In this document: positions 1-19,023 of the stretch, piece after piece
How positions within the stretch are numbered: the first letter of the stretch is position 1
How the letters are laid out: each line of letters starts with the position of its first letter
Assembly (NCBI GenBank): GCA_964010765.1
Contig: CAXGMD010000067.1
Coordinates: 1 to 19,023 of the forward strand
From: an uncultured bacterium
GTDB lineage: Bacteria > SAR324 > NAC60-12
Length of the DNA: 19,023 nucleotides
Direction: 5' to 3'
Notes under the pieces: generated by a model
Seen by the model: only the letters and a program-made list of their open reading frames with translations
Told to the model about the DNA's origin: nothing
Database searches by the model: none
Made by a program: the position numbers and the translations under genes

Positions 1-33
1 AAAAGGATATTGGTTCAACAACCACTTCAATAA
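1..33 (+). CDS. 3' end of an MFS transporter gene entering from outside the window (partial)
   Basis: Reads KRILVQQPLQ* (TAA 31-33), matching the end of the MFS remnant at 214-522 (RRILVQQPL*). The rest of the gene lies outside the window, so intactness is inferred. Confidence 0.45.
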   Translation, partial: KRILVQQPLQ

Positions 34-211
34 AAAAAGAATGAACCCTAATGAGTCTCGTTGCTCTTAACAGAGACATAGAAGTTATAGACGCACATCA
101 TGAAGGCAATTAAACTGATCAATCCCAGATCAAGACGGGGCACTTTATAAACCAAAATTTCAAGGAAAATGCCCAGCGCCATGGTACCTGTAAGGGCTAA
201 CACAAAACGCA
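10..211. repeat. Tandem duplication, copy 1 (partner 502-703, period 492 bp)
   Basis: Manual ungapped alignment to 502-703 gives 15 mismatches in 202 nt (about 93% identity). Weaker similarity extends to position 1. Confidence 0.95.
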
Positions 212-212
212 A
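48..212 (-). pseudogene. Duplicated, probably silent copy of the 54-aa membrane protein gene
   Basis: Frame is open (LRFVLALTGTMALGIFLEILVYKVPRLDLGLISLIAFMMCVYNFYVSVKSNETH*), but ATG has become TTG at the duplication junction, the GGAGAG RBS of the 540-704 copy is absent, and a G>E change falls in the first hydrophobic segment. Confidence 0.55.
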
Positions 213-213
213 G

Positions 214-522
214 GGACAGTTTTTCGTGTCTTACTGGTTAACTCTAATTTTGTTGGGAGTGGACTGGAATTTCATGTTCATTGCCGGCACGACACTATTG
301 GCGGAAACCTATCGGCCCGAGGAGAAGGCACTGGTGCAGGGAGTCAACTAAGTGCTAGTGTTTGGGTCAGCTGCGATTGGTTCACTACTGGCGGGGGTAT
401 TACAGAATCATATCGGCTGGGAGTCACCAAATATAGTTTTGATGACTCCCCCATTTCTTTTGGCGGGATGATTGCTCTGGCTGAAGCGGAAGAGAAGAAT
501 CTTGGTTCAACAACCACTTTAA
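214..522 (+). pseudogene. MFS transporter C-terminal remnant with in-frame stops
   Basis: One frame reads ...LILLGVDWNFMFIAGTTLLAETYRPEEKALVQGVN*VLVFGSAAIGSLLAGVLQNHIGWESPN...LAG*LLWLKRKRRILVQQPL*, resembling the final helices of MFS proteins. Internal stops are TAA 349-351 and TGA 469-471, and the 5' part is missing. Confidence 0.75.
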
Positions 523-703
523 TAAAAAAAGAATGAACCCTAATGAGTCTCGTTGCTCTTAACAGAGACATAGAAGTCATAGACGCACATCATGAAGGCA
601 ATCAAACTGATCAATCCCAAATCAAGACGGGGCACTTTATAAACCAGAATTCCTAGAAAGATGCCCAGCGCCGCAATGCCTGTAATGGCTAACACAAAAC
701 GCA
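502..703. repeat. Tandem duplication, copy 2 (partner 10-211)
   Basis: Same 202-nt block at offset +492. Confidence 0.95.
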
Positions 704-704
704 T
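540..704 (-). CDS. Small hypothetical membrane protein (54 aa, two hydrophobic segments)
   Basis: ATG at 704-702 lies 4 nt after the amidase stop, with GGAGAG upstream. Sequence MRFVLAITGIAALGIFLGILVYKVPRLDLGLISLIAFMMCVYDFYVSVKSNETH. The ORF-track start at 797 overlaps the amidase and is unlikely. Confidence 0.7.
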   Translation of the reverse strand: MRFVLAITGIAALGIFLGILVYKVPRLDLGLISLIAFMMCVYDFYVSVKSNETH

Positions 705-708
705 CTGT

Positions 709-2070
709 TCACTCTCCACTAGAAGATTGATCACGTGCAGTTGTTTCCAACCAGCGTGCAGTTCGTAAGAGCCGGGCTTCTCCTGCTGGAGGTCCAACTA
801 ATTGAACTCCCAAAGGCATTCCCGAAGTCGATTGAAACAGCGGCATGCTTAATACCGGTATCCCACAGAGATTCCACAAATCTTGAAAATGAGTTGATTC
901 CTCAGAATTCCCGCGACACGGTGCTGTTCCCAAAGTAGCAGGAACCACGAAGGCATCGCAGCGCTGGAGGATTTCTTCCAGCCCAGAACGTAAGACCTTG
1001 ATCCAGTCTAAGGCTTCCAAGTACTCATTGGCGCGCACCTCTGCGCCATCAGCTAATATATGCTGAAGAGCCTCACTCAATCTTTCTTTGCCTCGATTCC
1101 AATAGTGTCTTAGTGTTCGGGAAAGCTCTGCCTTAACGATCAGATCATGGGCAGCCAATCCCTCTTCAAATAGTGGTGGTAACACAACACGGAATGCCTG
1201 ATCTCCAAGCACTTCTTCCAGTTCTACTAGCGCTGCCTCGGTTTCCTCATCTAGCTGGGCAAAAGGCAACTCCAGAAAAGCGATGGTCGGCTTGACCGGA
1301 ACATTGCTAAGACAGGTTTCCAGCAATCGTGTTGGGGTGTTCAAGCGTGTGCTGGAATCTTGATCGTCATAGCCATACAGTACATCTCCCAACAACGCCA
1401 AATCCGCCAGAGAGCGACCGAGCAAGCCGACTGTATCCAGAGTCGGCACAAGCGGTAGAATTCCGCGCCGTGAAATACTTCCGTAACTTGGCTGCATTCC
1501 ATAGATGCCACAGTAGGCAGCAGGACGCAATACTGAGCCACAAGATTCTAAGCCGACACCCATTGACGCCAAACCAGCTGCGATTGCGGCTGCGGCACCA
1601 CTCGCGGAGTTTCCAGGGCGGTGTTCCGCACTCGTCGGATGCATGGTTTCGGGTGGAGTAACAACTCCAAGTTCAGAGACCCTCGTTTTCCCCAACAGCA
1701 CTGCTCCACTGGCTTTTAAGCGTTCGGCAACTGCAGAGTCTTTGAATCCTTGTTTTGCTGCATCAAGCTTCGTTCCATTGGTCGTTGGCTGTTGCTGAGT
1801 TTCGATCAGATCAGACAACACGATCGGCAATCCATGAAGTGGTCCAACCGAACGACCACTCAACCGAAACACATCCAGTGCCTGAGCAGCTTCCAGAACC
1901 AGTTTGGGCTCGATTGAGGTAAAGGCCTGTAATTTCGGTTCTACTTCTCCTGCCTCCCGCAATACTAACTCACATATTTCCCGAACCTTTTGGCCTCCTG
2001 CCTGGAGATTACGAAGCAATTCCAGAGTAGCAATACTCTGGAAAAGTGTAGGAACTGTCTCACTTGCCAT
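709..2070 (-). CDS. Amidase signature family protein with degenerate active site
   Basis: Motifs GPLHGLPI, GAVLLGKT, PGNSASGAAAAIAAG, GSVLRPAAYCG and GMPLGVQLVG. The start overlaps the dctM stop. The catalytic Lys position is Ser86. Confidence 0.9.
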   Translation of the reverse strand: MASETVPTLFQSIATLELLRNLQAGGQKVREICELVLREAGEVEPKLQAFTSIEPKLVLEAAQALDVFRLSGRSVGPLHGLPIVLSDLIETQQQPTTNGTKLDAAKQGFKDSAVAERLKASGAVLLGKTRVSELGVVTPPETMHPTSAEHRPGNSASGAAAAIAAGLASMGVGLESCGSVLRPAAYCGIYGMQPSYGSISRRGILPLVPTLDTVGLLGRSLADLALLGDVLYGYDDQDSSTRLNTPTRLLETCLSNVPVKPTIAFLELPFAQLDEETEAALVELEEVLGDQAFRVVLPPLFEEGLAAHDLIVKAELSRTLRHYWNRGKERLSEALQHILADGAEVRANEYLEALDWIKVLRSGLEEILQRCDAFVVPATLGTAPCRGNSEESTHFQDLWNLCGIPVLSMPLFQSTSGMPLGVQLVGPPAGEARLLRTARWLETTARDQSSSGE

Positions 2071-3484
2071 AAAATACTTCTGGTAGGTAGAAGACGATTT
2101 CTGGGAAGACGTAGATCATAAACATGGAGATGAAAACCATTGCTAGAAAGGGCATGCAGCCCGCAAAGATCTCTGTCAATTTGACATGCGGTGGCGCAAT
2201 TCCCTTGAGATAATAGGCTGACATCGCCATTGGTGGTGTGAGGAAAGAGGTCTGTAGGTTAAGCGCAACCAGAATCCCGAAGAATAGCGGATCGATCCCA
2301 AATTGAGGTAGCAGTGGCAGGAAGATGGGGACAAAGATGATGATGATCTCCGACCACTCTAGTGGCCACCCCAACAGGAAAATGATCAACTGAGCTAAAA
2401 GTAAAAATGTTACTGGTGAGAGATCTAGGTGCTCAACAAACTCAGAAATAATCTGCTCACCTCCAAGATATGAAAACACTGAAGAAAAGGTGTACGATCC
2501 AACGAACAGCCAGCAGACCATCGCTGTAGTTCGCATTGTCAGATAAACAGATTCACGCAGCCGCTGCCAAGTCAGTGCTCGGTAAGCGACCGCTAGCAAC
2601 AGACCACCCATTGCCCCCACAGACGCTGCTTCTGATGGAGTCGCCAAACCACCGAGGATTGATCCAAGCACTGCTAGAATCAGTACAGCTAGAGGAAGGA
2701 AAGAAGTCATTAACATCCAGATCACTTTCAGCACTGGTATATCTGGAACTTCATCCTTGCTTGGCTTGGGTGCCATCTCCGGTTGGACTATAGACCGGCC
2801 CACCACATACACCAGATACAGTCCGGCTAACATAAAACCTGGAAATAATGCACCTGCGTAGAGTCGAACAATTGAAGTCCCAGAAGCAGCTGCGTAGACA
2901 ATGAGCATAATCGAAGGTGGAATCAAGATGCCCAGTGTTCCACCAGCACAGATAATCCCGGAAGCGAAACTTGTGTTATAACGGGCCTTAAGCATCGCTG
3001 GGAAAGCTAGTAGTCCCATCAGAGTAACAACAGCGCCAACGATTCCAGTAGCTGTGGCAAAAAGTGCGCAGGTGATCAAGGCTGCGAGGCCCATAGATCC
3101 TGGTAAATTCTTCGCTGAAATATTCAGAGTATAGAAAAGTCTGTCAACTATATTTGCTCGTTCGACAATATAACCCATGAACAGGAACAATGGTACTGCT
3201 GTCAGTACCTCATTTGCCATCACCGTGTAGGTCTGGTTGATAAATAAATCGAATATCCTGCTATTGAAGAAACCCTCAATCCAGGTTTGAAATAGTGTGA
3301 AATCATCCGCATCTTTCCGAATCGCTCGATCAAAAGATCGCCACATTCTGCCTTCGTCAAAGTAGGCATAATAGCCAAACCCTATTCCCATTGCCATCAG
3401 CGTAAAAGCGATAGGGAAGCCAAACATGACTGCTCCAAGGAACAGACCCAACATCAACAGTGCAATTTGCGGATCGGTCATCAT
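2060..3484 (-). CDS. dctM: TRAP transporter large permease subunit
   Basis: Highly hydrophobic 474 aa with AVPLFLFMG, GGTLGILIPPSIMLIVY, ATPSEAA and FLTPP motifs; ATGA overlap with dctQ. Confidence 0.95.
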   Translation of the reverse strand: MMTDPQIALLMLGLFLGAVMFGFPIAFTLMAMGIGFGYYAYFDEGRMWRSFDRAIRKDADDFTLFQTWIEGFFNSRIFDLFINQTYTVMANEVLTAVPLFLFMGYIVERANIVDRLFYTLNISAKNLPGSMGLAALITCALFATATGIVGAVVTLMGLLAFPAMLKARYNTSFASGIICAGGTLGILIPPSIMLIVYAAASGTSIVRLYAGALFPGFMLAGLYLVYVVGRSIVQPEMAPKPSKDEVPDIPVLKVIWMLMTSFLPLAVLILAVLGSILGGLATPSEAASVGAMGGLLLAVAYRALTWQRLRESVYLTMRTTAMVCWLFVGSYTFSSVFSYLGGEQIISEFVEHLDLSPVTFLLLAQLIIFLLGWPLEWSEIIIIFVPIFLPLLPQFGIDPLFFGILVALNLQTSFLTPPMAMSAYYLKGIAPPHVKLTEIFAGCMPFLAMVFISMFMIYVFPEIVFYLPEVFYGK

Positions 3485-4065
3485 TGCTCCTTGTCAGACT
3501 GTTTTCGCTGACGAGCTAGGATTACTTCTGTTTCCTCAACCTCGTCAGTTTCTTTGATTTCGTACCAAGAACCGTGGCGAATGCAGTGAACACATCGCAA
3601 AACTTGGGCGATTCCCTGAATCATCAACAACACACCGGCTAGCACAATGATCGCTTTGAACTGGAAAATTGGAATGCCTGCTGGACTGTTGATACTAACT
3701 TCACCGTACCGGACGGATCGAGCTGCGTACTTGAATCCGGTGATGGAGAGAGCGAGGACTCCTGGGAAAAAAAAGAGAAAATATAGAATTAGATCGACAC
3801 GAGCTTGGGTACTAGGCTTCCAATTACGGTAAAGGAAGTCTCCTCGCACATGTCCATTTTTTCCAAGGGTGTAGGCTCCACCCACCATAAACAATGTTCC
3901 ATACATAATGAAAGAAACATCCAGCGCCCAAGGAGTAGGTGCGTTCAGCACATAGCGAACGAAAACCTCGTAGCTTACTCCAAATGCCATGAACATTATT
4001 AACCAGGCAAAGGCTTTTCCAATCCATGCACTTAAACTGTCAGCAAAATTGATAAATTTGTACAT
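3481..4065 (-). CDS. dctQ: TRAP transporter small permease subunit
   Basis: About four TM segments, with YEVFVRYVLNAPTPWA and GGAYTL..NGHVRGD motifs; lies between dctP and dctM. Confidence 0.95.
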   Translation of the reverse strand: MYKFINFADSLSAWIGKAFAWLIMFMAFGVSYEVFVRYVLNAPTPWALDVSFIMYGTLFMVGGAYTLGKNGHVRGDFLYRNWKPSTQARVDLILYFLFFFPGVLALSITGFKYAARSVRYGEVSINSPAGIPIFQFKAIIVLAGVLLMIQGIAQVLRCVHCIRHGSWYEIKETDEVEETEVILARQRKQSDKEQ

Positions 4066-4102
4066 GGTTCTATCTAAAGAAATAAGAGATAGCGGTGAAT
4101 GG

Positions 4103-4139
4103 CCTGGCCCAAAACTTTAGGACAAAGTTTTGGGCCAGG
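4103..4139 (-). terminator. Perfect 16-bp hairpin between dctP and dctQ (mRNA stabiliser or partial terminator)
   Basis: CCTGGCCCAAAACTTT (4103-4118) and AAAGTTTTGGGCCAGG (4124-4139) with a 5-nt loop. No clear U-tract, so a stabilising role is more likely. Confidence 0.7.
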
Positions 4140-4195
4140 AGGCGGAAAGGTAGGTAAGATTAGCAGTTACTAAAGTGTCTGCTGAAGAGTGTCAA

Positions 4196-5350
4196 CTACA
4201 TTTTTAAGCGGCCAGGGAAATAGTGGTTGTAAGCTGTCACAAGATCTGTGCCGGCCATAATTTCATAATATGAACAACGTTCTACCCAAGCGCGTTGACT
4301 ATCAAGACACTTCTTCATGAAAGGATCTTTCTCGAGTTCGACGATCAGTTCATCCCAAGAATCTAGTTGAGCTGCCAAAATATCTTTAGAGGTACGGTGG
4401 ACCGTAACCCCTTCTTGCTTTTGTAATTCGTCCAAATCCCTTGAATATTGATCCAGTGCAAGCATTGTGTTAGCAGTCGAAGTTGCTTCAACTGAGTGTG
4501 TAAGTATAGCTTGTAGATCTGGGTCCAAATCTTCAAAAAAATCTTTGTTGAAAAGAAACTCGAAAGATTCTGACGCTTGGTGGTACGAGGACAAGTAGTA
4601 ATTCTTGGCTACGTCAGCTGCGCCGAAGCGGCGGTCAGAGGTTGGATTGTTGAATTCAAAAGCGTCAATCACACCACGCTCCATGGCGGGGACAATTTCT
4701 CCGCCCGGCAATTGAGCCACTGACATGCCCATCTTCTGCAACAAGTCTGCTGCTAAACCTACAGTGCGATATTTGAAACCTTTTAAGTCACCACGCTTAC
4801 TGACTTCGCCTTTAAACCATCCGAAAGGTTGTGGGAACATTGGGAATCCCATCATACCTACTACGTTAAGTCCCATTATGTCTTGGGTCAATTCCCTGTA
4901 CAACTCTTGTCCACCACCTTTGTAAAACCAACCCATCATTGTATTCGCGTTTCCACCAAATACAGGACCGGTACCAAATAAAGAAGCAGCTTTATTCTTT
5001 CCGTACCAGTAGACGGGTACGTCGTGACCGGCGTCAAGCACACCGTCATTGACGGCATCCAAAACCTGAAATGCAGCAACAACGGCGCCAGCTGGCAGCA
5101 ACTCGATTTTTAGGCGGCCATTTGACATTGCTTCTACACGATCAACATATTGCTGCGCCATTTCCTGAAAAATTTCAGATGCTGGCCATGAAGTCTGCAT
5201 CTTCATGGTAATAGCTCCGTGTGCTCCCGCATGAACTGCCGGTGCGCCTATTGTAGAAGCAGCCGCAACTGCTCCAACAGCGGCTGTCCCCTTAAGGAAG
5301 GATCTCCGATTCACTTTTTTCAATGCATCTTGTTTCACTAAATCATTCAT
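4196..5350 (-). CDS. dctP: TRAP substrate-binding protein, TakP-like (alpha-keto acid/monocarboxylate type), Tat-exported
   Basis: Twin-arginine signal NRRSFLK; motifs MQTSWP, GRLKIELLPAGAVV, YWYGK and PGGEIVPAMERGVIDAFEF; AGGAGA RBS. Confidence 0.92.
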   Translation of the reverse strand: MNDLVKQDALKKVNRRSFLKGTAAVGAVAAASTIGAPAVHAGAHGAITMKMQTSWPASEIFQEMAQQYVDRVEAMSNGRLKIELLPAGAVVAAFQVLDAVNDGVLDAGHDVPVYWYGKNKAASLFGTGPVFGGNANTMMGWFYKGGGQELYRELTQDIMGLNVVGMMGFPMFPQPFGWFKGEVSKRGDLKGFKYRTVGLAADLLQKMGMSVAQLPGGEIVPAMERGVIDAFEFNNPTSDRRFGAADVAKNYYLSSYHQASESFEFLFNKDFFEDLDPDLQAILTHSVEATSTANTMLALDQYSRDLDELQKQEGVTVHRTSKDILAAQLDSWDELIVELEKDPFMKKCLDSQRAWVERCSYYEIMAGTDLVTAYNHYFPGRLKM

Positions 5351-5873
5351 GTTTTCTCCTATTGCTTACTTGGAAAATAGAAAATTTCCTCGAAAAATCT
5401 TCCCACACACTACTAAAAAATGAGCAGAGTTTTGGAAGTAATGGAATATATATCAAACAAATAGATTTCGAAGTCAAGTCATCATAGTCTAAATTTGTTT
5501 TTGCTCTACAAACCAGATGAACTTAATTGAGTTATAGATGTATGAAAAAATTAGTTATGTTTTAATTCATACTCCATAGTTTTCTTTCATGATAAGAGTT
5601 TTGTCAACTATTTAACTAAGTAATTATTCTAGTAATTCAGTACTTTACCTTTTTATTAAGAATAAATATTTACCTGCAAAACACTGAAAAGCAACTAATT
5701 GCGCATTTAATTGTTAAATTGAAAAAACTTTTTAAATTTAATCTAAAAATCAATTATTTTTCAAATAATTTTGAAGAATTAAATTAATCTTTTTGACAGT
5801 AAAATAGGATAGCTGAGTCATTAGAAACCATTAATCAATTGGTCAAACGATGTCGCAACTAGGTCAAACATAA

Positions 5874-5890
5874 TGAGACAACTTGTCTCA
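5874..5890. promoter_or_regulatory. Perfect palindrome, candidate transcription-factor operator
   Basis: TGAGACAA-C-TTGTCTCA in the 578-nt AT-rich spacer upstream of dctP. The 1-nt centre is too tight for a full RNA hairpin. Confidence 0.35.
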
Positions 5891-5928
5891 GATAAGATTT
5901 TTGAAAGGAGAGGGCTGAGATAGTTTCT

Positions 5929-6273
5929 TCAGGTGCAGGGGAAGTCTTGAGCGAGGATTTCACGTACTAGACTGGCCGCATTGTATCGACGTAATTCGGG
6001 GCGCTCACTCAACATCTTGAGTAATTTTTTAGTTAGAAAAGCGCTTTGAGTATCTGGCGTGACACAGATTTTCGGATCTCGCAGCAATGAGGCTGTATCA
6101 ACGGCTCCAAGGACATAGAACTTAGCAGCTGCTCGTTGCCCCACATCATTTGAATTCAATAAAGCAAATAGTTGCTCTCCAGTCACAAATCGGGCTGCCT
6201 GGCCTGCTGAAAGACTACCCACTACCATAGTAAGAAAAAGTAGCAGTGACAAGGACTGTCTAATAATTGTCAT
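5929..6273 (-). CDS. Rap1a/Tai-immunity-like secreted protein
   Basis: Signal peptide followed by the TGEQL...YVLGAVD...ICVTP...PE....AASLV..IL...FPC pattern of the Rap1a family; ATGA overlap with the cytochrome gene. Confidence 0.7.
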   Translation of the reverse strand: MTIIRQSLSLLLFLTMVVGSLSAGQAARFVTGEQLFALLNSNDVGQRAAAKFYVLGAVDTASLLRDPKICVTPDTQSAFLTKKLLKMLSERPELRRYNAASLVREILAQDFPCT

Positions 6274-6836
6274 GGTCGATAAGCTTGAATCCTTATTGAA
6301 CTGTACCAGCCAATGATTTTTTTAGTTTCTTCATCGCTTAAATGGTTTGCAATTGCGACCATACTGGCGTCTAAGTGCTTACCGCCTTCACGCAACGCCC
6401 TAAGCCTATTCACCAAATAAAATTCTGGTTGCCCAGCTAGTGTGGGGGCTTGTGGATTTCTAGAAATCCCAATTAAGCCATGGCAAGCTGAGCAAGTCTG
6501 TGCTGCTTGCTCATTCTTCGTAGGGTTCCAATAAGTGACTTCTACATCAAGCGAATCATACCAGTCTGCTAGTTCTTGAATTTTACTGTCATCTAGACCT
6601 TGAGAAACAACATTCATAAGTTCGTGTTCCCGATGTCCATCTCGATATAATTTAAGTTGTTTTACTATGTAGTTCGGAGATAAGCCCGCCAGATTAGGGC
6701 TATCAGGTCTGGCAGATATACCGAGGGGACCATGGCACACAGCGCAATGTTTCATAGCGCTGAGCTCCCCACCGTAGTCAGCCAATACATTTTGAGAAAA
6801 GATGATCAGTATTAGCGGCCAGAGATAGAGCAGCAT
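6270..6836 (-). CDS. Dihaem cytochrome c (c4/c553 type)
   Basis: Signal peptide and two repeated domains with CAVCH and CSACH, PNLAG/PTLAG motifs and distal Met ligands (HELMN, DASMV). Confidence 0.93.
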   Translation of the reverse strand: MLLYLWPLILIIFSQNVLADYGGELSAMKHCAVCHGPLGISARPDSPNLAGLSPNYIVKQLKLYRDGHREHELMNVVSQGLDDSKIQELADWYDSLDVEVTYWNPTKNEQAAQTCSACHGLIGISRNPQAPTLAGQPEFYLVNRLRALREGGKHLDASMVAIANHLSDEETKKIIGWYSSIRIQAYRP

Positions 6837-6910
6837 TTGTGCTTATGATTGTAGATGTTTTGGTCCTCACAAAGGGACCCATTCTTTAGCAAAGCTTGAG
6901 CAAGAATCGA

Positions 6911-6940
6911 AGGCTCTCCGAAAAAAATTTCAAAGAGCCT
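6911..6940 (-). terminator. Intergenic hairpin downstream of the dehydrogenase gene
   Basis: Minus-strand RNA AGGCUCUUUGAAA-UUUU-UUUCGGAGAGCCU forms 13 bp including two G-U pairs that work only on this strand. Confidence 0.55.
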
Positions 6941-6959
6941 GCCTTAACAAATGAAAAGA

Positions 6960-8231
6960 TCAGTTACCGTAGCTGATACGGTAGATGGCACCTACGTAGT
7001 CATCGGAAACTAGCATTGACCCATCCTTCATCATCGCCACATCAACTGGGCGGCCTTTATAAATACCAGTTTCATCCAGCCATCCCTCAGCAAATACTTC
7101 GGACTGACCGGCGGTACCATCATCGTTCAAAGGAATGAAGTTGATCAGGGCCCCTGATGGCTCTGTTCGGTTCCAAGAACCATGGGAAGCTACAAATATA
7201 CCACCCCGATACTTGCTTGGAAATTTCTGACCAGTATAAAAAGCCATTCCCAGTTGAGCTTGGTGCGCCGGGAAATTGACCTGTGGAAACACCGCACCGA
7301 CTGGTTCAGCCATATCTGCCAAATCTGGTGCTGCCCCAGATCCAGCAACTTTGTAGTCGCCGTTCCAGTATGGGAAGCCAAAGTGCTCACCAATGGTAGT
7401 TGAACGATTTAGCTCTCCTGGAGGTACGTTATCACCCAATCCATCAACCTGATTATCTGTCCACCATAGTGTGCCATCTGCAGGGTTAAAGCCCATACCT
7501 ACCGAATTGCGGACACCGCGTGAGTAGACCTCTCGTCCACTTCCATCGAAAGGATCTAGACGGATAATTCCACCGATTCCAATCTCATCGTAGTAATCAA
7601 CCTTCGTCGCAGGCTGAACATTGTATGGCTGACCTAAAGTTACATAGAGCTTGCCATCTGGGCCCACTTCACAAGTTCTAGCACCATGATTAAATGATTC
7701 TTCGGACTCCGGAATCAGATTTCCTTGCGAGACCACTTCAATCACAGCAACGTCTGGGCTCTCATAGAAGAACTCTGCCGCTGGAAAATTAAGAATCCGA
7801 TTGTGCTCCACGATGATCAAAAAACCATCTGGTGTGAAACAAACAGCGTTGGGAACTTTTTTGCTAATGGAAGGTGCAAATTCTTTAACTTCGTCAGCGA
7901 TGCTGTCGCCGTTTCGGTCAGTTACGGCCCAGACAGAAGTTTTGCGTGTGCCAACAAATACCATATTAGTGGCAAGCCCCACTGCCATCTCTCGTGCGTC
8001 TGGTACTATCGCGTAAAGTTCAATGTTGAAGCCTGGTGGTAACTTTACCTTTTCCAAGTTAGCTCGAATCGCGTCGGCATTTCGGCCTTCCTGAGGGACA
8101 GTCGGAATATCTAAGCTGATGCCTGTCACTTTCACATTCTTCAGCTTTTCAAGATTGTCCATCGCAAAAGCAGTTCCGCTCAGCGCTAGCAATGCACTGG
8201 TCATCAGTGCAAATGATTTTGAGAATTTCAT
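6960..8231 (-). CDS. PQQ-dependent sugar / L-sorbosone dehydrogenase family beta-propeller protein
   Basis: Signal peptide; motifs KLPPGFNIELYA, GPDGKLYVTLG, GVRNSVG, PPGELN, AHQAQLGM, HGSWNR, GRPVDV and LVSDD..GAIYRISY; divergent from the pqq operon. Confidence 0.92.
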   Translation of the reverse strand: MKFSKSFALMTSALLALSGTAFAMDNLEKLKNVKVTGISLDIPTVPQEGRNADAIRANLEKVKLPPGFNIELYAIVPDAREMAVGLATNMVFVGTRKTSVWAVTDRNGDSIADEVKEFAPSISKKVPNAVCFTPDGFLIIVEHNRILNFPAAEFFYESPDVAVIEVVSQGNLIPESEESFNHGARTCEVGPDGKLYVTLGQPYNVQPATKVDYYDEIGIGGIIRLDPFDGSGREVYSRGVRNSVGMGFNPADGTLWWTDNQVDGLGDNVPPGELNRSTTIGEHFGFPYWNGDYKVAGSGAAPDLADMAEPVGAVFPQVNFPAHQAQLGMAFYTGQKFPSKYRGGIFVASHGSWNRTEPSGALINFIPLNDDGTAGQSEVFAEGWLDETGIYKGRPVDVAMMKDGSMLVSDDYVGAIYRISYGN

Positions 8232-8598
8232 GTTGTCCTCGGGAAATGGAGGGTTAATTCATCAGCCTAATTGAAACAGAATTCGTGAGAGGCTATGCGT
8301 TAGATCTCAGGAAATTCCTAAATTGGCTGCCAGCATATAAAGAGGATACTGTGGTATTATGTCAAACCCTTTTTTTTTAGGACTTCAAACACTAATTATA
8401 AACAACTGATTATAAAAGAAAAAACTTTTTTAAGTTTTGGGTTTCAAAAGCCAAAAGATTTGTGATCGTAAAAAAAGTTATAGACTTTCGTCTATTTGTT
8501 TTTTAGCTTCTCCCCACAGTCTGCTCTCGTATGGACTGGACCAATGGCCACAAGTAACTATTGGTAAACTTTTTTCAACATCTCGACAGGAGACAAAC

Positions 8599-8679
8599 AT
8601 GAAGACTTGGAAAGCACCGAAAGTACGTGAAATTGCTGTAGGCATGGAAATCAACTGCTACGCTTGCGCCAAGCTCTGA
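8599..8679 (+). CDS. pqqA: PQQ precursor peptide
   Basis: MKTWKAPKVREIAVGMEINCYACAKL (26 aa) with W-x-x-P leader and E-x-x-x-Y core; CAGGAGA RBS; directly before pqqB. The true start is 8599, not the track's 8437. Confidence 0.95.
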   Translation: MKTWKAPKVREIAVGMEINCYACAKL

Positions 8680-8714
8680 TGGTTTTAACCTCCTCCTGCT
8701 AAAGAATCTTAACG

Positions 8715-9650
8715 ATGCATATACGCATTTTAGGCTCTGCAGCCGGTGGAGGCTTTCCTCAGTGGAACTGCAATCATCCAAACAGTCGCCGCGCACGTAG
8801 AAAAGATTTTACGGCTAGTCCTCGCACCCAATCCTCATTAGCAATTAGCTCTGACAGAGAGCACTGGTTCCTTTGCAATGCTTCTCCCGATCTGCGCCAA
8901 CAAATTAATGAAAATTTAATCCTCCAGCCCCAGCCTGACGGTCCATTGCGCGCTAGCCCTATTGCTGGTGTTGTGGTAACCAATGCAGATGTTGATCACA
9001 TTGCAGGCTTGCTCAACTTACGTGAGTCACAAGCATTACAGCTCTATGCTACCAGGCGAGTACTTGAGGTGCTTGCAGCAAATCCGATCTTCCAGGTGTT
9101 GAATCCTAAATTCGTGCAACGCCGACCTCTACAGCTAGAGCAGGATCATATGCTCCAGTTGCCCGATGGTAGCTCGAGTGGTTTATTAATTCGTCCTTTC
9201 GCAGTCCCCGGGAAAATTGCTCTGTGGTTGGAAGAAAAAGGCCAAGCAGTGCCAACTGATGCAATTCAGGAAGACACGATTGCCTTGGAAGGCAAAAGCG
9301 CAGACGGTAAGACTCTCTTCTTTTACATTCCCGGTTGTGCATCAATGCCCGAGTGGTTGCAAGAACGACTACAACATGCACCGCTGCTGCTCTTTGATGG
9401 CACCCTCTGGCAAGACAATGAAATGATTGTTTCAGGAGTGGGGCAAAAGACTGGTCAGAGAATGGGACACATGAGCTTATCTGGGCCGCAGGGTTCCATT
9501 GCGACCCTGCAAAATCTTGGAATTGAGCGAAAAATCTTTGTGCACTTGAATACGACCAATCCTGTGTTGCTAGAAGATTCGCCTGAGCGTGCTGAAGCTA
9601 CTGCAGCTGGATGGGAAATTGCCCACGATGGAATGGAATTGAGCCTATGA
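8715..9650 (+). CDS. pqqB: PQQ biosynthesis protein PqqB
   Basis: LGSAAGGGFPQWNC, RTQSS, NASPDLRQQI, MGHMS and HLNTTNP motifs. Confidence 0.97.
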   Translation: MHIRILGSAAGGGFPQWNCNHPNSRRARRKDFTASPRTQSSLAISSDREHWFLCNASPDLRQQINENLILQPQPDGPLRASPIAGVVVTNADVDHIAGLLNLRESQALQLYATRRVLEVLAANPIFQVLNPKFVQRRPLQLEQDHMLQLPDGSSSGLLIRPFAVPGKIALWLEEKGQAVPTDAIQEDTIALEGKSADGKTLFFYIPGCASMPEWLQERLQHAPLLLFDGTLWQDNEMIVSGVGQKTGQRMGHMSLSGPQGSIATLQNLGIERKIFVHLNTTNPVLLEDSPERAEATAAGWEIAHDGMELSL

Positions 9651-10477
9651 TTGTCGCAGCTTCCTTGATGCCCGCTGAACGACCTGAACTAGGGGGCATC
9701 ATACCCTATACTGAAGTTGAGTTTACAGAGCAACTGACCATGATTGGGGGGACTCGCTACCACAGCCTCCATCCCTTCCACCAGTTACTGCATAACGGCC
9801 TATTGCACCATGGACAGGTGCAAGCCTGGGCTCTCAACCGCTACTACTACCAGTGGTCCATACCGCGTAAAGACCTAGCACTAATGGCTCGGATTGATGA
9901 TCTTGAACTGCGTCGCGCCTGGCGAAGCCGAGTCATCGACCACGAAGGAGATCTCGACGGCGTCGGTGGAATCGCCCGCTATCTTCAATTGTGTGAGCGA
10001 TTAAGTCTTGATATAGACTATGTTCGCTCGCTCAAAGGGTTGTTACCAGCAACCCGCTTTGCTGTTGATGCTTACATCAATTTTGTCCAAAGCCGCTCTA
10101 CATTGGAAGCAATCGCCTCATCGCTGACAGAATTATATGCACCAGCGATTCATAAAGCACGAATTGCTGGGCTCTCGCAACACTATCCCTGGGCAGACGA
10201 CTACGCACTAGCATACTTCAAGAAGCGCATTGATGAGGCAACCCGGGATGTCGATTTCGGACGTGCTTGGATTCTGCAAAATGCTCGTACTCGTAGTCAG
10301 CAAGAAGCAGTATTAGATGCTGTCCGTTTTAAAACTGACGTACTCTGGTCACAGCTTGATGCGCTTTACTCAGCCTATGTTGCTCCAGCCTTTGTGCCAC
10401 CCGGATCTTTTCTCCCTTATGAACGTGGAACAAAACGTGGCTGGGAAAACTTTAACCCCTCTCAGGCTGGTGTTTGA
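9647..10477 (+). CDS. pqqC: PQQ synthase PqqC
   Basis: YHSLHPFH, WALNRYYYQ..IPRKD, TRFAVDAY, SSLTEL and FKTDVLWSQLDAL motifs. Start placed at the ATG overlapping the pqqB stop (ATGA 9647-9650). Confidence 0.96.
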   Translation: MIVAASLMPAERPELGGIIPYTEVEFTEQLTMIGGTRYHSLHPFHQLLHNGLLHHGQVQAWALNRYYYQWSIPRKDLALMARIDDLELRRAWRSRVIDHEGDLDGVGGIARYLQLCERLSLDIDYVRSLKGLLPATRFAVDAYINFVQSRSTLEAIASSLTELYAPAIHKARIAGLSQHYPWADDYALAYFKKRIDEATRDVDFGRAWILQNARTRSQQEAVLDAVRFKTDVLWSQLDALYSAYVAPAFVPPGSFLPYERGTKRGWENFNPSQAGV

Positions 10478-10764
10478 TGAGTGAGAGACTCCTGTTAATT
10501 GAGAAGCATGTCCCCAAATTGGCTCGCCATGCTAGGCTCCGCTTTGATCAAGCACGTAACCAATGGATTATCAACGCTCCAGAGCGAGTTTTTGAGTTAG
10601 ACGAAATTGCTGGCTTAGTACTTCAAAGATTAGATGGAATAAAGTCCCTGGGATTACTGTTCGATGATTTGTCTTCCGAATTCAGTGCACCCCGAGAAGT
10701 TATTCAGACTGATGTGTTAGCTCTACTACAACCACTCGCAGATAAGGGAATTCTAAAAATATGA
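10477..10764 (+). CDS. pqqD: PqqA-binding chaperone PqqD
   Basis: PKLARHARLRFD...W...APER...LD pattern; lies between pqqC and pqqE; TGATG overlap with pqqC (alternative TTG start at 10474). Confidence 0.94.
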   Translation: MSERLLLIEKHVPKLARHARLRFDQARNQWIINAPERVFELDEIAGLVLQRLDGIKSLGLLFDDLSSEFSAPREVIQTDVLALLQPLADKGILKI

Positions 10765-11879
10765 TGAAACCTGCCAGAGAAAACCTAATTCCATATGCAC
10801 TTCTGGCTGAGTTGACACACCGCTGCCCATTGCGCTGCCCCTACTGTTCAAATCCATTAGAGCTAGAGAGAGCAAGTGCGGAACTCTCAACAGATGAGTG
10901 GAAGCGGGTACTAGATGAGGCGGTAGCAATGGGTATGCTGCAGGTTCACTTTTCAGGTGGGGAACCAACAGTACGTCGTGATCTTGAAGTACTGATAGCT
11001 CATGCTGTTCAGATTGGTTTGTACACGAACTTGATCACTTCTGGGGTGTTGCTCAGTGAGAATCGTGTTGCAGCACTGGCTGAAGCTGGCTTAGATCACG
11101 TACAGATCAGCTTTCAAGATACCGAACCAGAAAACGCTGACCGTATCGCTGGATTTGCTGGCTACCACAAGAAAATAAAAGCCGCCTACTTGGTTCGACA
11201 GGAAGAGTTGCCACTAACTCTCAACGCTGTAATGCATCGCCAAAACCTTAGCCACCTACCACAAATAATTGAACTTGCTGTGAAGTTAGGTGCGGAACGG
11301 CTTGAGGTAGCCCAAGTACAGTATTACGGCTGGGCGTTAAAAAATCAGGGGGCTTTTTTGCCAACCCGCAAGCAATTGGATGAAGCCACCGAAATAGTGG
11401 AGTCTGCTCGAAAAAAATTGAGGGGCAGATTGGTAATCGACTACGTGGTGCCCGACTACTATGCCCGTCAACCTAAAAGCTGTATGGGCGGTTGGGGTCG
11501 TCGTTTTCTTAACGTTACCCCAGCCGGCAAAGTTCTACCTTGCCATGCTGCAGAGACGCTGAAGTTTCTTGAATTTGACAGCATTCGGGAACGTTCTTTG
11601 GCTTGGATCTGGGAAAATTCTAAGGCTTTTTTAGAATTTCGGGGAACAGCCTGGATGCCAGAGCCCTGCCGTAGCTGTCCCCAGCGTGAGGTTGATTGGG
11701 GGGGATGTCGCTGTCAGGCATTTGCCCTGACTGGTAAAGCGAATGTGACAGATCCCGCTTGTGAAAAATCGCCCGACCGGGATGTACTAAAGTTACCGCT
11801 CCAGACGGCACAAATCGAGGCGCCGGAATTTCTTTATCGGAGTTTCTCTCATGGCGGCGCCCTAACTTCGATAGATTGA
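10761..11879 (+). CDS. pqqE: Radical SAM/SPASM peptide cyclase PqqE
   Basis: ELTHRCPLRCPYCSNP (CxxxCxxC), FSGGEP, QYYGWA, CMGGWG and CRSC...GGCRCQA motifs. Confidence 0.97.
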   Translation: MMKPARENLIPYALLAELTHRCPLRCPYCSNPLELERASAELSTDEWKRVLDEAVAMGMLQVHFSGGEPTVRRDLEVLIAHAVQIGLYTNLITSGVLLSENRVAALAEAGLDHVQISFQDTEPENADRIAGFAGYHKKIKAAYLVRQEELPLTLNAVMHRQNLSHLPQIIELAVKLGAERLEVAQVQYYGWALKNQGAFLPTRKQLDEATEIVESARKKLRGRLVIDYVVPDYYARQPKSCMGGWGRRFLNVTPAGKVLPCHAAETLKFLEFDSIRERSLAWIWENSKAFLEFRGTAWMPEPCRSCPQREVDWGGCRCQAFALTGKANVTDPACEKSPDRDVLKLPLQTAQIEAPEFLYRSFSHGGALTSID

Positions 11880-12184
11880 ACTCAAAAGGTCTTAGGAATG
11901 GGCAGTATCTCCAACGGGCTCACACGGAGATTTTTATCGACTGACAAACAAGACTTTTGCTGAGTTGTAACAGTTTCCTATTCAACAATACCTCTGCAAA
12001 TCAGTTGTTCATAACTCCAATATCTGCTTTTTCTGAATTCGAGCTTTTTCTATAATAGGTTTTTCCACCCCACTGGTTGCGTACAACATCATTTCTAGTG
12101 TCTGAGCCTCTCAGTTTACTCGAATAGAATAAGCCTAGTTGTTTCAGCTCAAACAGAGAGTGGCTTGAATCTACCGCCACCGAT

Positions 12185-13006
12185 TTACATTACTTTTCTT
12201 GCTACGGTTCCACGAGTAGCATCATAGCCCCAGATCGCACAGCCCAGAAAAAATGCTCCAACACATATTACCCAAATCAGTGATTCGAGGTTTGGTTCGG
12301 CATAAAACCCAAAGCGTATCAATTCAACCACATGGCTGAATGGATTCAAGTAAGCTAATCCGTACATCACCTTACTAGAGATCTTGATTTGCCAGAATGG
12401 ATAGAGGGCTGTAGAAACAAAAAACATTGGGAAAATGAAAAAATTCATTACACCAGCAAAGTTTTCTATTTGCCGGACTCTCGAAGAAACAAACAGTCCC
12501 ATCGCACCGAGCGCCACCCCACAAATCAGGAGTGTGGGAAGCAAAATGAAGTAGCCCTCCCAAGGCGGCAAGCCTGCTGTCCCTAATCGATAATAAATCC
12601 ACAATGTTGCGATCAATATGTAAGCATAACTCTGTAAAATAGAGACGAAAGCGCCTGCAATCAACTTCGAGGTTAGTAGAAACCAACGAGGCAAGGGACT
12701 AGAAAACAAAGTTTTCATGCTACCCATCTCACGATCAAGCACCATCGAAAGTGACGTTTGCATCCCGTTAAATAGTATGATCATCGCAACTAAGCCAGGA
12801 GTAATGTATACATCATACTCTACATAGGAAGTGTAAGGTGGAGATGATGGAAATCCCATTACGTTTCTAAAGCCTGTGGCAAAAACAAACAACCAAACTA
12901 ATGGACGTACAAGTGCTGCTAACAGCCGTCCTGTTTGCTGAAAGAAACGATAAATCTCTCGTTGCAAGATTCCGAGAAAGCAACGAATGTAATTATATAT
13001 ACTCAT
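12185..13006 (-). CDS. ABC-2 type permease, PQQ-dehydrogenase-associated (PedC-like)
   Basis: ALVRPLVWLFVFA.GF, YITPGL, FNGMQTSLSMVLDREMGSM, ENFAGVMNF and NPFSHVVELIRF motifs; ATGA overlap with its ATPase. Confidence 0.88.
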   Translation of the reverse strand: MSIYNYIRCFLGILQREIYRFFQQTGRLLAALVRPLVWLFVFATGFRNVMGFPSSPPYTSYVEYDVYITPGLVAMIILFNGMQTSLSMVLDREMGSMKTLFSSPLPRWFLLTSKLIAGAFVSILQSYAYILIATLWIYYRLGTAGLPPWEGYFILLPTLLICGVALGAMGLFVSSRVRQIENFAGVMNFFIFPMFFVSTALYPFWQIKISSKVMYGLAYLNPFSHVVELIRFGFYAEPNLESLIWVICVGAFFLGCAIWGYDATRGTVARKVM

Positions 13007-13770
13007 ATGCCGTCAGATTTACTGTCTGCACGATCAATCAAATATTGAAACGCTCGTCTTATGTCACTAGTTTCAGACTGGGAAACCAACTCAGCAGCCA
13101 TACTATCTGCAATCAATTGCCCTCGATGCAAAACGAGCACTTGATCCGTATCAGAAACTTCGTCAATAAGATGTGTCGCCCAAAGTAATGAAATCTGCTG
13201 CTCATCACATAGCTGCCGCATATACTTTAAAATCTCTTCTCTACTGCCCATATCCAAGCCAACCGTTGCTTCATCTAACACTAGCAAGGCTGGCTGATGC
13301 ATCAGTGATCTTGCAATTTCAACCCGTCTTAGCTGCCCACCACTGAGTGTACGGACCTTCTCATGAATTTTCTCCGCAAGTCCAATTCTCTCAAGCTCAA
13401 TTTGCATTCTTTCCTTGGAGAGAGTTCTGGACATGCCATGAAGAGCAGCAAAATACATCAGATTTTGCTGCACAGTAAGATCCATATCGAGAGTTCGCTG
13501 TTGGAATACTACTCCTAGATTTTGCAGAGCAGCAGTTGAATTGTTATGTACATCATTACCGAAAATTCTGACACTACCACCCTGGGTCTTGAACAGTCTT
13601 GTAGTCAATGAAAACAGGGTCGTTTTACCCGCACCATTCAGTCCTAGTAATACTGCAAATTTACCTTTTCTGAGATTGAATGAAACATTATTTAGAGCAA
13701 CATATTTACCATATTGGAAAGTCACTTTTTCCACTTCGAGCGCAAATTCTGAACTGACTGAAGCTCTCAT
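13003..13770 (-). CDS. ABC transporter ATP-binding protein, PQQ-dehydrogenase-associated (PedB-like)
   Basis: Walker A GLNGAGKT, GVVFQQRTLDMDLTV, signature LSGGQLRRVEIAR, Walker B LLVLDE and LWATHLIDE. Confidence 0.9.
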   Translation of the reverse strand: MRASVSSEFALEVEKVTFQYGKYVALNNVSFNLRKGKFAVLLGLNGAGKTTLFSLTTRLFKTQGGSVRIFGNDVHNNSTAALQNLGVVFQQRTLDMDLTVQQNLMYFAALHGMSRTLSKERMQIELERIGLAEKIHEKVRTLSGGQLRRVEIARSLMHQPALLVLDEATVGLDMGSREEILKYMRQLCDEQQISLLWATHLIDEVSDTDQVLVLHRGQLIADSMAAELVSQSETSDIRRAFQYLIDRADSKSDGI

Positions 13771-13816
13771 ATGTTTTTATGATTTTTTGATAAAAAAATT
13801 ACAGACTAGAATGATT

Positions 13817-14557
13817 TTAATTCTGCTCTACTAGCTGCTGCCGGATCTCAGATCGAATCAAAGAATTTCTTTCAATTTGTTGAGTTTGAATGAGAGACTC
13901 TCGGACTATACTTGTGGGATCATTACCAAAAAAAATGATCCGGTCTGCGAATCGGATTGCTTCGTCCAAGTCATGTGTTACCAATAGCACTGCACAGCGA
14001 TTCTCAAGCCAGACCTCCATCATCAACTCTCGCAACACCTCCGCATTCTGTTGGTCCAAAGACACAAAAGGCTCATCCATGAGAAGGAGTTGGGGTTGAA
14101 CGGCAAAGGCCCTGGCCAATGAAACCCTTCTCGCCATACCTAATGACAGTTCTCCGGGAAATGATTTTCGAACATTTCCCACCCCCATTTGATCAAGGTA
14201 TCGCCATGGTAGGTCACTTGATTGCTGAGACTTCGGCAGTACCAGCCGAATGTTGCTCTCGACTGTCATCCAAGGTAAAAGCAGTGGATCTTGAAAGACG
14301 TAACCCAGCCTTGCTTGACCATCCTCAATTGTTGGGGATCCAAAAGTGAGTTTTCCTTCAAATTCAGAGTCAATCCCTGCAATCAGATTGAGAAGTGTTG
14401 TCTTGCCACACCCTGATGGCCCAAAAAGACAGACAAACTCCTGATCCTGCACCTCTAACACAATATTTTGAAGTACAGTTTGTACTTTTTGCGTTTCTGC
14501 GGACCGGAATGACTTCTTGTCAAGCTGTAGTCGCAGAACTCTGCCAGCGGCGAGCAC
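13817..14557 (-). CDS. ABC transporter ATP-binding protein, NitT/TauT family
   Basis: GPSGCGKT, VFQDPLLLPW, LSLGMARRVSLARA, LLLMDEPF and LVTHD motifs. Start uncertain: GTG at 14557 chosen; the open frame extends to TTG at 14605. Confidence 0.88.
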   Translation of the reverse strand: MLAAGRVLRLQLDKKSFRSAETQKVQTVLQNIVLEVQDQEFVCLFGPSGCGKTTLLNLIAGIDSEFEGKLTFGSPTIEDGQARLGYVFQDPLLLPWMTVESNIRLVLPKSQQSSDLPWRYLDQMGVGNVRKSFPGELSLGMARRVSLARAFAVQPQLLLMDEPFVSLDQQNAEVLRELMMEVWLENRCAVLLVTHDLDEAIRFADRIIFFGNDPTSIVRESLIQTQQIERNSLIRSEIRQQLVEQN

Positions 14558-15281
14558 GTCTTTCCAAGGGTTGAAGAACGCCCCACTCCAATGCCTGAAC
14601 AACAAGGATAAAGCTCAGGCTGTATGCCATCAGAGAAGCAACGTCGAATAATTGAAAATAAAAATGGATTTGGAACCCAATTCCTTCACTACGTCCCAAA
14701 AGTTCAACCACCAAAACAATTTTCCATATCAGTGAAAGTCCCGATCGGGCTGCTGCCATGGTATAGGGAACCAACTGTGGGACCCAGACATACCAGAACT
14801 GGTGCCAAACCGATAGTCGATAAGCTTTAGATAAATCATGGTATCTTGAATTAAAACTTCGGACTCCCTCGCGAAAGATAACCGCAACATTGGGGACTTT
14901 GTTGATAATTACTGCGGTCAGTGCTGCTGCTTCAATCAACCCTAACCAAAGGTAACAGAGAACAATCGTAACCAATGCAGGGATGTTTAGAAGGACGATC
15001 AACCACATGTCCAACCACGCATTGACACGGCGGCTGATTCCCATCCAAGAACCGAGCAGACTTCCGAGGGTCATCGCTACAAAAAAGCAAATAACAACTC
15101 TGCGTAGTGTCGCCCAAAGGTGTTTCCAAAGATCACCATCTGAGGCTTCGTGTATGAGGGAAGATAGAATATTGGAGGGAGGTGGCAACACCTGGCTTTG
15201 CTGCCACTGCGCGAGGACTTCCCAGAGGAACAACAAACTCAAGAGGCTGAGAATGTTGCTCCAGAAGCTTGAATTTTTCAC
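14520..15281 (-). CDS. ABC transporter permease, NitT/TauT family
   Basis: LPPPS, HLWATLRRV, LNIPALV and ARSGLSLIWKIVLVVELLG..GIG motifs; GTG start. Confidence 0.9.
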   Translation of the reverse strand: MKNSSFWSNILSLLSLLFLWEVLAQWQQSQVLPPPSNILSSLIHEASDGDLWKHLWATLRRVVICFFVAMTLGSLLGSWMGISRRVNAWLDMWLIVLLNIPALVTIVLCYLWLGLIEAAALTAVIINKVPNVAVIFREGVRSFNSRYHDLSKAYRLSVWHQFWYVWVPQLVPYTMAAARSGLSLIWKIVLVVELLGRSEGIGFQIHFYFQLFDVASLMAYSLSFILVVQALEWGVLQPLERRARRWQSSATTA

Positions 15282-15309
15282 GTGTGAATGGGCATCACCA
15301 ATTGATCAC

Positions 15310-16266
15310 TCAATCAAATTGCCAAAAGGTGCCCTGCATCAGTGTGCCACTTTCACCAGTGAGTTCTTTGCCACCATATTTGCCTAACTTCACGAATAAT
15401 ATTGCTGCGTCTTCTTGGTGAGCAATTGTAACTGGTTCTGGAATTCCATTTAAAAAACCTCTCTTCAGTTGTTGAAAGTGCTCTTCAGAGTTTGGCTTCA
15501 TTTTCTTGCGAAGGCGTTCCCAAGAGGCATCATCTTCTTGAAGCTTTTGCTTGGCTGCTGCTGAGGCTTTCGCCAATCCCTCTACCACTTTCGGGTTCTG
15601 GCGACCCCATTCTTCCATAAAGACATAGCCAATCATTGGAAGATTGGTCATCATTCCCAAATCTTTCTGAAGATCTGATAATTCTACCAAGCGATTCATA
15701 CCTTCTGCTTCCAGAGCAGCAGAAAAGTGCCAATATGTAATGACTGCGTCTAACCTGCCATTCATCAATTCCTTATTTAAGAGTGGCGGGGCACCATAGC
15801 TTGTTTCTACCCTGCCAAGATCCAACTGGTATTGGGGAGCAGCCGCTTGCAGAAGCAGCCAGCCTTTGCTCAGTGCACCACCCGCCACACCAACTTTCTT
15901 ACCTTCCAAATCTTTCAGGCTCTTGATGTTAGATTTTGGGTTCACCATCAATCCACCAACTGAGGAGGAGTAGGGAATAAAACTGTAATTTCTTCCCTTA
16001 GCTCGTTGACTGGAAACCCACATCCAATCAGCAACAGCTACATCAGCACCGCCGTTGAGCAGTGCCAATCTGGTAGCTGGCAAATTGGCCATCTTCACCA
16101 ACTCCATTTCAATTCCTGAACTTTTATCCAATCCGTAATGCTGGATGGTATCCAGTTCCCAGTTCACCGTGCCGTAGCTCAGTGTCGCCATTCTCAGTTT
16201 CTGCTCCGCTAATGCAACAGAACTAAGAGTAATCAAAATTATTATGCAAAGTAATTTCTTGCTCAT
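15310..16266 (-). CDS. ABC substrate-binding protein, NitT/TauT-like, PQQ-locus associated (candidate PqqT-type)
   Basis: Signal peptide; motifs GTVNWEL, DWMWV, PYSSSVGG, DLEGKKVGVAGG and GAPPLL; AGGGG RBS. Ligand assignment is inference. Confidence 0.85.
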   Translation of the reverse strand: MSKKLLCIIILITLSSVALAEQKLRMATLSYGTVNWELDTIQHYGLDKSSGIEMELVKMANLPATRLALLNGGADVAVADWMWVSSQRAKGRNYSFIPYSSSVGGLMVNPKSNIKSLKDLEGKKVGVAGGALSKGWLLLQAAAPQYQLDLGRVETSYGAPPLLNKELMNGRLDAVITYWHFSAALEAEGMNRLVELSDLQKDLGMMTNLPMIGYVFMEEWGRQNPKVVEGLAKASAAAKQKLQEDDASWERLRKKMKPNSEEHFQQLKRGFLNGIPEPVTIAHQEDAAILFVKLGKYGGKELTGESGTLMQGTFWQFD

Positions 16267-16580
16267 TTTTCCCCTTTCTGATCATTTCAAAGATTTCAGC
16301 TCTCCCCGGAACCAGAGAGTTTGGGCTACCAAAAAATTAAAGTTTATTTTGGTAAGTAAATTCATTCATATGACTTTATCATCATACACTAAATCAAACA
16401 AATATTTTGAAGCTACAGGACCATTCAACAGGACACACCCATTTCATCACAGTCGTCTCACTCAACTGTGGGTTTTAATAGATGGACCCAGTGGTAGTCA
16501 GTGTTGATGCAGAGCCAGAATAATTTGGTTTTAGACAACAAGGTATTTGGTGACAGGAGAGCATCAGTCAAAAAAGACAA

Positions 16581-17336
16581 ATGATCATGAAAACTTTTTT
16601 ACAATTCAAACTGATTTGGATCATACCATTTATTATCTACTTTCTGGGAGAGATTCTGCTGGCTTATGAACAGTCCGATCTTGATCGACTAGCCAGAACA
16701 AGAAAATGCATTGGCTGTGATTTTCGTGATGCCGATTTCAGCATGGGAAGCTTACTCAATCCAATTCTTGGACTTGCAGAGCTATTGGGAAGTGAACAAC
16801 GACGGGCAAGTCTTTTAGGCACTCTTATGGACGGAGCCGATTTACTTAAAACTGACCTGCAGCGAGTTGATGTGAGTCGGTCTGATTTTCGAGGGGCTCG
16901 ACTTCTAGGCGCAAATTTAGTGGGGACCTACATGGGGGAGGCAAATTTAAGTGGGGTTGATTTGAGGTTGGCTAATCTGCATGAAGTGAATCTACAAAAA
17001 GCGGATCTAAGCAACGCAAATTGCAGCGGCGCAAACATGTACGGAATCAATTTAGTGCAAGCAAAGCTGAAAGACGCAGATCTAAGTTTGGCGAACCTGC
17101 ACTTAGCTACTTTGCGGGAGGCTGATTTGAGCGGGGTGAATTTTCGAAGGGCAAACCTGAGTGGCGCAAACTTGAGTGGCGCAAACTTGCAAAAAACTAC
17201 TCTAGAAGGGGTAGATTTAAGTGGGGCTTATCTACGTGGAACCAATATCGATTTTGAAAGCCAAGTCAAGGATATTAGACTATGCAAAACGGTGATGCCT
17301 GATGGACAAATTAACAACCGAGATTGTGAAAAATGA
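16581..17336 (+). CDS. Secreted pentapeptide-repeat protein
   Basis: Hydrophobic N-terminus, CIGC cap, about 36 in-register A(D/N)LXX units and a C-terminal LCKTVMPDG...DC cap. Confidence 0.92.
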   Translation: MIMKTFLQFKLIWIIPFIIYFLGEILLAYEQSDLDRLARTRKCIGCDFRDADFSMGSLLNPILGLAELLGSEQRRASLLGTLMDGADLLKTDLQRVDVSRSDFRGARLLGANLVGTYMGEANLSGVDLRLANLHEVNLQKADLSNANCSGANMYGINLVQAKLKDADLSLANLHLATLREADLSGVNFRRANLSGANLSGANLQKTTLEGVDLSGAYLRGTNIDFESQVKDIRLCKTVMPDGQINNRDCEK

Positions 17337-17348
17337 ATTCTTGGATTT

Positions 17349-17513
17349 TCAATCCTTCAACTCAAACATCTCTTTAATTGCAAAAGAACTTTTTACAAAA
17401 ACTCTGTTCTGCAAAGTAACAAACTTCCCAATACCCAGGGTTTCACAATTCTTCCACACGTCGTTGTCAAACCACAAACTTCCCAATAGCTCCGCCTCTA
17501 TCGACCTCTTCAT
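17349..17513 (-). CDS. Possible 54-aa ORF just downstream of the TnpB-like gene
   Basis: ATG 5 nt after the TnpB-like stop; MKRSIEAELLGSLWFDNDVWKNCETLGIGKFVTLQNRVFVKSSFAIKEMFELKD* nearly fills the gap. No good RBS or recognised motif. Confidence 0.25.
   Translation of the reverse strand: MKRSIEAELLGSLWFDNDVWKNCETLGIGKFVTLQNRVFVKSSFAIKEMFELKD
17419..17488. repeat. 15-bp perfect direct repeat, two copies with a 40-nt spacer
   Basis: ACAAACTTCCCAATA at 17419-17433 and 17474-17488. Confidence 0.85.
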
Positions 17514-17518
17514 TGGGT

Positions 17519-18835
17519 TCAGGTGTACCTACTCAGTTCATTCTCTGAATGCTTGGCGCTTAGTGGAATTTGAGTAACATTGGCCAGAATCAGAGTCTCA
17601 AATCCACAAACATTGCAGCAAAAGCTATTCAAATTTCTCTGAACAAAACTTTTCACCCTACCACACTGACTACACCCCTGAGCTAATTCAGGGACCATGG
17701 CGAGGGTCAGTTCCCCACCGTGCCAATTCATTTTGTAGTCAAGTTGTTTAAGAAAATCGGCAACACCCAGCAAAGGTTCCGCAGAATCCACTGGACCACT
17801 TAATGCGCTCAAGTCTGTCACAACCAGTGATCGAAACCGAGAGGCCAGTTGATTGGTAATCTCATGACGCAACGATTTCAGCGCTTCAGCCCGCTTGTGC
17901 TGAAGCTTCGAAATTTGCTGACTTTGCTTTCTCCAGTTTTCTGAGAACTTATCTTTTCTTGCTAATTGGCGTCGCTTCTTAGCAATTTTTTGATCGACCA
18001 CTCGAACCAGGGTCCAAGTCCTATCCTGTTTGCCAGCTAGAGGATAAACAGTACCGTCTTGCAAGCTAACAGTGCTACCACTAAGAGTTACGAAACCAAT
18101 CTCTTCAGCAGCCGAGTGCCAATCGATATTCTCTTCCACTGTAAACCCGATATACCAATGTGCGTCGGATTCCTGAATTACCCGCTTTTGACCAATTTTG
18201 GCTGCCTCAGGAATCGGCCGATCCTGACGCATACGCATCAGACCTGGGCATTTTGGCATCCGAATTTCGGAGAAATAATCCTTACCACCGCAGGCCTTGG
18301 ACAAAGATTTGATGCTGACATCGTTCGGCTTCCAAAGAATTGAAAGGTGCGATTTGCGGCGTGGTACAGGGTAACCAAATGAATTTTTCGAAGCCTCCGA
18401 AATTTTCTTACCATTGCGTACACGACGATAAAAGTGCTGGAAGGCTTGGTGCAGGTCAACAACTAGCGCATTTTGCAGGCAACTGAATGGGATTTCTTTC
18501 ATCCAATCCGTTTGCCTACGCAATGCCGTCAACTCTTTACTCTGCTTCTGCCCAGTGATCATGTGCTTGATAGGTCTTGTCGAGGAATCGCTCCCAAGCG
18601 AAAATTGCTTGGCCAATGATTGCTTCTCCTCACTCTCATCTTTCTGCTGCTGGAATTCTGACAAACGTTGCTGGTGAAGCTCGTACAAACTAGGCAGTTT
18701 ATCATTCCTAGCCAAGCTTCTTTGCTGAAGCCCTAGATTGTAAATGTATCTACAACCCATTCCCACACGCAAAAGATATTTCTTCTGTTGAGGTGTAGGC
18801 TCTAGTCTGTATCTATATACTCGAGATACAATCAT
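17519..18835 (-). CDS. tnpB: IS200/IS605 TnpB-family protein, predicted nuclease-dead (TldR-like)
   Basis: N-terminal YRYRLEPTPQQ...CRYIYNLGL, ELTALRR..WMKE, WYIGFTVE, basic RRQLARK..SENWRK, FLKQLDYK..W.G and Zn finger CSQC/CNVC. The RuvC acidic triad is replaced. Confidence 0.88.
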   Translation of the reverse strand: MIVSRVYRYRLEPTPQQKKYLLRVGMGCRYIYNLGLQQRSLARNDKLPSLYELHQQRLSEFQQQKDESEEKQSLAKQFSLGSDSSTRPIKHMITGQKQSKELTALRRQTDWMKEIPFSCLQNALVVDLHQAFQHFYRRVRNGKKISEASKNSFGYPVPRRKSHLSILWKPNDVSIKSLSKACGGKDYFSEIRMPKCPGLMRMRQDRPIPEAAKIGQKRVIQESDAHWYIGFTVEENIDWHSAAEEIGFVTLSGSTVSLQDGTVYPLAGKQDRTWTLVRVVDQKIAKKRRQLARKDKFSENWRKQSQQISKLQHKRAEALKSLRHEITNQLASRFRSLVVTDLSALSGPVDSAEPLLGVADFLKQLDYKMNWHGGELTLAMVPELAQGCSQCGRVKSFVQRNLNSFCCNVCGFETLILANVTQIPLSAKHSENELSRYT

Positions 18836-18845
18836 TTCCAGCGAT

Positions 18846-18953
18846 TTGACAGGGATGTGGGATATGGGTTCCTGCTTCGACGAAATAGAGCAATTCGGCT
18901 AAGAATCGACTTACGTTTTCTCCACAGGCGTAAATTCCGATGGTTTTCACCGT
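18846..18953 (-). ncRNA. Putative omegaRNA/guide-RNA scaffold upstream of the TnpB-like gene
   Basis: Minus strand: hairpin CGGTG-AAAAC-CATCG, then GGAATTTACGCCTGTGGAG...GTAAG, inner hairpin CGATTC/GAATTG, then TCGAAGCAGGAA and a terminal TGTCAA. This is the motif order of IS605 right-end RNAs; CCUGU can pair with GCAGG. Boundaries are approximate. Confidence 0.7.
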
Positions 18954-19023
18954 ATAATTTATTAAATATTCATAATTTTTTCTGAAAATCAACCATTTAG
19001 TTAATATAAATTAAAAAAAAGTA

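Follow-up and report, generated by a model that had tools for sequence, protein, structure and literature searches.

A nuclease-dead, TldR-like TnpB homologue, probably kept by selection after the loss of its catalytic triad, in an uncultured marine bacterium

Introduction

According to the abstract of a 2026 preprint, nuclease-dead derivatives of TnpB arose many times and the roles of most of their clades are unknown. In published methods such proteins, the TldRs, are defined operationally by the retention of fewer than two of the three RuvC D-E-D residues, and a preprint list of them comprises 506 proteins, among which the clade described here may or may not be represented. The 19,023-nt stretch of DNA analysed in this study (hereafter the window) carries a gene, P0001, that raises the question of what becomes of a TnpB that no longer has its catalytic residues: is it a decaying remnant, a passenger of a mobile element, or a protein with a new, perhaps RNA-guided, role? 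The host is an abundant uncultured marine bacterium.

Results

P0001 is an intact TnpB homologue by domain order and predicted fold

The first-pass annotation described an uninterrupted 438-aa open reading frame with TnpB architecture and left its strand, which is minus, unstated. This description was borne out by the reading frame, the Pfam matches and the fold.

17519 to 18835, minus strand: intact TnpB-like open reading frame (P0001) with a dead RuvC site, 438 aa, ATG to TGA, zero internal stops

The Pfam models HTH_OrfB_IS605 (residues 1-40, E 1.7e-9) and OrfB_IS605 (residues 282-343, E 5.2e-9) passed their cut-offs, and Cas12f1-like_TNB (residues 360-413) reached 24.3 bits against a cut-off of 26.3, 2 bits short; the domain order HTH_OrfB_IS605, OrfB_IS605 and zinc ribbon is thus present, with its third domain below cut-off. 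NCBIfam TnpB models span the protein end to end (E 1e-27), yet they stay far under their cut-offs. The best natural sequence match in the PDB was ISDra2 TnpB (8bf8, E 4.2e-9). A structure predicted with AF2 (mean pLDDT 88, pTM 0.81) again had ISDra2 TnpB as its top Foldseek match (8h1j_A, a TnpB ternary complex; E 2.6e-18, TM 0.71 on target), which agrees with the kinship proposed at first pass. The leading matches were TnpB and Cas12f complexes, so that the predicted structure has the bilobed TnpB fold; Cas12m2 and a dCas12f were also among the matches, weaker than TnpB. An identical protein is recorded for 64 contigs.

All three catalytic residues are replaced while the zinc ligands are kept

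We examined the RuvC site in a MAFFT alignment of 57 sequences, in which the triad columns were tallied over the 54 sequences outside this clade. The residues of P0001 in these columns are T250, T340 and L417, none of them acidic, and no D-E-D triad was recovered by this alignment.

18086 to 18088, minus strand: codon of T250, RuvC-I column; D in 51 of the 54 other homologues, T in the sister clade as well
17816 to 17818, minus strand: codon of T340, RuvC-II column; E in 52 of the 54 others, T in the sister clade as well
17585 to 17587, minus strand: codon of L417, RuvC-III column; D in 50 of the 54 others, E in the sister clade
17606 to 17674, minus strand: zinc-ribbon region with C388, C391, C407 and C410, four invariant columns of the 57-sequence alignment

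Because F248 is an insertion in the MAFFT alignment, the RuvC-I column falls on T250 and not on V249, the residue named in the ungapped first-pass reading; the absence of an acidic residue stands in both alignments. For RuvC-II and RuvC-III the two readings arrive at the same residues, and HMMER places T340 at the glutamate of RuvC-II in ISDra2 TnpB. The statement that all three acidic residues were lost is correct for this clade and has to be given up for the sister clade, which keeps at most one of the three (the E at position III). The four zinc ligands listed at first pass are indeed retained. In addition, about 15 residues are deleted in P0001 between RuvC-II and the next helix, relative to the homologues P0032-P0035. 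With 0/3 triad residues in P0001 and at most 1/3 in the sister clade, P0001 is, by the published operational definition, a TnpB homologue of the nuclease-dead, TldR-like kind.

The inactivation arose independently and before the split of two clades

The sister clade is 70% identical to P0001 over 425 aa and has T at triad positions I and II in common with it; since T/T is found in both clades, the inactivation most simply predates their split. D-E-D is retained in the closest full-length relatives, P0032-P0035. P0032-like proteins show 29-38% identity to P0001, with which they share an N-terminal insertion. In a quick tree the dead clade (SH-aLRT 100, stem of 1.24 changes per site) lies within a support-99 clade alongside four D-E-D proteins. 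This nested position on a long stem points to an independent inactivation.

The distribution of the family is patchy. Beyond the window's own genome (G000), it was matched in one of 60 other genomes (G003, E 1.3e-135), which is one of eight of the same genus; four further genomes of the 60 gave distant TnpB matches only (E 1e-4 to 1e-13), and most of the searched same-genus genomes are without any copy. In phage and plasmid collections every relative was less than 30% identical.

Both non-coding flanks are conserved and RNA libraries contain the locus

Conservation between the two clades extends beyond the gene on both sides, and in either non-coding flank it is far above that of synonymous sites, which are saturated.

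18836 to 18955, minus strand: conserved 5' non-coding block, recognised by cross-clade identity, which may be a promoter, a 5' leader or a former left end
17400 to 17518, minus strand: conserved 3' non-coding flank, 62-77% identical to the sister clade, a candidate diverged guide-RNA scaffold
17385 to 17404, minus strand: putative guide position, assuming a scaffold that stops with the last cross-clade conserved base (conservation ends near 17405)

The 5' block is 93% identical to the sister clade over 18907-18946, where an unrelated flank aligns at 28-53%. It has a predicted multi-stem fold with two pairs showing compensatory change, and does not resemble the upstream DNA of active relatives. 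At the 3' side, a consensus fold (17615-17398) holds five pairs changed on both sides, compared to 1.0 +/- 0.8 in shuffles (0/500 reach five); all five belong to one contrast, window versus sister clade, with the structure predicted from the same alignment. Contigs from RNA libraries cover the locus in four runs from three studies: 14 of the 15 pieces lie within 17211-18948 and one in 15000-17210, and the contigs of the four runs end at 18920-18948. Being contigs, they are uninformative on strand, transcript ends and level; the runs were selected because they contain the P0001 stretch, and the sparse cover of 15000-17210 is no evidence that the neighbour genes are silent. An Rfam scan of 16000-19023 returned only a sub-threshold snoRNA-like match elsewhere in that stretch, and a promoter and terminator consensus scan of 17200-19023 returned nothing above shuffle expectation. 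A small open reading frame in the 3' flank was rejected: the two direct repeats of this flank (see below) lie in different frames, and the sister clade is without an ATG or GTG start, having an internal TTG only.

Searches for an omegaRNA and for guide targets

We built a covariance model (R1) on the omegaRNAs of three active relatives, whose source proteins are about 26-29% identical to P0001. This model scored 127-186 bits on five loci, being the three source loci (which match by construction), one duplicate of a source and the related copy L052 (127 bits), and recovered L004/L008 (identical copies with about 25% protein identity to P0032) at 32 bits. It gave no match in the window, in L013 or in seven sister-clade loci, and with filters off its scores in the window and in L015 did not exceed 4 bits. 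This model thus detected no omegaRNA across the gene's 3' end; another conserved fold sits there.

Putative guides were taken from after the last conserved base and scanned against the host's own genome as 12-mers, as 16-mers with at most one mismatch and as 20-mers with at most three mismatches. The best matches were of 12-14 nt, at chance level, and the longest (14 nt) fell inside a coding region on contig C114. No TAM could be read from the DNA 5' of the conserved block, which differs among the window, L013 and the sister-clade loci; guides as short as 9 nt, known from the published TldR accounts, lie below the resolution of these scans. A 15-mer match on contig C4, inside a coding region, was rejected. 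The same holds for two leads from a search of the 17-kb L013 locus: a 15-mer in the pentapeptide gene (16779-16793), whose score of 31 was reached by 13 of 300 dinucleotide shuffles, and a 12-mer near the start of an oppA-like gene (C34:32588 in G000), whose score of 24 is below the mean of 25.6 of 300 dinucleotide shuffles. Neither counts as evidence. By reading of the translated sequence, the 12-mer lies just past a signal-peptide-like stretch. The sister-clade guide gave nothing consistent against its own loci, flagellin promoters included. With the omegaRNA model silent downstream of the gene and guide-target pairs at chance level, the candidate RNA-guided regulator of the first-pass annotation was not shown.

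Purifying selection acted on the dead nuclease, and most sister-clade copies are broken

Between the clades pN was 0.18 and pS 0.71 (saturated), with omega about 0.09-0.26. The low pN against a saturated pS indicates that selection acted on an already dead nuclease, so that purifying selection, with omega well below 1, continued after the loss of the triad. A pair of intact sister-clade genes is separated by 19 synonymous and 17 non-synonymous substitutions, which gives an omega of 0.25 (p = 8e-5 versus neutrality); the flanking genes have omega values of 0.05-0.25. Intact-versus-broken pairs ranged from 0.29 to 0.79, with 0.49-0.61 for four full-length or heavily broken copies and 0.29, 0.31 and 0.79 for three partial ones. 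Variation inside the window's own clade amounts to one synonymous and one non-synonymous change, too little to gauge selection. The domestication that was proposed at first pass is likely, and P0001, kept by selection after its inactivation, probably has a new role.

Stops or frameshifts occur in 10 of the 12 sister-clade loci, at positions that differ among sub-lineages, and in genome G005 only a deletion remnant is left; the function, if any, is therefore dispensable. Together with the loss of the canonical omegaRNA, the empty target searches and the patchy distribution, this decay is what would be seen if P0001 were a relic, i.e. a once-selected gene, domesticated or otherwise, that is now dispensable and decaying and of which the window copy has just not been hit so far. 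We nevertheless consider a relic rather unlikely in view of the omega values between the clades and between the two intact copies, the conservation of the flanks above synonymous sites and the presence of the locus in the RNA libraries of three studies. In the window's own 90%-identity cluster, moreover, all nine full-length (438-aa) members among the 13 listed are intact.

A single-copy gene at unrelated sites

The P0001 gene is single-copy in the genome, and so are its flanks. There is no tnpA in the window, as was stated at first pass for the adjacent DNA, and the Y1 transposase (PF01797) was not found in the whole assembly (92.4% complete) by a search that was positive in 6 of 14 control genomes. 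The locus thus has neither tnpA nor multiple copies with defined ends, and there is no multi-copy IS spread in the genome. The PQQ island of the first-pass annotation is present, as pqqB/C/D/E-like genes at 8715-11879, but it is not immediately adjacent: it is separated from the P0001 reading frame by about 5.6 kb, which hold four ABC-transporter genes and a pentapeptide gene. This clade sits between the opp-type operon and the pentapeptide gene, and the sister clade sits in a flagellar cluster, with an ATP-grasp gene on one side and GNAT and flagellin genes on the other. The clades have no neighbour gene in common, and no stable clade-specific non-transposon partner gene was found. Since the two clades are at different places, and most of the same-genus genomes searched are without a copy, P0001 is linked to PQQ and pentapeptide genes only incidentally.

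The unit common to both clades breaks off sharply at about 18950 and 17400. The ATP-grasp gene next to which the sister clade sits is also present in G000 (contig C131), with 97% identity to the L015 gene, yet the synonymous sites of the elements are saturated, so that at least one copy moved or was transferred. The clade-1 unit also lies at the edge of a block undetected by DNA search in G005, G007 and G008; no tRNA was found as an island anchor in L013. These observations, and a 5' hairpin whose pairing is kept by compensatory change as that of a transposase-binding DNA hairpin would be, could be explained by a non-autonomous mobile or recently transferred element, with the 5' and 3' blocks as its ends and the dead TnpB carried along, perhaps serving without cutting. 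Such an element is improbable, because no Y1 transposase was found, there is one copy per genome with single-copy ends, and these ends are unlike those of active relatives. Furthermore, the GC content (0.456) matches that of the genome (0.464), and the sister clade occupies a single, fixed syntenic position in lineages that have diverged, the G005 remnant included, which resembles plain vertical descent. Left and right ends have no complementarity of at least 8 nt.

Two direct repeats in the 3' flank

17474 to 17488, minus strand: direct repeat R1, 15 nt, identical to R2, present in both clades
17419 to 17433, minus strand: direct repeat R2, 15 nt, starting 55 nt downstream of R1, present in both clades

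The base after the common 14-nt repeat core changed in both copies together (G/G in the sister clade, T/T here), and the repeats (15-17 nt) are imperfect in four of the five broken loci that retain the flank (L017, L019, L024 and L025, versus the G005 remnant). These patterns and the absence of a canonical omegaRNA might point to a guide-free new role, such as binding of P0001 to its own 3'-flank repeats or an action on RNA, which we regard as quite improbable since the prediction is confident for the complete TnpB fold, RNA-binding lobes included, the repeat pattern comes from only two or three independent lineages, and gene conversion between the repeats could also give the concerted change. 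It would be more speculative still to suppose that a TldR lineage replaced its ancestral omegaRNA by a new 3' RNA organised around the two co-evolving repeats, either as a two-unit proto-array (repeat-guide, repeat-guide) or as a guide with a self-target 55 nt downstream. If true, this would be an intermediate from a fixed-guide TnpB towards an array-guided effector, in a nuclease-dead protein.

Discussion

P0001 resembles the TldRs in its TnpB ancestry with fewer than two D-E-D residues, in its single-copy, chromosomal gene for which no tnpA was found, in its independent inactivation nested among active TnpBs and in the conserved non-coding stretch downstream. By happenstance it also resembles them in having an opp-type ABC operon (this clade) or flagellin genes (sister clade) nearby. 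It differs in that the guide RNAs of TldRs were, in the published descriptions, found by covariance models of related TnpBs, a test that fails for P0001, and in that neither a promoter target with a TAM nor a stable clade-specific partner gene was found. P0001 moreover keeps the zinc finger and full length, many of its sister copies are pseudogenes, and its host is an uncultured marine bacterium, not a member of the Enterobacteriaceae, enterococci or clostridia.

With ISDra2 TnpB (8h1j, 8bf8, 8exa) the protein has in common domain order, fold and the HTH, OrfB and zinc-ribbon Pfam matches. It differs from this and other IS200/IS605 TnpBs by the absence of the triad, the deletion after RuvC-II, and the lack of tnpA, multi-copy spread and a recognisable omegaRNA. 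Active relatives in the same bacterial family (L049, on G015:C318, and L051-L053 in G073) belong to the TnpB sub-group of P0001; they keep D-E-D and have a 155-nt structured omegaRNA with seven covarying pairs. By reading of the printed sequence, L049 and L004/L008 have an apparent divergent tnpA upstream, and G073 holds several copies, against one for P0001. The likeness to Cas12k, Cas12m and dCas12f-like transcription activators (PMC13472631), nuclease-deficient Cas12 relatives used for binding, would lie in an RNA-guided scaffold of TnpB descent without cleavage of target DNA. P0001 differs from them in having no CRISPR array, only the two repeats, and the window showed neither Tn7-like nor sigma-factor partner genes.

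Taking the evidence together, we tentatively favour the view that P0001 is an exapted nuclease-dead TnpB, TldR-like, with RNA-guided, non-cutting DNA binding as the likeliest mechanism. An IS200/IS605 TnpB would have lost RuvC residues I and II, and also the loop beside the active site, before the two clades split, and would afterwards have been retained as a folded, zinc-binding, single-copy gene with a conserved 5' leader and a 3' RNA-like flank. RNA from this flank may direct P0001 to DNA without cutting, and the bound protein would block transcription at a putative target. What the analysis shows is the triad loss, the intact fold, purifying selection thereafter, the conserved flanks and the occurrence in RNA libraries; RNA binding, DNA targeting and repression by P0001 are inferred from there on, with RNA-guided repression plausible.

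The intact and decayed copies at the same site in close relatives, and the paralogue that exists at a second site, provide a natural comparison. If P0001 binds no RNA from its 3' flank, the locus would be a caution that a dead triad, an intact frame and a low dN/dS are insufficient to call a protein an RNA-guided regulator. If it does bind such RNA, this would mean that domestication can be followed by a remodelling of the guide RNA.

A nuclease-dead TnpB homologue in a single open frame

The protein under study, P0001, was characterized from the following gene.

17519-18835, minus strand: P0001 reading frame, 438 aa, single open frame

P0001 passed the Pfam cut-offs for HTH_OrfB_IS605 and OrfB_IS605, and a Cas12f1-like zinc-ribbon domain was 2 bits short of its cut-off; the NCBI TnpB models matched end to end, with scores far under their cut-offs. 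Searching PDB sequences with HMMER retrieved ISDra2 TnpB (E 4.2e-9), with T340 of P0001 in the column of its RuvC-II glutamate. An AlphaFold2 model built from a 57-sequence alignment (mean pLDDT 88, pTM 0.81) had the TnpB-omegaRNA-DNA complex 8h1j_A as its top Foldseek match (E 2.6e-18, TM 0.71 on the target).

In 54 sequences outside the dead clade, the three RuvC catalytic columns hold D (51/54), E (52/54) and D (50/54), and in the MAFFT alignment P0001 carries T250, T340 and L417 there. The first-pass annotation had described an intact frame that had lost all three acidic residues, and this was confirmed, as neither MAFFT nor ungapped alignment places an acidic residue in these columns. Its RuvC-I residue, V249, came from ungapped alignment; MAFFT handles F248 as inserted and puts T250 in the column, so that the acid loss stands and the exact residue does not. 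The proposed zinc ligands (C388, C391, C407, C410) are indeed invariant columns of the 57-sequence alignment. Compared with its nearest relatives, P0001 is shorter by ∼15 residues in the segment joining RuvC-II to the helix that follows. Four other homologues among the 54 also depart from D-E-D (P0094 ARG, P0074 HQE, P0077 HEE, P0044 DEQ) and, judged by sequence, may represent additional lineages that are dead or rearranged.

Relatives and phylogeny

A word-indexed search across 5.8 billion proteins yielded only four matches, namely P0001's own cluster, the P0003 cluster and two distant TnpBs. P0003 (442 aa, 275 cluster members) is 70% identical to P0001 and represents a nuclease-dead sister clade with T at positions I and II, as in P0001, and E at position III. 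Because T at I and II is common to both clades, two or more of the three losses are most simply older than the clade split. An exhaustive HMMER search with P0001 yielded 2134 matches at E ≤0.001 and just 8 at E ≤1e-30, and phage and plasmid collections held no relative above 30% identity. The nearest full-length relatives, P0032-P0035, are 29-38% identical and all four retain D-E-D. In a quick IQ-TREE analysis the dead proteins formed one clade (support 100), nested with P0032-P0035 in a clade of support 99, and their stem branch measured 1.24 changes per site. Another decayed TnpB copy of this bacterial family is the P0032-like L050 (G019:C58), in which an internal deletion joins residues 16-64 to 311-439.

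Selection and decay

Between the window and the intact sister genes L015 and L016, pN was 0.18 and pS 0.71 (saturated), giving an omega of ∼0.09 with Jukes-Cantor correction and ≤0.26 from raw proportions. The intact pair itself differs by 19 synonymous and 17 non-synonymous changes (omega 0.25; neutrality p = 8e-5). Intact-versus-broken comparisons within the sister clade spanned 0.29-0.79, with 0.49-0.61 for L017, L019, L024 and L025 and 0.29, 0.31 and 0.79 for the partial copies L020, L021 and L022; three flanking genes had values of 0.05-0.25. Since the window differs from L013, a close copy within its own clade, by only 1 synonymous and 1 non-synonymous change, recent selection on its own lineage is unmeasurable.

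Only two of the 12 sister-clade loci counted (L011 and L015-L025; L013 and L014 were left out) are intact, L015 and L016. In the remaining 10 the gene is interrupted by in-frame stops or frameshifts, at positions that differ between sub-lineages; some of the contigs involved are partial, and single frameshifts may be assembly error. A more distant genome of the same genus, G005, has a deletion remnant alone at the sister-clade site.

Copy number and genomic neighborhood

The P0001 gene is single-copy in its own assembly, G000 (3.86 Mb, 92% complete), a count bounded by the end of contig C131 (7143) ∼1.1 kb before the site of the sister-clade element in close relatives. This assembly also breaks between the opp operon (C34 end, 33691) and the window. 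It contained no PF01797 transposase at 92% completeness, in a search whose control was positive in 6 of 14 known genomes. The element's flanks are single-copy and its GC content is unremarkable. Besides G000, five of 60 genomes had matches at E ≤0.001. The family occurs in just one of these, G003 (one of eight of the same genus), as a sister-clade copy, and the remaining four hold distant TnpBs.

In this clade the element has an opp-type ABC operon on one side and a pentapeptide-repeat gene on the other; beyond the latter come ABC-transporter and pqqBCDE genes. Only G000:C34 and the longer contig L013 show the operon (SBP_bac_5, two permeases, ATPase). A flagellar cluster houses the sister-clade element and reads FliD, two FliS, three other genes, element, GNAT, two unknown genes and two flagellins. 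The link to PQQ genes proposed in the first pass was therefore not upheld, and that neighborhood is incidental. The ATP-grasp gene flanking the sister-clade site is 97% identical between G000 (C131) and L015, whereas the elements are saturated at synonymous sites, so the two elements are old paralogues or one came by transfer. DNA search did not find L013:3800-12000 (element, pentapeptide gene and downstream DNA) in G005, G007 or G008 (99, 80 and 93% complete), where the opp flank is present at 92-95% identity.

Several neighboring features were also observed. Just upstream of pqqBCDE, window 5929-8231 encodes a Rap1a-immunity-like small protein, a di-haem cytochrome c and a GSDH-type (PQQ-dependent-like) dehydrogenase. 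Tandem FliS paralogues adjoin FliD at L016 1468-2571, with two flagellin genes downstream in L015. The oppA-like 662-aa frame of L013 (3813-5801), whose signal-peptide-like stretch begins ∼110-130 codons in, probably starts too far upstream.

Conserved flanks and presence in RNA libraries

The unit common to both clades runs from ∼18950 to ∼17400. The first 40 nt of its 5' block are 93% identical between clades, against 28-53% for unrelated flank. A multi-stem fold is predicted for the block, and its central hairpin keeps its pairing via two compensatory changes. The 3' flank (62-77% identity between clades) contains two direct repeats.

17474-17488, minus strand: direct repeat R1, 15 nt, identical to R2
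17419-17433, minus strand: direct repeat R2, 15 nt, starting 55 nt from the start of R1

Two identical repeats of 15-17 nt with starts 55 nt apart occur in both clades (L015 copies at 5738 and 5793); directly after their common 14-nt core, the two copies carry T here and G in the sister clade. The motif is absent elsewhere in the G000 genome, and the repeats are imperfect in 4 of the 5 broken loci still having the 3' flank. The 3' region, taken from the final zinc-finger codons as far as the second repeat, has a consensus fold of 48 pairs, five with two-sided changes (shuffles 1.0 ± 0.8, slid controls 0-1), all five from the single window-versus-sister contrast and with the structure predicted on the same alignment.

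Part of the stretch is contained in 13 runs recorded as RNA. In four runs from three studies, 14 of 15 contig pieces fell within 17211-18948 (the other at 15915-16128), and upstream ends at 18920, 18922, 18935 and 18948 lay inside the conserved 5' block. As contigs of runs chosen for holding the stretch, these pieces speak to presence, not to strand, transcript ends or level.

Guide RNA and candidate targets

Three loci of active relatives from the same family (L049, L051, L053) share a 155-nt structured RNA with 7 covarying pairs; its last element, a 9-bp hairpin, precedes the position at which copies begin to diverge. The covariance model built from these RNAs scored 127-186 bits on five loci (the three sources, a duplicate of one and the related copy L052) and still recovered a distant TnpB present as two identical copies (32 bits, E 3e-5). 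The model had no match in the window, in L013 or in any of seven sister-clade loci, and with the filters removed no score exceeded 4 bits, so the ancestral omegaRNA is gone or unrecognisable. On visual inspection, the window locus lacks the 5' arm of the terminal hairpin. In L052 (G073:C23, ∼650-810), a ∼160-nt insertion with inverted ends, resembling a small MITE, splits this hairpin.

Guide-target scans with a shuffle control gave no target for a putative guide of the P0001 locus. An 18-nt near-identity (17 of 18) between R1 and codons 66-71 of the pentapeptide-repeat gene was rejected as evidence of a target, the same local score arising in 13 of 300 shuffles; it falls within window 16776-16810 (plus) and 17460-17495 (minus), where the resemblance picks up again after a ∼10-nt gap. 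A 12-nt exact match at G000:C34:32588-32599 (L013 5346-5357) was not above chance as a target. The match is to the first bases beyond the conserved 3' flank; in the adjacent oppA-like gene it closely follows the signal-peptide-like stretch, and four relatives without the element conserve this site.

Comparison with TldR proteins

In the TldR preprint, the name covers TnpB-like proteins that keep at most one of the D-E-D residues, a polyphyletic set of 506 from which three clades were studied. Those clades lack tnpA and transposon ends and retain a partner gene; their downstream guide RNAs, found by covariance models and with guides down to 9 nt, match promoters beside a TAM. P0001 resembles them in its sequence definition and in having no tnpA, but unlike them it gave no match to the guide-RNA model and showed no stable partner gene. 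Putative RNA-guided repression by P0001 is plausible, and one test of it was negative. Among the literature matches listed for TldR and marine, titles and abstract openings described no such clade in marine bacteria. Altogether, P0001 has likely been domesticated, and it belongs with the already known nuclease-dead TnpB proteins as an additional example.

Follow-up and report, generated by a model that had tools for sequence, protein, structure and literature searches.

The omegaRNA of IS200/IS605 transposons begins in or beside the 3′ end of tnpB and extends to the right end of the transposon, and, to our knowledge, all known TnpB, Fanzor, and TldR systems have the guide RNA at the effector gene's 3′ end. 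The omegaRNA of IscB (HEARO) is encoded 5′ of its effector gene, as in the locus described here, with the guide at the 5′ end of the RNA; its RNA and protein families are unrelated to those of this locus. In both TldR clades analyzed in a preprint, guide RNAs are stated to be encoded downstream of tldR, and known TldRs use guides of 9 to 16 nt and scaffolds of roughly 97 to 100 nt (10.1101/2023.11.30.569447). That preprint contradicts an earlier note on this DNA, which had placed the guides of oppF-linked TldRs upstream of the gene. RAGATH-18 is the guide RNA core of IS607 TnpBs, and in the solved IS607 guide RNA, a 3′ flank of 64 nt separates RAGATH-18 from the guide (PMC11061315).

Here, we analyze a nuclease-dead tnpB homolog and the scaffold preceding it in an uncultured marine bacterium; the window (19,023 nt) is an entire contig. 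Compared with the fliC-, oppF-, and csrA-associated TldR clades (10.1101/2023.11.30.569447; PMC13622181), the locus likewise has a TnpB homolog with an inactivated RuvC, no transposase or recognizable transposon ends, an omegaRNA-like scaffold less than 500 bp from the gene, and a single copy under purifying selection. It differs from them in belonging to an unrelated lineage, in having its sole omegaRNA-like element upstream, with the guide position on the gene's own start, and in that no TAM-flanked promoter target was found in this incomplete genome, with the contig ending at 19023. The reRNA of an IS607 TnpB (ISFba1; PMC11061315; PDB ID 8iaz) shares with our scaffold the outer stem and the GGAG / CG.UGAAGCAGGAA loops, and our protein model matches 8iaz. 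In contrast, the RAGATH-18 score here is under the Rfam cutoff, the inner part measures 31 nt versus 42 in the RAGATH-18 model, the 64-nt 3′ flank with its pseudoknots is absent, and the element lies 5′ of the gene instead of 13 nt downstream of it.

Results

The features of the locus are collected in Table 1. The 438-residue protein carries the Pfam domains HTH_OrfB_IS605, OrfB_IS605, and TNB (the last at 24.3 bits, under the 26.3 cutoff), and the best fold matches of its model (mean pLDDT, 80) are the TnpB structures 8h1j (E 1.8e-18) and 8iaz (E 8.9e-16). Its closest active relatives are 32 to 38% identical. The RuvC D/E/D residues are replaced by T/T/L (in alignment A3, IGFVTL versus IDLG, VVTDL versus VEDL, and ETLILAN versus NADVNA), the E-to-T change being seen against ISDra2 TnpB as well. 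Between the window and L007, the only intact full-length gene of a second locus type, pN is 0.19 and pS is 0.71 (dN/dS of about 0.1), with dN peaking in the C-terminal nuclease quarter and at its lowest in the N-terminal and middle parts, as expected if binding was kept and cutting was lost. A search for the Y1 transposase family, PF01797, had no match in the 92%-complete genome.

Table 1. Features of the locus, with positions in the window
Feature	Positions	Strand	Basis or remark
OmegaRNA/reRNA-type scaffold, 108 nt, ACGGTG to TCAA	18846..18953	-	Homology in 11/11 aligned upstream stretches
5′ hairpin CGGUG-AAAAC-CAUCG	18938..18952	-	RNAalifold; 92% of cells pair
RAGATH-18-like kink-turn module	18869..18928	-	Rfam RF03064, sub-cutoff score
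Inner variable hairpin, CGAUU...AAUUG in the window	18891..18908	-	CGACU...AGUCG in the other lineage
C-rich tract CCCATATCCCACATCCC	18852..18868	-	At the place of the terminal (TnpA-type) hairpin of active relatives
TCAA, counterpart of the IS right-end terminus	18846..18849	-	Comparison with G073 copies
Guide-position segment ATCGCTGGAAATGATT	18830..18845	-	Position from right-end homology
AT-rich 5′ flank, unconserved	18954..19023	-	Contig end at 19023
Nuclease-dead TnpB homolog (TldR-like), 438 aa	17519..18835	-	Pfam, fold match, RuvC residues
Conserved 3′ tail	17405..17518	-	Homology with the second locus type ends here

The earlier note had proposed an omegaRNA-type scaffold 5′ of this nuclease-dead tnpB, and homology, element order, and the RuvC losses all agree with it. 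The sequence features that it named are present on the minus strand: GGAATTTACGCCTGTGGAG (18937-18919), GTAAG (18914-18910), TCGAAGCAGGAA (18880-18869), and TGTCAA (18851-18846). The outer stem of the kink-turn module is CCUGU/GCAGG, with GGAG and CG.CGAAG as its loops; from the end of the module (18869), only 19 nt lead to TCAA and 33 nt to the ATG. Within the guide-position segment, the dead tnpB has its ribosome-binding region and its ATG (18835-18833). Translated, the frame at 18813..18992(-) gives ...TVKTIGIYACGENVSRFLAELLYFVEAGTHIPHP, a C-terminal tail of the TnpB type, as had been claimed, and the same type of tail ends active TnpBs (LNACGE in P0004, LNACGD in P0018, LNACGK in L021, and SACED in L019). 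The DNA upstream of the scaffold, earlier described as AT rich, holds 8 G/C in 70 bases (19023-18954); a DNA contig of run X1 continues past 19019 in AT-rich letters and has roughly 840 further bases upstream of 19023, and a 22-nt stretch of this loose end had no match in the assembly.

The elements of the scaffold are ordered as in the omegaRNA part found 3′ in an active TnpB family. In the IS200/IS605 omegaRNA of the active, multicopy G073 family, hairpin, linker, kink-turn stem, and 3′ TCAA succeed one another as they do here, and translation of the 5′ half gives a TnpB C-terminal tail (..ACGE..EAGT..). Unlike that omegaRNA, our scaffold is immobile, has a C-rich tract in place of the terminal hairpin, and shares no bases with the 3′ end of a tnpB. 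In the 0.4 to 1.4 kb upstream of the scaffold in relatives, neither a tnpB nor a TnpB coding relic was found. The terminal hairpin of the active relative is CCUCUUCC-UUCA-GGGAGAGG, followed by AGAGUUCAA; in the window, the C-rich letters 18868-18852 stand in place of this subterminal right-end hairpin. The loss of a GC-rich terminal hairpin suspected earlier is real by comparison with the active relative. Likeness among G073 copies is lost within a base of ...GAGAGTTCAA in four of the six other matches (query 224-225 of 350); one of the remaining two stops earlier, at 210, and the other, a short one, reaches 234. The first guide candidate of the earlier note (18845-18830) thus begins exactly at the point that corresponds to the right end of the active relative's IS; no second match above chance was found for it in the assembly. 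When the covariance model R1 was run against the omegaRNAs of active relatives and 14 other sources, only the window matched; the homology of the scaffold therefore rests on alignment and architecture. On the basis of these sequences, we consider the identity of the scaffold, its upstream position, and the losses of the terminal hairpin and of the nuclease residues to be established.

RAGATH-18 (RF03064) was the top Rfam match both in 2 kb of the window (24.8 bits, E 0.095) and in 1.9 kb of L008 (25.6 bits, E 0.054), two scores under the gathering score of 44.9 bits, and neither search gave a HEARO match. The covariance-model check proposed earlier thus gave a match, but one below the Rfam cutoff. 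In both alignments, the outer stem of RAGATH-18 is present together with its conserved loop letters, GGAG and CGaUGAAgcAGgAA, the loops reading CCUGUGGAG...CG(U/A)CGAAGCAGGAA in the window and L008. An Rfam search of 29 kb of relatives returned no match at E ≤ 1, RAGATH-18 included. The RNAalifold consensus of 11 homologous stretches has four helices, namely, the 5′ hairpin, the outer CCUGU/GCAGG stem, GAA/UUC, and the inner variable hairpin, and the fold energy of the single scaffold sequence is no better than that of shuffles (z +0.67). Across 10 scaffolds, which come from few independent lineages, 93.5% of cells pair; in the same set, covariation is weak and not significant, with two pairs changed on both sides, a count equaled by 89 of 500 shuffles. 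Both of these changes fall in the inner variable hairpin, in which 9 of 20 positions are identical between lineages and pairing is largely retained. Three observations go beyond chance, namely, RAGATH-18 as the best Rfam match in two diverged lineages, the conservation of the core, and the loss of the terminal hairpin compared with the active relative.

Together with the ORF and a 3′ tail of 115 nt, the scaffold makes up a 1.55-kb unit (18955-17405), which recurs at 71% identity in a second, unrelated genomic context; homology between the two locus types stops sharply at 18955 and 17405. Synonymous sites are saturated between the window and L007 (4-fold sites identical at 51/123, or 41%), while the scaffold core is 88 to 93% identical (42/45 in columns 1-45 and 22/25 in columns 66-90). 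Since the core lies so far above 4-fold sites, we conclude that the scaffold is under selection; purifying selection acts on its core as it does on the ORF. Conservation is strongest in the first 45 nt at the 5′ side, inside which the 5′ hairpin lies. The C-rich tract can be aligned between lineages if small indels are allowed, and the alignment surpasses those of shuffles (fraction, 0.001 to 0.048). The 3′ tail reaches 87% (17485-17456) and 93% (17440-17411) identity, versus about 70% for the ORF. It contains the direct repeat TATTGGGAAGTTTG twice (plus strand, 17475-17488 and 17420-17433) and a terminal hairpin at 17408-17431, and no convincing homology emerged when the tail was aligned with the DNA 3′ of an active, P0006-like gene.

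Model R1 matched 2 of 88 genomes of the phylum, both of them carriers of the dead gene and only beside the dead tnpB; within this set of sequences, scaffold and dead gene co-occur strictly. Each genome has one copy of the unit, and a scan of genome contigs gave two loci, one of which is unrelated. Among the 12 loci of the second type, only L007 is intact at full length, and the reading frame of L015 is open over the 121 codons available; the other 10 are disrupted by stops, frameshifts, a start other than ATG, or a deletion, so that the function is dispensable there. L016, a pseudogene copy in heavy decay, has lost the integrity of its GCAGG strand as well. The earlier note had named, as a finding against it, an origin of the scaffold as the eroded right end of a separate upstream IS; since scaffold and dead gene are kept together in a second, strongly diverged locus, this objection fails. 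The scaffold had no blastn match among plasmids, and a search for the empty site in nine genomes of the genus found only a contig ending inside the pentapeptide gene.

For the assembly-wide target search, we used as the query the 43 nt after GCAGGAA, which comprise the C-rich tract and the post-TCAA segment. Its 12-mers (exact), 16-mers (≤2 mismatches), and 20-mers (≤4) had only chance-level matches in the 3.86-Mb assembly. The C-rich tract, the other guide proposed earlier, is not supported as such: no target was found for it, and its partial conservation between lineages makes it look like scaffold rather than guide. The post-TCAA segment is the gene start and differs between lineages. Neither were guide matches found within the loci themselves, nor matches of 9 to 12 nt for the upstream candidates in the ABC-transporter/pentapeptide intergenic region, where a query from the downstream flank had a single 9-nt match, at 16596. 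For the flank after the 3′ tail and the leader of the second type, 14-mers (≤1 mismatch) were at chance level with one exception: over 14 nt, the start region of the second type is identical to a motif shared by the 5′ UTRs of three small paralogous genes, a match that we judged to be due to chance.

RNA-library contigs from three studies cover the 5′ ORF and run on into the scaffold, as far as 18920, 18922, and 18935; these data are contigs, from which strand, ends, transcription, and expression level are not readable. They join the scaffold to the 5′ ORF, and the earlier idea of a stand-alone guide RNA is not supported. Two of them end inside the scaffold, at 18920 and 18922. In X15 and X17, there is a hole at 18460-18517 and no cover at 18924-19023, both without meaning in contig data, and the 5′ contig of X15 has a depth of 212 versus 15 to 40, which is not valid as a ranking. 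Promoter and terminator scans of the minus strand upstream of the gene found no site.

Discussion

We tentatively favor, at somewhat less than even confidence, the reading that 18953-18846 is a domesticated, immobilized omegaRNA-type scaffold, now serving as the 5′ leader of a nuclease-dead, TldR-like TnpB gene. The leader or guide RNA of this TldR-like protein is probably cis-regulatory; the locus suggests a tamed RNA-guided regulator, which may act on its own gene. The leader would be transcribed together with the gene, and the dead TnpB would still bind the kink-turn scaffold. Because the ribosome-binding region and start codon of the gene itself would occupy the guide position, binding would feed back on the gene, either at the RNA level, with the translation start occluded or severed, or at the DNA level, through an R-loop roadblock at the 5′ end of the gene. 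The leader-bearing transcript could also be processed to free a guide RNA of ~110 to 125 nt. The transcription start, protein binding, processing, and regulatory outcome are steps that we infer. A transposon's intact donor end is normally not a TnpB target, as it has no TAM, so DNA self-targeting would need a TAM match, as yet unproven. In the guide-over-start geometry of a domesticated leader, the scaffold-proximal end faces the promoter, an orientation reported to be repressive in a 5′ UTR for TldR (10.1101/2023.11.30.569447).

A more specific proposal, which we regard as unlikely, is that the dead TnpB loads its own mRNA leader, takes the start of its own gene as the guide, and shuts itself off. 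With such a guide, the RNP would return to its own locus or remain bound to the transcript of its own gene. The TAM would in this case be a co-opted right-end terminus, (N)TCAA. If true, this would be a one-gene RNA-guided autoregulatory circuit and the first TnpB-derived system with a guide RNA gene 5′ of, and fused to, its effector gene.

Alternatively, the scaffold may be an inherited relic, that is, the leftover right end of another, tandem, or nested IS kept as a promoter, operator, or 5′ UTR with no role as an RNA partner. The scaffold plainly derives from a TnpB 3′ tail and right end, its terminal hairpin is gone, and covariation is weak; the peak of conservation in the 5′ 45 nt (42/45) might be a DNA-level signal, so this block could instead be a promoter or operator, and two RNA contigs end at 18920/18922. 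We nevertheless find this account rather unlikely, as no sigma-70-like site was found on the minus strand from 19023 to 18836 or in L008, there is no upstream tnpB relic, and the conserved parts are both strands of the kink-turn stem and the loops, while the inner hairpin drifts with its pairing kept, a pattern that points to constraint on RNA and not on DNA. The two unrelated contexts and the sharp borders at 18955 and 17405 would also suit a present or recent nonautonomous mobile element made of the whole 1.55-kb unit, with scaffold and 3′ tail as its transposition ends, both more conserved than the ORF, and with a subterminal hairpin at the 3′ end followed by GCA(G/A)A. A single copy per genome, the lack of a Y1 transposase match, and the lack of a hairpin common to the two ends make this distinctly improbable; a dead nuclease ORF at a dN/dS of about 0.1 is unexpected for a selfish passenger, and since neutral flanks are unalignable at such divergence, the borders may mark only the limits of constraint.

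Two further possibilities keep a guide RNA but direct it elsewhere. A trans-acting RNA, with the C-rich tract or the 9 to 16 nt after TCAA as the guide, might send the dead TnpB to a distant promoter; the 118 nt before the ATG could hold a scaffold and guide of known TldR sizes, and a target may lie beyond this incomplete genome and the contig end at 19023. Given that no 12-, 16-, or 20-mer matched the 3.86-Mb assembly above chance, that the neighboring ABC-transporter promoter region had no match, that the C-rich tract is partly conserved, and that the post-TCAA segment is a mere, lineage-variable gene start, we consider this very unlikely. Least credible of all is a split guide RNA, in which the upstream scaffold (hairpin and kink-turn) and the downstream tail (G-rich repeat, hairpin, and variable flank) jointly take the place of a single omegaRNA, much as tracrRNA and crRNA act as a pair, with the guide after ...TACTTTGCA at 17405. 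The upstream C-rich CCCA.AU.CCC is partly complementary to the downstream GGGUAUUGGG, the tail is as conserved as the scaffold, and its end coincides with the end of homology. Against this, duplex energies are not clearly above shuffles (fractions, 0.063, 0.123, 0.330, and 0.003, i.e., no better in three of four lineages), the pairing registers are inconsistent between lineages, the two parts do not covary, and the downstream flank has no target.

In contrast to known systems, the only guide-like scaffold here lies 5′ of the effector gene, where it is under selection and directed at the start codon of that gene. A scan of 3′ flanks alone would miss this scaffold. A functional domesticated leader would show that, on domestication of TnpB, RNA and protein genes can be rearranged relative to each other, and it would offer a compact, self-limiting RNA-guided module. 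An abundant marine lineage would then be added to the few TldR clades known; the stretch is present in 14 DNA runs from seven studies.

Anatomy of the scaffold and its dead TnpB

The 108-nt element ahead of the dead tnpB is an omegaRNA-type scaffold. An earlier note had reported such a scaffold upstream of the gene, and this observation is confirmed. The residual reading frame of the scaffold yields TVKTIGIYACGE...VEAGT, which resembles the C-terminal tail of active TnpBs (P0004, P0018, L021, and L019). RAGATH-18 was the top Rfam match in 2 kb (18928-18869, 24.8 bits, E 0.095) and again the best in the diverged second lineage (25.6 bits). Both scores lie well under the 44.9-bit cut-off, and the family was not listed at E ≤ 1 in a search of 29 kb; we regard the match as a lead, short of membership. 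According to the parts of the source consulted, RAGATH-18 is the core of the IS607 TnpB guide RNA, in which, as solved, 64 nt separate it from the guide (PMC11061315).

An active, multicopy TnpB family of another genome, G073, is an independent anatomical reference. In four of the six other matches in that genome, likeness ceases within one base of ...GAGAGTTCAA; a fifth stops before it, and a short match extends 10 bases further. Folding of the RNA ahead of this point gives first a hairpin, then a CUUG/CAAG stem with an inner stem inside it, and last a terminal hairpin (CCUCUUCC/GGGAGAGG). The window scaffold has the same order: a CGGUG/CAUCG hairpin, a CCUGU/GCAGG stem around inner stems, a C-rich tract in the place of the terminal hairpin, and TCAA (18849-18846). 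In IS608-type elements, TCAA is where the right end is cleaved. By right-end homology, the guide position starts at 18845 and covers the ribosome-binding region and ATG of the dead gene, coinciding with the first guide proposed in the earlier note. Unlike the active G073 omegaRNA, the scaffold has no terminal hairpin, and on score, position, and this hairpin it falls outside both RAGATH-18 and the canonical omegaRNA. The covariance model of the scaffold, R1, misses the G073 omegaRNAs. Covariation is weak: two pairs are compensatory, a result matched by 89 of 500 shuffles, and slid controls pair far less; the single-sequence fold is no better than those of shuffles.

The 438-codon ORF is a nuclease-dead TnpB. 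HTH_OrfB_IS605 and OrfB_IS605 exceed their Pfam cut-offs, and the Cas12f1-like TNB domain reaches 24.3 bits, under its cut-off of 26.3. The AlphaFold model (mean pLDDT 80) best matches ISDra2 TnpB (8h1j, E 1.8e-18) and the RAGATH-18-guided ISFba1 TnpB (8iaz, E 8.9e-16). The nearest active relatives (P0006-P0009, 32-38% identity) have N-terminal insertions in common with the ORF and retain IDLG, EDL, and ADVNA; in alignment with them, its three RuvC positions are T, T, and L (IGFVTL, VVTDL, and ETLILAN), the E-to-T change being apparent also against ISDra2 TnpB. The window-type protein occurs intact, at 438 aa, on numerous contigs, 64 for one member sequence and 43 for another. No Y1 transposase was found in the 92%-complete genome. 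Elsewhere in the phylum, an active IS605-type element with a canonical tail (L019, G015:C318, 1447-2940) carries a divergent Y1 tnpA alongside an active 386-aa tnpB ending ...SACEDIRPLAV.

Layout of the dead tnpB locus and its neighbors
Feature	Position	Strand	Remark
AT-rich flank	19023-18954	-	first of the ordered elements at the window end
omegaRNA-type element, 108 nt	18953-18846	-	
Spacer, 10 nt		-	between the 108-nt element and the ORF
ORF, 438 codons	18835-17519	-	
Conserved 3' tail, 115 nt	17518-17405	-	
Pentapeptide-repeat protein	16581-17336	+	by reading of translations
ABC transporter operon, binding protein	15310-16266	-	by reading of translations
ABC transporter operon, permease	14520-15281	-	by reading of translations
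ABC transporter operon, ATPase	13817-14605	-	by reading of translations

Conservation and presence in libraries

Related loci came from a second genome of the genus (G003) and 12 metagenome loci, and the scaffold directly precedes the gene in the window and in all 10 loci whose sequence reaches that far. L006 belongs to the window type, the orthologues L004 and L007-L015 are 91-96% alike, and L016 and L017 are more diverged copies in the same context as these orthologues. Since these loci are not independent, the informative comparison is between the window type and the second type, whose homology is limited to 18955-17405 (71% identity), with unrelated flanks. Across the ORF, pN is 0.19 and pS 0.71 (saturated), giving a dN/dS of ~0.1, and 51 of 123 fourfold degenerate sites are identical. 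Identity peaks in the scaffold (97%) and the 3' tail (93%): 42 of 45 residues agree in scaffold columns 1-45 and 22 of 25 in columns 66-90, whereas the inner hairpin keeps its pairing with 9 of 20. In the same alignment as columns 1-45, the last 25 columns share 11 residues; under gap-aware alignment, the C-rich tract is more alike than shuffles (fractions 0.001-0.048). Because identity is high against saturated neutral sites, the scaffold core is under purifying selection. Among 88 genomes of the phylum, R1 matches only the two with the dead gene. The 0.4-1.4 kb of DNA preceding the scaffold in L008, L009, and L016 contains no TnpB coding relic (all matches E > 0.1).

The second type keeps a full ORF only in L007 (and the P0002 cluster), and L015 is open across the 121 codons available; stops, frameshifts, a non-ATG (ATA) start, or a deletion mark L004, L008-L014, L016, and L017. 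Second-type copies are thus mostly pseudogenes. The gene is intact in L007 and in the window type; L016, the most decayed copy, has lost the GCAGG strand of the scaffold. In the second context, the unit lies within ~5 kb without ORFs of at least 90 aa (L008:2685-3880 and 5436-8080), and a conserved upstream block (GATGATTGTGCAAGCTATCGGAAAGCCAATG) is common to 9 of 10 relatives. A contig of the window's own assembly (L022, G000:C131:5263-7143) shares 99.4% identity with the DNA preceding the second-type locus (L008:1-2883) and stops ~1 kb short of the scaffold there. Either this organism may have a second copy that went unassembled, or strains may be mixed in the bin.

The window stretch is present in 14 DNA runs of 7 studies (at least 96% of its words) and in 6 metatranscriptome runs. 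RNA-library contigs from three libraries of three studies unite the 5' ORF with the scaffold (18555-18920, 18565-18922, and 18733-18935), contigs being blind to strand, ends, and level, and such libraries being open to DNA contamination. Two of them (two studies) end at 18920 and 18922, where DNA continues, which hints weakly at an RNA end; the third extends to 18935. The second type is also present in a DNA run, in which the loose end at 18955 equals the L008 flank.

Possible roles of the leader

In its putative way of working, the scaffold most resembles the TldR guide. TnpB is said, by Nety et al. in 2023, to process its own mRNA into omegaRNA. In the parts of the TldR preprint consulted, mature RNAs comprise a scaffold of ~97-100 nt and a guide of 9-16 nt, and the guide RNA gene lies downstream of tldR in both the fliC- and oppF-associated clades (10.1101/2023.11.30.569447). 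The earlier note's background claim of an upstream oppF-linked guide is thus wrong; its interpretation is partly supported, in the scaffold type, the position, and the placing of the first guide candidate. Neither the parts consulted of the two TldR papers (10.1101/2023.11.30.569447; PMC13622181) nor the literature listings describe a TnpB or TldR guide encoded upstream; the 2026 follow-up, as far as consulted, presents three characterized TldR clades and states that further domestications have yet to be characterized (PMC13622181).

We tentatively favor, at somewhat less than even confidence, an omegaRNA-type leader that has been domesticated: the dead TnpB would still use it, it would act in cis on the gene's own expression, and its release as a guide RNA is possible. 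The chief alternative, a relic retained as promoter or leader DNA, seems rather unlikely to us. Weighed against a functional guide RNA are the weak covariation, the unremarkable single fold, the failure of R1 on G073, the missing terminal hairpin, the 64-nt IS607 gap, the second-type pseudogenes, and the lack of a target: no match was found for any candidate guide, including in the intergenic region of the adjoining ABC transporter operon and pentapeptide-repeat gene (13817-17336). Since every copy of the active relatives sits at a contig end, a TAM could not be derived; as the window is the entire contig, the assembly has nothing past 19023.

Three small paralogous genes of the same assembly (G000:C68:8037, C68:10846, and C258:1160) have in common a conserved 5' UTR ending ...AAATCACGGATACCAGCATAAGGAG, and two of them encode ~130-aa proteins starting MAN(E/A)LKGKST. 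Over 14 nt, the complement of this motif agrees with the start region of the second-type tldR, probably a chance match.

The 3' tail contains TATTGGGAAGTTTG twice (+ strand, 17420-17433 and 17475-17488) and a terminal hairpin ending GCA(G/A)A, past which the locus types diverge. Pairing of the upstream C-rich tract with this G-rich repeat was considered and is unsupported. The tail is 87-93% identical between lineages with saturated synonymous sites. It could be what is left of the right end belonging to this gene, could resemble a terminator as a 3' structure, or could belong to the RNA machinery.
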